From the NCBI RefSeq assembly GCF_963921235.1, contig NC_086097.1, positions 87,484,001-87,548,000 on the forward strand: a stretch of 64,000 bases of DNA. Direction: 5' to 3'. The number at the start of each line of letters is the position of its first letter. Within the stretch, counting starts at the first letter, position 1. Origin of the DNA: Mobula hypostoma. Taxonomy: Eukaryota. Positions 1-64,000 of this stretch are shown piece by piece. The notes under the pieces are model-generated. The model saw only the letters and a program-made list of their open reading frames with translations, had not been told where the DNA came from and did not search any database. The translations under genes and the position numbers were made by a program.

Positions 1-1059
1 CTTGGATTTTCAGCATCTGCAGATTTTCTCTTGACTGAGATCAATGAAGGATGTGTTTAAGAAAATTATTCTAAAGGTGCTGAAGGCACTAGAATTTTGT
101 TGGCAGGAGAGAAAGATCCCTGAAGGCAATATTCCAGATTTAACAAAATGGTGATTGATCTGATATATGAAAAAAGGCTACCTTCAGGTTAAACAAAATG
201 TGAGAATTTGCCAGAATTCAACACAACCAGATTTGCTCCAGTGAGTATCCTGGAAAACATATGTAACTGCAGCCAGAAGTCAGGAGATGCTGATTAGCTT
301 CAGGCCAGCATGGTAATGCATAATAATATTGAACAGTTTAAAAGCAGCTGTTTTTAGTAATAGGTAGATTATTAAACAAAATCGCCCAAGGTGAAGGGAA
401 TCAAGCTCATAGCATATGGCGTTTTAGTTGTATTCTGACCTATTTTCAGAACATCAGGTTGCAAGGAAGATGAACATGTCCTGTAGACAATTTAGAGAAG
501 AAACATAAAACATAGCTGATCCTTATAAATCTGAATTATGAAATTATTTTAAAATGGTTTATTCAACCTCAGTCTTCTAAAGATTTGTGGGGCAATCAAT
601 GACATGGAAAGATAGATGCACTTTAAGCCAATTTAAGAGAGAAGAACAAGGAAAGGGGGTCAAAATGGTAAAAGCCAGATTTAAGAATGAGGATAATGAG
701 GTTTCAGAGCTTCAATTTAACACTGATATTTTCATCTCCGAGTACGTAGGTGAAGCTCCCTCAGCAGATTCGTGAGCCTGGGAGGCTAAGCATGTTTTTT
801 AAGTCCTGTGACTGACTGTGTTATTGCCAGGTTAGCCACATTAGGTACTAGTCTGCCTGGAATTATTTTGTCTGAATGTGAATGGCCAGATGAACATCTG
901 CATCCCACCCCTTCCCCACCCTTGGCCCACCTTGACACAGCCTAAGAGATGTCAAGAAAAATGCATAAGGCTTCAATGAGCAATTAGTTCTTAAGCATTA
1001 TATCCACAGAATAAAACAGTGGCCTTTAATGCCTCTAAAATTGTTTGGAGCCACCAGAA

Positions 1060-1945
1060 ATTGCACATGATGGAACTGGGAGGAATTAAACAGCAGAATA
1101 AATCAGTGGATTGAGCAGCATCTGTGAGAGTAAAGGAATCGTCAGTGTTTTGGGTCAAAATCATGCAAAGGACTAAGAGAGGAAATGGGAGTTACCTCAA
1201 ATAAAGAGGAGAGGAGGAGTGGTGAGGCAAGGCCAGAGGTGCTTGGTGCATAGAGGTGGGGTGAAGAATGATGGACAGATTGAGACAGGTAGTGGAGGAG
1301 AGGTGGAACTGGAAGTCAGAGGTAATGGGTGAAGTATATTGGGCAGATCAAGCCAAGTAAAGGAGGAGGCGTATTGGAGATGGGAGACAAAAGCATGTGG
1401 ATGGTAGATGGAGGCAGACAAATAAAAGAGGAAGGGAGTAAAATTGGGGGAGGGGAGCTAGGAGAGTGATAAGCAGGTACAGAAAAGTAGTAGTCTGATG
1501 CAGAACATGATGATGGGAACAATTAGGAGAGAGGTAAATGGCGGATGGAACCAGAACAAGAGAGGAGAGGGGAGAACCAAATGCTGAAGTAGGTGGAGGG
1601 AACTAGGATTGGGAGAGAAAAAAAATGGGTGATGGGGTCTGGGGTATGTTTAGAAAAGGGGGCAAAACTGAGAGGGCTAAAGGGTAATTAGATGGAGGAG
1701 GGAAGGGAATGGGAGAACACACCAGAGCTGAGACTTACCCAAAAATGGAAAATTAAATGTCATAACATTAGGTTGTAGAACACTGGCCGTGGAGAATGAT
1801 GTGAGAATAGGAGAAATTGATGTGAGAAATTGAAGAAGTATTCAACTGGGAGCTCAGCCTGGCCACTGCAGAAAGAGCAGAAAGAGTAGAGACTGGTCAG
1901 CTATCTGTGCTTTTTCTCATTAATCTAGAGGAGACCACATTGAAT
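1060..1945 (-). mobile_element. Decayed Penelope-like element 3' region
   Basis: Reverse orientation of the PLE terminus (gagcagcatctg...cagtgttttgggtc), a long purine-rich tract, and gacttaccc...ttaggttgtag matching the PLE ORF end seen at 15690-15735. Boundaries approximate. Confidence 0.55.
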
Positions 1946-3702
1946 CAGAATCAGATTCAACTTTATTACCATTGACATATGACATGAAATTTGTTGTTTT
2001 GTGGCAGCAATACAGTGCAAGACATAAAAAATACTGTCAGTTACAATTAAAAAAAGTAAAATAAAATAAATAAAGATTTCAGAAAAAGAATAGGAAGATA
2101 GTGTTCATGGACCGAATGCAGCAGACAGGTCTAAAGGAGATGTATCTGAACCATTATCCTATCTGGAAGGGCTGTTTATTGACAAGGAAGGTGTAAGACC
2201 CAGTGAATATCTCCAGCTAGCTATCTTTTGATCTAAAAGTTATTTGGAACTGGTTTTAAATTACCATAAAAGTCAGTGACGATCAAAAACATATAGATAA
2301 AATAAATTCATTTGAGGTACTTAGGAGACAGACAAATTTGTGAAAGACTCGGCAACTGAGGGCTATGTGGAACTGGCACAGAAGAGGAGAGGAGGCCTTG
2401 GGCAGGTCAGCCACCATCATATTGAATGACAGTGCAGGCTAGAGCACCCTGGCCTACGGCCGGTCCTGTTTTCCCATGTTTCTATATTCTTAAATTCTAA
2501 TTCAATTAAATAAAAAATATTAGAAAATTGAAATAAAAATATTTGAGTAAATACCTTGATAAATATTACGTGACTTGTAATCTCATCCAGGGTTTACAGC
2601 TCACAGTTCAACTATCTCTTACAGCTAAAAGGCTAGATCATCCTTATCATGTCAATAGTATACAGATTGCCAGAGCAGGAGCACAGATGGGAATGGTATC
2701 TCATCTCCTGTTGGTTTTGGATTTCCATGTTTGGTTCTCTCTGGAAATTCCACGTGCATAGCCCCTGACTCAACATTAGTTTTCTCATTCTAAGTCAGAA
2801 AAGTTTAATTTGGAATCCCATCCAGGCAATGTTAAGAACCTTGTTCAGAAATTCCCCCAATCTCCACCCCACCACACATACACACCCCTCCAGCTTCAGC
2901 CACAAATGCAGGTTAGTTTGAGGCATTCTAGCAGAAAGTGTCTTTAGCTCATGGATTGCTACCAAGATAATATGATTCTGAGACATGGAAATAAACACAG
3001 AAGCATAGAACGGAAGGATTGCAGACAGAAATTAATTAAAACTGGATCATAGAGAGGTGTAGAACTTTAAGGAGTGGATTTCAAAATTTAGGGCTTATGC
3101 AACCGATACTGAAATTAATAATGTGGGATAATGCAGGTTACAGCATACACAGCAAGAATATGTTTAAGTTTATGAAAAGTAGAATATGGAAGATTGACCA
3201 GGAGCATGTGGGAGTAGTTAAGTCTAGAGATAACAAAGGCATAGTTAATGGTTCCAGGATCAGGTGAGCTGAGGGGGGAGGGCATTGGATAATGTTAAAC
3301 GTGGGTGGAAACTGGCAGAATTTTCTCTACGGAATTTAAATACATCCAGCAAGTGGAGATTAAATTGTTCTGCTAATGCTGTAGATTGCACTGGAAGTAC
3401 AAACGTATATTGGGTTGGATAGAGTTTGTCATAAAGAATAGTGTAAATGGTTTAAAGCAGAGTTATTGGTTACATACAGTAGATTCCACAGTTAGTTGTC
3501 AGTGATGGTGCAGCTATGTGATCAGAAGCTTATATTATTGTAAAATACAACACCAAGGTTCCAGACAGGTTGATTAAGTTATGAACATAGAACAGTACAA
3601 CACAGCATTTAACCTGTTCCAGGATTAATCTAATCCTGTCCTCCTACATAGCCCTACATTTGTCTTTCATCCATGTGCCTTTCTAAGAGTCTCTGTCACC
3701 TT

Positions 3703-3990
3703 GGGGTGCCATGGTAATGTAGCAGTTAGCACGACACTATTACAGCTCGGGCCGATGGGGTTTGGAGTTCATTTCCGGCCTCATCTGTAAGGAGTCTGTA
3801 AAATGTGTGCATTTTTCTCGAGTGCTCCAGTTTCCTCCCACAGTCCAAAGGGGAGGTTAATTGGTCATTGTAAATTGTCCTGTGATTAGGTTAGGGTTAA
3901 ATCGGGGTTGTCAGGGGTTGCTAGGGCGGTGTGACTCAAAGAGCTGGAAGGGCCTATTCCGCACTGTATCAATAAATAAATTAATAAATA
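3703..3990 (+). mobile_element. tRNA-derived V-SINE (HE1-like)
   Basis: tRNA-like head (ggtaatgtagcagttagc...gagttcatttcc), V-domain-like core gtttcctcccacagtccaaag, (taaa)n tail; a second copy lies at 46957-47230. Confidence 0.8.
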
Positions 3991-4424
3991 AATCCCACTT
4001 ACACTTTCCTCCAATCATTTTAAAATCATGTCCCTCATATTAGCATTTCTGCCATGGGAAAAAATCTCTGGTTATCAGTATATCATATCAGTTTAAGACA
4101 AATCCAATTGATCGTCTCCATCCTTCCATTGCTATCCTCTAACAGGGCTTACCACAGGACAAAGACAATGTCAGAGCCATGATCTAAACTCCACTAAGTT
4201 TAGACTCCAGAGCTGTCGAGCATGGAAGCAGACCATACAGACCAATTCATCCATGTCAATCATGATGTCCATCCAAATTAGTGATGCTTGCCTCTATTTA
4301 CCATATATCCCCATGAATCTTTTCTGTCCATGTACCTGTCTTTTAAAGATTGCAATTGTACTCACCTCTACAGCTTCCTGTGCTAGCTCTCGCCATATAC
4401 CCACCACCTGCTTTGTGAAAACTT

Positions 4425-4742
4425 TAGATAAGATTAACTTCATTTGTCACGTGTGCATTGAAACATACAGTGAAATGTGTCATTTGTATCAAATCAATTC
4501 AGTGACAATTATACTGGGCAGCACGCAAGTGTTGCCATGTTTCTGGTGCCAACGTAGCATGCCCACAATTCACCTTAACTGCACATCTTTGGAATGTAGG
4601 ACAAAACCAGAGCACTGGGGGAAACACGCTCAGTACTGAGGAGAATGTCAAATTCCTCAGAGACACCAGCAGGAATTAAACCCTAGTCTTATGGCTGGCA
4701 TTGTAATAGCATTATGCTAACCAGTATGCTACTATGCTACTA
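4425..4742 (-). mobile_element. tRNA-derived SINE (V-SINE-like variant)
   Basis: Reverse of the SINE head (ttgtaatagcattatgctaacc...) and core (ctttggaatgtaggacaaaaccagagcac). Confidence 0.6.
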
Positions 4743-4743
4743 T

Positions 4744-5873
4744 GAGGGTCATGGTTTTGACTTCTCCAATGCGTTCAACACCACCCACCCTGCTCTGCAG
4801 GGGGAGAAGCTGACAGCGATGCAGGTGTCATGGATTCTTGATTACCTGACTGGCAGACCACAGTACGTGTGCTTGCAACACTGTGTGTCCGACAGAGTGA
4901 TCAGCAGCACTGGGGCTCCACAGGGGACTGTCTGGTCTCCCTTTCTCTTCACCACTTACACCTCGGACTTCAACTACTGTACAGAGTCTTGTCATCTTCA
5001 GAAGTTTTCGGATGACTCTGCCATAGGTGGATGCATCAGCAAGGGAGATGAGGCTGAGTACAGGGCTACGGTGGGAAACTTTGTCGCATGGTGTGAGCAG
5101 AATTATCTGCAGCTTAATGTGAAAAAGACTAAGGAGCTGGTGGTAGACCTGAGGAGAGCTAAGGTACCGGTGACCCCTGTTTCCATCCAGGGGGTCAATG
5201 TGGACATGGTGGAGGATTACAAATACCTGGGGATACGAATTGACAATAAACTGGACTGGTCAAAGAACACTGAGGCTGTCTACAAGAAGGGTCAGAGCCG
5301 TCTCTATTTCCTGAGGAGACCGAGGTCCTTTAACATCTGCCAGACAATGCCGAGGATATTCTATGAGTCTGTGGTGGCCAGTGCTATAATGTTTGCTGTT
5401 TTGTGCTGGGGCAGCAGGCTGAGGGTAGCAGACACCAACAGAATCAACAAACTCATTCATAAGACCAGTGACGTTGTGGGGATGGAACTGGATTCTCTGA
5501 CGTTGGTGTCTGAAAAGAGGATGCTTTCCAAGTTGCAGGCCATCTTGATCAATGTCTCCCATCCACTACATAATGTACTGGGTGGGCACAGGAGTACATT
5601 CAGCCAGAGACTCATTCCACCGAGATGCAGCACAGAGCGTCATAGGAAGTCATTCCTGCCTGTGGCCATCAAACTTTACAACTCCTCCCTTGGAGGGTCA
5701 GACACCCTGAGCCAATAGGCTGGTCCCGGACTTATTTCATAATTTACTGGCAAAATTTACATATTACTATTTAACTATTTATGGTTTTATTACTATTTAT
5801 TATTTATAGTGCCAAAGTGACGAAAACCAATTTCCCCCAGGATCAATAAAGTATGACTATGACTATGGCTATG
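4744..5873 (+). mobile_element. Rex1/Babar-type LINE, 5'-truncated, RT C-terminal half still open
   Basis: ORF 4714-5718 has FDFSNAFNT, GAPQGTV, KFSDDSA, YKYLG and RLYFLRR motifs; caataaa is followed by an (atgact)n tail. Confidence 0.9.
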
Positions 5874-6134
5874 ATGCAATTTTGCCCCTCAGTTCCCACT
5901 CGAAACTTACGACTCTCAACTCATCCTATGTCCATTAGTTTTACATTCCCCTATCCTGAGAGAAAAACTGTGTCTATCCACTTTATCTACATCCCTCATG
6001 ACTTTATGTAACTTTATAAGGTCACCCCTCAGCCTCCTATGTTTCACTGAAGGAAGTCCCAGCCTAACCAGGATCTTCTTATAACCCAGGCCCTCCAGTC
6101 CCAGTGACATCCTCATGAATCTCTCTGGCAAAGT

Positions 6135-8425
6135 TTTCATACCTGGCCCCAGCAGCTTGAAGCATGCAGCTGCCTCCCATTTGCCATGGGATTATCACTG
6201 GCCTGAAACGTATTGCACAGAAATCTATTTAAAATTACAGCCAAGTTTTCACCATTCCCTCCAACCTTCCCCTGTCCTGAGCAAGGCTCTTAGCTTTGTT
6301 TCTCTGTGCCTTCGCCTCACTGGGTTCCACACCCATGCAACACTGAGCACTTTTTCCATTGCCTCTGTCTCCAAGCCCATTTCTTTGGCACAGATTTCCC
6401 ATCCTGCACGGGTGACCCTTTCTCCTGTGTTCAACCCTCACCCTGTTCTTGGACATCCTGCACAGGTCTTCTGCCCACTCTGGATCTTTTCTTCTCTAAC
6501 TAGTGATAAGACATCATCTGACTTGACCTCAGCAGTCCTCTCTCCTATTCGAACTCACGCCTTCTGAACGCACTGCCCTCCACTCGCTCCACACCAATCC
6601 CAATCTCACCATCAAACCTGCAGAGAAGGAGGATACTGTTATAGTCTAGTGGACTGAGCTACCTTGCTGAGGCCAGAGGACATTTCTCAGACACCTCCTC
6701 TTACATATCCCTTAAAAAGGACGTCGCTAAGAAACATCAGGTCTCCTGCACCATCACCAATCTCAATGACTCTGGAAATCTCCCATCCACTGCCACCAAA
6801 CTCATAGTTCTCTTATCCCACTGCTCATTTCTGCTCCCTACCCAAGATCCACAAACCTGACTGTTCAAATAGGCTTATGGTTTCTGCCTGTTCCTACCCC
6901 ACTGAACTCATGTCCACATACCTCAACTTTATTTTGCCCTCTTGAATCAGTCCCTTCCCTTCTACATCTGTGACTCCTCACACACACTTGACTTCTTCAA
7001 TTACTTTCAATCCCTTGGCCCAGATCACCTCATTTTATCACTATGGATGTTCAGTCCCTATAGACTTCTATCTCCCAACAGGAGGCCTTAAAGCTCTCCA
7101 CTTCTTTCTAGACAACAGATCCAAAACCACCCTCCTCTGCCTGGCAGAACTGCTCATCCCACTCTCTCCAAACCCAAAATGAAGCCATGGGCTTCCGCAT
7201 GAGCCCCAGCTACTCTTGCCTTTTCATTGGCTACGTGGAATAGTCTAAGCTCTAACCCTACACTGGTAGTGCTCCCCAACTCTTTCTGTGCTACATTGAT
7301 ATCTACACTGGTGCTGCTTCCGGAACCCATACTGAGCTCGTTAACTTCATCAACTTAGCCTCTAATTTCCACCCTGCCCTCAAATTTACTTTGTTCAACA
7401 CTGACATGACTGTCCACCTTCTTGATCTCCCTGTCTCCATTTCTGGAGAAAGACTTGTCTGTTGATATTTTTTATAAACTCACTTACTCTCACAGCTATC
7501 TTGAATATACCTCTTCCCACCTTGTAGGTTGTAAAAATGTTATTTGCTGATTTCAGTTCCCCTGACTCTACCAGAGCTGTTTTCAGGATAAGATTTACCA
7601 TTCCATAATATCTGAAATGACCTCTTTCTTCAAAGAACCTGGTTTCTTCTCCTCTACCATCAAAGCAGCCCTCACCCACATTTTGTCCATTTCCGAGACA
7701 TCCACCATCACCCTAACTTCCTGCCGAGTGGACATCTCTACATTGGTGAGATGTGCCATAGATTGGGGACCACTTTGTCAAGCTCCTTTGCTCTGTCTGA
7801 CACAACAGGTGGGATTTCCCACAGGTCACCCACTTTAATTCTACTTCACACTTCCATTCCAAAATATCAGTTTATTCTCTCCTCTACTGCCACAACGAGG
7901 CCACTCTCAAGTTGGGGGAGCAACACCTCAAGTTCCATTTGCGTAGCCTCCAACCTGATCAATTTCTCTAACTTGTGGTAATTTCTCCCCCACCTCTACC
8001 CCCATTTCTCTCTTTTTCCTTTCTCCATTCTGCTTCCTTCTCTTCTCATCACTTGCCCATCACCTCCCTCTGGCACCCTGCTCCTTCCCTTTCCCCTGCC
8101 TCCTCTCCTATCAGGTTCCTTCTTCTTTAATCATTTACCTTTTATGCCTATCACCTCCCAGCTTCTCACTTCATCACTCCTCCCTCACCTAGCCACCTTA
8201 CCCCTCACCTGGTTTCACCTATCACCTGCCAGCTTGTACTCCTTTTCACCCCCTCACCTTTCATGCTAACTTCTTCCCATTTTTGTTCTACTACTGATGA
8301 AGGGTCTTGGCCCAACATGTCCATTGTTTATTCCCGTCCATAGATGGTGCCTGACTTCTTGAGCTCCTCCAGCATTTTGTGTGTGTTGCTCTGCATCTTC
8401 AGCATCTGTAGGTTCTCTTGTATTT
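6135..8425 (+). mobile_element. Penelope-like element, decayed RT plus GIY-YIG endonuclease
   Basis: Broken-frame motifs LSKALSFV, NPNLTIKPAEK (IKPADKG-like, ~6597), PKIHKP (6841), TMDVQSL, AMGFRMSPSYSCLFIGYVE, YID, and LYIGExxHRLG (~7737). Terminus has ctgatga-agggtcttggccc. Confidence 0.88.
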
Positions 8426-9379
8426 AAAATTACTTGTAGATCAACACCTGACACCAACCCCTCACTGTATCAGAGTCTTGCTGTACGTTTGTTGAACCTT
8501 TCCCATCCTAGACCTTTCTCTTCTATATTCCCCAGCAGTCCTATTATGTCTTTACATAACATAATAGGAACTGACTGAGAAAATGGAAGAAAATGATCCA
8601 TCAAACCATTTCCTTCTATGATGTACCAATGCATCAAAGCAGATTCTACTCAACTATTTAACCCCATTCCACAGGCCATGTGCACTCCACCCCATCAAAT
8701 TTTCAGCATGACAGCAGAATATTTTTTCCTTCCTAGTGGGAACCCCATCCGTTGTCTTCTAAAGCTAAACTAAATCTGATCGAATAATCCATGAAACATC
8801 ATGTCCCACTATAAACCATTCTTTCAATCCACCCTGTCCTTTTGACTGGGTACAGCACACATGAGTAGGGGGTATTGGTACGGTCTAGGAGTCAACTAGA
8901 CTTATGCTTACAGTTCTGCTTGCCACATGGCATAAATAACATGTGTATTCATTAAGTTATTCAAGGAGATCATGAGGATTTGCAGGATTGTAGGTGCTTA
9001 ATTATGGATAAAGGTTGGTCAAGCCTGAGTTATTTTCTTTCAAACAAAAGAAAGAATGTGTAAGTCCAGAGAAATGAACAGGAAATATCATTGGTACAGA
9101 GGTTATATATTTAAGGTAATTGGTAGTATAGTATCAAGAGGTATTGATGAAAAAAATTCTTTCTCTCAGACTAGAGTGGGGATCTGACTCACTGGATCCT
9201 GTAAGCTAAGACACTCATTACATTTAAAAAGTACCTGAATGAAAGTAAGAATAAGCATATTTAGGAATATAAGAAATAAAAGCAAGAGTAGACTACATGT
9301 CCATCTCTGTGACATATCTACTCCTCCTATTCAGTAAACTCATGGCAGATCTTCTACCTCTACCTTCACGATGACACAA

Positions 9380-10205
9380 AATTGTGATGTGTTATTGAGA
9401 GTGAATAAGGTGATCAGAGATTACAAAGGGATCTTAATCAGTTAGGGAAGTGGCCTAAGGTGTGGTAAGTGTGAGGTGATATATTTTGGAAAGTCAAACC
9501 ATTGTAGGACTTGCATTATGAATGGTAGGACATAAGAGAGCATAATGGAAGAGAGTGACATTAGAGTATGTACATCTTTTATTAAAAGTGGCATCAGGAG
9601 TAGTTAGGGTGGTGAAAAAAGTGTTTGCCCATAATCAGTCAGGGCACTGATCTGGGACATTATGTCACAGTCATATAAGTTTGTAGTGAAGCTGCAACTG
9701 GAGTACTGTATATAGTTTTGGTCACCAGTTATTGGAAAGGTACAGCTAAGCTGGAAAGAGTGCAGAAAAGATTTGCGGGGATGTTGCAGGACTCGAGGAC
9801 CTGCATTATAGGAAGGATTGGCCAGGCTAGGTCATTATTCCTTGGAAAGTCAGAGAATGAGGAGGGAACTTCGAGAAACGTTGAAAATTATGAGAGGTAT
9901 AGATAAGGTGTATGGTAACAGTCTTTTACCCAGGGTAGGGAAGCCCAGTACTAAAAGGTGTAAATTTACAGTGAGGGGCATGATTTAAAAAGGACTTGAG
10001 GGGCAACTTTTTCATGCAGAGTGGTGAATGGAATGAGCTGCCAAAACGGTTGAGGTAAGTACAAATATATAATTTAAGAAGCATTTGGAGGGTCAGGCTT
10101 AGAGGGATATGGACTGAACACAGGAAATTGGGAATAGGTGGTTGGGCACTGTGGTCAGCATGGACTAGTTGGGCTATTGGGCCCATGTCCATGTTGTATT
10201 GTTCA
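9380..10205 (+). mobile_element. CR1 LINE 3' fragment
   Basis: Decayed RT C-terminus (LEYCIxFWS, KLERVQKRF) and CR1-type 3' end. Confidence 0.75.
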
Positions 10206-11302
10206 AATCCCTCCATTCACCCCACATCCTAATACCTTTCAAATCTGTCTTGAATATACTCAGTGACTGAACATCTTCAGCTCTCTTACAAAGATTCACT
10301 GTTCTCTGAGTGAAGGCATTTCTTTTCATCTCCATACTGAATGGCCAATTCATTGGTTTGATACTGTGACCCCTGGTTTTAAACACCCCAGCCTGGGAAA
10401 ACATTAACGCCACATCTAATCTGTGAAATCCTGTAATAATCTTGTATCTTTCGGTTTATCTATGCTCCCCTCATAGGACAATCTACCCGTCCCAATAATC
10501 AACATGGTGAACCTTTAATGCATTCTCTTTATTACAAGTACATAATTTCTGAGGCAATGAGAATATTAGGCCTATGCATAATATTCCTGATGTATTCTAA
10601 CTAGAGTCTAGTTTAAATGCACTGTGGTATCTTTGTTTTTGTACTCAAACCATTTGCTATTTTGTTGTTGCTTCATATGCAGGTAATTTTCTTTTCACAC
10701 TTATAATTGTTTTTTGTCAAGCCACTCCTCCAGTTCATGGCTGCATCGATGGACAATGGCAAAGCTGTCTCAGGTCTTGGTGATAGGGTATGTTTGGACC
10801 AGGTGGGGGCCATCTTGAATTGGGGCACTACAGGGGTAAGCTGGGGTTTGTCGGGCACCCGATCGATGTACGTACTGTTTGTGCTGTTTTGGTATGTCAA
10901 CTTCTGAGTCTATTTGTGGCTGTCCAGTTTTTTATGTAGTAGCTACAGTAAAGCCCGGGAGGAGTGAGGTGGGGTTGTTGATCAGATCTCCACCGGGGGT
11001 GGAGGGGAGGTGCTCATGTGCCAGTACTGGCATCATTCAGTGTGTTCGTCATAGGAGCTGATATTGTTCAAGTTGTAGAAAGGTTTTCAGGTTTTGAGTT
11101 GGAAAGTTGGAGGAGTATTTTTGATGAGTTTATGAACTGGAAAGTTACTGGGCATATTTTGGATATGCTTCTGGAATTTTGCTGAAGTCAATCTTCTGCG
11201 GATCTCTGGGGGTGCTATTCTGCTCATTGTTAGGAGTAATTGGACAGGCGTGGATTTTAGGGCTCCTGAGATTATTCTCATAGAGGTATGAAGCTGTGTA
11301 TT

Positions 11303-11457
11303 CATAGTCATAGTCATATTTTATTGATCCCGGGGGAAATTGGTATTCATTACAGTTGCACCATAAATAATTAAATAATAATAAAACCATAAATCATTAA
11401 ATAGTAATATGTAAATTTTGCCAGGAAATAAGTCCAGAACCTGCCTATTGACTCAAG
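11303..11457 (-). mobile_element. Short 3' fragment of the same Rex1 family as 4744-5873
   Basis: Reverse complement of ~5708-5870 including the (atgact)n tail; GTATT duplicated at 11298-11302 and 11458-11462. Confidence 0.85.
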
Positions 11458-11811
11458 GTATTGATAATGTTTGTGCGAGCACTTCTCTCCCAGGTGGGTG
11501 TGCAATATTCAGTGACTGAGAAACATGGTGCTAGGCTAGATGTTCATAACACTGACTGGTTAGCACCCCATCTGGTTCTCGCTACCTTCCTGATCATGGT
11601 CGTTCTGCATTTTAGTTTATTTGCAATATTCTGAAGGTGGGTCTTGTATGAGAGAGTTCAATCTAGTGTGACTTCTAAGTACTTTGGGTCTAGGTCATTG
11701 GGTAGCTGTTTGTCATTTAGTTTGATATTAAGTTTAAATTTGGTTAGTTGGTTATCCTGATGAAATATGGAAGTTACTGTTTTGTTGACATTCATATTTA
11801 TGTACCACTTT

Positions 11812-11945
11812 AGGCAGGCGGTGCCAAGGCAGCCAGCGAGAACAAGCTGGAGGAGAGACTGTATTCGGTGCTGTCGCAAGATCGAAGAAGATGGAGGTGC
11901 ATAGCCGCCAACCCTGGATTCGGGACAGCACCCACTGACTGACTG
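11812..11945 (+). mobile_element. 5'-truncated copy of the chimeric RTE-tailed element carrying a ZFTRAF1/CYHR1 fragment
   Basis: Encodes GGAKAASENKLEERLYSVL-SQDRRRWR; (ctga)n tail; perfect 8-bp TSD ACCACTTT (11804-11811 and 11946-11953); about 90% identical to the 3' end of the copy at 41943-42489. Confidence 0.88.
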
Positions 11946-13339
11946 ACCACTTTGAAAAGTACTCCAAACCCAGCTCCCAAATGGACAGACTTGCGTCTGC
12001 CCCTACTGGGCCACACTTCATCATGAATCAAGGCAACTTTTCAATCAATTTTGCTGTCAAGGCCAATGTACCATTTGCCTTCCAAATCGCCTGATGTACC
12101 TGTACATTAACTTGCAGTCATTTGTGAAGAAGGACAGCTCAGTTTCTTGGAACACCAATGCTTTTCAGTATCTGACTATCTGAGAAAAACTTTTGAGTTT
12201 TTCTCATTTTTCCACATAATATTCCATCTGCTACGTCTTCACAATTCACTTATATGGATTTCCCTTGGGAGTTTCTCTGTATCTTAGTCATGTCACATCT
12301 TAATATCATCAGTAAACATAGATATTTTGCTTTTTTAAATCATTTATATATGAACAGCAGAACGCCCACCCGTCACAGCCTTACAAACCTAAAAGACATA
12401 GTTTTCCTGTTCTCTGTCATCTCTTAACCATTCCTCAGTCTACACCAGTATTACTGTGAGCCTTACATCATGTAGTTTTGTTTTATAATCTCTTACCAAA
12501 GGTGTTCTGAAAGCCAGGCTCACCATTTCCCCAATCACATCTGAGGTAAGAAAAGGAGGAAAAGAAGAGGAACAGCCGAAGGAAAAGCATGGTAGAAAGC
12601 GATGGCAAGAGGGTTTCTCTGGCAAATCTGTGGTGAATCGCCTTTCAGTGCAACTGAGAACCAGAGGATCAAACCAAAGAATCACATTGGGTTAGTAAGT
12701 AACAAATCTTGAACATCATCTCAACTTGAACTGATAAATAGCAAGTTAAATTGACAGCATACAAAGTAATTCCCAACTACATGAAGAAGCCTATTCCCCC
12801 TTGCCAAAACTGAGAGCCCCGTATCTATTCAGCTGGTTACAGGCTCAGAAACCTAACTGATTTGCTAAACGTGATCTTCTTTTCATGAATCAATGTAGAC
12901 TCTGCCCAATCCTATTATTATTTTCTAAGTGCCCTGCCACTGCTTCCTTAATAATAGATTTTATCATTTTAAGAGCTGTGACTGACAGCCAGAAAATAGG
13001 ATTAGTCTGGATAGCTTTTACTTTTGCTTGGCATGGTACAATGGGCAGACCGACCTCTTGTTGTGCCATAAATTTCTATGACAACACGCATATGAGGCTT
13101 CTAAAAGTTGTGGCTGAGGCAGTGTTGATGGTGGCTGCCAAAATTCGCCTGATTCTTAGATAATCGCAGCAGACTGGGAGATAATTGAATGTTATATTGG
13201 TATTTAAGAAGAGGGAGAAAAGAATTGGGGAATCAAATGCTAATTACCCTGGCATCTGTTATCTGAAAAATAGAGAGATGTCACTCCTGATGTGGTGACA
13301 GGGTACTAGGAAAATGCTTCCACCCTCAAGGTAGTCCTG

Positions 13340-14195
13340 TTTCTGAGATTCAATGAGACATCAACATCTTGGAAGACTATCCTGGGCCCAACGTATTGAT
13401 GCAGTCATGAAGAAGGCAGGCCAGCATCTCTACTTTGCTAGGAGCTTCAGGCCATTTGGTATGTCACCCATGACCTTTCCAAATTTCTGCAGATGTATGA
13501 TGCAGAGCATTCTGACTGGTCACATCACTCCAAGGCACAGGATTGCAAGAGGCTGCAGAGGGGTGTAATTCTGCCATGGATCATCCCAAGCCTGGCCTCA
13601 AAAGGAGGCGGGTTGGGCATGGAGCTAGCAAACACATCCCTTAAAAACCTAGATCTACAGGAACACCAACAGAGGCTCCAAAGACCTCATCCCTGGGAGA
13701 GGAAAGCTACAGCAGGAAGATGGGCTACTCCTGGGACAGCTTGAAAGACTGGACGGAGGATTCTGGCAAGCTGCTCTCAATGGCTTATGTCCTAATAGGG
13801 GTGATGGGCTTAAGAAGAAGAAGAAGATGCAGAGGGCTGTAGACTTAGCTAGCTCCATCATGGGCACAACCCTACCCATTATCAAGGGCATCCTCAGGAA
13901 GGTGGCATCAATCATTAAGGACTTTTTCCATTTGAAACGTGCACCCTTTTCAGTACTACCTTCATGGAGAAAGTACAGGAGCCTGAAGACCCACACTCAA
14001 TGACTCAGAAACAGCTTCTTCCCCTCCACCATAAGATTTCTGAATAATCCATGAATTCACAAAAGCTACCTAATTTTTCCTGTTTTCTTAGATTGTCTAT
14101 TTTTGTAATTAATAGTGATTTTATGCCTTTGCATTGTTAAACAACAAATTTCACATCACATAAGTCAGTAATAATAAATCTGATTCTGATTCAGT
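13340..14195 (+). mobile_element. Rex1/Babar-like LINE 3' fragment
   Basis: KKAGQHLYFARSFRPFGMS...SILTGHIT motif; (ctgatt)n tail at ~14180. Confidence 0.7.
13563..13827 (+). mobile_element. Bipartite RTE-derived non-autonomous element
   Basis: RTE 5'UTR-like hairpin cccaagcc...gggttggg joined to an RTE C-terminus-like segment (MGYSWGQLERL-like); (aag)n tail; 9-bp TSD TGCAGAGGG (13554-13562 and 13828-13836). Confidence 0.7.
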
Positions 14196-15363
14196 ATCTC
14201 TGTGAAAGTGCTGGTTTCCAGTGCCAGTATCTGTCTAAGTTGGCAGAGATATTGTATCCTGCCCCACAGGCCTTGGCCACCCCTGTGCTACCCTGTTGAA
14301 GTCCTCATGAAATCCAATGGTGCAATCCTTCACAGGTCTCCCTGCTCCCAAGCTGCAAAGTTTGTCACTTTGCAGCCTATTATGTTAAACAAAGAACAGT
14401 CAAGGCAGAACCCTTGCAATGAAAAGGAATAATTGATTCCTGGGTGGAAAGACAATTGATTACATTTCTACTAGTTGCTTGTTAGCGTCAGTTACCCTAA
14501 TTTATTTTGAGATACTTTCCAAATTAAAATCAGGTTTATTATCACCGATGTGTGACATGAAATGCATTTTATCACTATAGTTGTATTTTTTCTTGATTTT
14601 TTTTCTGGTGAAAATAGCTAGGACTCCATCCTGGTAGCGAGACAGAGGAACAGGTAGACAGCTTTGGGCAATGGAAGATCTGCATAAGTATGGATCAGGA
14701 AAAGCCATCATGAAAACTGTTCTGCAGGAACATCAATGCATTGTATCTGGATTTGCAAAGGTTTTTGATAGGCTACCACATAAAAGGTAACAAAATAAGC
14801 ATGGATAGAAATTTGGTTATGGGACTAAAAGTAGGGAATAGAAATAGATGGATTGTTTTTAGGTTGACATATTGTGATTTATTGGTGCTACAGGAATTCG
14901 AACTTCCCTTCAATCATTCACAAGTTATGTTAATTACTTACATGAAAATGAAATGTAATTCCCAAATTTGTTCTTGATGCAGTAGTGAGAGGGAATATGT
15001 TTTTTGCTGAACTGTGAAGAGGACACATGAGCTGACAATTTTCTGTGCCTTTATTTCACTGTGGTAACAACAATCTTGCAAAGAATCACAAAAATTGTTA
15101 GCACCAATTCCAAATCAGCACTAATGAATTCCCTCATGTAATTAGTCATGCAAGGAACAGTGGGCATTAGGGTTGGATTTCCTGTACTGGAAGCATCTTT
15201 CCTTGTATCTCTGACATAAGCAATCAGTCAGTATGAGGTCACACTATAATACAACAGTAAGCACAGGAGATTCCACAGATGCAGATGCTGGAAATCTTGA
15301 GCAACACACCCAGAATGCTGGAGGAACTCAGCAAGTCAGCCAGCATCAATGGAAGGGAATGCA

Positions 15364-15401
15364 CAGTCAATGTTTTGATCCAAAACCCTTCATCAGGACT
15401 G
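15364..15401 (-). ncRNA. Decayed minimal hammerhead ribozyme in PLE terminus
   Basis: CAGTC-CTGATGA-AGGGTTTTGGATC-AAAACATT-GACTG: stem I intact, GAAA core lost. Confidence 0.55.
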
Positions 15402-16024
15402 GAAAATCAATCTACTGACCTACTGACACTCACAGATCTCTTGATCAGACCTCTTGCCAAACAGTCCTTCCAGGTGAGGTAATACTTCACCTGTGAGTCT
15501 GGCAGGGTCATCTATTGTAACTGGTGCTCGCACTACAGATTTCTCTACAATAGCGAGACCTTACGCAGGTTGGGAGAACACTTCTTCGAGCACCTTAGTA
15601 TCTCCTAGTGGCTTCTCATTTTAATTTGACTTCCCATGATGAAGCCAAGCTCAGGTTGGAGGAGCAAAATCTCATATTCTATCTGTGTAGTCTACAACCT
15701 AATGGTATGAATGTCAAGTTCTCAAACTTCTGGTCATTACTGTCTCTTCCCCTCATCTTTTTTTCCATTCCCCATTCTGGTTACCCTCTCAATCCTTCTC
15801 TTTTCCTCTCCTGCCTATCACTTTCCTCCAGTTCCTCTCCTCTTTCCTTTTCTTCCATAACCCTCTGTCCTCTCCTATTAGATTCCTTCTTCTTTACCCT
15901 TTAACCTTTTCACCTATCACCTCCAAGTTTCTTACTAAATATCCCCTACCCTACTCACCTTTCCTCTCACCTGGCATCAACTATCACCAGCCAGCTTGTG
16001 CTCCATCCCCTCACTCTTCCTTTC

Positions 16025-16062
16025 CAGTCCTGACGAAGGGCCTCTGCCCAAAGCATCAACTG
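16025..16062 (+). ncRNA. Decayed minimal hammerhead ribozyme in PLE terminus
   Basis: CAGTC-CTGACGA-AGGGCCTCTGCCC-AAAGCATC-AACTG. Confidence 0.55.
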
Positions 16063-17027
16063 TTTATTCTGCTGCCTGACGTGCTGAATTCTTCCATCAT
16101 TTTGTGTATGTTGCATAATGCAACAGTGCTCTTTCAGGCACTAAGGAGTACTGGCAAGGAATGAGTATGAGTTGGAATCATATTTGTGGGCTAGCAGTCT
16201 TCTGGGGCTTGAAGGCAGTGGCGCTGAGTACTTTAGACATTAGCAAACAATGTGGTGCACAGGAAGCAGATATCTGGTGCATTCTTACCAAGAAACTGTG
16301 AGGGATGAGTCTAGAAGGACGAGTGTCTGAACTTCTTGAAGTCTTCAAAACATCCATGTATGAATGCAAGGATTACAATGCCCAAACTCAAAGGACCCCC
16401 ACATTGCCAGTTTTATAAAATTTCTTCATTTGGGGTAGGGAACAACAAACAGTCATATGAGGCATATACTATTCTAGGATCCAGTATCTAGGTTTCTGAG
16501 AGTGAGGGTGACCCTGTCTTGCAGCCACTTGATCTCTGAAGAGATGAGGTTTTGAGAGATCACAAATGGAAGTGAGACTGTCATGTGAAAAAATCATCTG
16601 CCTAGGCATTGCTTCTGTAGATAATGCTGGATAAGGTGTTATGGCCACCTCTTTTGTTAGATGATTCTCTCCAGCTTTTTCCTCATTTCTCATCTGGTGA
16701 ACATGGTACCACTTTCATTTTGCAAGCTGTGTGCTATGCTAGAAAGTATAGAAAAAGAAAACACTTTTTAAATGCATGGAAAGCAATAGATATTAGTGTA
16801 CAGATGTATGTATCTTGGTCTGTTGTGTCATGAAACACAGAAAGTAAACTTGCAGATACACGGAAAGGAATTAGTGAGGGAAATTGTATATTGGCCTAAA
16901 TTGGAATCAAGGGCACATACTACTTGCTTTCCTCAAGTGAGTCAAAATTTAAAATGCTGGAAGAACTCAGCAGGTCAGGCAGCATCTATAGAAAAGAATA
17001 AACAGTCAATGTTTAGGCCAAGTCCCT

Positions 17028-18155
17028 TAGAAACATAGAAAACATACATCACAATACAGGCCCTTCGGCCCACAAAGCTGTGCCGAACATGTCCCTATCT
17101 TAGAACTACCTAGGCTTTACCCATAGCCCTCTATTTTTCTAAGCTCCATGTAGCCATCCAGGAGTCTCTTAAAAAACCCTATTGTTTCTGCATCCACCAC
17201 TGCCACCGGCAGCCCATTCCACACATTCACCACTCTGCATAAAAAACTTACACCTGACATCTCCTCTGTACCTACTTCCAAGCACCTTAAACCTGTGCCC
17301 TCTTGTGATAGCCATTTCAGCCCTGGGGAAAAGCCTCTGACTATCCACACGATCAATGCCTCTCATTATCTTGTATACCTCTATCAAGTCACCTCTCATC
17401 CTCTGTCGTCCCAAGGGAAAAAGGCCGAGTTCACTCAATCTATTCTCATAAGGCATGCTCCCCAATCCAGGCAACATCCTTGTAAATCTCCTCTGCACCC
17501 TTTCTATGGTTTCCACGTCCTTCCTATAGTGAGGCCACCAGAATTGAGCACAGTACTCCAAGTGGGATCTGATCAGGCTCCTATATAGCTGCAACATTAC
17601 CTCTCGGCTCTTAAACTCAATCCCACAATTGATGAAGGCCAATGTACCGTGTGTCTTCTTAACCATATAGTCAACCTGCGTAGCAGCTTTGCGTGTCCTA
17701 TGGACTCGGACTTCAAGATCCCTCTGATCCTCCACACTGCCAAGAGTCTTACCATTAATACTATATTCTGCCATCATATTTGACCTACCAAACTGAACCA
17801 CCTCACACTTACCTGGGTTGAACTCCATCTGCCACTTCTCAGCCCAGTTTTGCATCCTATCAATATCCCCTTGTAACCTCTGACAGCCCTCCACACTATC
17901 CACAACACCCCTAACCTTTGTGTCATCAGCAAATTTACTAACCCATCCCTCCATTTCCTCATCCAGGTCATTTATAAAAATCACAAAGAGTAGGGGTCCC
18001 AGAACAGATCCCTGAGGCACACCACTGGTCACCGGCCTCCATGCAGAATATCACCCGTCTACAACCACTCTTTGCCTTCTGTGGCAAGCCAGTTCTGGAT
18101 CCATAAAGCAATATCCTCTTGGATCCCATGCCTCCTTACTTTCTCAATAAGCTTT
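17028..18155 (-). mobile_element. CR1 LINE, 5'-truncated, RT domain open; inserted between inverted PLE termini
   Basis: ORF 17169-18032: TSGVPQGSVLGPLLFVIFINDLD, KFADDTK, HLEYCAQFW, RGDLIEVYK; (ttctatg)-type tail at ~17030. Confidence 0.93.
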
Positions 18156-18739
18156 GCAACAGGACACAATGAAGGATCTCTGTCTTAAATGTCAACTGTT
18201 TTTTTTCTTTCCATATATTCTGTCTGACCTGTTTAGTTCCTCCAGCACTTTGTGTTTGTCACAACACCTCATATTCTGCCTGGGCAGTCGACACCCAAAT
18301 GGCATGAATATTGTGTTTCTCAATTTTAGGTAGCCCTTCCTAACAGGTTGTTTCCTGCCCCCTTTCCCTTCCCTTTCCTCTCATTCGGATACCCTCCTGT
18401 CTTCCTTGTTTTGTCCCCTATCCTGCATACCTTCACCCATCTTCATTCCCTATTCACTTCCTTGTTCCATCCACTCACAACACACACAGTAGCCTCCACA
18501 ACATCCCTTCATTCTCTCTATCTGGTACGGTGCTGGTTCCACCTGCCATTCACCTCTCCCCTAATGGGTCCTATTGTTATCTCCTTTACTTGTCTGATTG
18601 TGGCATTGGTAGCCCTTTGTTCCTTCTCATTTCCCTTCAGAAACTGTCTCCAATCTTCACATTCCTTCTCCCTACGTTGCTCCATTTCTCCACACTTTTT
18701 CTTTACTCTCCACTGCTGAGGACTGCTCTCCCAAAAGAC

Positions 18740-20410
18740 ATAAGACCAAAAGGTATTGGAACAGAATTAGGTTTACTCTGCCATTTGATCATGGCTGATT
18801 TATTATCCCTCTCAACCCCATTCTCCTGCCTTCTCCCGATAACCTTTGACACCTGTAACTAATCAAGAACCTATCAAGCGCCACTTGAAATGGATGATCA
18901 GCCATGATCATACTGAATGGCGGTGCAGGCTCGAAGGTCCGAATGGCCTACTCCTGCACCTATTTTCTATGTTTCTATGAAATATACACAATAACTTGGC
19001 TTCCACAGCCATCTGTGACAATGAATTCCACAGACTCACCACCCTAGAATAAAGAAATTCCTTCTCTGTTCTAAAAGGATGGCCTTTGGTGTCTCCGATC
19101 CTAGATCCTCTCTGTATTTGAAGCATCCTCTCCATGTCCACACTATCTTGCCCTTTCAACATTAGATAGGTTTCAATAAGATATCCCATATTTTTCATTT
19201 CAGTGAGTACAGGCCCAGAGCCATCAACCGCTCCTCATTCATTAACCCTTTCATTCCTGGGGTCATTCTAGTAAACCTCCTCTGGACTCTTTCCAACGCC
19301 AGAATATCCTTCCTTGGGGCCCAGGACTGCCCACAATTCTCCAAATGCAATCTGACTCATTCTTTATAAAGCCTCAGCATTATATCCTTGACTTATATTC
19401 TAGTTCTCTGGAAATGAATGCTAACATTGTATTTACCTTCCCCACTATCGACTTGCATGGTAATGTTTAGGACTCTCAAACCTCTTTGCACTTCTGATTT
19501 CTGAATTTGCTTCCCATTTAGAAAATAGTGTACACATTTATTCATTCTACCAAAATGCATGACTATACACTTCCCTTTCATTGCATTCCACATTCACTTA
19601 TTTGCCTGTTCTCTGAATCTGTCCAAGTCCTTCTGCAGATTCCTTACTTTCTCAACACTGCATGCCACTTCACCTATCTTTATATATCTGCAACTTGGCT
19701 GAAAAGCTGCCAATTCTGTCATCTAGATCATGTAACATGAAAAGAAGCAGTCCCAACTCCGACCCTGCGGAACATCATTAATCACAACCAGCCAATCAGG
19801 AAAGGTCCCCTTTATTCCAACTTTTTTGCCTCTTGCCAGTCAACCAATCTTCTGTCCATGCTAGTATCTCTTCTGTAATACCAGCCTTGTAGGTGACACT
19901 TTGTCAAAGACCTTCTGAAAATCCAAGTAAACAACATCCACTGACTCTCCTTTGTCTATCCTACCTGTTATTTCCTCAAGCAATTCCAATAGTCATGCTG
20001 ACTTTGGTCAATTTTATCTTGTGATTCCAAGTACCCAAAACCTCATCCTTAATAATGGCCTCTACCATCTTGACAAGAACTGAAGTCAGGCTAAATGGTT
20101 TATAATTTCCTGCTTTTTACTCCTTCCCTTCTTAAAGAGGGGAGTGACATTTGCAATTTTCCAGTCCTCTGGAGCAATTCCAGAATCAAGTGATTCTTGA
20201 AAGATTACGACTAATGCATCCACAATCTCTTCAGATGCCTCTTTCAGAACCCTGTGGTGTACTCCATCTGCTCCAGGTGAATTATCTACATACCTTCAGA
20301 CCTTTCAGCTTCCCAAGCAACTTCTCCTAATAGTGACTACGCTCACTTCTGCTCCCTGACACTCTCGAATTTTTGGCATACTGCTGGAGCCTTCAACAGT
20401 GATAACTGAC
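18740..20410 (-). mobile_element. CR1 LINE, decayed RT, with a ~90-bp opposite-strand CR1 3' end at 18892-18976
   Basis: CR1 RT motifs (KCIVMHFGR, SEVQRGL, RVVSLWNSL); the inner insert is bounded by TGAAAT repeats. Confidence 0.8.
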
Positions 20411-22689
20411 ACACTCCTGATATTCCCTTCCAGAATTCTACTATCAATGTTTAAAACCAGACCACAGGTTTAAGGTGAGAAAAGGGTTAATGGGGAGCTG
20501 AGGAAGTATTTAGCTCACCTGGATGGTGATTGCAATTTATAGCACATTGTGTGAAAACATTGCAGAACAGCTACTCTCACAACATTTAAAAAAAATCTGA
20601 ATTAAGCCATAGAAAGCAACAAACCAAGTGCTGGTATGTAAGGTTGGTGTGGATTGGTACTTGATGGTTGGCATGGATATAGAGGGCCAATAGGCCTGTT
20701 TCTGTGCTCTATGGCCCTTTAACACAGTTCCATTCTTACCTGTGACCTCTTAAAAACCCAAAGTACCAAATCACGCATGTTCCTTCCTTGCTCTTTAGGC
20801 AGAGTGAGGATCGTCCTCACACCAAGATAATGCAAGCAGGTCCTATTGAAATTGACAGAGCTTTGAAGAGAACTGATAAGACAAAAGACAGGAGTAGAAT
20901 TAGGCCATTTGAACCATCAAGTCTTCTCCACCATTCAATCATGGCTGACTTATTATCCCTCTCTACCCGTGGAGATTAATGTGGACAGTTTGAGCTTTTT
21001 TCTTCAGGTGACAGCGGTAGGGATTCATAATCTTTTTCCCATGTATAGAGGGTTTCCTCGTAATGATGGAGAAGAACTTGGAAAGATTATGAGACTTCTA
21101 CTCACTGAGACACAGAAGGTTTTAATGGGGACTGGCAGAGCTTGAAGCATTGCTTGCTTCCTTTAATTAGCTAGTAAATCCAGAACAATAAATCTCACCT
21201 TGGGGCAAAGAGATTGCCATTTTAAGCTGAAGTCAGGAAAAAATATTTGAACAGAGGCTTGTAACTCTTTGAAATTCTCTATCTGGGAGGCTGTGTTATT
21301 TTCAAAACTGGATACTTGGATGCTAATGGGAAAGTGGACATGAGGCACAGAGCTTGTGACAATCTTATTCAATGGTGGAGCAGAATCAAGAGGACAGTCA
21401 CCTATTCCTACCTCTTTTTCCTATGCAGTTTATGAATCTTGGTTGCAATGCATGACTTTTCACTTATTTTGGAATCTTGAATATTGTATGAGAATGTTTG
21501 TAATATGTTAATGTGTTATGTGTTTTAAAGTATAGTACATGAACTGTACATTCATCCAAGTACAGAGTACGTGAAACATTGAAAGCATAACAACGCAAAT
21601 ATTATCCAGCATTTATAGTCTGCATAGCCACATCTAATTCTAGGCTGCTACTCCATTTCCTGACAGAAGCAAGATAGTGTTGGTTCCTAGCTATTCCTGG
21701 GTATAGTGCATGCTCAATATGTTGATTTTGTAATTATAAACACATAGCAACTGAAGAGATTCCTGACAATTAAGTGTAAATTATTTACTGAGCTATTTCA
21801 TTACATTATATTTTAATCCTTATGTATGAGTACCATATATCAGTAACACAGCATGAACTAGCAGATGGCAAATAAACCAAACACTGAACAAATTTATGCC
21901 TAATTTGTTCCCCTGCTTAGCATGTTAGACTACATACCTGGCTGTGTTGAGCTGACTAGGCTGATTTGGGGCCCAATATTTTGCCCCACTGATCCTTTGA
22001 TAATGAGGATGTTCTTTTACTGGAAAGTGCATCTATATGCACATCAGATAAGGAAAATACTGCACTAGGTTAAAACAAATCAGAATTGTAAACCCACTAT
22101 TTATTTCATATTTCCAGCATCTGCAAGTTCTGTTCCATTTCAGTTTGATTGTGAGGCTGCCCACGGTTAAATAGTACACTCTAACGACAAGAATGTTGCA
22201 AAACCACACAAAACACTCAAATAGATTGATTCGATTAATAATTTATTCACAACAAAAGTTTGTTACATTATTTAATGGCAATCAAAACTGCCTGACTTTA
22301 CTGCATGATCTGCACAGATTCTTCGAATGCTGCGTTGCCTGGGGACAAACTGCTGCCCGTTTATGTAAGCATGAGATGGATACTGAGTTATAGCTTTTAT
22401 CTTGGACAATATTAACCAAAATAATGTAATTGCTTCTGTATAAAATGGCCACTGGTTTTGCTTATACCGTAATAGCCATTCAAAGTAATTGAGAGGAAGA
22501 TGACATAAATGCAGATATTTTGAGTCTGACACTGACTTGAGTCGATAAAAAAATATCCGCTTCAAAGCGCTTTCAGTGTACTGTGAAACCCCATCCGACA
22601 GTAATGGTGGATGGGGAGAAGATAATTAAATGAAAAGGCTACCCTGCGATAACCATTACACTCATGAAGCTTAGATTTTCTACAAATGA

Positions 22690-23260
22690 CACACTAAATT
22701 GCAATGTCTGTGTTTACAAAATTAACCGTTCGCCGTTTCCTTGGGAAACCGCTAAGAAAGTTGAAAGAGTTAAGTCGCCCTCTGCCCCAGTCAGCGTGCC
22801 GCTCCTCGGCAACAGCACAGCCAACCGCCCTCTCCTGCACTTCAGTATCGCGACGTTTTGCCGCAGTGACCTCAGACGTTGGAGGTGGATTGGCCTGAAC
22901 TTTTTCGGCAACTTCGAACAACCGGCTGCACTCGGGGCAGGGGGTTGGTTCTGAGGCAGGCAGGCACATCGCTATACGGCGAGCCGTTGCTTGGACGAAT
23001 CGGGCGCTCTGACTGGGATCTTAAATCTTACCTCGGAGTCTGGAAAATAAAGAGCTTCGCTGCCCTTCAGTTCAAAAACGGGCAATTCCAGCACACTTGC
23101 GGGTAAGAAACCACAGCTTTTTTTCCAATACAAAAAGGAGAAATAATACGAGAGAGAGTCTGCATTGATATGTAAGCGCTCGAAGCTGCAGCTTTGGTCC
23201 CTCTTTTGTTGACGGTGCGCTAAGCTCGGTGACTGCAGTTCCCCTCACACACACTTACTG
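22690..23260. promoter_or_regulatory. CpG-rich promoter-like segment with splice donors on both strands
   Basis: CpG retention far above the flanks; + donor CGG|GTAAGA at 23103; - donor GAG|GTAAGA at 23031; X-box-like gttgcttggac. Confidence 0.5.
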
Positions 23261-24639
23261 GTATCTTACATTTTCTCAAGAATGTTTGGAATACTTATAA
23301 AGAATCCGGGTGGATCAAAATAATCTGCTCAACATAAAACTTTATACACTGCCACTAGAAAGATCCTTGCCGCTGGTGGCAGACTGTCACAGATGTAGCA
23401 GATCGCTTATTTAACTCGGATCTCAGTTTTTTTTTTCGGTTCAGCGCTTGTACAGAAGCAGTGAAAAATCTGCGTTGAAATACTAAGATTACCCACCTCA
23501 TAGTTACAGAAGAATGACACAAGTTACAAATATTGTGGGAGTGGGTATGATTATATTCAGTACAACAAGCTTCAGAAGCGGCAGTAAATGGATCAGAAGC
23601 CAAAACTGATTTGAGGCCGTTCTATTGTGCCAGGACCGGGTGGTTATACAGACATACAACGATTGTTCACAATATCACGGCCGGTTGAATGAAAATAAAT
23701 GAATGTGACGCCGTGCCTGTTTCTCTACGTTGGTCATTTCTGTTTTGAAACACTCAATGTTTTCATTAATATATTTCTTGTAAATTACTGCAAAATGACC
23801 CCAAGAAAGGATCGCTGTCTGAAAAGGTTCAATATCTCAGCTTGAATGAGAACGTCACTTCGTTTATAATCTAATTTTCTCCCAGTGAAAAATTTAACGC
23901 TTCGGTTCAGATGAAAATCGTTTTTGGCAGCCAAACAAATGTCTCCGGCTGGAAGACGTAGGTGACGGCGAATCATTCACCTGCTACTGTCCGGGTAATT
24001 TGCTGTGTGACAATTTTACCACGTTTTTTCTTTCACTGTAGACATTTCGAGTACAAGTGAAAATGCCCACTTTGAAATGCGGGTCCGCGGTAGGAGTGCA
24101 GAGAAACTTCATGAAAATTGCTTGTTTTCTGGCATCTCTGCGCTCCACTCATGAAAGAGATCGGAAAACGACTCTTAAAATCAAATGACATTTAAGCACA
24201 AATATGTGCAAATTTATCTTTCTTGCTCTTCTGGTACATTATTTTGTTTATTTCTACCCTTCTCTGCATATGGGTGTTCAATAAGATTAATGTGTTGATG
24301 GCGGTATTATTTTATTGTATTGCAATATCCTTATTGAATTTCCTTTGGGAAATTTTTGATCCTTTCGCCATTTGTGAAGTCACTGTCGTTTACAGTAATT
24401 TTCATACTAATCGAGACTGCCTTCCTCATCGCATACACGCACAGGTAAAGTAGCCACCAGAAAGGTTTACGGAGACTTATCCGTGCATTCTTTTGGTGCA
24501 GTCCCATGAATATTTCCGGCACCCCCCCCCCCGCCCCATGGGCCTCCCTCCCCACCGTGGTTTGCAAAGTTCATTCATGGCAAGAAACAAACGGATACTT
24601 TTGCAATACTATTGCTGTGAGTCGTTGATATTGCTAAAA

Positions 24640-25160
24640 AGACCGTGATGGGCAGCTAATCGCCACAGTTAGCAGCTTCATTTCTCAACGTGGGCGGTGG
24701 TGCAGGCCATTTGTTTCTTTTGCTGAGTGTCATCATCGGAGGCGCCACCTGAGTAAGTGCTCGAACACCTCAAGCTGCAACCTGGTGACCAGTCCTCCCT
24801 CCTGCCTTCTGAGGGGCTCTTGCGGCCGGAGCTGCCGCATCTGATTGGCCAATTCCTGAACGTCAATCAAGCTGTCGCTAGGCTCTACCCGTCGTCAAGG
24901 AAGAGGAGCGAGCCGAGCTCGCGGCTGCACAGCGCAGTAGGTTGAGAGGACGAGACCCGCTGTGCAGAGGTAAGAGCGTGGCAGGATTCACAAGCACTTG
25001 ACAGGCAGTTTCAGCCAGTGAAAGGCCTAGTGGAGGAAACATATGTATCTGGCACCATAACTACCACGTTGGCTACGAGTCACAGTGTTAACCTTCAATA
25101 CCCACTCTCCTTCTCCAACCAGCCGCCCACTCAGCGAGAAGCCTGCAAATTGGATACAGG
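24640..25160 (+). promoter_or_regulatory. CpG-rich promoter and probable first exon of an unidentified + strand gene
   Basis: Back-to-back ATTGG/CCAAT (24844-24853), half-CRE CGTCA, strong donor GAG|GTAAGA at 24970, alternative donor CAG|GTGGGT at 25160. Confidence 0.6.
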
Positions 25161-26519
25161 TGGGTAAAGGGAGATAGCAGCTTTTAATGGTTTGATCGTT
25201 GCCTACTTAAAGAAAAGTTGTTGTGCTAGTTTAAGTCGCCTTCGCTATTGATAGCAAACATGCAACATGATGATGCATTCTGATGTTAATGACATCATTG
25301 TTGTTTCAGTGAACAGGCTTTGTCAGTCGTGCGATAGGATTTTGGTTCATTGCCTAGTGAATGAATACAATGCTTTTAATTTTCTGCCCTTAAACTTGTA
25401 CTATATTTAAAATAATGACGACCTTCAAAGTGTTGCAGTCTAATTTGTGATGTTCAGCTGACGAGTCAACTGGTTTATTCAGTCACCATCGCCTTGAGAT
25501 GCGATAGAATATTTTCCTCAGTATTTACAAGATGCACAAGTTCACGCACAATTACAATTGACCACTTAATACTCGTACACAATCTAAATGTTTCAATTTA
25601 TTTTGTAATTCTAATTTTATCACTTTCATTTATATTACATCCTGGCATCCATGATGTTTAACAACCTTTAAGTCACTTTATGATGTAATATATGTAGGCT
25701 CTGTACGGGGGGGGGGGGGAACATAGGGTTGCTTTGGATTGCCTGGGACTCCCCTGGTCTGCCTATTGTTCTCAGCAATGTGGTGTAGGGCAGTGGATGG
25801 CAATCATGCATTCTCCGTTACACAGCGGAGGATAATCTAATTATACTGACATAGGTAGAAAACATAAAATAATTCCTGGGACTATTCTTTCTTTTAGCCA
25901 GCACGAGTATAGAGAGAATTGTTGGTCAAGTAGCTTGGTTAGTGGGTCATTTCCAAGATGTGACCATCAGGATCAAATAAGTGTTGTCTTCTTATAAATT
26001 TGAGTGGGGATTGGGGAGGACGATCATGTGCTTGAATTTGGTAGTGATTGGGATATTGTATTATAAAATCTTTGTCAGAATATCAGCCTCTTGTGTGCCT
26101 CCTGCTGTCATCCTCTTCACTATGAATTGGGTGACTCCTAGAGGTAACACTAGCAATCAGTGATGATGTTTTAGCATTAAGTAAGAAAGGCAAATAAGAT
26201 TTGCTCGATATACTCTCAATAAAAGTCACTATGGATTATATTATCAGCGTGGGGGTGGGAGGAATAAAAACCGCATAGGAATTGCTTATCAATGGAATTT
26301 AAAAGCAGAATCAGCAAAGGAACCTCAGGGGTGCTTAGTCAGATGGACAAAAGATGTTTGCCCCAAATGTTAGTGTCTATCAGTGCATGTCATTTTTCCA
26401 AATTCTAAAAATGATGTCATTTAAAAAGAAGTTCATGTCATTGTTTTTATTTTCAGCCCACATACATCCAATACAGTGATGCATTGTGTAACACATAGAT
26501 AAACCACTGTAGAGGGTTT

Positions 26520-28200
26520 TAAGATAAGACCTTAAGACATGGGAGCAGAATTTAGGCCAAGTGGCCCATCAAGTCTGCTGTGCTTTTGCATCATGGCTGA
26601 TTTATTATCCCTCTCAACCCCACTGCCCTACCTACTTCCCGTAGCCTTTGTTGCCCCGACTAATCAAGAGCCTATCAACATCTGCTTTAAATCTACTCAA
26701 TGACCTGTCCTCCACAGCCTCTTGTGGCAATGTTTTCCACAGATTCACAGCCCTTTGGCTGAAGGAATTCCTCCTCGTCTCTGCTCTAAATAGATGTCTC
26801 TCTATTCTGAGACCCTCTAGTCCTAGACTCGCCCAGTACAGGTAATATCCTCTCCACATCCATTCCATCTAGGCCTTTCAATATTTGATGGGTTTGATCA
26901 CCCCTCATCCTTCCTATCTCCAGTGAGTAAAGGCCAAAAGCCAGCAAATGCTCCCCGTACATTAACCCTTTCATTCCTGGAGTCATTCTCGTGTACCTTC
27001 TCTGGACGGTCTCCAATGCTATCACATCTTTTCTTAGATAAGGGTGCCAAAACTGCTCCAAATGCAGTCTGAACAATGTCTTCTAAAGCCTCAGCCAACA
27101 CATCCTTCCTCTTGTATTCCAGTCCTCTTGAAATGAATGCATTTGTATTTGCCGTCCTTACGACTAACTCATCCTGCAAGTCAGCCTTTAGGGAATTCTG
27201 TACAAGGACACCCAAGTCCCTTTTGCATTACTATCTTTGTTTTGAATTTTCTCTCCATTTAAAAAAAGTGTACTCATTTATTCCTTCTACTCCTCCATCT
27301 GCCACTTCTTTGCCCATTCTCTCAATCTGTCCTAGTCTTTCTGCAAACTCCCAGCTTGCTCAACACTAACTGTCCCTCCACCTTTGTATCATCTGCAGAC
27401 TTGGCCACAAAACCATCAATACCATCCTCCAAATCTTTGAGATATAACATGAGGAGAAGGTCCCAACACCGACCCCTGTGGAACACCACTAGTCGAAAGC
27501 AGTCAACCAGAAAAGGTCCTCTTTATTCCTACTCTTTGCTTTCGGCCAGTCAGGAAATATATCCATACTAGTATCTTTCCTGTAATACCATGGACTTTTA
27601 TCTTGTTAAACAGATTCATGAGTGGCATCTTGTCAAAGGCCTACTGAAAATCCAAGAAAAGAACATCTACTGATTCTCCTTTGTCAATTCTACCTGTTAT
27701 TTCCTCAAGGAATTCCAACAGGTTTGTTGGGCAACATTTCCCCTTTAGGAATCTATGCTGACTTTAGCCTACTTTATAATGCCTCCAAATACCCTCAAAC
27801 CCTCTCCTTGATAATGGACTCCGATATTTTCCCAATTACTGAAGCCAGACCCACTGGCCGATAATTTCCTTTCTTCTGCCTCCGTACTTCTCAAATAGTG
27901 GAGTGACATTTGCAATTTTCCAATTCACTAGACGCCAGAATCTAGTGATTCTTGAAAGATCATTACTAATGCCTTCACAATCTCCTCAGATACCTCTTTC
28001 AGAACCTGGTCTGTAGCCACCTGCTCTAGGTAACTTATTTGCCTGCAGATCTTGCAGTTTCCCAAGCGTCATCTTAGTAATAGCAACCACACTCACCTCT
28101 GCCCCCCTACCGCTCCCAAATTTCTGGCATTCTGCTCAGTGATGACTGACACAAAATACATCCACCATTTCTTTGTCCCCCATTACTAACTCTCTAGCGT
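26520..28200 (-). mobile_element. CR1 LINE, decayed RT
   Basis: HLEQFWHPYLRKDVIALETVQRRYTRM, FSQRAVNLW; similar to 18740-20410. Confidence 0.85.
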
Positions 28201-30794
28201 AATTTTCCGCTAAATGTTTTCGACTATCAGTCAGCAAACCAACTACAGAAGTTACCTAGAGGCACAGTTCTATACTTTCCTATACTGAAGAGTTGGGGTT
28301 AAAGTGAGTAAGTTGTGTGCATGCAATGTTGACGCCAGAATCGTGGCAATACTTGCAGGCTGCCCCCACTACAATTGTTGATTATTCGATTAGGCGAAAC
28401 AATGCATTTCTTCGTATCTTTCAATGTACATGTGACAAATAAAGCTTTATCTTTTCTTTGCACACTAGAATGTCAGGTTTAATTGATATTGGGTGTTGCA
28501 ATTTCTCATTTTGATGAATAACTCTATGTATGCTGCAGGATGAAGAAAAATTGGTCAATATTCTTAATTTATTACTCAACAAGGAAGATAATATTTCAAA
28601 GTGTTTGGAGTATGCTGCAGTGTAGGGGTTATCGAGATTCTTTATCTGAAGACTAATATTAATATTAGTCTTGGAGTAATCTCCCTGATTGTCTCCTTTA
28701 TAATTCTATTGTGGAGGTATCTTTGTAGGAGGGGTGGGAAATGTATTTGAGGATGTTTGATATTTATTATGGCTCTCTCCTAATTAAACAGTTTTTATAT
28801 TCTGAAATAAACAATTTGGCCCAATGGCCTATCCCAGTATTCATTGTGATCATGGCTGATCATTTTACTATCCTGTTCCTGCCTCCTTTCACCTCCTTAT
28901 TGGTTTCCACTGCTTTGTGTAGTAGTGATTTCTACAGGTCCACATTCCTTGTAGTTAAAATATTTCTCATGTGTGTTTGAAATGGCCTACCCTGTATCCA
29001 AAGGGTACCTGGCTCTGGACTCTTCACTTCCATTTGGTCTGTGCAGATCCCATAATTTTTTTGTGTCTATGAGGTACCCTCTTATTTTCCGAAATGACAA
29101 TGAATTTAGGCTTAATTAGAACATAAGACATGGGAGCAGAATGATCTATTTGGCACATCGAGTGTGCTCTGCCATTTGATAAGGAATGATTTACTTTCCC
29201 TCTCAACTCAGTTCTCCCTTCTTCCTGTGACCATTGACACCCTTCCTGATCAACTTCTGCTTGAAATATACCCAATGACTTATTGCCAGAGACAGCCATG
29301 GAGACTGAATTCCACAGATTCACCACCCACTAGCTAAAGAAATTCCTCCTTGTCTGTTCTAAAGGGACATCTTTCTATTCTGAGTCAGTGCCCTCTGGTC
29401 CTAGACACACTCTCTCTATTGGGGGGAGGGGAGAGAAAACCCTTTCCTCTATCTAGGCATTTCAGTATTTGGTAGGTTTCAAAGACACAGCCTCTCCTTG
29501 TATTTTTGTTCTGGTATTCCACAAGTAAGTCCAGTAAATCTTACTTTCACCATCTCGATGGAAGAACATTCTTATTGAATAAGGAGGCCAAAGCAGCACG
29601 TGCAATTTTCGATTGGCTTACATAGCTGCAGATTGATATCCTGGCTCCAGTGAAGGCCCATGTACCACTTGCCGTCCCAATTATTCACTGCACCTGATGT
29701 TTGCTTTTGGGGATTGCTGGAAAACGGTACCAAGTCTCTTTGCACCTTCTCTTTTTCCAATCTAATCTTATTCACAATGTCTTTCTGATCTTCAGTACTT
29801 GCCTAGTCTGGCCAAATATGACTCTTGATTCACAGTAGTGTGGATACTCTTAATAGCTGTCAGTGAAAGACATACATAGTGATATCCAGTTAATAAATAA
29901 ATTGAAAAGTATCCACGACTGCTTTGTTATAATAGAGTGTGGATAGTGCGAAGGAAAATATTCATTTGAAAATTGTTAATAAAAATTGTGTCACTTGAAC
30001 AAACTGTAGTTTTCCACTTGTTTAGAAATGTTATACTGGCAATACAACAGGAACCTCCAAGTATACCTTAGATTCTGTAATCTTCATTGTGCTTACGTGG
30101 CCTAGAAACTGTTCATTATCTGAGCTCCCCACTGTGAAGGTTTAAGTGGGTCATATCAGACTCTGATATCTGGAGCAAATGCATTTTGGTTTTTATCCAA
30201 TTCTATAGTGTATGAAAAATTTGTGTTTAGGCCATTATATAGGTTATTTGAAAAAAGGAGAACAATTGATAAAAATCATCTTGCTATAATTACTTGAAGT
30301 TGAATTTTGCATAATTTTATCATGTTGTGAAATTAATACTTGTGGTGGAATATGCTGGTACATTAGTGTCTTGGCAGCTTGCATTTGTGCAGGAAGCAAT
30401 TTGTTCTTGGCAGTATAGTTTCAGTGATTGGAAAATCAACGGTGCCTTCCTTTATTGTCATAAGAAAAGATTATAGCTATCTATTTGATCTCCTCATTCC
30501 AAGTCATGATTTATGCCATCTTCTGTTACTTCACCCCTGTTTTTTAAGATTATTGGTAGATGTTCTTCAGGTAATTGTTTATCTTCCATTTTTCAAGTTG
30601 CATTTCGTCATATGGCAAAGTGTTTAACAAGCATGTTAGTAAAGGGGGAAAAATGGCATCACTTGGAACGAATGACCAAAAGCTTGATCGATGAGGTAGA
30701 TTTTAAGAGTTTTTTTTTTGAAATTGGGAGACAGGATAAGCATGGAATAATTAAACTTGTTTGAAAAGATTTTTTGAATGAAAGTAATTAAATA

Positions 30795-31190
30795 CAAAAC
30801 CATGTGAGCATAATTAGGCCATTTGGCCCATTGAGTGTGCTCCACGATTCGACCATGTCTGATTTTATTATCCCTTCCTTCTTGAGAACCTATCAATCTC
30901 TGCTTTAAATATACTCAATGACTTGGCCTCCTCAGCTGTCTGTGGCATTGAATTCCACAGATTTATCACCCTGTGGCTGAAGAAATTCCTTCCCATCTCA
31001 GTTCTAAAGGAATGTCCTTGTATTCTGAGGCCGTGCTCTCAGGCTCTACATTCCTGCACTATTAGAAGCATCCTCTCCATGTCCACTCAATCTAGGGCGT
31101 TCAATATTCATTAGGTTTCAATGAGATAGCCATTCACTGTTTTAAACTTCATTGAGTACAGGCTCAGACCCATCAAGCACTCCTCATATA
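30795..31190 (-). mobile_element. CR1 3' fragment
   Basis: aattccacagatttatcaccctgtggctgaagaaattcc and the CR1 3' end, shared with other copies (also ~29120-29480). Confidence 0.7.
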
Positions 31191-34100
31191 CTGTGCACTA
31201 TAAATTAGCTGGAGAAGGATACAAAAATAGTCAGTGCAGATTTCACAAGCAATAGAAATGTTTAGCAAGCTTTATTGGATCCTTTAGACGTGGTAATAGA
31301 AAAGGTTGGAGTAAAGTAGTGAATGTGATCTGCATTGACCTTGAAACCCCTTTGATAAAATGTGCATTAGGGACTCCATTCTGAAGATCAGCATTTTTAG
31401 ATTCAGAAGTTTATTTGCAGAACATATTGTGAATTAACTACATAATGGAAAACACAGTAATAGTTGTGAAGAGTCATTCAAATTGACAGAAGTGGTATTC
31501 TACCGGAAATGTTGTTGGAATCATGGTTGTTCACAAGTTAGATGAAGGATTTGGGTATTTCTGAAATTAAATTTGAATTTTAAGGGTATGGTTAATATTG
31601 AGGGAATTGTGCCAAAATATGAGAAAACGTTAGTTACCATGCAGAATAGGTGTGTGAAAAACAAATGTGTTTCAATATAGATTTGTGTGATGTGCTTTTT
31701 TCTTGGGAAGAATAAGTAGGCCATGCTGTTCTTGGTTAATAAAAGCTTAAATAGCATAGTTGTACATTAAAATAGAAATGTAGTAACATATGAGGCCATG
31801 TTAAAGCTGCAACAGCTTTGGTTCTTATTCATTGGAAGAAACTTCAAAAGTAGAAGTTGTGTTCATCTCTAATGGTTCCCTGTTTAGGATACATTTTACG
31901 TTCTGGTATCTATTTCTAAAAAAATATGAAGGCACTGGGGAAAGGACAAATAAAAGTACAAAGTAATAATAACAGAACTTTAGAAATTAGTGTATTGAAT
32001 AGCAACCTGATTTCTTGCAGGTCTTAAGAACTGTAAACATTGTAAAAAAAAAACTAGACAGTGTTTTCTGGTATTTTTGGGGGCGAAGGTTATGATAACC
32101 AAGGAGTGTAAAAGAAAAAAAGAAATCAGTAAAATCAGGAGGTTCATGAGAAACTCCCTGACCCAGAGTGAAGCACTTGCGAAACTTGCTTTCTTGAGCA
32201 CAAGCTGAAGTACAGTACAGTACATAGTATTTATTAATGTCTTTTAAGGGGAATGAGATTATGATGGAGGGAGGAAAAAAAGCTGATAAGGCTTTTTTCA
32301 GTGTACTCCGTCCAATCCTGTGTGGACTATAAACACTGGTCTGTCCCTGCACAGCCACATAACTCCACTTTAATACTGATTTTCTTACAATATTCTTTAA
32401 TTGATAGTACTTTAATTCTGTGCTTCAGGTAGGATTTACATTTTTTACTTTTCATAAATTTTTTATTATGCATTCATACTGCTGTTGTGGGAAGTCATAA
32501 CATCATCTCTGAAATTCTTGTGATTTGACTGAAAATCATCTTTTGATTTGAGTTTAACTTGAATAATATAAAATACTGAATTTGTAGCATAGAAACTGTG
32601 TGGGCATTTGACCCAGTAGTTCTACGCCTTCGTTGATATTCAAGTGACCTTCATCCACCTTGCTTAACCCCAACGATATGTCCTGTTTTTCTTAGCCCTT
32701 ACTGCATTTTTAGCTTCTCTTTAAAAGCATCTTTGCCTCAAATGTATCTTCTGGTTGTAAGTGGTACCCAATTATCATCACCGTTGTTGAAACCTATATT
32801 TTAGTAGCTTATTCTAGAACCACTGAAAAGAATTTTATTTTTAGTGTGGATGAAATGTTTGTTAAATGACACTGTAATTTAATTCTTCAGTCGTTGCTGG
32901 GGAGAAACAATCCTTTGCTTTCCTGCAGTATGACGCAAAATATACCCAGTGGATTAATGAAGTGCATATGTATAGAAATAAGAATGGATGGACATTTACC
33001 TAGGTGACAGTCAACATAATGTGGATGTATTTGTGACGTTAAATATCGTTATGCTCTTTGCATTATCCCTGTAATTCCTTTCTAATATTGCAACACTGAT
33101 ATACATGTGTCAAACAGCATATTTTAAGGTAGTTTCAGGGAATTAATTACTAGCAAAATATTAGCTTCAGGGCTGAATATCTATTTATACATTTAATATT
33201 CATATGAATAAATGATCTTATTAAATAAGGTAATATTTTTCCAGCAAATCAATTTTTTTTTGTGCAGCAAACAAAACTTGCTCATGCTACAGTACTGGTG
33301 CATGGTGAAATTTTAAGTGTCCTGCTTAGGCATCAGCATCAATGAGTGTGCGAGTTGTCCCCATGGAAACCAAATTGCATGCTTGCACAACCACTTCACA
33401 CTGCATTTTTGACTGAAACTGCGTGTTTAACATATGTCTGATGAAAGAAAAGCCAAGGCGGTTAACCCCTGTTGGCATGTGGGTCAGGTAATGGTAGACT
33501 CTGAGCTCTGTATATTTGCACATTCTTTTAAGACCTTGATAAAGTGTAGCCTGTGCCTGGGTGCAATGAGATTTGTGAAACAGTAAGTTATACAAATTGG
33601 GAGCAGGATCTGGAACCAGTCACATGACCCTACTCGGCCATTTAAGAAGATTGGCGCTGGTCTGTTTGCAACCTCAACTCCATGTTCTTCTCTAGCACTT
33701 GTAATCTTTCACTTTTTTGCATATTAAGTGTCCATCCATACGCCTTCAAAATTTTCAAAAACCCTGCTTCTACTACCTAAAGCCTCATGACCCAGTAAAA
33801 GGGAAAAACATGGTCTCATCTGTCTAAAATGGGTGAACTCCCCTTCAGTTTGAAATTATCTCAAGATAAATGCCCTCTCAAGACACTCAAGATTTTGTGC
33901 TTCACTTTAGTCAATCTAGTCCCGTCTTAGTCTCGTACACTCACAGATCCAAAATTGGTTTCTTCAGCCTGTTCTGTGAGGCAGCTAGCCCATTGCAAAT
34001 GTTAATTGAGTCAGTCTCTGAAATAAACCAGACAAGGGATGGATCCAGATAAAATTACAGTGCTTGGACAGAGACTGGAAAGGTTTAGCAGGATATGTGC

Positions 34101-34439
34101 TGGACTCTGGCAAATGGGGTTAGGGTGGATAGGCACTTGCTTGGCATCGAAGTTGGGCTGATGGGCACTATTTCCATGTTGTGTAATTTAGTAAATCTAT
34201 GGATTATGCCAATGCATTTGTGAGCCTTTAACTAAGACTTCCAAAGTGTTCTTGCAAAATCCTAGGTAACGGAAACAATCTTTTTACCTTGTGTATTCAA
34301 TTTCTTAGTAATAAATAACATTGTTAGCTTTCCTAATTACTTTTATATTTAATGCTAGCTTGTTTGAATCATGCGCAAGGAAGCACATACCTCTTTGGAT
34401 ATGGGAGGTCTGCAATCTCCCATTATTTAGGCAATAATA

Positions 34440-34646
34440 CAGGTCCTGTAAGTTATGACAATGTATTTAAATAAAACCATAGACCAATCAAAGGCAACGG
34501 GTAGTTAAACCAGACTTCATATTTTGTTATGAAATGAACTTGCACATGGCAGAAGGTGCCTATAGCACAACAGCCACAAGAAAATCCATCAGTGTTTTCC
34601 CAAACACTTGTTTGTATATATGTGTTTGTTACCTGGGGAGGACCTG
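34440..34646. mobile_element. Degenerate Tigger-like MITE inserted in a CR1 fragment
   Basis: Ends CAGGTCCT...AGGACCTG, TA on the left. Confidence 0.35.
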
Positions 34647-36171
34647 TGTTGGGTTTGATTTCGAAAAGTAGATAACTTCACATTATCTCACATTATAGCT
34701 TCATTTGTCATATCTTTTTCTACTCACTTCACCCGTCTGTAATGGCTTTTAGCTGCCTTGGGTCCTCTTCGCAATTTTTGTTCCTGGTTTTTGGAATTTT
34801 TTTTTTATTGTCATGTATACCAAGAAACAGTGAAAAGCTTTTGTTTGTGTGCCATCCAATATTTAATTCTATGTGCAAGTGTATTGTAGTGGTAAACAGA
34901 ATGCAGAATATAGTGCTGTAGTTACAGAGAGTGTGGTGCAGGTAGACAAATAAAGTGTGAGGTTGGGGGATCTAGAGTTTATCTTGTGCAGGAGAGGTCC
35001 ATTTAAAAGCCTGATAATAGTGGGATAGAAGTTATCCTTGAGCTGGGTGGTATGTACTGTCAAGCTTTATTTTCATGTGGTCTTGGGCAGAGCAGTTGTC
35101 AAACCAAGCTGTGATACACTTGGAGAGGTTGCATTCTACGATGCATGCACATAAAGAAACTAAGGGTCATCATAGTTATTTTTATATCATCAAATTTAAA
35201 AACCATATCAAATTACCTAAACAAATTGTAAAAAATTAAGATTTCAGTTCTGATCTCTCTGGCACAACACTTACCCACTAGATAAAAAGACGGATTACGT
35301 GCTTTCTCTGTTTCCTATGTTAACCAATCTTCTACCGAGCACTATATCATTATACTGTGAGGTCTTTTTTTCTGCAATAAATTTTGATGTGCCACCTTAG
35401 TGAAGTATTATGCATCCGTTGGTTCCCGTGTGCTAGTTCAAGGAATTACAAAAATTTGCTCATTTATTATTTAACATTCGCAAAACCATCTTAATTTTCA
35501 CTGAACATCTTGAATTTTTTGATTTGCTCTGCTATTACTTCGTAAGTAGTTCTTCCAGATCGAAGATTATTTAATTTTAGACTGTTTTGTTGGTTGTAGA
35601 TATGATATGGAAATACAGATTCTTCAAGTGATGAGGTAAGTAGTGACTGACAGCATAAGTGTCTGTATCCTCTCCAAATGGATTAATTCAAGATACTACA
35701 TCCAAAATGCTACATCTCCACTTTTGATTGGTAATGAGCCAACGATTCTCTTGAGTCGGTGGGTACAATGGTATTTCTTCAAGAAACTCTTGATTGTATC
35801 CTTCAATATTTCACTCTGTTTACCTGGCCATCTCTTTCCATGAAGGAGCTTGGAAGAGCATCTATTTAGGAGTCTGGTGTTGGGTGATGATGTTGTCTGA
35901 GAAGGTGCCTGAGTGTAACTTGGGTCTTAATATTGAGGACGTTGACTTTGGAGATGATCCTGATATTGGCTTGCTCATGTTTTTTTTTCCATTGAGGTTG
36001 AAGGATGTTATGGATGCTGTGTTGGTGGCATTTTTCTTTGCCTTAGGATGCTTGCTGCAGATGGTTCAGGACTTGGAACTACATGGAACAGGGATCACTG
36101 TTGCCTGAGGACCAGGAACTTTATGTTTGAGGTTCAAATAACTCAGAATCAGATGTGTTATTACTGACATA

Positions 36172-36630
36172 CCTGTTGTAGCCCATTCCCTTCAAGGTTT
36201 AAAATGCTGTGCATTCAGAGATACTCTTCTGCACACCACTGTTATGACGTGATTATCACCTTCCTGTCAACTTGAACCACTCTGGTATTCTCTTCTGACT
36301 GCTCTCATTAGAAGACATTTTCACTCACTGGAGGTTTTTTTTTCTGTTTTCACACCATTCTCTGTAAACTCTAGAGACTGTTGTGCATGAAAATCCCAGG
36401 TGATCAGCAGTTTCTGAGATACTCAAATGATTCCACCTGGCACCAACAGTCGTTCCACAGTCAGCATTACTTACATCACATTTCCTCCCCATTCTGAATT
36501 TTGGTTAGAACAACAACTGGAACCCTTGACCATGTCTGCATGCTTTTATGCACTAAATTGTTGCCACATGATTGATTAATTAGATATTACATTAATGAAC
36601 TGGTATGCCTAATAAAGTGGCCATTGAATG
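36172..36630 (-). mobile_element. Tc1-like DNA transposon 5' end with transposase N-terminus
   Basis: TIR (ta)cattcaatggccactttattaggcatacc; from 36492 MGRKCDVSNADCGTTVGARWNHLSISETADHLGFSCTTVSRVYREWCEN. Confidence 0.85.
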
Positions 36631-36689
36631 TATAGAAACAGAGAAAACTGACAGCACAATACAGGCTGTTCAGCCCACAATGCTCTGTG

Positions 36690-37730
36690 TTGTGAAATTT
36701 ATGGTAGCAGTACAATGCAATACACAAGAAATTCCTTATGTTACAAAAAAATATATTGTGCAAAAAGTGATGGTCCATTTGGAAATCTGATGGCAGAGAG
36801 GAAAAAGCTGTTCCTAAAACGTTTTCAGTCTTCTGTATCTCCTTCTGGATGGTACCATTGAGAGCATATCCTGGTCGGTGAGGATTGTTTAATGATGGAT
36901 GGTGCCCCCTTAAGGCATCATCTGTTGAATTTGTCCTGAATGGTGGGGAGGCTAGTGACCATGATGAAGCTGGCTGAGTTTATTCCAATCCTGTGCATTG
37001 TTGCCTCCGTACCAAGCAGTGATAAGTGTGTAGGAATTTGCTTGAATTGTTAGTGACATACCAAATCTTCTCAAAATCCTGATGAAATATATTCACTGGC
37101 TTGCCTTGTTCCTAATTGCAACAATATGTTGGGCAGTATAGATCCTGGGAGATTTTGATACCAAGGAATTTGAGACTGCTCACCCTTTCCAATGCTGACC
37201 CTTTGACAACTAGTATGTGTTCTGGATTCCCCTTCCTAGGCATTACTGACATTGAGTGCAAGGTTGTTGTGACACCACTCGACCAATTGATCTCTCTCCT
37301 CCATGCCCCCTTGTCACCATTTGAGATTTTGCCAACAACAGTTGTGACAACTGCAAATTTATTGATGGCATTTCAACTGTGCCTAGCAACATGGTCATAA
37401 ATGTAGAGAGTAGACCAGTGGGTTAGCACACATCCTTAAGGTGCTCCTGTGTTGATTGTCAGTGAGGAAGAAGTGTTATTTCCGATCTGGTCTGACGATG
37501 GTCTCACGATGTGGAAGTCAAGGATCCAGTTGCAGAGGTAGGTATGGTGGTCCAGGCTTGCTGATTATTACTGAGGGGATGATGGTGTTGGAACTCTGAA
37601 CTGCAATCAGTAAACAACAGCCTGACGTGCATATTGTTTCCGTCTTGTGGTCCAAGCCAAGTGGAGAGCCAGTGAGATTTCATTCGTAGTAGACAAATTG
37701 CAGTGAGTCCAGGTCTTTGCTTAGGTAGGG
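36690..37730 (-). mobile_element. Rex1/Babar-like LINE fragment
   Basis: Decayed RT (WILDF, TGAP, KFAVVTTVVG-like) on the minus strand. Confidence 0.6.
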
Positions 37731-39133
37731 GTTAAATCTTCATTCAACCAATATCTGTGCTGGTATATTAAAGTCCATGGTGATTGCATCATTGATTACT
37801 ACTTTTGGTGAGAGTGACTCACAGGATATTAGAGGATGTCTCTATTTTCCAAATTCTTACTGTGAACTTTCATTGTTAATGGGCAGTGTGGTGTAGCAAA
37901 AATACTCTTCCATAACAATTTTCCTTTGACAGATGATAAGCTAGAGTTTTTATTGTCTTTATGGCTTCCTTTCTGAAAAAGGACAATAAAATACATTTTC
38001 AATCAAATTGAACATTCCCTAATATTATCTAGGGAATTTTCTCAATATTTTGAGACTTGTCACTTCCAACAATTGGCTCAGTTTCATTTACCTGCAACTG
38101 TAATTTGCAACAGTTGCTCATTCCCAACTGTTCTGATTTCTGATTGGCAGTCATTTCTGGGATGTTTTCGATAAATTCTGTATTTAAGACTGCACAATAT
38201 CAGTTTAATTCACTTGTCCTTAAGTTTTCCATTACTAATTCCTCAAACTCATTTTCTAAAGGAGCTGTATTAGTTGTATAATCATTGAAGTTTTATTTCT
38301 GAAAATGTTTATTTTTGTGGCAAAGAAATTCAGATTTAATGATTTGGTTGACAGTTAATTTTGTGGTGTTTATTTGTTTGCTATTTTGGAAATATGAGTT
38401 GCATTCAATGGTACAGTTTTAATTTAGTAGATAAAATTCCTCATAGTATCAGAGGTTAATCAAAATTTACATTAATATCTCACAAATAGCAATGTGATGA
38501 GGGTCAACTTTTTAAAAATTATAAACCTATTGATCAGTGGGTTAATAATGTACAGGATACAAAAAAAGTGTTCTTGGATATTCTTTCGTCAATGTTTTTG
38601 GATGTTTTGCTTCAGCATTAGAGAGGTTTGAAGTTTGATTCTCCAACATTGATGCACTAAATCAGTAGTGCATTGACATTTGAACTTCGAGTTTCTTGCA
38701 CACAAACTTCGGAATCCAAATCCACTGCTTTGATAAAGATGTTCTCTCTATCTCCACCAACAGAACCATCTTTCTCCAACTACCCCACTGCAGCCATCTC
38801 TCCCCTCCCCACTCCACGCCACCCCTGCTCATCTCAGCATGAACAAACAACGGGATGATTCAACAGAGGCATCCAGGGAGATATGGCAACTAAATGAGAC
38901 TCCTTGAGCTAATAGAGTTGTAGAGCACCACATCACACATACAGGCCCTTCAGCCTGTCTAGTCAGTGCCAAGCTATTATTCTGCCAAGTTTCATCAACC
39001 TGCACCTGGAGGATAGCCCTCCATACCCCTTCCATCCATGTACTTACCCAAACTTCTCTTAAATGTTGAAATCGAACCGGTATTTTTTTCGTATCACCCT
39101 CTGAGTGAAGAAGTTCTTCCTCAAGTTCCTCTT

Positions 39134-39445
39134 TTTGGCGTGTGCCTTTGTGCGAGTCTGTGCGTCTTTGTGTGTGTGCGTCTGCGTGTCCGTGATGTCT
39201 TTTTCATGGCTTTTACAAGGCGCGGAGCGAGAGAGAGAGACTGTGTGGCGCGCCACTCCCCACACAGACATTTTCGCAGTATTTTTCTTTTTTTTAAAAA
39301 AACATTTTTATGAAGTTGAGTTGTGATCTCGACACTCAACCTGGCACGGATGGAAAGCGTACTCGGGAGCAGACCCAACTGGTTTCGAACCCGGGAACCT
39401 ACGCTCCCGGGTCCAGCGCCGATGTGGTTGCGCCATCAGCCGGCC
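39134..39445 (-). mobile_element. Young tRNA-derived SINE
   Basis: Head ggccggctgatggcgcaac...gggttcgaaacc (A/B boxes); perfect 15-bp TSD CCTCAAGTTCCTCTT (39119-39133 and 39446-39460); inserted in a CR1 3' fragment. Confidence 0.88.
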
Positions 39446-40853
39446 CCTCAAGTTCCTCTTAACTATTTCATCTTTCACCCTTAACCTATGTCCTTTAGTT
39501 CTAGTATTACCCAACCTCAGTGGAAAAGGCCAGCTTGTATTTACCCTACATATACCCCTCATAATTTTGTATACCTGTAATAAATCTCCCCCTCCTCCCC
39601 CATTCTCCTATGCTCCAGGAAGTAATATCCTAGCCGATTCAACCTTCACCTATAACTCAGGTTGTCAAGTCTCAGCCAGATTCTTCTCTTGTGATTACAT
39701 CCCTTCATTTGAGACTCTTCCCACTACTGAAAACATCTCAACAGCTACTTTGGCATGTCCCCTCAGGAAATCAAAGTAATTCTGCAATGTGCTAATTAAC
39801 AATATACCACCTTGCATTTTCCTCCATTTTAAAAAAAAAGCAATGTATATAAATAATCTGCTGGATAAGCAGCATCTGTGGGAGGAAAGGAACTGTTGAT
39901 GTTTTGGGTCGGAACACTGCATTGGGATTTGCCTCAAGAAGGAACACTTGTCAATGTAAGTTGAAATCCTGAGGTAAAATGTGATAAAGACTAACCAAGG
40001 TAGGGCGAAGTTAAGTTTGAGAAGAGATTTGCTGTGAGTTATCTTAATGAGAGGGGTGGAGAAAATCATTAAATTTTAAGGACGGAATTGCAGGGATTAG
40101 TTGGAAATGGATGGCTCTGAGCTGTGACCTCTGTCGAGGTCATGGCCCAGATTTAGATTTTTTTGTTAAGTTTAGAGGGATGCACTTGAACGCAGAGAGT
40201 GGAGTTGTAGGTTAGATTGAGGTTTAGGGACAGGGACGTGGGAGGAATTAGAGGTCAGGTGGAAGTCTAATCCTCTTCCACATTTGATGGTCAATGACGC
40301 ATTTGTGGGACATCTGTGGTCGAGTGTCAGGATGGCTGACCAGCAGGGACAAGGGTTGTGGTTGCCCTCTCTAACCACCCATAGGGTCAGCGAATTGTCG
40401 GTGGGTTTTGGAGTTAGAATTCCATGTGGGCAAGGGGAATCGGGTGCATGACACCCTGAGTTTGCAGATTGGAGAGATCGGAGTTCAAGGCTTAATGTTT
40501 GGGGTCCCATCATCAGCAAGACTGGATTTCGTGGTCTAGTGTTTTGGTGATCAGCGGGTCCTGAGTTTGATGCTGAGGATCAAGATCAAGGATTGAATCA
40601 GATGTCAGGGTCCATGGACTGGAGCATGAGTCTGTGAATCTCTGCGAGCCTTCTGGAGATATTGAGGGCCCATTGCTGACGAGTCTGAGTCTGAGTCCAA
40701 GTCCGCTGGAGGCTGTAGACAGCCTGTCCTGGAGTTGAAGAACTGTGTATGCACTGATGTTAATTCTTAATTTGAGGTTTAATCTTACAGATTAGGAAAA
40801 CCTTGTTATATACTACCCATGTTGGTGATTTATAGGATAAATTGCATAGCTAA

Positions 40854-40952
40854 CAGTCTTGATGAAGGGTCTTGGCCTGAGGTTTCGACTGTTTACTCTT
40901 TCATAGATGCTGCCAGGCCTGTCGAGTTCCTCTAGCATTTTGTGTGTGTTGC
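40854..40952 (+). mobile_element. Isolated PLE terminus beginning with a decayed hammerhead motif
   Basis: CAGTC-TTGATGA-AGGGTCTTGGCCT-GAGGTTTC-GACTG followed by ...gagttcctctagcattttgtgtgtgttgc. Confidence 0.65.
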
Positions 40953-41942
40953 AAAAAAAAAAGTGGTATTTCTCATGAGTTCAGATTGTATTTTACATTT
41001 AACATAACGTGCAGTAATCAATATTGTAAATTAAAGGAATACATCAGTTAATTTTATTAGTGGCAAGGCCCACATGTACTAATGAGGCAGCACAGGAGAC
41101 TGAAGAGAGATTTAATTGTATATAAATGTGAGATGCCTGTAATGGAACAGGGCCTATAATCCCTATGCAGAGGGATTAATATCTTCAGGAAAAGTTAATT
41201 GACTGAAGAATTTGTGAAAAGTTGAAGAAAATTTTTATTTTTTCAATCAGTGATCTAAGTGTGTACAGGTATCCCCACCTTTGAAAGATTATACTGTTAT
41301 CAATCTACATACACTTCAAGGACTAGTTTACTTCATTGTTCAGTCTCCATGACAGGGTTCAGCTGTCAATTATGACTGTTTAAGTAGTGGGTTCTCCCCC
41401 CACTCCCACCAAGCATAAGATAAGTTAAAACTTTATTTATCCCAAAGGAAATTGTTGTTGCAAAGTTGCTCAGTCAGAAATATATACTTTAAAATACAAA
41501 ATGTAAGTATTGAGGTACGAAAAAAATATACAAAATGTACATTTGAAAAGTAATATTGCAAAATACAGATGTGCCATGAGACCATATACTTATATAGTTA
41601 AGGAGGAGGAGTTGTAGAGTATTATAGCCACAGGGAGAAAGGATCTCCTGTGGCTTTCAGTGGTGCACCTCGATGAAATCAGTCTGTTACTAAAAGCTGA
41701 TCCTCTGTTTGTCCAGTATGTCATGGAGGGAGTGAAAGGGATTGTCCATAATGCTCTGCAACTTCTGCAGCATCCTCCTGTCAGACACAACCACCAGGAA
41801 ATCCAGTTCTACTCCCAGATCGGAACTAGCCTTCCTGATGAGCTTATTGATCTTCTTGGCATCAGCTGCTCTCACCCTGCTGCCCCACTACAGTGTGGAA
41901 TAGAATGCCGGCTACTACTGAGTGGTATATCATCTGCAGCAT

Positions 41943-42489
41943 TGTCAGTCAGTGGGTGCCATCCTGAATCCGGGGTTGGCGTCTATGTACCTCCATCTTC
42001 TTCGATCTTGCGACAGCACTGAGAACAGCCTCTCCTCCAGTTTGTTCTCACTGGCCGCCTTGGCACCGCCCACCGCCACCCCCGCCAAACTCGAGTCCGA
42101 GGCCGTATCGGCCTCCAGCCGCGGCTGCTTCTTTGAGCTCAGCCTTTCCTTAGGTGGAGGCCTTGGGCAGGTCCAGGCACACGGTGCAGCGCCCAATTTC
42201 ATCATGTCTCTTCTAACTAGGTGCATAGCATACGATTCGTAGATACATGGTGAGGCTTTAATCTCTTCCATGGAAGATAGCCATTAGCTCACAAGGAGCT
42301 CATCCGCTCTTTGTCCGGTCTTGTATTTTTTAGTCCTCCTGTGTGTCCTCACACCCTCCTCACCAGACTAAGTCCAGTGGGGGAGCCGCCCCAAGTCGCT
42401 GACCACTCGACCATAGCCCCCGGCTGAGCGCCTGCCCCCTGCTGAATTTCTCTGAGCGTCCGGCGCCCGATCGAAGACCAAACCACTAT
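41943..42489 (-). mobile_element. Chimeric non-autonomous RTE-tailed retroelement carrying a host exon fragment
   Basis: Splits Rex1 between CSTM and LQM; TSD AC(T/A)ATGC; (ctga)n tail; RTE-like C-terminus MMKL(A)QDRRRWRYIDANPGFRMAPTD interrupted by host sequence. Confidence 0.85.
42013..42190 (-). pseudogene. ZFTRAF1: Circularly permuted fragment of the first coding exon of ZFTRAF1/CYHR1
   Basis: 42190-42156 encodes [11 protein letters not shown]; 42157-42013 encodes PPKERL...ENKLEERLFSVL. Recalled vertebrate CYHR1 reads PPKKR...[26 protein letters not shown]. The two ends rejoin seamlessly as GTG CTG T^GC TGC ACC. Confidence 0.85.
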
Positions 42490-43584
42490 GCATAGTACTG
42501 CAGACGTTGAATAACTCGAGCCTCCTCTGGAAGTACAGTCGGCTCTGTCCCTTGTACAGAGCCCCTATATTTTCAGTCTAGTCCAGTTTATTGTCCAGGT
42601 GAGTTCCCAGGTACTTTTAGTCCTGGACAACTTCCACGTCTGTTCCCTTGTTGGAGATGGTAATGCATGGTGTTTTCATCTTCTTGTCCTGGAATCCACC
42701 ACCAACTCCTTTGTCTCATGATGTTGAGCTGCAAGCGATTCAACAAAGTTGCTCAGTACTCTCCTGTCTTAGCCTCTTGTCCCTGGTTGATGCAGCCCAG
42801 AACTGCCGAATTGTCTGAAAACTTCTACAGGCGGCAGGACTCCTAGTCGAAGTGGGGGGGATAGGACAGTCCCCTGAGGTGACCCTGTGCTACTAACCAC
42901 AGTTTCTGATACACGGCTCTGCATCTCACAAACAGTGACCGCCTGAACCCGTAGTCTGTAATCCAGGTCACTAGTGGAGCATCCGTCTGCATCTCTGTGA
43001 GTTTACTCCCTAGTAAAGCAGGTTGTATGGTGTTAAAAGCACTGGATAACTCAAAGAACATGACTCTTACAGTGCTGTCTGGCTCATCCAAATGGGTGTA
43101 AGCCTGTTGAAGCAGGAGCGGTGTCCTTGACTCCAAAATGTGATTGCTAAGCAAACTGCGGTGGTGAGGGGGGAGGTGGCCCAGTGAAAGGTGTGTGTCA
43201 GGACCAGTTTTTCTAATAATTTCATAACATGAGGTCAGTGCTCTGGTCTGTAGTCACTGGGCGTGGTGGGATATGTCGTCTTGGGTAATGGAACTAAGCA
43301 GAATGGTTTCCACAGCACTGGGACTCTCTCCAAGCTTAGATTAAAGATATGTTGAAAGACTGCACCCAGCTGAGTAGCACACACCTTAAGTACGCTTCGG
43401 CTGATGCCATCTGGACCCACTGCCTTGCTTAGGTGAAGTCTGCTGAACTCTCTCCTTACCTGCTCAGCAGTGATGGGATGAGATGTTTCCAACTAATAAT
43501 GTAGTTTTAAATAGTTTATTTTATCTTTAGTGATGCACATTTAATTTGGACAAAATAATTCTTGACTGAGACTTAAGAATTTCT

Positions 43585-44215
43585 AACCTCAAGTTCTCTG
43601 AGGATCTAACCTGGTCCCAACATATTGATGCAGTTAAAAAGAAGGCAAGACAGTGACTGTACTTTATTAGGAATTTGAAGAAGTTTGGCATGTCAACAAT
43701 TACACTCAAAAACTTCTACAGTTGTACCATGGAGAGTATTCTGGTATGGAACATTTGCTGTCTGGTATGGAGGGGCTACTGCACAGGACCAAAGGAAGCT
43801 GCAGACGGTTGTAAATCTAGTCAGCTCCATCTTGGGTACCAGCTTATAAAGTACCCAAGCAGTGTCTCAGAAAGGCAGCGTCTGTTATTGGGGCCGTCCA
43901 GCACCCAGGGCATTCCTTTTCTCACTGTTACCATCAGGTAGGAGGTACAGAAGCCTGAGAGCACACACTCAGCGATTCAGGAACAGCTTCTTCCCCTCTG
44001 CCGTCCGATTCCTAATTGGACATTGAACCTTTAGACACTACATCACTTCTTTTAATATACAGTATTTCTGTTTTTGCCGTTAAATGTATTCAATATATGT
44101 AATTGATTTACTTTATTTTTTTTTCTTTGCTAGATTATGTATTGCATTGAACTGCTGCTGCTAAGTTAACAAATTTCACGTCACATGCCGGTGATAATAA
44201 ACCTGATTCTGATTA
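43585..44215 (+). mobile_element. Rex1/Babar-like LINE 3' fragment
   Basis: KKARQxLYFIRNLKKFGMSTITLKNFYSCTMESIL; (ctgatt)n tail. Confidence 0.75.
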
Positions 44216-44723
44216 TAAAAGATTATCAGATTATAAATGATTTCTGTAGTACAGGCACAACTCTTACAATCTAAAAATACATAACAAATTGCAGAGAAAC
44301 AAGTCATCTGTTACAGGAACTGAAGGCCGAGGAATAAATTCTCACATCTTCCTACTGTCATTCCCACAATCCTGGCTGCTTTCTAACATTTATACTGTTC
44401 TGCTACTCTTTGACATCATCTGCATGCGATGTTTTCAGTTGCATTCAGCATGCCAGGTGAATGGAATTTTTGATTATCCTGTTGCTTCTCTTGATCAAAT
44501 CATGGGCCAAGAAGAACTTTATTTTCTGTTTATATAAGAAGAGACTGATCATGGTATATTGGTTAGAAGTTTAACTTGGTCACAGACAACTCTTGACCCT
44601 TAGAAGGGTCGTGCTGCTGTGCTTGGAAAAACTGGGATTAGCAGTAAACTCCTTGGGCCCTGGAAAGTAAAGATCTGTCACAATACATGTTATTTTTCTC
44701 AATAAACTCACTTATTTTCAAAG

Positions 44724-44916
44724 GTTAACCCTGTGATGTCCAGAGTAGTGTACCACATGAGATGTTAATGAGTAAATGTTGAAATTCCTCCTGCCTCTGA
44801 CAGCACAGCCTAGGAATGATGTACAGCAGATTTTCTTCCTGCAGTGAAAGGCACATGATGCTACCAGCAAGGAATCAGCTGAGATTGAGAAATATGAAAT
44901 ATGAGAAATGGAATAG
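44724..44916 (+). other. Candidate exon of the host gene
   Basis: Unique-looking sequence with acceptor ttattttcaaag| and donor atag|gtacat; short ATG-initiated frame MMYSRFSSCSERHMMLPARNQLRLRNMKYEKWN, not recognised. Confidence 0.3.
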
Positions 44917-46419
44917 GTACATGAGCACATTCTTCAGTTATCTCTAATATTCGACTCATGCATCCAAGCCTTAAGTAAATCAACTCTGGGTTTACTTGCA
45001 CATTAACAGGAACTAATGCTTCAAGAATTGATGGGAGACTCTTCAATGCCTGTTCTCTGAACTGCTATAGCCTGCCCTACAGCTTCATACAGGTATTTAA
45101 CCAGGGAATTTCAGAGGAGAGGTTTCTGCCTTTATTGTCCTTTGAGACAGTAACCTCCATTACACTTTGAATAAAACTTGTATCCTGCACCTCTCCTTAA
45201 TCCTCTACCAATTCATGCTAGTTTTGACTTCTCTGTTAAGAAATGATGAGCCTCTTCTAGATTTACCATAATTTTGTGCTGTTCAGTTATGATCTCCTTG
45301 TGGTCCATATTCTAGAGAACAACATAGCACCACAGTGCTGTCATTTAGTTAGGTTTAGCATTGTTATGGAAAAAGACAAAGTCAGTATAGGAGCAAGGGT
45401 TCTTATGGTTAAATCCAATTTTTTTTAGGCTGAGGACTGAATTGCAAAAGTGGACTGGAACCAGCTGCGTGATGGTAAATTGGTCTCCAAGCAATGGAAG
45501 ACAACGAAGAAGGCGTATCAGGTTTCAAGGTAAACATGTTCCAACAAGGGAAGAAGGTGAGATTGTCAGATCTAGGGCTGCCTGGATGGCAATGATAAGG
45601 CAAGGAAAGTAAAGGATTGAGATTAGAAATGAAATTGGTAAATAAAAGGGAAAACATGGAAAATATTTGAAGGTTTAAAAAAATGCAAAGATTTAAGTAC
45701 ATTTTAAGAAAGAAGGCATTTAGAAATGAGTTGGGGCCCACCGGAAGCTACAAGTTAACTTATTTATGGAGGTGGCAGATAAGGAAGGATTCTTAATGAA
45801 TACTTTGCAGTTTCCTCAATATTCTTATGTTTTCTTTTGTACTTCCCTTGACCTCAATGTATTGCCCTACACATGTCTGAATTAAAATCCATTTGCCAGT
45901 ATCTGGCCAATCCACCTATATCCAACGCTGATGAATAGTTAAGGGTGAAATGCTGGGTGGGTGAAAGTAGAAAAGCTGCAAGTTTATTGGATTTTGAAAA
46001 TGGATAAATCACAAGGCCTGGACAGAAAATGTCTCAGACTATTAAGAAGCAAGAAAGAAAATATCATTTTTTTAAATATCCCAGCCTACAGGAAAGGTGC
46101 CAGAGGAATGGAGAGCTACTAATGTTCTACCATTGTTTTGAAATGATGCAATAAAGTAATTAATTACAGATCAATTAGTTTAACTTTGCCAGACACCTTA
46201 TTGGAATCAATTCTGAGAGAAAGTATAAATCTTTAGTTGGAAATAAATAGTCAATGTCTCGGTATAGATTTGAGCTAATCTAGTTATTCCCTGTTCTTGA
46301 GAATGAGGATGCTGATATTCCCACAGACTTCCTCCTGAGATTCTTTTTGCTGTTGCTGTACGCAGTAGTCACATTAAGCACAATGTAATGTAACAACAGC
46401 AATAATGCCATAACAACTT

Positions 46420-46725
46420 GGGCACGTGACCAAGTGGTTAAGGCATTCGACTAGCGACATGAAGGTCGCTAGTTTGAGCCCCAACCGGGGCAGCGTGTTG
46501 TGTCCTTGAGCAAGGCACTTAATCACACATTGCTCTGCGACGACACTGGTGCCAAGCTGTATCGGCCCTTCCCTTGGACAACATTGGTGTCGTGGAGAGG
46601 GGAGACTTGCAGCATGGGCAACTGCCAGTCTTCCATACAACCTTGCCCAGGCCTGTGCCCTGAAGAGTGAAGGTGTTCCAGGCGCAGATCCATGGTCTCG
46701 CAAGACTAATGGATGCCTTATAATG
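46420..46725 (+). mobile_element. tRNA-derived CORE-type SINE with RTE-like tail
   Basis: Head gggcacgtgaccaagtggttaagg...gtttgagccc; CORE-like gtgtccttgagcaaggcacttaa; 9-bp TSD TAACAACTT (46411-46419 and 46726-46734). Confidence 0.85.
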
Positions 46726-46956
46726 TAACAACTTATAAAAGCTTGTTCAATAATACTTCACATTTCCACCAACTCTTAACTAGATGGTGAGGTCAGCAGG
46801 TAGAACTGAACAGCAACAAGTTTCCCCTTAAGTCACATGCCACTCTTAAAAGGAAAAATATTGTCATTCCTCCTTTGCTGCCAGTTCACAACTCTAGAAT
46901 TTGCTACTTGTCCTTCCTGTGAGGGAAATTCATCTCTACCTCAGGCAACCCAGATC

Positions 46957-47230
46957 TTGTTTGTTTATTTAGCAATACAGTGTGGAGTCCAGTCCTTTGA
47001 GCCACATTGCTCCAGCAACCCCAGAATCCTGATTAACCCTAAGCTAATCACGGGAACATTTGCAATGACCAATTAACCTACCTGTTACACCTTTGGACTG
47101 TGGGACGAAACCGAAATGCGCTTATTCCACTGGGGGGGAGGGGGGAGAATACAGAGACTCCTTGCGGAATGGCACTAGAGTTGAATTCCAAACTCCAGAA
47201 TGCTGTGAGCTGTAATAGCACAATACTAGT
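46957..47230 (-). mobile_element. V-SINE (HE1-like)
   Basis: Reverse complement of the 3703-3990 family (caatgaccaattaacc, ctttggactgtggga). Confidence 0.8.
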
Positions 47231-48062
47231 AGGATGTTAACCTTTGTGGGATAGTATATTGCAAATTCACAGCCATACAGTGTTATTAAGGATATGACTA
47301 TTTTTAAGTTGGACCATTGCAAGTGTTTTAATACAATCAAATTATGAGACTGGATAATTAGACTTATGGTAGTTTTAGGATCAAAAATAAGTAGATATAA
47401 ATGAAAATTTAATGCTAAAGATTTTGAGCAGATGACAGGAGAAAGTTCTTCAAATCCTGACCCAGTGGATTTTTATTCCCAGTTTCCCAGGAACTATGCC
47501 AGCATTCAAGATTAGATTGGCTGAGTGTGGATGAAAGAAAATGATAGGAGGGATAATGTAACTGGGTTGGTAGATATGATTGAAACTATTTGTTTGATGG
47601 AGAGGAAAATCTGACACATATTAGGCAAAATGTTACATTTGCATTTAGGACGTTGAATGTTTCTCTCTACAAACTGAAAGGCTGACAGGTATAGTATATA
47701 TTCTTTACTAAAAGCAGCACCTATAATCAGATAAATTAAGAATTGATTGTAAAAATAGTCGAGTTAACTAGTTGTTGCGTTATAATAGTTGCACATAGAG
47801 GTTGATTAGATTCAGGACCCGCACAGCGAGACCACTCAGTTCTGAAATCTGTTAGACCGGGAGCTTCCTGAGAGTCACAAATTTGATAAATAACTAATAA
47901 ATTTTTCTTGTTTTTTGCACTAGCTGTTTTTCATCTGTGGCTTTCGGTGGACTTACCTCTGGTGCACCTATCATTGTTAAGATTTTTCTGCATTCTTTAC
48001 TAGAACACTCCTTGTTCTCTTGGTCCCTCTCTGGACTGTGAGGAAGCATTCTGCTTTTGTTG

Positions 48063-48506
48063 TAACATGCACAAAATGCTGGAAGAACTCAGCAGGTCAG
48101 GCAGCATCCATGGAACTGAGCAATCGACATCTTGGTCCAAGACCCTTCTTTGGGACTGGTTAGACGTGAGAATAAAAAGGTGAGGGGAAGGGAAGAAGGA
48201 TAGCTAGAACTTGATAGGTGGGTGGGAAAGGTCCCCTCATTACTACTTCTGTTCCCCACCCTCGCCACTTGTCTCCTCTCACCTGCCTATCACCTCCCCT
48301 GGTGCCCCCCCCCCCCGGCCCCTTGGCTTTCTCCGACGATCCACTCTCCTCTTTCAGGTTCCTTCCTCTCCGGCCCTTTACTTTTCTCTTCCTGAAATGT
48401 CAACTATTTGTTCATTTCCATAGATGTGGCATTACTTGTTGAGTTCTTCCAGAATTTTGTGTGTGTTGCTCTGGATTTCCAGCATCTGCAGAATCTCTTG
48501 TGTTTA
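48063..48506. mobile_element. PLE-derived fold-back remnant (two inverted termini)
   Basis: Left cacaaaatgctggaagaactcagcagg is the inverse of right ...gagttcttccagaattttgtgtg; only the right arm has the ~35-nt extension ctggatttccagcatctgcag. Confidence 0.75.
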
Positions 48507-49974
48507 TGATTTGCTGCTTTTCTTGTGGTATGTCAGGCTCTTTTTTTTTCTTCATGTTTCCTTCTTGACACCAAAGAAAATTTGCAGTTTGTTGTATTTT
48601 TACTATGGAAAATTTGAATGAATTGTTGTAGTGAAGGAGACTGAGTTGCACTCAAAAATCAGTTTTATGTTTTCTTGAAAAGAAAATTTTTAGTTTTGGG
48701 AAACTAGATAGTACAAAGGAAATTAATCTAGAATAAACAGAGAATAACCAAGTTTTCCATCCTAAATAAACATTTGAAAATTTAACATGGAATGGGAAAT
48801 GAAGGTTGATTTGCAATATCGTTAGACAGTATTAACCAACAGTTCAAGAACTAGAGCAATGTTTTCTAATAAAAGCAGAATTATTTCCCCAGTAGTAAAC
48901 AGAGAAAGATTCCATTGCTCAAATATGTTAACATTAAATTCAGATAATTGAATGGTTAGGCACAGACATGGCAAATGGAATTTAATGTGGAGTATTGTGA
49001 AGTCATGCACTTCAAAGTTCAAAATAATATTATTATCAAAGTGCATGTATGTCACCACATAACAACTCTGGGATTCACTTTATTGCAGACATACTCAATA
49101 CATCCATAATAGAATCAGTGAAAGACTGCACCAGCTTAGGTGTTCAACCAGTGTGCAAAAGAGAACAAACTGCAAATACAAAAAGGTACAAAATAATTAA
49201 GTAAGTAATAAATACCAAGAATATGAGATAAAGAGTCCCTGAAAGTGGCTCTATAGGTTGTAAGAACACCTCAATGATGGGACAAGGGAAGTTTTCAAAC
49301 ATTTCAAAGGTTCATTTATTACCAATACATACAACTCTGAAATTCTTCTTCTCCAGATAGCCACAAAACCAAGAAAGAAGAGTGGCAGCATAATCATCAA
49401 CCTCCAATTCCCTCCTCCCTGCCCAAAAAAAATGAACAAAATGGGAAAAGCAAATCAACCCCCAAATCTCCCTCCCACACACACAAAAAAAGGAGAAAGA
49501 TTGGGCAAAAAATATAGAATATAAGTCTGAGGAAGTCTGTAGTCCAGGTCCATATCCAAAACTCAGAAAACCTGAGTAGCATTCTCCAGGCACAGTGGCG
49601 GGCCTTTCCCTCTCAGGCTGTGAGCGATCCCACCGGCGATCAAAAGGCAGTCTTCCCTCTCTGGTAGCAGAGCAATCCCTGAGCGATCCTCTATTAAACC
49701 ATGGAACATACAGTAATTCTTCAAACCCGTTGAAGCAAGCCACTGAGTATTGTCTTCCTAACTCTGTACCATTATAAGTAACATACAATTTCCAACGTAC
49801 AAATAAATTCTCATGTTAATTAGACCCTATTAATACTGTGGAGTTATGGTACCATATTCAGTAATTTTTTTTAAATTTTCTGACTTGTGGACAAAATCAG
49901 ATTGTAATAGTCTGCAAATGTGGAACTGGTTCAAAACCTGGGGATGATTTGTATCACAACAGAAGTTTGATTTG

Positions 49975-50535
49975 AAGAATAGTCATATAGTGTGTCATTG
50001 AGCCCGCATCTGGAACACTGCACAGTTTTGGTCCCCTTACCAACAAACAAGGATATAACGATTTTGGAAGTAATCCAAAAGAAATTCAGCAGATTAATTC
50101 CTGTTGCCCATCAAGAGAGGCTAGACAGTTTGATCTATATTAATTGATTTTTAAAAGAATGAAGGGTGACTTTAATGAATATATCGACACCTTTAGAATA
50201 TTGAAATGCCTACATAGAGTGGATGTTGCCTATAGTGGGGGACTCTAGGACCAGGCAGCCTTGGATTAGAGGGACATCGATTTAGAATGGATATGAGAAG
50301 GAATTTTTTTTAGCCAGAGGGTGGAGAATCGGGAATTCATTGCCACAGATGGCTGTGGAATCCAAGCTATTGGGTATACTTAAAAGTAGAGATTGATAGC
50401 TTCTTGATTCGTAAGGGTGTCTACAGGTTATTGGGAGAAGGCAGCTGAATGGGGTTGAGGAGATTAATAAATCAGCCATGATGTTGGAGCAGACTCAATG
50501 GGCTCAGTAGACTGCTCGAATGTCTTGTGGTCTTG
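49975..50535 (+). mobile_element. CR1 3' fragment
   Basis: HLEHCTVL-like motif, ccagagggtggagaatc, CR1 3' end. Confidence 0.65.
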
Positions 50536-50537
50536 TA

Positions 50538-51015
50538 TGAGGGGTGATTGATAAGTTCGTGGCCTAAGGTAGAAGGGAGTCAATTTTAGAAAACCTAGCA
50601 CATTTATTTTTCCTACATTTACGCACTTAGTCCAGCGGTCATGGAGCATACGGATCCCTTCTTTGTAGAAGTCGGCGTCTTGGACCTCCAGAAAGTGGTC
50701 CACAGCAGGGGTGATCGATAAGTTCGTGGCCTAAGGTAGAAGGAGATGAGTTATTAACTTCAAACTTTTCTGCATTTTCACTCAAAGAGTTGAACTGCAC
50801 GTGCATGTAACGAGCTGTATAACACATCTTCTACCTTAGGCCACGAAGTTATCAATCGCCCCTGCTGTGGACCACTTCTACAAAGAAGGGATCCATATGC
50901 TCCATGACCGCTGGACTAAGTGTGTACATGTAGGAGGAGACTATGTTGAAAAATAAATGTTTTCTAAAATTGACTCCTTCTACCCTTAGGCCACAAACTT
51001 ATCAATCACCCTTCA
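50538..51015. mobile_element. Mariner (irritans-like) fold-back MITE with four TIRs
   Basis: TA-flanked; TIR tgaggggtgattgataagttcgtggcctaaggtagaagg; transposase C-terminus FYKEGIxMLHDRWTKCVxVG(GDYVEK*) in both arms. Confidence 0.9.
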
Positions 51016-52840
51016 TATGTGAGATTCTCTAAGGCAGCTTGACAGGGTGGATATTTTCATTAGTGAAAGTCATGAACAAGGGGACACAGCTGTGAAATAT
51101 GGTTATCATTGGTTCTGTTCCTTAGAGCAGAGAAGACAAAGTTTAACCAACTGCTTGTGAGAGGGACCCACAAATGGATATTTCTATTGGGTGCAGAAAT
51201 AGTATGAAGGTATGAACTGAGGATTAACATTAGAAGCCAAAAATTAAGGGCAATTTTCCTGTACAGCCGTGGTTAGAATACACAAAGCAATAAAGCTGCT
51301 AAAGTACTTTTATTAAGAGGGTGGCAATCAAAGCGTGGAACAAATATGTTAAAGTGAGAGTGAAGGAAGGAGAGATGGTGGTATTTGTCTGAAGGATACT
51401 GGGTTGAAAGAAAACACAAATTGGTGGAAAACATGTTTTTGGAGCCATCATTTGCAAAATCAGCTGTATAATTCATGCAACAGATCTTGTTCTTTCCACA
51501 AGTGGGATTTTTTTTCTGCCTTGGGTTTACATTTTTAATGCTTTGCTTTTCACCCAAGGAGCTAAAGAGTTTGAAACTTGGCGGGGGGGGGGGGTTGGTG
51601 GTTTGAATCACTGATTGAATCTAAATTTCTAGTGATCTAGTTTAAGTTTGCATACATATGCTAAGAAATCTGTTCATAATGGGTGGTAGTACATGCACCA
51701 TGTAGTACTGGTAGCACTGAAATTCTTTTCCTTCAGGGGACACAGGGTGCAACCTTAAGCGTGATTAATCAGGAGTAAATTACTTGAAAGCTTTGTGTTG
51801 AGTTTTTATTTCTATGCAAGTAGTATCAGATATCAATCAAGAGCAAAATAACCCATTTACAAACAAATCAACAGAATGATGTTGTACTGCTCTTACTGTC
51901 TCTTGTAAAGATATGCTTTGTTGAAACTTCTAAAAGAGTTTCTGACCAATTGCTGTAAATGTAATATTGTTTGTCTTGCATTATTTGGCCTCTTGGATGA
52001 GGTTTTTGAATTTCATACCATGATCTTTTTCTCCCCCCCCGCCCCGCCATCCTTCATCACTGTTTTCAGCAGAGACCAGAGTTTATTGTTTCAACCTCAA
52101 TTTAATTACCTGAAGTGAGATAGGATAGAATATCATTGTGTAGTATGGTTGGTATGGTTAAAAAGGGCAATAGAAATTAATATCTTTTCTGGGCATGGCT
52201 AATTCAGCAATAGTTAGTGTACATTTGCTTGCCTATACTTTTTCAGACAGCTGCCATGAATAGTGCATAATTGGAATATTTTGAAAAGTTGGGTATTAAA
52301 GTTCTTTGTTAGAACTTGTGTAATTTTGATGTGTGAAATGTAAAGCTCTTGTATCATTAAAAGAACTGTTGTACTTGAACAAGAAAATCCAGGCTGGTGG
52401 CATGGTGCAGACCTGAAGGTGTGCCACATTAACAGGTTTATCTTTTTGAATTGCCATTGAATTGATAATATGACTGTGCTTAGACTGGGTGATAAAGATT
52501 CCAAAGTACTACCTCAAAGAAGAATATTGCAGTTAGCCTAACCACTTTGCTATTTTTAAGAATCTCATGTAGGCAAAATAGTTGTCATTTTTTTTGCTCT
52601 CTGAGTCCCTCTCCACGACTCTTATTTATACTTTATTGTCGCCAAACAATTGATACTAGAACGCACAATCATCATAGCGATATTTGATTCTGCGCTTCCC
52701 GCTCCCTGGATTACAAATCTATAACCTTTTGACCTGGAGAAATTAGTGAATGATGACGGTTGATCTGTCCAATATCTTGTGTCATGGGAACATACAATCA
52801 TTTAACTTTATCCCTTCACCTAAATCATTAAAATAAGGTA

Positions 52841-53547
52841 CAGTCGGCCCTCCTTATCTGTGAGTTCCGCATGCGCGAATTCAACCAATCGCGAATCGGG
52901 AAAACCTGGAAGTTCTCTCTCCAGCACTCGTTGTTCGAGCACTGTTCATCTGGCGTCTCATTTGTTTGCTACTTTGTTTCAGTGAAAAAATGGCTCCTAA
53001 AAAGCAATTACGTGGTCAAAGCAATTCCTCAAAGGCTAAGAGTAGATCTTTTGAAAAGTGGCATGTTGTATTCTGAAGTGAGCCGTAAGATCGGTCAGAA
53101 CGAAGTGAGTATTCTCACAATAAAGCAGAAAGAAGCTGAAATTCGTGGAAGTGTTAGTGCTAGGGATGGCTGGCCGGCTATGTAAAGTGCTACAGCCTCA
53201 AGAACTTAAAGATCATGGGAGAATCAGCATCAGCTGATGTCGAGGCGGCATCATCGTTCTCAGCAGAGCTACAATGGTTGCGTCTGTACTGAACATGTAC
53301 ACACTTTTTTTCTTGTCATTATTCCCTAAACAATACCGTATAACAACTGTTTACATAGCATTTACATTGTATTAGGTATTATAAGTCAATGGAACAGAAA
53401 CACTGCGGGCGGCGGGTCCTGTGCTGCCCTGGGTCCTAAAGTCCACCAGCACTGAGACAGGTTAAATAAGGGACTTGAGCATCCGCATTTTTTTCTATCC
53501 GCGGGGGGTCTGGGAATCAATCCCTCACGGATAAGTAGGGCGGACTG
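52841..53547 (+). mobile_element. Tigger/pogo internal-deletion MITE (MER2/Tigger3-like)
   Basis: TA-flanked; TIRs cagtcggccctccttatctgtg / cacggataagtagggcggactg; transposase pieces MAPKKQ, DLLKSGMLYSEVSRKIGQNEVSI, KNLKIMGESASADVEAA. Confidence 0.92.
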
Positions 53548-55669
53548 TATATGCAGATGTAGATATTGCTTAACATACTGGCATTCTTGATACTAGTTTC
53601 ATTAAATATTTGAATTTTGATATTAGTTTTTCAAATATATTACCTTACTGCAGTTTGAGTTTCTTTGTGAGAAATGTTACCGATACTTCAATGTTGTCAG
53701 ATACTTGGGTGGTTTGACAGGAGAGAACATTCTCTCCCAGTTGTCCATGGAAGCTGTTGTATGGCTTTAGCATGTATTAAGGCATTATAAGTTAAATTAA
53801 ATATATGAAGAAGAATTTGTTTTTTTTTGTTATCTGTTTATTTACCACATATAAGAACTGTCATGGACCTCCACTCTAGAATATGGTGGGATGCTGCTTA
53901 TTATCTATCATTTTAGAAGAAAACTAATAAATGAGTAGAGCAACAGATCAATAGTATCTTCTGCGTTTGTTGCCAGAAAATTTCAAGTGCAAGTACTGAG
54001 AGTAAAAGTTTCCTATAATATGAAAGTATTTACTCTTATTTTTTAAAAAAAGTCACATTTATAACTCCACAGCCATGTACGTTATATGCCAGCAACTAAA
54101 ACAGTCATTAATTATTATCCAGGATGATTGACATAATACCATGAACCTTGTAGGTTTTTAATCAGTGGATCAGAAAAGGAAACAAATGAGGTAAAGCTCT
54201 AGTTCACTACATAATCAACAGTCATCCTGTTTCTGCAGCTACAGGCTTACCCAATCTGAAGTTTGCAATTTAAATTGTATTTAAATTTTATGCAACAGAG
54301 ATGTGGTGATGTGGTGTCTCCATTAGAGTATCTGAGAACAAAGTTTTCAAATTATGCAGCACCCTTTTACCCAAGTTTAAAGAAATGTCAGAATGCTTCA
54401 CAACAGTGCTCTTTGACACACTTGTCAGTGAGCCACAGTCACTCCCTCTTGGCTGAACAACTGGTTTATAGATTTATAACAGATTTGTTAACGGCAGTAA
54501 ATGATCTGAAATCACAATAAATGGAATATCTATTGTCTGTCAATCTGTTTATTTGCCAGTATTATTTAAAGCCCGAAGCAACATTTATTCCAATATTTTT
54601 GAGACCCAGTGGCCATTAGGCTCTGCTTATTTAGTAACAAATTCAAAGCTGGCACTGAAGAGTTTGCTGTTGACTTAGTTGCATGGAGCACCAGCTGACT
54701 CATGCATGTCACTGTCCTAGATTCAGAACTCCTACAGTAGCAGCATAAAATATGCCATCAGGTTTGCATGGCAACTTAATTGCACAATCCATTTTCACTG
54801 TTTGTTGTAATCATCACCTTGGCTTAGCAAATGTTGTGGAGTTCAGCCCTCCTGAACCTGCTGGCTATATTATGCATAATTAACAGTGGTACCTCAATTA
54901 GTATTTTTTCTCTTCACTAAGTGTCGGCATTTTTTTTCCAGGGATGCAATCTACCTGCTTCCTGAAGCCTGGTCAAATGCTAATGAAGTCATTGCTTTGT
55001 TTGAAAAGGAGTTTGGAATTTCCCTGCTGACCCTGTCTAAACATCCCTGCAATAATTGCATCTAGGGCTACCTATAGAATATTCACAATGCCATCCTATT
55101 TGGCTGCATCTGAATTTACAGAACTCCATAGTAAATTGGTGTTGTTGAATGATCATTTTAAATATTTTGGGTGAAAATATTAAAATATTTTTGACATTTA
55201 TATTATGTTCAACTGATGGTCTTTTTCCTGAGGCGCTTGCTCAATATCATGTGTTTCATTGTAGTCTGAGCATTTCTCATCCCCAAGGAAAGAGGTAATA
55301 GTGGAAATATTATTGGCTTATTCCCGAATCAAAACCAATTAATATTTGTGCACAAGTACCAATTATTATTAAAAGACAAACCAACTTATTTTTCCACAAC
55401 TTTAATTTGTTCATGGGATTTGTTTCCAGTGATACCAGCATTAATGATTATCCCAAACTGCTGTTTGAGAAGGTGGTTATGTAGCACTAGGATATCCGCA
55501 TTTCATGTGGTATAGGTGCTCCAACGGTGTTATTAGGTGGGACATTTTTGTTGATTCTAACTCAGCAACAATAAAGATCAGCAGTATGTTTCTTACGTGC
55601 CTGCTGTCTGGATCCATTGCAATTTGCTTATCACTATAATAGGTCAACGGCAGATGCAATCTCAGTGGC

Positions 55670-55850
55670 TCTTTCCATGGCTTTAGACCACCTGGAGAAC
55701 ACAAACACCTCTATCAGTATGCTGTTCATCGACTATAGCTCAGCATTTAATACCATGGTTCCCACAATCCTGATTTGAGAAGTTACAGAACCTTGGGCCT
55801 CTGTACCTCCCTTGGCAATTCGATCCTCGACTTCCTAACCGGAAGACCAC
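55670..55850 (+). mobile_element. Internal Rex1-type RT fragment
   Basis: [22 protein letters not shown]...ILDFLTGRP. Confidence 0.75.
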
Positions 55851-58149
55851 CCATAAAGGAGGTTTGCTTACACTTTCAGTAAATGTGGAGAATTTTGCAA
55901 GGACACCATTGAAATTTTTACATTGCTGTGGGGTGCCTACTTTTGGTGGTCCAGATTCCTGAAGAGTATAGGAAGGCAGGAGTACTGTTGCTCAGTAGAC
56001 CACAAACTTTGTGCTCGTTTTGAGACCTTAATCTTGAAATAACATTTTATGTCAATTGATCAAAGGCAGTGTTAGCGCATTGAAGGCAGCAATGAGTTTC
56101 ATCATCTGTATCTGCCCTTGCTGAGAGGTGTCTCCTGAGATATATGAAATGGTCCACATTTTCCAGGGTCTTGCCTTGAACCTTGATTGTTAGTTGACAA
56201 TATGGAGCCATTGGGCAGGTTGGTAGAGGTATTTAGTGGATGTTAAGTGCAAGGCCCTTCTACTTTAATGTCTTATGTGTAAGAGTTAACAATGTCTTGG
56301 AGCTTGGATTCCAAGTTTCATACTCTTGTTGGAGATGATTGTTGCCTGGCATTTGTATGCCACTTATCTACCTATGCCTAAGTATTGTTCAAGTCACGTC
56401 TGTGCAAACCACTTCATTTTCTTGGAAGTCACAAATGGAATTAAAAACTCTAATCATTGTAATTTTCATTACGATGGTGGATGTAAAGTATGAGTTATTT
56501 TCTTTTGTGTTGGAATTTAATAGCAGCTCCAATTCCCTCGTTTATACCTTGCTGTGGAATTAGTTTACTACAGTACCAATTGCATCAAATTACTTGTGTT
56601 AATATTAACTGAAGGATTTTTTAAAATTAATGCCTCAGAGCTTGAAGTATCATTGTTTATTTTAAATTTAATAATTTTTAAGTTTGTGCATATAGTTGTT
56701 AAGCTTGATTCACTTCCATCATTAAACTGCCTGATTCAGGACCGCTGGTTGTTATAATCTGGAGCAAAGAAACAAATTGCTAAAGGAATTCAGCTGGTCA
56801 GGCAGTACCAACAGGATAAATTGTTCTGAATTAGTGTGGCAGAACTGATCTTCTTTATTGCATAGTGCTTTCTTTGACTACATTCATAAGGAATTGTCAA
56901 AAGTTAGCCTGGCTCTGTTCAGTATAGTATTTTGTACAGTTTTATCATTCATTTTCATAATGCCATAAATATGATTTCAGATGAGAGATCTGTGTAAGAA
57001 ATAGAAGTGTGAGTAGGCCATCCAATCCAGATCTGGGGTCTTGATCTAAGACATCAGTTGTCCTTCGTAGATAGTGCCTGACCCATTGTGATCCTCCAGC
57101 AGTCTGTGTGATCCTCCAGATTCCAAAATCTTCAGTCTTTTGTCTCCATTCAGCCTTTGTGTCTGCTCATCCATAAAACTGTGATTGTTCGTCAACCTGG
57201 TGCCACCTTCCTGCATTAATTCAGTAGCCCTTGATTACCTTAATACCCAAAAGTCTCTGCTTTAAATACACCAAGTGACTGAAACTCGGGTAGAGAGTTC
57301 CAAAGCTATGCTGTTCTTTTCTTGGTGAAGAATTTTCTTCTCATCTCTGTTCTGAATGAGTTTTTTGAGACTGTAACCCCAGCCAAGGGAGCAATCCCTA
57401 CAGTCCAGCATTTCATATGTTTCAATGAGATCACCTTTCCCTTTTAAACTCATGATGGCTGAATGAGACTTGGTGTGCATTAAAACAGATTTAAAAAAAG
57501 GTAAGGATCATCTCAGATGTAAAGTGGTAGAATGCTAGGAGCCCATTAGGATTTCATTGGAATATTCCAGTCTGAAAATTCACACTGGTTTCAGCAGCAG
57601 ATGGATAGAGACAAGTTGAATTCCGGAGAGAGTAAAAGAAAAAGTGGAAATAGATATTCTGAAGCTCTTTTCTGGGTCAAAACTGGCAGTTATTTCTTTC
57701 AATCTTAGCACAGGTACCAGGTTTAGGAATGGAATGAGTCAGAGGATGTTGGGGGCCAGAGCCATGGGACTGATTTCCAGCACTGCCATAAGCTTTTCTT
57801 TGTGGAAATTTGGTAACGACACCTCTGTTTCACAGATTTCCATAGTCTAATCAGTGCTCAGACTGGACATCTGCCTGCTGGGTGTGTGCCAGATTAAACC
57901 TGATGCAAGCACTGCAATCCCATTAAAATGGGAATAAACATTTGTCAAGAGAATGGCAAGAAGATCTTATTTGATTTAAATTTGTTAGTTTAAATTTATT
58001 AAATTAAGTATGTATGCTTTTGCATTTTCATTTTAAAATTAAAGTCACTTTTTAATTCTGTTTTCTTAATTCTCAGATTATTTTTGGACGTTTGCTGACC
58101 TTAAAGGCAATCCTCAGGTCATTCTTAAATTTAAACAATCTCCATCAAA

Positions 58150-59235
58150 AGATCATTGCATCTGCGCCGAAAGGGCACTAATGTCCTAGCGGGAAGGTTT
58201 GCTAGTGCTACTTGGAGGGGTTTAAAATAGAGTAGCGGGGATAGGAACCAGAGTGCCAGAACAGTTGTGGAGACAGATGTTAAGACCTCAGAAAAATTTA
58301 GGAATCAAATTGTTGAGCTTGATGCGAGTTGGCTGACCTGAGCTGTGTATATTTCAATGCACGAAGTATCGTAGAAGAGGCAGATGCACTCAGGGCATGC
58401 TTCGACACATGGAATTATGATATTCTAGTCACTAGTGAGACTTGGTTGTCGGAGTGGCATGACTGGCAGTCCAATTTTCTGGGGTTCCAGTGTTTTAGAC
58501 ACGACAGAGCAGGAGGGATTAAAGGAGAAAGGGTGGCTTTACTAGTCATGGAAAATGTCCCAGTAGCGCTCAGTCAGGTCAGATTGGAGAACTCATCTAG
58601 TGAGGCACTATGGGTGGAACTGAGAAATAAGAAAGGTATTTCCACGTCGAAGGGGCTATATTACAGACCACCCAACATCCTGAGGGATTTAGAGAAACAC
58701 ATTTACAGAGAGGTTGCAGCCTGTTGCAATAAGATTGTTATAGCTGGTGATTTTAACTTTCCACCTACTGACTAGATCTCCCATACTGTAAAAGGAGTAG
58801 ATTGGATAGTTTTGTCAAATGTGTTCAGGAAAACTTCCTTCATCAGTACATAGAAGTCCCAGTGAGGGAGTGTGTGATGCTTGATCTGTTATTAGGAATG
58901 AGACAGGGCAGAATGACAGAAGTTTGTGTCGGCGCACTCTTCTGTTTTAATGGATATCTGTGGAGAACAAGAATTTCAGGTTGTATATTGTATATATTTC
59001 TCTGGTATTAAATGGAAGTATTGACTCTTGAACTTTGCATCTAGTGATCATAATGCAATTAGTTTCAAAGTAAATATGCAAAAGGTAGGTCTGGTCTATG
59101 GGCTGAGATTCTAAATTGGAGAAAGGCCAATTCTAATGGTATCGGAAAGGATCTGGCGAATGTGGATTGGAACAGGCTGTTCTCTGGCAAAGTGTACTTG
59201 GTAAGTGGGAGGCCTTCAAGCAAAATTTTGAGAGG
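58150..59235 (+). mobile_element. CR1 LINE ORF1 end plus apurinic-endonuclease region
   Basis: KGTNVLAGRFASAT; CVYFNARSI, SETWL, ALWVELRNKKG, YYRPP, GDFNFP. Confidence 0.85.
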
Positions 59236-59249
59236 AAGTGTTAGACAAT

Positions 59250-60240
59250 TAAAAGTTCACATCACAGTAAATTTATTACCAAAGTACATATGTCACCATA
59301 TACAACCCTAAGATTAACTTGTGGGCATACTCAATAAAATGTATAGAATAATAACCAAAACAAAATCAATGAAAGACCACCCAAGCACATTCAGCATGCA
59401 GAAGGAAAAAAAACTGCAAGTACAAAAAGAAGAAATAATAACAATAATATATAAGCAATGAGTATTGAACCATGAGACGAAGAGTCCTTGAAAATGTGTC
59501 CATTAGTTGTGGGATAATTTCAATGATGGGGTTATCCTCTTTGTTTCAAGACTCTGATGGTTAAGGGGTAGTGACTGTTCCCGAAACTGGTGGTGTGCAT
59601 TCTGCCTCTCTTATACTGTGCCACCTTGATGGCAGCAGTGAGAAGAGAGCTTGGCCCAGGTGGTAGGGAATCCCTTGATGATGGATGCTGCTTTCCTGTA
59701 ACAGTGTTTCGTGTAGCTGTGCTCAATGGTGGGGAGAGCTTTACCCATGATGGACTGGGACATATCCACTACATTTTATAGGATTTTCTATTCATGGGGA
59801 TTGGTGTTTCCATACCAGGCAGTGATGCAACCAGTCAGTATGCTCTCCTCTACACATCTATAGAAGTTCGTCAAAGTTTTAGATATCATGCTGAATTTCC
59901 ACAAACTCCTAAGGAAGTAGAGGCACGGCCGTGCTTTCTTAGTAATTGCAGTTGCATGCTGGGCATGGGACAGGTACTCTGAAATAATAACACCTTGGAA
60001 TTTAAAGTTGCTAACCCTCTCCACCTCTGATCCTTTCATAATGACTGGTTCATGGACCTCTGGTTTCCTTCTGAAGTCTATAATCAGCTCCTTGGTATTG
60101 CTGACATTGAGTAAGAGGTTGTTGTTATGGCACATCTTGGCCAAATTTTCAGTCTCCCTCCTGTATGCTGATTCATCACCACCTTTGATTTGGCCTATGA
60201 CAGAGATGTCATCAGCAAACTTGAATATGGCATTGGAGCT
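59250..60240 (-). mobile_element. Rex1/Babar-like LINE 3' part
   Basis: NNLLLNVSNTKELIIDFRR, KKARPCLYFLRSL, ESILTGCITAWYGN; 3'UTR shared with ~49010-49290. Confidence 0.85.
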
Positions 60241-60699
60241 TTATTTTCTTGACAACCAAGATTTAACAAGGTATTTGTATTTCCCTAGTTTTACTAGACC
60301 AATTGTTCAGGTCTTCATTTATATGGAAGCATATTTGATTATCCTGTAATTATGTCCTGAGTATCACTTTCTAGCAGAGCCACGTTCAAACCTAGCTACT
60401 GGTTTATTAATGTCCCATGTGGATGCCATTAAATGCATTCTTTTAGGTGGTAAGGGAAGACTGGAGCCAGTTGAAGACCTGTCTGTATCTAGTGTCAGAA
60501 AACAAGAGGGGAATATTTAATATCAGATCTGAAAGTGTCTTTGCCTGAACATTAATACAGTTTCTCTTTCCACCATGCTGTCGGATCTTCAGAGTTTCTA
60601 GGATTTTTAGTTTTTTACCTGTAATAGATGTTTACCAAGAAAGAAGATTTTGCTAAACTCTTGTAATGTTGATGTTTGATGATGCCAACTTTGTGTTTT

Positions 60700-61245
60700 G
60701 TGTGAAGTTCTGGATATTAATAAGATTGAAAGGTTGCAGGGAAAATTTAAAAGGATGCCACTGGGACTTGAGGATCTGTGTTGTAGGGAAAGGTTAAATA
60801 AGTTGGGGCATTTTTTTCGCCCTGGACCATAGGAGTTTAGGAGAGATTTGACAGGGATGCAAAATTGTTAATACACTTATAAACTTAATATAAACTTAAG
60901 AGGTGTTAATAGGATAAATGCAAGCAGGCTTTTCCCACTGAAGATGGGCCAGCCTAGAACTAGAGGTCATAGATTAAGGGTGAAAGATTGAAGGGAGGGT
61001 GAGGGGAAACTTCATTCAGAGGATGGTGCAAATGTGGAATGAGCTGCCCACAGATTTGGTGGTTATGGGTTTAATTTCAATGTTTAAGAGAAATTTTGAT
61101 TCCCCCCCCCTCCCCAAGAGAACATGGATGGCAGGATTATAGAGGGGTGTGGTCAGGCACGGGTCAGTGGGACTTGGCAGATTAATTCTTTGGCATGGAC
61201 TAGATTGGTTGAAAGGCCTGTTTCTGTGCTATAGTGATCTATGAC
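60700..61245 (+). mobile_element. CR1 3' fragment
   Basis: agaactagaggtcatagattaagggtgaaag, tggaatgagctgcc, and 3' end ggcctgtttctgtgctatag. Confidence 0.7.
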
Positions 61246-62977
61246 TTAATGATTCTTTATAAAGGGGAATGTCCGCAGCAAAGAGGGAGAGCAGAATTCC
61301 GAGAGTGAGTTGAATGATGTGGCCTGTCGTAGCAAAGGCCTGATTATTTGGAATCTACATTTTCTGCAGTATTTCATTTATAGATGGCTTTGATAATGAG
61401 TAGCTTTTCAAGTGATGGGTGTATTTGAAATCCAGAAATGATTTTAAACACCATATTTTTGGTATCCTTTGTTTGGTTTCAGTCTTTCCAAATTGTATAG
61501 ATCTGTAAGATTTCATTTGGTTGAAAGGCAAGTGGAAAGGAGTTGGTGAAAAATGAAATAACTATAATGTATTTCAAAGTAATATAGAATCGAGTAGTAC
61601 TTGCATTTTTTTTTGCCTTCACCTGCTTGGAGAGTGTACTCCTATTCTTGTACTCTTCTCAGGCAATTGATCAATTTCACTATGATTGAAGATATGTGAA
61701 ATGCTTTTCTTTTGAGCTGCACTAACTTGTTTTGACAGCAAAAGCAGCTCATGGAAGGATAAACTGTCCACTCGGAAAAAATGTGAGTAAAAGGTCTTAG
61801 AAAGGGCAGGAAATAAATTGCTGAAATGAACTGGATCAAGAATGGAACTATTATTTAAGGTTTTGGTTTTGGAATTGATGTTCCTTCAGTACCAAGATCG
61901 ATATGTAGTTTGAGTTCAAGTTCAATTATTCAACCATATATGTATACCCATGAATATAGCTGAATGAAACAGTTTTCCTCCGGGGCCATGGTGCAAAATG
62001 TAGTACCAACAGTCATACACAGCACAAGGCACATATAGCACATTCAAAATCACAGTAAACATATAGTCACACAAAAACATAATGTAGACCAAGTCCCGAG
62101 GTAACATGCCCTGCAGATTGATGGAGCATGAACATTATTGACGAGAACAAGCTCTCAGTAGTCCACAGACTGACTCGTGCATACAGCTTCCACCAAGCAA
62201 ACATTCCGGGGGGGGGGGCCTGTCCCCAATTTGCATGGATGCTATGTCACACCGCCTCTGGCCTCTTCTCCTCCTGGTGGCTACAACAGGCAATGCCATG
62301 GTTTGAGGCCTAGTCCTCGCTACAACCAAGACCGTGCCCCCACCGCCAGTCTCGCCAATAAACCAGTGAACTGGATTTGCAATATTCTATGTTACCGAAG
62401 AACAACAGGGTCTTGTGATCACAAGAAAAACGTACAAGAGAATCACTCGCTGCTAGACTGCACACTGCCTTCATGCAGCTAAGCTGACGCCTTTCTGTCG
62501 CAGGCAGCAACAGGGTCCGCATCAAGTCCAGCTCCTTGAGCTCTTCTGCTAATGGGTAACTCGCTGATGGGGCAGACCTGCAACTCCTGAAGTTCGCGAT
62601 GTCCAGCAGTGCCTTGTTATCGTAGTAAAAGGCAAAAACACCTTTGGTTGGCCCCAGTCAGGCTGCTGCATCTGAATGTACCACCATCTGGCTGGAGATG
62701 TTGAACCTGAAAAGTTACTGAGAAAGTGAACCTGATGTTCCATTTTAACTGACAATGCATGTTGCTGGGTCAGTAAAATTCTTCTGGGTCCAAGTACACT
62801 ACCTGTACAAATTATAGTGGTATAAATGAAATGAATTCTGAACTTTGTCAGATGTTTATATTCTGATTAAATACTCACATTTACATTGTTCAAAGTCAAA
62901 TTAGAATTTTATAATATTTATTTCATTTTGAAATTATTTCTTTTTGCATGAGAAAAATCTTTTGAGTTTTGCTACAG

Positions 62978-63296
62978 AACATGCAGTGGATAAATGATTG
63001 ACCAACCTCTAACTCTTCAAAGTATTTCTGCCACTTTTGGGGCAAAAGTAACATATCAATTTTCAAACCATCCAGGAAGAAGCTATTGTCCTGATTGACA
63101 CTTGCCCATCTAGCCTGCAAATAAAACCCTCCAAGTGATTGTGCCAGAGCCAGCTGCACAGCTTGGCAAGGCACTCTGACTTGGAAACAGAGAACACCTT
63201 CCTCCTGGGTCTGAAATACTTGATCGCCATATCTAAAGTTTGTCAGATACCTGTAGTGTTTCAAGAAGTTTCACCATCAACTTCACAAGGAACAGG
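62978..63296 (+). other. Candidate non-coding (5'UTR-like) exon
   Basis: Acceptor ttttgctacag|, donor cagg|gtaatg; unique-looking, with stops in all frames. Confidence 0.25.
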
Positions 63297-64000
63297 GTAA
63301 TGAGATCAGCTCCTGATAATGTCAACCAGTTGCAAGGTTGATATTTTTTGCGTATAATAAAATATACATTTTGTTGTGTAACTTATTTATTCTGCCAGAA
63401 ATTGGATTGCTCTGACATTTTTTTTTCCTTGGTTCTCCTAGATATATTTTAAGTCTGTAAAACTAAGTTGGATCGTCAATGGTTTTATTTAGAGTTGTGA
63501 ATGTACAAATATTATTGTGTGTAGCTTCAGGCAATGGCAGTTTCCTAAATAAGAAAGAACATTAAAATGAGGTTACATTGATGAGGCAGCCTATTTAAAG
63601 TCCTCTGGACTTGAAGGCAGTACTGTATATATGACCTCAAACTTTAAATAGATTTTTGGCCATTAGCAGGGAGATGAATTTAATCATTTCATGAGTTACA
63701 GAAGGTTATGACCAATTAAGCAAGCACTTTTTGACCAATTAATTCTTTTGGGAAACACATAACTTTTGCATGTGGCATTTCATTTGGTTACATTGTAGCT
63801 TTCAAGGTTTTTGTTGCTCTGAAATAAATTGTGATGATGGACTGCAGGTAATATTGCTTAGGGAATATACTATGCATTAATTTACTTGAAGTATTGTGAT
63901 GTATGCTTTTATAGTTAACATTTGTCAATAAGGTACATCAGTTAATCTGGGCAGCTGCTTATTTGGGACAACTCTTAAAGATTGAAAACTATTAAGAAAA

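Follow-up and report, generated by a model that had tools for sequence, protein, structure and literature searches.

The short chimeric insert at positions 11812 to 11945 of the window, the whole 64-kb stretch of DNA that was analyzed, raises the question of whether it reached this place by a retrotransposition event of its own or was copied at the DNA level from a longer relative 30 kb away. The reading that we favor, at a probability of roughly 85%, is that it is a 5′-truncated retrocopy of an abundant nonautonomous retroposon, in which a 178-nt host coding fragment stands between two LINE ends, putatively of the RTE type.

Structure of the two copies and of their surroundings

The long copy occupies positions 41946 to 42489 of the minus strand (544 nt), as delimited by alignment, its target duplicates, and open frames. 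It is composed, in this order, of a GC-rich 5′ part, a LINE-like coding remnant, the captured piece, a LINE 3′ end, and the tail (ACTG)x2. The captured piece is internal (42190 to 42013, minus strand, 178 nt) and was recognized by composition and alignment, with a GC content of 0.65 and a CpG observed/expected ratio of 0.65 versus 0.41 and 0.28 for the window. We take this piece to be exon 1 of ZFTRAF1/CYHR1 with its order swapped and the LINE-type ends of the element to be those of an RTE. An open frame of 108 codons (42271 to 41948, minus strand) links the LINE remnant, the captured piece, and the LINE end and thus crosses both junctions. It matched no Pfam family at the cut-off, and the 544 nt contain no coding capacity for a reverse transcriptase or endonuclease.

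In the short copy, on the plus strand, 134 nt are present instead of 544; the 5′ end is shortened, and the 3′ end with its simple-repeat tail is intact. The original prediction had placed its limits at 11812 and 11945. The latter held, whereas likeness to the family starts at 11813: the single A at 11812 fits neither the target nor the upstream base of the family, since other copies leave the window at 11813 with a C before it. This A was either added at the 5′ end as an extra nucleotide or substituted later. It is followed by 62 nt of the GC-rich, coding-like captured piece (11813 to 11874), translating as AGGAKAASENKLEERLYSVL, and by 59 nt of the LINE-type 3′ end (11875 to 11933), whose translation begins QDRRRWRCIAANP; both were delimited by translation and run depth. 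The 62 nt are the last of the 178 nt of the captured piece, and the swap junction is absent from the short copy. The microsatellite tail (ACTG)x3 occupies 11934 to 11945, and the bases AC that follow it fit tail and target alike. In the sequencing-run contigs, loose ends past 11947 continue with TGACT.

The two copies align without gaps, 11817 to 11943 against 42070 to 41944 on the opposite strand, with 114 of 127 nt identical. The 13 mismatches are exactly those that had been counted by hand, and the pair constitutes the top inverted repeat of the 64-kb window. The internal junction had likewise been described as shared. A 23-nt word spanning it occurs exactly twice in the window, and two matches were obtained in none of 100 shuffles. 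A second, independent fusion at 11812 to 11945 was rejected, the junction being identical to the base. Because the junction is the same in both copies and the family is abundant, the capture of the host piece can be dated to the founder of the family, probably as a single event that did not take place at 11812 to 11945.

The copies lie in different hosts. Around the short copy, a decayed multicopy LINE extends from 11458 to 12080 on the minus strand (right end approximate), and its frame is continuous across the site when the insert is taken out together with one duplicate. We assume this host to be Ingi/Vingi-like. None of its 29 protein-search candidates was significant, and no Pfam family was assigned. 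The host of the long copy is presumably a Rex1/Babar-like LINE, and it also reads through after removal of the insert and one duplicate. An uninterrupted paralogue of it at 4687 to 5718 (plus strand), which aligns continuously across the site, acts as the empty site of the long copy; in its frame of 343 codons, Pfam identified RVT_1 (E 3e-11) and PF09004 (E 1e-9). The first host and this paralogue gave no significant BLASTP match (E 2.1). The claim that the two hosts differ was sound; the name Vingi came up in no database match.

Several other elements were observed in the window. Within the first host, a second insertion of 155 nt (11303 to 11457, minus strand) has an (ATGACT)n-type tail, an exact 5-bp duplication, GTATT, at 11298 to 11302 and 11458 to 11462, very high run depth, and a further copy at 5704 to 5867. 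Long open LINE frames are found at 4687 to 5718 (plus strand, 343 codons) and at 17169 to 18050 (minus strand, 293 codons). At 50536 to 51017, a palindromic element of 480 bp, with inverted repeats of 88 to 95% nested in it, looks like a miniature DNA transposon.

Homology between the flanks had been named as the observation that would speak against retrotransposition, and it was looked for. Both corresponding pairs of 1-kb flanks scored at shuffle level (23 versus a maximum of 26, and 24 versus a maximum of 32). One of the eight flank comparisons, a noncorresponding pair, was slightly above its 30 shuffles (28 versus 25). A segmental duplication was rejected on the basis of these flanks and of the separate target duplications. 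More broadly, segmental duplication, gene conversion, or repair-templated insertion could have linked the two copies at the DNA level, as their distance of 30 kb, inverted orientation, and 90% identity might suggest. We consider this highly improbable, because the likeness ends at the element ends, the flanks are at shuffle level, and the copies have separate duplications and different hosts.

Target-site duplications and the empty site

The short copy had been credited with a perfect 8-bp target-site duplication of its own. ACCACTTT does occur on the plus strand at 11804 to 11811 and again at 11946 to 11953, 8 of 8 letters identical, flush with both insert ends and without extension on either side; in simulations with pairs of random positions, an exact 8-mer turned up within ±3 nt in 210 of 200,000 trials. 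For the long copy (minus strand), the 5′ duplicate ACTATGC was read from the letters at 42490 to 42496 and the 3′ duplicate ACAATGC at 41939 to 41945, with 6 of 7 letters identical. Since the uninterrupted host paralogue has ACAATGC once at this place, the 5′ duplicate is the one that mutated.

The duplications of 8 and 7 bp both begin with AC and, with two sites only, match the signature of duplication and overlap in the RTE clade. Duplications in this clade are mostly 7 to 15 bp long (PMC6007223, Nishiyama and Ohshima, citing Ichiyanagi and Okada 2008), and the same source describes an A as the first base of the duplication for many animal RTEs and an overlap of 1 to 2 bases between tail and target. 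The microhomology of tail and target that had been proposed is thus visible as an AC start at both sites, but these are only two sites, and with an overlap of 1 to 2 bases already published for the clade (PMC6007223), it is expected rather than new. The 5′ boundary reads GT|AC at both insertion sites (two cases only). A stretch of T about 10 nt upstream of the duplication is described as slight in animal RTE LINEs (PMC6007223); site 1 has TTT at −5 to −7 within T-rich DNA, and no such run lies near −10 at site 2. Folding of the 3′ end was no better than that of shuffles (z −0.69 to 1.31).

To compare this site among organisms, 4 of the 24 listed sequencing runs (X1, X5, X10, and X11, from organisms A, B, C, and D, respectively) were aligned to positions 11400 to 12400; all four consist of contigs. 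It should be noted that organism A may be the source of the window itself, and so X1 does not provide independent support. An X1 contig covers 11918 to 12400, including the 3′ duplicate, with no other letter; it spans the 3′ junction without difference, which is therefore real. An assembly artefact was rejected on account of this contig and because relatives have the family.

In the related organism C, one X10 contig joins 11803 to 11946. It skips 142 nt, corresponding to the insert (134) plus one duplicate (8), and eight letters at the joint, which mark the 5′ duplicate, fit either side. This is an exact, probably orthologous empty site, in which the target is present once. The shorter side of the contig is 39 nt and therefore crosses a deletion joint of the host at about 11962/11963, 9 to 10 nt to the right of the insert. 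Paralogous contigs of the first host exit the window at 11811 and reenter it at 11963. The probable orthology follows from the crossing of this joint, from the exit of the paralogues at 11811, and from the fact that no joint of 11803 to 11946 is among those listed for X1, X5, or X11. Support for the empty site amounts to one contig, with a depth of 12.9 compared with 2.9 to 7.9 for other unique X10 contigs. The joint at about 11963 is crossed by aligned contigs from B, C, and D, and so the host deletion is older than the insertion. A different class of contigs skips 226 to 235 nt with the same few letters between (11746 to 11973 in X5 and X10, 11737 to 11973 in X1); these perhaps derive from a subfamily of the host LINE with an internal deletion.

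In the more distant organism D, X11 has no depth at 11842 to 11943. Its contig for the right flank starts to align at 11946 (37 other letters over 11946 to 12397), which is what an empty site would give. The family is present in A, B, and C and absent from D, and the insertion is present in A and absent from C. The insertion would thus be later than the split from organism C, where the family exists but this site is empty. Presence and absence of both family and insertion can serve as markers to date the capture and in phylogenetic work on these animals.

In organism B, the left-flank contig of X5 (5% other letters) stops at 11811 and is followed by 63 unplaced letters, and a right-flank contig starts at 11952. 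This pattern bears on whether the shortness of the insert arose during reverse transcription at all. A longer copy could have been inserted and have lost its 5′ part by a later deletion. The 63 letters after 11811 in the probably orthologous contig of B, which do not align to 11400 to 12400, would suit such a course, as would the deletion that the host itself suffered 9 to 10 nt to the right. The deletion would, however, need to have its endpoint at most one base away from an intact duplicate, and the right-flank contig of B lacks the tail, so that no filled longer allele was seen. Truncation with extra 5′ bases is, moreover, already described for LINE insertion (PMC4245944). A deletion after insertion therefore seems unlikely, and we keep to truncation upon insertion.

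That the insert results from an independent retrotransposition, as originally proposed, follows from unrelated flanks, separate duplications, hosts that read through, and the exact empty site in a related organism. The empty-site contig also contradicts copying at the DNA level.

Abundance, decay, and coding frame of the family

The short copy is one copy of an abundant family, with about 700 to 2,000 times unique depth in three runs. Summed depth at 11846 versus the unique flank was 12,198/12.9 in A, 81,167/37.9 in B, and 5,460/7.9 in C. The excess over the host-derived part was about 950-, 2,100-, and 690-fold, respectively, with none at 11842 to 11875 in X11; summed depth is no copy number and indicates the order of magnitude only, and its reading as an exact copy number was rejected. 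Contigs exiting at 11946/11947 into unlike flanks (agreement of about 0.4) numbered 102 in X1, 62 in X5, and 82 in X10, and those continuing upstream of 11813 like the long copy numbered 27, 24, and 18, respectively. In this upstream continuation, 27 of 30 letters were like those of the long copy (by eye, X5 and X10). The first bin of the LINE end was 2.4 to 3.8 times deeper than the preceding host-derived bin. Since the LINE-like end is deeper than the captured part, it is common to other elements, and many of the loose 3′ ends may belong to such elements. The second copy had been put forward as evidence that the chimera was mobile. The independence of this insertion stands, but mobility does not hinge on the pair, given that the family is abundant by depth. 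For the same reason, no DNA-level copying needs to be invoked to account for two copies in 64 kb.

Among the 13 differences between the copies, 11 are transitions, and 7 fall on CpG-context sites, which make up 20 of the 127 positions. At 11846, 11858, and 11864, 92 to 99% of the family depth carries the base of the long copy. The family majority thus sides with the long copy, so that these changes arose on the side of the short copy, which again argues against copying between the two. The short copy translates as ...KLEERLYSVL..., and the long copy has F at the Tyr position. Keeping of an ancestral Tyr had been claimed. The residue is there, but position 11863 shows no majority difference among the listed rows (40 of 674), in which 11864 does appear; most likely, only the long copy mutated. 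This suggests that Tyr is simply the state of the family.

In the captured part, six of seven differences fall on third codon positions (P 0.006 to 0.026, three weightings; the test was chosen post hoc). The 5′ junction at 11808 to 11814 reads TTTAG|G after T-rich DNA, which is splice-acceptor-like and in phase with the captured frame. Both observations bear on the possibility that the captured piece is no passenger, the fused frame or RNA being selected in the family or in its copies, or the short copy having become an exon. Selection would agree with the third-position differences and with the 108-codon frame of the long copy, open across both junctions, and use as an exon would agree with the splice-acceptor-like junction in phase with that frame. 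Set against this, the test was post hoc, the whole 127 nt gives 8 of 13 differences at third positions (P 0.03 to 0.09), and four of five changed codons of the LINE part are nonsynonymous. The short copy has no start codon and has an in-frame stop at 11811 to 11813, and among the open frames in the window, none was recognized on inspection as a long, exon-like frame belonging to a host gene. The bias toward third positions in the comparison of the copies is probably due to chance, and a function of the captured piece seems distinctly unlikely.

A more far-reaching version, which we regard as doubtful, is that the founder took up a 178-nt circle from a CpG-island exon of the host and that the piece, acting in a promoter-like manner or by being translated, aided the spread to about a thousand copies and stayed constrained. 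If true, the constraint would explain the third-position bias.

Course of insertion and comparison with known systems

With the insert read as a truncated retrocopy, element RNA ending in (ACUG)n would be bound, via its LINE-derived 3′ end, by the protein that an autonomous partner LINE supplies. Its endonuclease would nick the target, and the tail would pair with one or two target bases, where reverse transcription would start; the overlap of AC is seen directly. With about 133 nt copied and the captured piece only partly included, the cDNA would be joined to the target with one extra base, and a staggered second nick would yield the 8-bp duplication. The structures at both ends are observed, and the process is the one that they point to. 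The copy would then have decayed neutrally, in keeping with most of the differences described above. 5′ truncation and extra 5′ bases are described outcomes of the 5′ joining of LINEs (PMC4245944). The short copy is thus an ordinary truncated member of an abundant family and adds no new mechanism.

Searches were performed for the native gene of the captured piece and for the partner LINE. The protein index returned 470 candidates, none at E≤0.01, and no candidate for a second query. There were no matches among 1.84 billion representatives, no usable match in the ESM Atlas, and two matches in the PDB, both at E≥1. No ORF of an autonomous partner was found in the protein index, among the representatives, or in the metagenome searches. 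The metagenome scans yielded no stretches and 599 pattern matches, none of which was confirmed. Pfam gave nothing at the cut-off for 10 translations, Rfam gave a single chance-level match outside the element, and a search of papers for peptide words found none. These collections appear poor in vertebrate sequence, so that the blanks do not speak against the names CYHR1, RTE, and Vingi. In titles and abstract openings, no paper tied ZFTRAF1/CYHR1 to a retroelement. None of the papers listed by the literature searches described such a family, which libraries of the Repbase type could carry under a neutral name.

The element, putatively of the RTE type, likely belongs to the bipartite nonautonomous RTE derivatives. 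Judged from its sequence, the family appears to be an undescribed form of them. Like the known members Bov-A, RTESINE1/2, WALLSI3, and RTE-N2_Lch (Kojima 2018, PMC5786205; PMC7245038), it is short and noncoding, appears to have retained a LINE 5′ part and a LINE 3′ end followed by a microsatellite tail, and shows high abundance and short target duplications. As described in these sources, the extra sequence of such members is a 5′ head (of tRNA, 5S, 7SL, 28S, snoRNA, or unknown origin) or a CORE-type body, whereas the present family has a 178-nt coding-like host piece between its LINE parts, which the members described there lack.

The closest parallel for the captured piece is found in SVA_F1, with MAST2 exon 1 in 84 elements, and pt_SVA_D6, with STK40 exon 1 in 94 elements (PMC6139936). 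In both, a GC-rich host piece, there a first exon, became fixed in a nonautonomous subfamily and was coamplified. Unlike here, however, the exon was gained by splicing, occupies the 5′ end with its order unchanged, and was moved by L1 (PMC6139936). The SVA_F1-type layout, with an exon at the 5′ end joined through a splice donor, was not found here; the piece is internal (42190 to 42013 in 42489 to 41946), and the element has a non-L1 end. PlatSINE1 and snoRTE of the platypus (PMC7245038, PMC4233971) also join sequence from a host RNA to RTE-derived sequence in a single amplified unit, but their host part is a 5′ snoRNA instead of an internal coding fragment. The noncolinear order of the host gene, proposed for the long copy only, would be shared with circRNA-derived pseudogenes, such as the 33 mouse circRFWD2 copies (Dong et al. 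2016, PMC4897178), which differ in having back-splice exon-exon junctions and, as reported there, no LINE ends. Seen against these systems, the probably orthologous empty site confirms that a LINE-derived element with a host coding-like fragment moved as a unit outside primates and, presumably, outside the L1 system. As judged by depth, its copy number is roughly tenfold that of SVA_F1-type subfamilies.

Follow-up and report, generated by a model that had tools for sequence, protein, structure and literature searches.

Copies in which two adjoining parts of a source segment stand in rotated order (AB in the source, BA in the copy) are the accepted genomic footprint of circular intermediates, and are known as single-locus insertions of eccDNA and as retrocopies of back-spliced circRNAs. 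Non-autonomous LINE deletion derivatives and LINE-tailed SINEs are another familiar class: they are short, high-copy elements that carry the 3' end of a partner LINE and show TSDs and 5' truncation. CircRNA-derived pseudogenes, which are retrocopies of circular RNAs, have been reported from both mouse and human (Dong et al. 2016, Cell Res, PMC4897178); one circle, circRFWD2, gave rise to 33 copies, and these are associated with retrotransposon sequence (PMC4897178). For human eccDNA-mediated germline insertions, the available part of a recent preprint (Zhang et al. 2026, 10.64898/2026.09.03.749254) gives 82 cases recognized by AB->BA block order; they are single loci, 80 of the 82 are on the source chromosome, and they are enriched for terminal microhomology. 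The available part of another study (Law and Burns 2025, 10.1101/2025.02.02.635956) describes sense-oriented L1 chimeras (U6/L1 and mRNA/L1) that form by RNA ligation, template switching or trans-splicing, and reports a preference for first exons that precede a long intron; neither "circular" nor "circRNA" is used in that part of the text. In the literature that we searched, no non-LTR retroposon family was described as containing a circularly permuted host exon, which is not proof that none exists.

The repeat that we describe here contains such a piece, from exon 1 of the host gene ZFTRAF1. It resembles the circRNA-derived pseudogenes (PMC4897178) in its rotated parental order, its germline inheritance, its many copies that would go back to one circle, and its lack of poly(A). 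It differs from them in that the junction is off exon boundaries and GT-AG and the putative circle is a 178-nt one from inside a single exon; also, the ZFTRAF1 piece lies within a LINE-derived element, as one of its modules, and this element has ~800 copies; the host is a cartilaginous fish. With the eccDNA insertions, so far as the available part of that preprint describes them (10.64898/2026.09.03.749254), the repeat shares the exact rotation of a short source interval that is covered completely and without overlap, but it has no microhomology, is found on many contigs, places the piece between LINE ends and bears the hallmarks of retroposition. As in the L1 chimeras of the available text (10.1101/2025.02.02.635956), sense-strand host RNA sequence is combined with the 3' part of a LINE, there are TSDs, and the source is a first exon before a long intron; unlike in those chimeras, the host piece is permuted, it lies between two LINE parts instead of at the 5' end, and the LINE is RTE-like. 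LINE-tailed SINEs have the same traits of 3' end, TSD and truncation, but no tRNA, 5S or 7SL head was detected in the ZFTRAF1 repeat, and its body includes a piece of a host coding exon.

The window (the whole stretch of Mobula hypostoma DNA that was analysed, 64,000 nucleotides) contains one copy of this repeat at 41944-42487 on the minus strand, and a second, shorter copy (Table 1). From 5' to 3', the element consists of a leader (~95 nt), a LINE 5' segment (~225 nt), the permuted ZFTRAF1 piece (178 nt), and the LINE 3' end (69 nt plus (TGAC)n). For the copy at 41944-42487, we could not resolve a TSD. The leader begins with ~26 nt that repeat the start of the LINE head in inverted orientation (88%), so the leader of the short element has the potential to form a 5' hairpin. 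The copy seems to be nested within an older LINE-like element. Open frames at 42846-43253 and 41700-41900 (both on the minus strand) have what we take to be a resemblance to the reverse-transcriptase and C-terminal motifs of fish LINEs; the frame at 42846-43253 had no match in Pfam.

Table 1. Parts of the repeat copy in the window, with the second copy (window positions; L074 is a near full-length copy of the partner LINE)
Feature	Position	Strand	Remarks
GC-rich 5' leader	42414..42487	minus	internal deletion of ~22 nt in the window copy; 5' limit approximate
LINE 5'-derived segment	42191..42413	minus	ends ...GATGAA(A/C)TTGGGC; consensus 51-261 is 88% identical to L074 2064-2278
ZFTRAF1 exon 1 segment B, 40 nt	42151..42190	minus	11 codons + 5 nt; downstream of A in the gene
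ZFTRAF1 exon 1 segment A, 138 nt	42013..42150	minus	...SSKK.PRLEAD...ENKLEERL(F/Y)SVL; directly upstream of B in the gene
Partner-LINE 3' end	41944..42012	minus	last 22 codons (AQDRRRWRCIAANPGFGTAPTD in LINE copies); stop codon within the (TGAC)n terminal repeat
Second copy, 5'-truncated (part of A, including its end, and the LINE tail)	11813..11947	plus	94.8% identical to consensus 390-524; TSD ACCACTTT

Translation of window 42190-42013 on the minus strand gives 12 residues in one frame and then, in the next frame, ...KERLSSKKQPRLEAD...ENKLEERLFSVL (also read as ...KERLSSKKQPRLEADTASDSS...AKAASENKLEERLFSVL). A database search returned one longer relative, P0002, which the database names zinc finger TRAF-type-containing protein 1 from the sawfish Pristis pectinata. 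The long (second) part of the protein matches residues 60-112 of P0002 and the short (first) part matches residues 114-124, so the order is reversed in the element. The same 3.48-Gb genome has its own ZFTRAF1 gene, on contig C5, with four exon matches that are 86-98% identical to P0002. Exon 1 of this gene (locus L034, minus strand) has its ATG at 1836 and its splice donor (cag/gtacag, where the slash marks the junction, as in all sequences below) after 1510, and it is followed by an intron of ~91 kb.

Comparison with the animal's own gene confirms that the element contains an exact, unit-length circular permutation of part of exon 1, with 40 nt of segment B placed before 138 nt of segment A. 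In the window, segment A is identical to the gene at 124 of 138 positions (L034 1691->1554) and segment B at 35 of 35 (L034 1553->1519). The consensus of the repeat, which is the majority of 38 fully aligned copies out of ~800, matches the gene at 136 of 138 positions in A and 39 of 40 in B (L034 1553->1514), or 175 of 178 overall, with three differences. The two segments are contiguous in the gene in the order A-B and stand in the order B-A in the element, and the outer ends of the piece abut in the gene with 0 bases gained or lost. The unit is exactly 178 nt (L034 1691..1514 corresponds to window 42190..42013), and the gene interval is represented a single time, with no overlap and no gap, as expected for a cyclic AB->BA shift of a short source interval. 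The preliminary description, which was made from the letters alone, had already claimed the permutation and the rejoining of the last and first bases without loss or gain, and had predicted that the two sub-segments would map adjacently within exon 1 in swapped order; all of this agrees with L034. Its match of PPKERL to PPKKRL was spurious: the gene encodes ELEEGPSSKKRPRLEAD, and the homology begins at AGGAA(A/G)GG. The 178-nt piece is 71% GC and has 20 CpG. It is wholly exonic, from the coding part of exon 1, and it ends 4 nt short of the exon's 3' end. The sense strand of the gene matches the sense strand of the LINE parts of the element.

All three junctions of the module are blunt. The internal B-A junction is at window 42151/42150, which corresponds to 4 nt before the exon 1 donor. 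There the consensus reads ...GCCTCC GCCTA/AGGAAGGG..., while the gene reads GCCTCC GTCTA CCAG/gt after B and ...GAGCTGG/AGGAAGGG before A. Segment B thus extends 5 nt past GCCTCC (GCCTA in the consensus and GTCTA in the gene, with 4 of 5 bases matching). Where the head meets B, the LINE has ...TGGGC/CCCTTG and the gene has ...GCTGT/GCTGCACC; where A meets the tail, the gene has ...GCTGT/GCTGC and the LINE has ...AAGAG/CGCAAG. Against the gene and 14 LINE copies, the head-B, B-A and A-tail junctions each show 0 nt of microhomology, and the borders of the module coincide exactly with the transitions between LINE and non-LINE sequence. We can therefore correct the earlier placement of the internal junction near 42156 with a shared CC, since the 5 nt after GCCTCC belong to B, and the short direct repeat that was expected at the outer ends is missing. 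The earlier statement that the internal junction is not at a splice site was right: it is 4 nt upstream of the donor on one side and intra-exonic on the other. In the gene, B is followed by CC and A is preceded by GG, in place of GT...AG, so the rotated order is present without a back-splice-type junction (at exon boundaries and with GT-AG).

A hairpin with a 5-bp stem and a 6-nt loop, GGUGC-UGUGCU-GCACC, is predicted at L034 1546-1561, and the point at which the unit opens (U/G) is at the centre of its loop. This predicted hairpin was found in both the MFE and the centroid folds of the exon RNA.

The preliminary description had regarded this locus as the fossil of a captured circle, but it is one retroposed copy from a family with ~800 junction-bearing copies. 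The 178-nt piece as query gave 918 first-look candidates in the genome, and 40 scored copies were 91-100% identical to it. Across 29 loci that we compared, the repeat unit is ~537 bp (window 42480-41944), with a constant 3' end and variable 5' truncation. An alignment of 14 long copies puts the start of the family ~25 nt before ATGGTTTTCGG, which gives a length of ~560 bp for the full element. Truncated copies are directly flanked by TSDs of 7-11 nt, and copies end in (TGAC)n. The B-A junction motif is present at 793 places genome-wide (with up to 3 mismatches), as compared to 0 for a reversed-pattern control. The colinear A-B junction occurs once genome-wide (with up to 2 mismatches), in the gene itself, and at this threshold there are no colinear pseudogenes or repeat variants anywhere in the genome. 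Copies are on many contigs, and every copy that we saw was a retroposed copy; another family member on the same contig, at a distance of 79.8 Mb from the window (L055), is 92% identical to consensus 37-521. Because of the LINE 3' tail, the (TGAC)n, and the TSDs and 5' truncations seen across the family, we conclude that window 41944-42487 is an ordinary member, copied by retroposition, of a family of ~560-bp non-autonomous elements that derive from an RTE-like LINE and that the capture took place elsewhere.

All three junctions are identical in 38 of 38 aligned copies (of ~800 in the family), so there was a single founding event, followed by LINE-type amplification to ~800 or more copies. That the same permutation would be kept in all copies and in their consensus had been proposed as a check, and it was found in each of the copies examined. 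None of the copies examined has tandem multimers of the permuted piece, which the preliminary description had named as a sign of template switching. The copies diverge from the consensus by 5.0% on average, or by 3.1% outside CpG sites. In 4 of 100 copies listed, 13 nt are absent between two AAGG motifs that flank the B-A junction (these copies include C1:57922468, C1:107157286, C2:236883927, and C21:181429296). These copies could reflect slippage deletions that recurred or could form a small subfamily.

The partner of this element is a LINE that is present in the same genome. Among 16 sampled matches to the tail, five (L056, L058, L061, L064, and L067) have LINE coding sequence upstream of the tail. 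This coding sequence ends with ...RKRAQDRRRWRCIAANPGFGTAPTD and meets the tail at the tail's first bases (consensus 452-454), and its stop codon is inside the (TGAC)n. Over its 69 nt, the tail has an identity of 98-99% with the end of the LINE's open reading frame in L058, L064, L067, and L074, and of 96-97% in L056 and L061. In the near full-length copy L074, which has Exo_endo_phos and RVT_1 domains, the counterpart of the short element's head is in the 5' region (2064-2300) and that of the tail is at the 3' end (6090-6162, 99% identical). The part that is homologous to the head (L074 2064-2278) closely precedes the endonuclease ORF of the LINE. Across 14 LINE copies, this homology extends through GATGAACCTGGGC, after which the LINE continues with CCCTTGCG and the short element continues with segment B of ZFTRAF1.

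We considered whether the element is a canonical SINE and rejected this, as no tRNA, 5S or 7SL head was detected and the head is LINE 5' sequence. ARAGORN found no tRNA in the head, and no Rfam family matched at E<=1 besides chance-level matches. Because the head lacks a tRNA or Rfam match and both head and tail are from a LINE, we classify the element as an internally deleted LINE derivative. It has the 3' end of an autonomous LINE, TSDs, a constant 3' end, 5' truncation, and many dispersed copies, as is typical of non-autonomous retroposons that are mobilised by LINEs. Its host piece, in the sense orientation, is connected to LINE 3' sequence in a single insertion with flanking TSDs, as in chimeras of LINEs with cellular RNAs. 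The named Atlas clusters nearest to the LINE are "craniofacial development protein 2-like," which is, we believe, the usual label for RTE/BovB-type endonuclease domains. Assignment to the RTE clade, which combines the architecture, the nearest Atlas clusters, and this link between names, should be read as a lead.

Two other arrangements involve the same LINE. Another repeat of ~400 bp (L022 1023-1423) has at least 1962 first-look candidates and copies that are 94-95% alike. It has the LINE 5' segment (consensus 51-189, 79%) with a different 3' half, and it is probably a second derivative of the front end of this LINE. Also, several near full-length LINE copies (L076 2001-2500 and L083) have an inverted internal piece of the LINE (~380 nt) upstream of the 5' leader. 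A link to a LINE copy said to carry OTUD5 was rejected, as its region (L054) has no sequence in common with the ZFTRAF1 repeat.

Segment A is in frame with the last 22 codons of the LINE's ORF, which gives a 122-codon open frame in the consensus. This frame has no match in Pfam. It is open in 17 of 36 copies, while 13 are frameshifted and 6 have stops, and the substitution rates at the three codon positions are equal (103/4072, 90/3736, and 92/3583, or 0.025, 0.024, and 0.026). A coding function for the 122-codon frame is ruled out by the equal rates and by the 19 of 36 copies that are broken. To judge from these sequences, the copies decayed neutrally, and no coding role can be detected for the module.

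The permutation originated a single time, in the founder. As for the route by which the founder formed, we think that it was probably the copying, by a LINE reverse transcriptase, of a small exon circle that had been opened, and that the circle was most likely RNA. A circle-like template is suggested because the outer ends of the piece abut in the gene with no gain or loss, and a unit-length circle that was opened once would be the simplest template, with the fewest steps. During target-primed reverse transcription, the LINE reverse transcriptase would copy the last 69 nt of the LINE RNA and would then jump, end to end, onto the exon-fragment circle, which a single cut in the predicted hairpin loop would have opened. 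It would run off this template after exactly one unit, jump back onto the 5' region of the LINE RNA, and finish synthesis there. With both LINE ends retained, the chimera could then be amplified by the machinery of the LINE to ~800 or more copies.

Several features of the element favor such a route at the RNA level. The piece is located exactly where the 3' end of the LINE would otherwise meet its 5' segment, which is where template jumps would place it, and such jumps during target-primed reverse transcription would also account for the internal deletion of the LINE. The sense orientation would be expected from a DNA circle only half of the time. The piece is wholly exonic and its end is 4 nt from the exon's 3' end, which DNA breaks do not predict, and all three junctions are blunt at the transitions between LINE and non-LINE sequence. 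An element with head and tail but without the insert gave 0 matches, as compared to 200 matches at the filled spacing (these were exact-match patterns, which diverged examples could escape), and because of this we favor one composite event. The location of the opening point in the middle of the predicted hairpin loop may lend the RNA route a little weight, although we noticed it post hoc. The circRNA-derived pseudogenes (PMC4897178) and the sense-oriented L1 chimeras (10.1101/2025.02.02.635956) are published analogues of events at the RNA level.

Other features weigh against the RNA circle. The B-A junction is not a canonical back-splice, so closure of the circle would be non-canonical, and a spliceosomal reading takes an extra 2-nt deletion and a substitution in the founder. 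Blunt junctions would also suit classical DNA end joining. A length of 178 nt, a GC content of 71%, and an origin from an exon and CpG island suit microDNA as characterized in the available part of a review (PMC8194206). An intact circle is also problematic: non-LTR reverse transcriptases can displace strands, so exactly one turn requires that the circle be nicked. On balance the context favors RNA over DNA as the template, without amounting to proof. More specifically, we tentatively suggest that the LINE reverse transcriptase copied an intra-exonic circular RNA that was not made by the spliceosome (it would be ligase-made or otherwise non-canonical) and that this chimera became the ~800-copy family.

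The preliminary description had proposed a circle of DNA instead. To account for this element, a 178-bp microDNA or eccDNA from exon 1 would have been linearised at a different point and end-joined into a broken LINE that lost ~3.7 kb of its interior, and the product would then have become the source element. The exact AB->BA order is the criterion for human eccDNA germline insertions in the available part of that preprint (10.64898/2026.09.03.749254), and blunt junctions are compatible with classical NHEJ. The size of 178 nt, the 71% GC, the 20 CpG, and the exon origin do fit microDNA, and they agree with the 100-400 bp and GC-rich character given in the available part of the review (PMC8194206); this much of the proposal stands, but it does not show that the origin was DNA. 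Microhomology or short direct repeats are the usual signature of these events in the available parts of both sources (10.64898/2026.09.03.749254, PMC8194206), but there is no microhomology at the circle junction or at either insertion junction. The insertion would also have to strike inside an active source LINE, along with a large deletion whose ends coincide with the insert, and we found no empty head-tail precursor (0 exact matches versus 200 for the filled form). Nor does a model of DNA breaks predict that the piece would be in the sense orientation, be wholly exonic, and stop 4 nt from the end of the exon. Given the location of the piece at the seam between LINE parts, its orientation, the exonic end 4 nt off, and the lack of an empty element, we consider a DNA circle to be unlikely.

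It is similarly improbable that no circle was involved. A linear 178-nt fragment of ZFTRAF1 mRNA might have been cleaved once and its halves brought together in swapped order by three end-to-end jumps in succession (tail -> A -> B -> head), or the halves might have been joined by an RNA ligase such as RtcB before reverse transcription, instead of by jumps of the reverse transcriptase. This would account for the same junction data with the same two breakpoints in the gene as our main model, and non-colinear retrocopies can arise without circles (Dong et al., PMC4897178). But it needs one jump more than the circle model, and both halves of one molecule must be taken consecutively from the cellular pool of RNA. 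Also, the predicted folds leave the two ends of the unit unpaired, rather than bringing them together, which argues weakly against this explanation.

Back-splicing is more doubtful still. In this case, the exon 1 donor (CAG/gt) would have been joined to a cryptic AG/GAAGGG acceptor to form a 180-nt circRNA, and the founder would then have lost CC and acquired a T>C change near the junction. The gene reads ...GTCTACCAG/gtacag and ...ctggag/GAAGGG, so the GT-AG rules would hold, and the fragment ends only 4 nt from the real donor. Intron 1, at ~91 kb, is long, and exons before long introns were reported to be prone to aberrant splicing into L1 chimeras (10.1101/2025.02.02.635956, in the available part). 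However, back-splicing requires three additional base changes in a stretch of 9 nt, when the remaining 169 nt show just 2 differences from the gene, and CTACCAGG is kept in 0 of the 38 aligned copies and 0 of the 100 copies listed. The share of probability that we assign to back-splicing overlaps with that of the RNA-circle reading. Finally, a tandem duplication at the source, which the preliminary description had listed as a possible objection, is rejected by the single A and single B in the 3.3 kb around exon 1 (L034) and the one colinear junction genome-wide, and a chance origin of the arrangement is rejected by the 793 B-A junction places versus 0 for the control and by the 175/178 identity between gene and consensus.

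The footprint at ZFTRAF1 is unusually clean, with an exact unit length, blunt junctions, and 3 differences from the gene in 178 positions. It lies at the seam of a LINE deletion derivative that was later multiplied ~800-fold. For annotation of this genome, we caution that the ~800 ZFTRAF1-like protein matches are repeat modules and not genes or pseudogenes. The finding gives a precise junction, and reads derived from the gene can be separated from those derived from the repeat by three diagnostic bases of the gene (the T in GTCTA, the T in GACTCGG, and the G in AACAAGCTG). If the template was RNA, then very small exon circles with a non-canonical closure can serve, in the germline, as templates for the reverse transcriptase of a LINE other than L1, and such captures of circles can build new mobile families. 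If it was, more narrowly, a non-spliceosomal RNA circle, then the family would be natural germline evidence for exonic mini-circles that were reverse-transcribed, became fixed, and seeded non-autonomous retroposons.

Follow-up and report, generated by a model that had tools for sequence, protein, structure and literature searches.

The insertion described here is one copy of a non-autonomous retroposon of ~570 nt, in which the two ends of an RTE-type LINE enclose a permuted piece of a host exon; on an account that we consider just probable, these parts were joined by template jumps of a reverse transcriptase (RT) and the product was mobilised in trans by the RTE. It was found in a window of 64,000 nt (the whole stretch of DNA that was analysed, G000:C1:87484001-87548000, in a 3.48-Gb assembly). 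From 5′ to 3′, the element consists of RTE 5′UTR and ORF start (326 nt), the permuted host piece, which stands in place of ~2.9 kb of the parent RTE ORF, and the last ~67 nt of the RTE. Full-length copies of ~570 nt share a common, defined 5′ start, located ~28 nt upstream of the position at which the match of the window copy begins. Circular permutation of the host piece, a fold-back in the head and a cluster of A>G changes within it were all missed in the first-pass annotation of the window.

The window copy is inserted on the minus strand (41946-42489) and disrupts a decayed RT-bearing LINE (about 41500-43500, minus strand, with approximate bounds). The target-site duplication (TSD) consists of a 7-bp 5′ copy (42490-42496) and a 3′ copy (41939-41945), both on the minus strand and identified from the sequence. 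The first-pass annotation described an insertion that splits a Rex1 RT; the insertion, its TSD (with one mismatch) and its (CTGA)n tail stand, but the Rex1 label is weak, the Pfam matches of the interrupted LINE (RVT_1, E=0.015; ALKBH8_N, E=0.019) both falling under the cut-off. This LINE is presumably Rex1-like. Following five unassigned nucleotides (42485-42489), the copy begins with the 5′ arm of the fold-back (42454-42484, minus), which folding and head alignment identify as a copy, in inverted orientation, of the head of the element itself; this arm carries a ~21-nt internal deletion in the window copy and is 56 nt long in full-length copies. The hairpin loop and 3′ arm (42390-42453, minus) represent the RTE 5′ start with a 98-nt deletion in the UTR, as judged from the family majority against 14 parent RTE copies, and account for 12 out of the family's 15 A>G changes. 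The remaining RTE 5′UTR and first ORF codons (42191-42389, minus) are 86% identical to parent copy L071 (219 nt, 42203-42414) and differ from the parent RTE by deletions of 7 nt and 10 nt.

The host piece follows in two parts, both on the minus strand. Piece B (40 nt, 42151-42190), from the downstream part of the host exon, is identical to the host at 35/35 nt over 42156-42190, while its final 5 nt, with one fixed difference, are of ambiguous origin. Piece A (138 nt, 42013-42150), which lies upstream of B in the gene, is 90% identical to the host in the window copy. The copy ends with the RTE 3′ end (41946-42012, minus), which comprises the last ~21 codons, the stop and the (CTGA)n tail and is 90% identical to parent copy L062. 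An open frame of 112 codons runs through head, host piece and tail (41948-42283, minus), without sign of selection. Elsewhere in the window, nested inverted repeats (50536-51017) with arms of 50-62 nt that are 88-95% complementary resemble a small palindromic DNA element.

The second copy that the first-pass annotation reported within the 64 kb is genuine. It is 5′-truncated, consists of the end of piece A and the tail (~11813-11945, plus strand) and is flanked by an 8-bp TSD (11804-11811 and 11946-11953). The repeat family also extends beyond these two copies, as had been supposed: a DNA search of the assembly gave 1,466 candidates, and the 40 of these that were scored all match over most of the query, one being the window copy and the other 39 having 87-91% identity; one short extra piece was matched as well. 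Copy number is estimated at ~1,200 (95% 890-1,800), or one per ~2.9 Mb, on the basis of contigs C1 and C2, where 21/54 junction matches were also found by the tail probe; this figure probably underestimates worn copies. The expectation of a very high genomic copy number thus comes down to about 10^3, and at this density the probability of finding another copy in the same 64 kb is ~0.02. A chimeric tail probe gave 471 matches, and the tails of the parent RTE number roughly 450-500.

All three junctions are fixed in the alignment columns across 69 copies, and the family descends from a single founder. Every one of 30 position-ordered tail matches carries host sequence, and at least 12 of them extend to the 5′ 38 nt. 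The copies bear the marks of LINE-type insertion: a TSD of at least 7 bp accompanies 16/30 copies, compared with 16/870 mismatched flank pairs, and 5′ truncation places their starts anywhere from position 1 to 447. Outside CpGs, the 69 unique copies that remain of 83 loci after removal of 14 duplicate loci diverge by 2.8% from the column majority (range 1.3-4.4%). Tails of the parent RTE diverge by 2.6% (n=23, from 30 loci minus three chimeric, two short and two with an insert), which points to a single burst coeval with the parent; the 69-copy sample includes no very young copy. Divergence of the host piece (2.5-2.8%) resembles that of the other parts of the element (2.3-3.4%) and so gives no sign of selection; this piece has most likely been carried along as a neutral passenger.

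The autonomous RTE that shares both ends with the element, whose existence the first-pass annotation had anticipated, is present in the assembly. A tail probe from which the last base of the insert had been removed gave 190 matches, and 27 of the 30 loci fetched are non-chimeric; these share the 67 nt and the (CTGA)n tail with the element and carry at least the adjoining RTE bases. One parent copy is near full-length (L062:2900-6124, ~3.2 kb) with endonuclease and RT, and ~30 parent copies (38 candidates) retain the 5′ ORF region. The Pfam match is strong for RVT_1 (E=2e-21) and weak for Exo_endo_phos (E=0.015), and the closest homologues are single proteins of ~1,010 aa with both APE and RT domains. 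The partner LINE has the RTE architecture, namely a single ORF of ~1,000 aa with APE endonuclease and RT in ~3.2 kb. From this architecture and from its C-terminal motifs, we take it to belong to the RTE clade. The element itself has no coding capacity for RT or endonuclease, ~2.9 kb of the parent ORF being missing, and its movement is likely due to the partner RTE acting in trans.

Several observations concern the parent lineage itself. Full-length parent copies form two groups with common sequence upstream of the 5′ start (L071, L080 and L091; L074, L087 and L090), as expected for 5′ transduction from few source loci. Two copies at different loci share an insert of ~340 nt that is 98% identical (L064:5610-5951, minus-strand numbering, and L065:5648-5988) and sits in both at a distance of 60 nt from the tail region, on its upstream side; by their sequence, they appear to represent a second RTE sub-lineage that spread while carrying foreign sequence close to the 3′ end. 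The 7-nt deletion of the family also occurs in 2/30 parent copies, L078 and L094, the latter also having the family's C>T beside the junction, and these two probably belong to the sub-lineage nearest the founder. Finally, two APE-RT proteins of 1,010 aa (P0001 and P0002) are 73-75% identical to the parent RT (query L063:779-1285, minus), the next matches reaching 53%; they may be close relatives or products of horizontal transfer.

The identification of a host gene fragment is borne out: the source of the piece is a first exon on G000:C5 that is single-copy and lies in a CpG island. This exon comprises an ATG, 109 codons and a GT donor. A probe in gene order across both halves has one match only (G000:C5:228091027), and the upstream part of the exon is single-copy in the assembly. 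The host segment in the element is 178 nt long (G000:C5:228091006-228091183, minus) and is opened between 228091046 and 228091045, its last 40 nt standing first and its first 138 nt second. Pieces B and A together therefore form an exact circular permutation, with 0 overlap and 0 gap at the opening. The permuted junction occurs exactly 373 times in the assembly, and the alignment of 69 copies has no insertion column at it. Only 3/178 positions of the family majority differ from the host gene, and the circle junction is 3 nt away from one of these. The piece is in sense orientation, wholly exonic, and ends 4 nt before the splice donor; its GC content is 0.69-0.71 and its CpG o/e 0.8-1.25. As read, the circle junction shows 0 bp microhomology. 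If an extra deletion of 2 nt is assumed, it reads either as donor plus cryptic AG or as the closure of a 180-nt circle at a microhomology of 3 bp; these 2 nt are present in 0/69 copies.

The gene is presumably ZFTRAF1/CYHR1, as in the first-pass annotation, and the exon presumably its exon 1. A protein search with the insert peptide gave nothing at E<=1 and a Pfam search with the exon peptide gave no family; exon 2 was not found within 9.6 kb downstream. At least half of the words of the host exon occur in 14 sequencing runs of organisms A and B, but the shares are small (0.02-0.06) and carry no weight as evidence. Downstream of the host exon, presumably within the intron, lies an open frame of 295 aa for the C-terminal part of a LINE RT (L068:4251-5135, minus), presumably CR1-like.

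Capture of the host piece by RT template jumping has, in our assessment, an even chance of being correct. The sense orientation, the proximity to the donor, the blunt joins to the RTE, which lack microhomology, and the LINE lifestyle of the element favour an RNA route, as does the exclusively exonic content. The fold-back in the head is in itself an earlier rearrangement of template-switch type that was already fixed in the founder lineage, and double template jumps by a LINE RT have been reported (PMC2104539). Against this, an RNA loop and a DNA circle fit the present evidence alike, and the circle junction is off a clean splice pair: back-splicing needs both the 2-nt deletion and a cryptic acceptor in a first exon.

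The alternative to be weighed most seriously, which we regard as possible though below even chances, is that the host piece was a mononucleosome-sized DNA circle (microDNA or eccDNA), cut once and end-joined into an ORF-less RTE copy that became the founder. Reintegration of eccDNA is defined by the order efghij-abcd with its parts exactly abutting (PMC7188851), and a single cut yields one full round with no added assumption. The length of 178 nt (180 with the assumed 2-nt deletion) compares well with the ~180 bp of germline eccDNA (PMC10581685) and favours the DNA route; germline eccDNA is also described as enriched at 5′ gene regions (PMC10581685), in keeping with a CpG-island first exon, and a GC content of ~0.70 with the CpG o/e given above fits microDNA (PMC9527254). 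However, capture would have to coincide with the event that deleted 2.9 kb of the RTE, the sense orientation and the end 4 nt from the donor would become matters of chance, and the junction in its plain reading lacks microhomology.

The head of the element consists of RTE 5′UTR and fold-back, and these account for the 5′ ~300 bp that had been annotated as showing no obvious tRNA head and no RT. The lack of a tRNA head agrees with ARAGORN (0/6 element loci); Rfam searches of six element and five parent loci gave chance-level matches only, none near the gathering score, and no ribozyme or tRNA. The first 56 nt repeat the 5′UTR of the element itself in inverted orientation, the junction of the 98-nt deletion included. 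Since both hairpin arms carry this junction, the UTR deletion precedes the fold-back. A natural copy (L022) folds to a long stem (z=-7.3, 0/100 shuffles), and the stem consists of 53 pairs, 13 of which are G.T.

Comparison of the family majority with 14 parent heads (16/30 parent loci, which have no long 5′ head, being left out) shows that a parental A has become G at 15/20 of the A's in the arms, with 3/5 in the 5′ arm and 12/15 in the 3′ arm; the yardstick is the present-day parent copies, not the true ancestor. The same change affects 0/3 A's in the loop and 0/55 in the rest of the head (arms vs. rest, p=7e-12), and T>C occurs at 0/19 positions (p=8e-7), changes of C at 0/39 and changes of G at 2/44. 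At the 15 3′-arm sites, 11-14 of the 14 parent copies have A and the remainder mostly gaps. The G is carried per site by 17/23 to 57/57 family copies, and the changes are fixed across the family except for decay at newly made CpGs. Each arm alters only its own A's, so that a run of four A's became G's and the T's facing it were kept. Depletion of a 5′-neighbouring G at changed sites is in the expected direction but not significant (5/8 vs. 10/11, p=0.26). Two further hairpin differences, at family positions 42 (T>G) and 89 (A>T), lie at opposed positions of the stem. Both would follow from a single A>T that preceded the fold-back and a later A>G, which would bring the edited sites to 16.

Dense A>G changes of this kind arise when long fold-back RNA undergoes A-to-I editing and inosine is read as G (Carmi et al., 2011, PMC3197674), and the cluster is very probably the result of ADAR hyper-editing of the founder RNA, fixed in DNA before amplification. 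It is unlikely that the changes arose by ordinary mutation or by GC-biased conversion between the arms, or that they were inherited from a G-rich RTE lineage outside the sample. The founder does differ from the sampled parents elsewhere (4/193 positions in the rest of the head, and three deletions), and its true ancestor is absent from the assembly; but changes in DNA, whether by mutation or conversion, are either strand-symmetric or restore Watson-Crick pairs, and are therefore disfavoured by a strand-specific A>G pattern in which the facing T's are intact. The 13 G.T pairs of the stem, the restriction of changes to each arm's own A's and the lack of T>C all stand against them, and the effect ends where the stem ends. 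A probe for an unedited precursor gave two matches, both ordinary family copies, and a G-form head was seen in 0/30 RTE 5′ loci.

For the host piece, tandem duplication or some other route of capture is improbable as a class. The tandem variant holds that the piece came, without circle or loop, from a duplicated exon segment (ABAB) in an ancestral allele or a paralogue. It contains the B-A junction by construction, but is by itself very improbable, as it needs a ~1-in-100 coincidence to yield exactly one unit with no overlap or gap, and no tandem copy is present in the gene, while the junction in host order and the upstream part of the exon each occur once.

The joins to the RTE differ from the structure first proposed for them. 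Removal of the host piece and two further nucleotides had been held to restore MMKLAQDRRRWR as part of an RTE C-terminus. In the parent RTE, however, the tail is preceded by ...EARKRAQDRRRW (EARKR); the MMNL(G) codons are those of the parent ORF start, ~2.9 kb upstream of the tail, after the 10-nt deletion, and the two "extra" nucleotides are RTE bases. Both joins of the element to the RTE are without microhomology. Two probes of the assembly for an insert-less empty site gave 0 matches, and among 479 head matches all 100 listed continue as host piece and none as RTE; the sister copies lacking the insert that had been expected were thus not recovered. What survives of the original proposal is that an RTE derivative acquired a host piece and kept retrotransposing, but the piece splits no contiguous C-terminus and instead replaces ~2.9 kb. 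A short RTE remnant with a contiguous C-terminus that took up the host piece as a simple insertion, as flanking codons in frame across the insert might suggest, has next to no chance of being the source, the junction flanks deriving from opposite ends of the parent ORF and the model being rejected by the 0 empty-site matches with both probes. A reading of MMNLG as the N-terminus of the endonuclease was discarded, the corresponding probe giving 0 matches and the motif lying, in the parent, ~55 codons upstream of that domain.

Under capture by template jumping, the following series of events may be envisaged. An RTE copy would first lose 98 nt of its 5′UTR, and snap-back of the cDNA would then add the 56-nt inverted arm. 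The transcript, with a duplex of ~53 bp, would be hyper-edited by ADAR and its inosines copied as G. At any point in this order, RT would copy 67 nt of RTE tail, jump to the host RNA, go once round a 178-nt loop and jump to the RTE 5′ part; the loop might be an opened circular RNA, or might reflect a jump back on the same molecule, with RT stalling at its own RNA:cDNA hybrid. The product, which would retain the UTR and tail needed by the RTE protein, would finally amplify to ~1,200 copies. Surviving intermediates in the assembly number 0 for insert-less sisters, 0 for unedited precursors and 0/30 for G-form RTE heads. A broader and rather doubtful proposal is that the family is an amplified double fossil, in which two short-lived molecules of the germline were combined, a nucleosome-sized circle derived from a CpG-island exon and a hairpin RNA that was hyper-edited by ADAR and copied back to DNA, and in which editing turned a long perfect duplex into a weaker, G.U-rich one, so that the founder escaped dsRNA surveillance and outgrew its autonomous parent. 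If this were true, RNA editing by the host would have created a successful retroposon.

Small circles and edited RNAs are as a rule known as short-lived molecules, and few cases bear on whether they enter germline DNA and are then inherited; in the present family, ~1,200 copies retain one such founder down to the single base. With a permutation that goes exactly once round, the capture of a circle or loop can be put to the test in a non-LTR element. By means of the hairpin, it can likewise be tested directly whether retrotransposition is able to fix A-to-I editing and whether this alters the success of an element. In practical terms, the family has dispersed coding sequence of a conserved gene to ~1,200 places, and will interfere with the mapping of reads to that gene and with its annotation.

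Among described elements, the closest in organisation are the bipartite, ORF-absent, non-autonomous RTE LINEs, such as Bov-A, WALLSI3, RTESINE2 and MAR4_MD (Kojima, 2018, PMC5786205), the main text of which report does not mention sharks or skates. Like these, the present family has RTE 5′ and 3′ ends and a microsatellite tail, lacks an ORF and a small-RNA head, and is, by inference in our case, moved by an autonomous partner. Unlike them, it has a permuted piece of a host coding exon that fills the deletion, and its head is a fold-back with an A>G cluster. The addition of the 178-nt host module and the 56-nt fold-back makes it a variant rather than a plain member of the bipartite RTE group. 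It differs from a canonical SINE in that its head is an RTE 5′UTR and not derived from tRNA, 7SL or 5S. Searches of the literature, with Dfam and Repbase outside their range, found no description of the family, none of any retroposon that arose from an edited RNA, and no paper that links ZFTRAF1, searched under that name, with a retrotransposon.

The host piece invites comparison with two further classes. The circRNA-derived pseudogenes, of which 33 mouse circRFWD2 copies in LTR-rich flanks are an example (Dong et al., 2016, PMC4897178), also comprise many non-colinear copies of host exons linked to a retroelement. However, they have back-splice junctions between exons, whereas the junction here is intra-exonic, 4 nt short of the donor, and closes exactly one round; compared with the circRFWD2 pseudogenes, the element involved is a non-LTR RTE and there are ~30 times more copies. 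The eccDNA-mediated duplications (Takahashi and Innan, 2020, PMC7188851) share the efghij-abcd order and the exact abutment, but are segmental duplications of >1 kb, in contrast to a 178-nt module of an amplifying retroposon. The family fits neither definition cleanly.

Chimeras formed by template switching of LINEs, including U6-L1 and mRNA-L1 (Law and Burns, bioRxiv 10.1101/2025.02.02.635956) and a tripartite chimera (PMC2104539), resemble the element in that they combine cellular RNA and LINE sequence in one insertion. They are, as described, mostly one-off and colinear, whereas the present structure is LINE-host-LINE with a permuted middle and became the founder of a family. The head, with its dense A>G changes in a long fold-back duplex, is similar to ADAR ultra-edited repeat RNAs; these were seen in ESTs against unedited DNA (PMC3197674), whereas the changes reported here are fixed in genomic DNA and inherited by the whole family.
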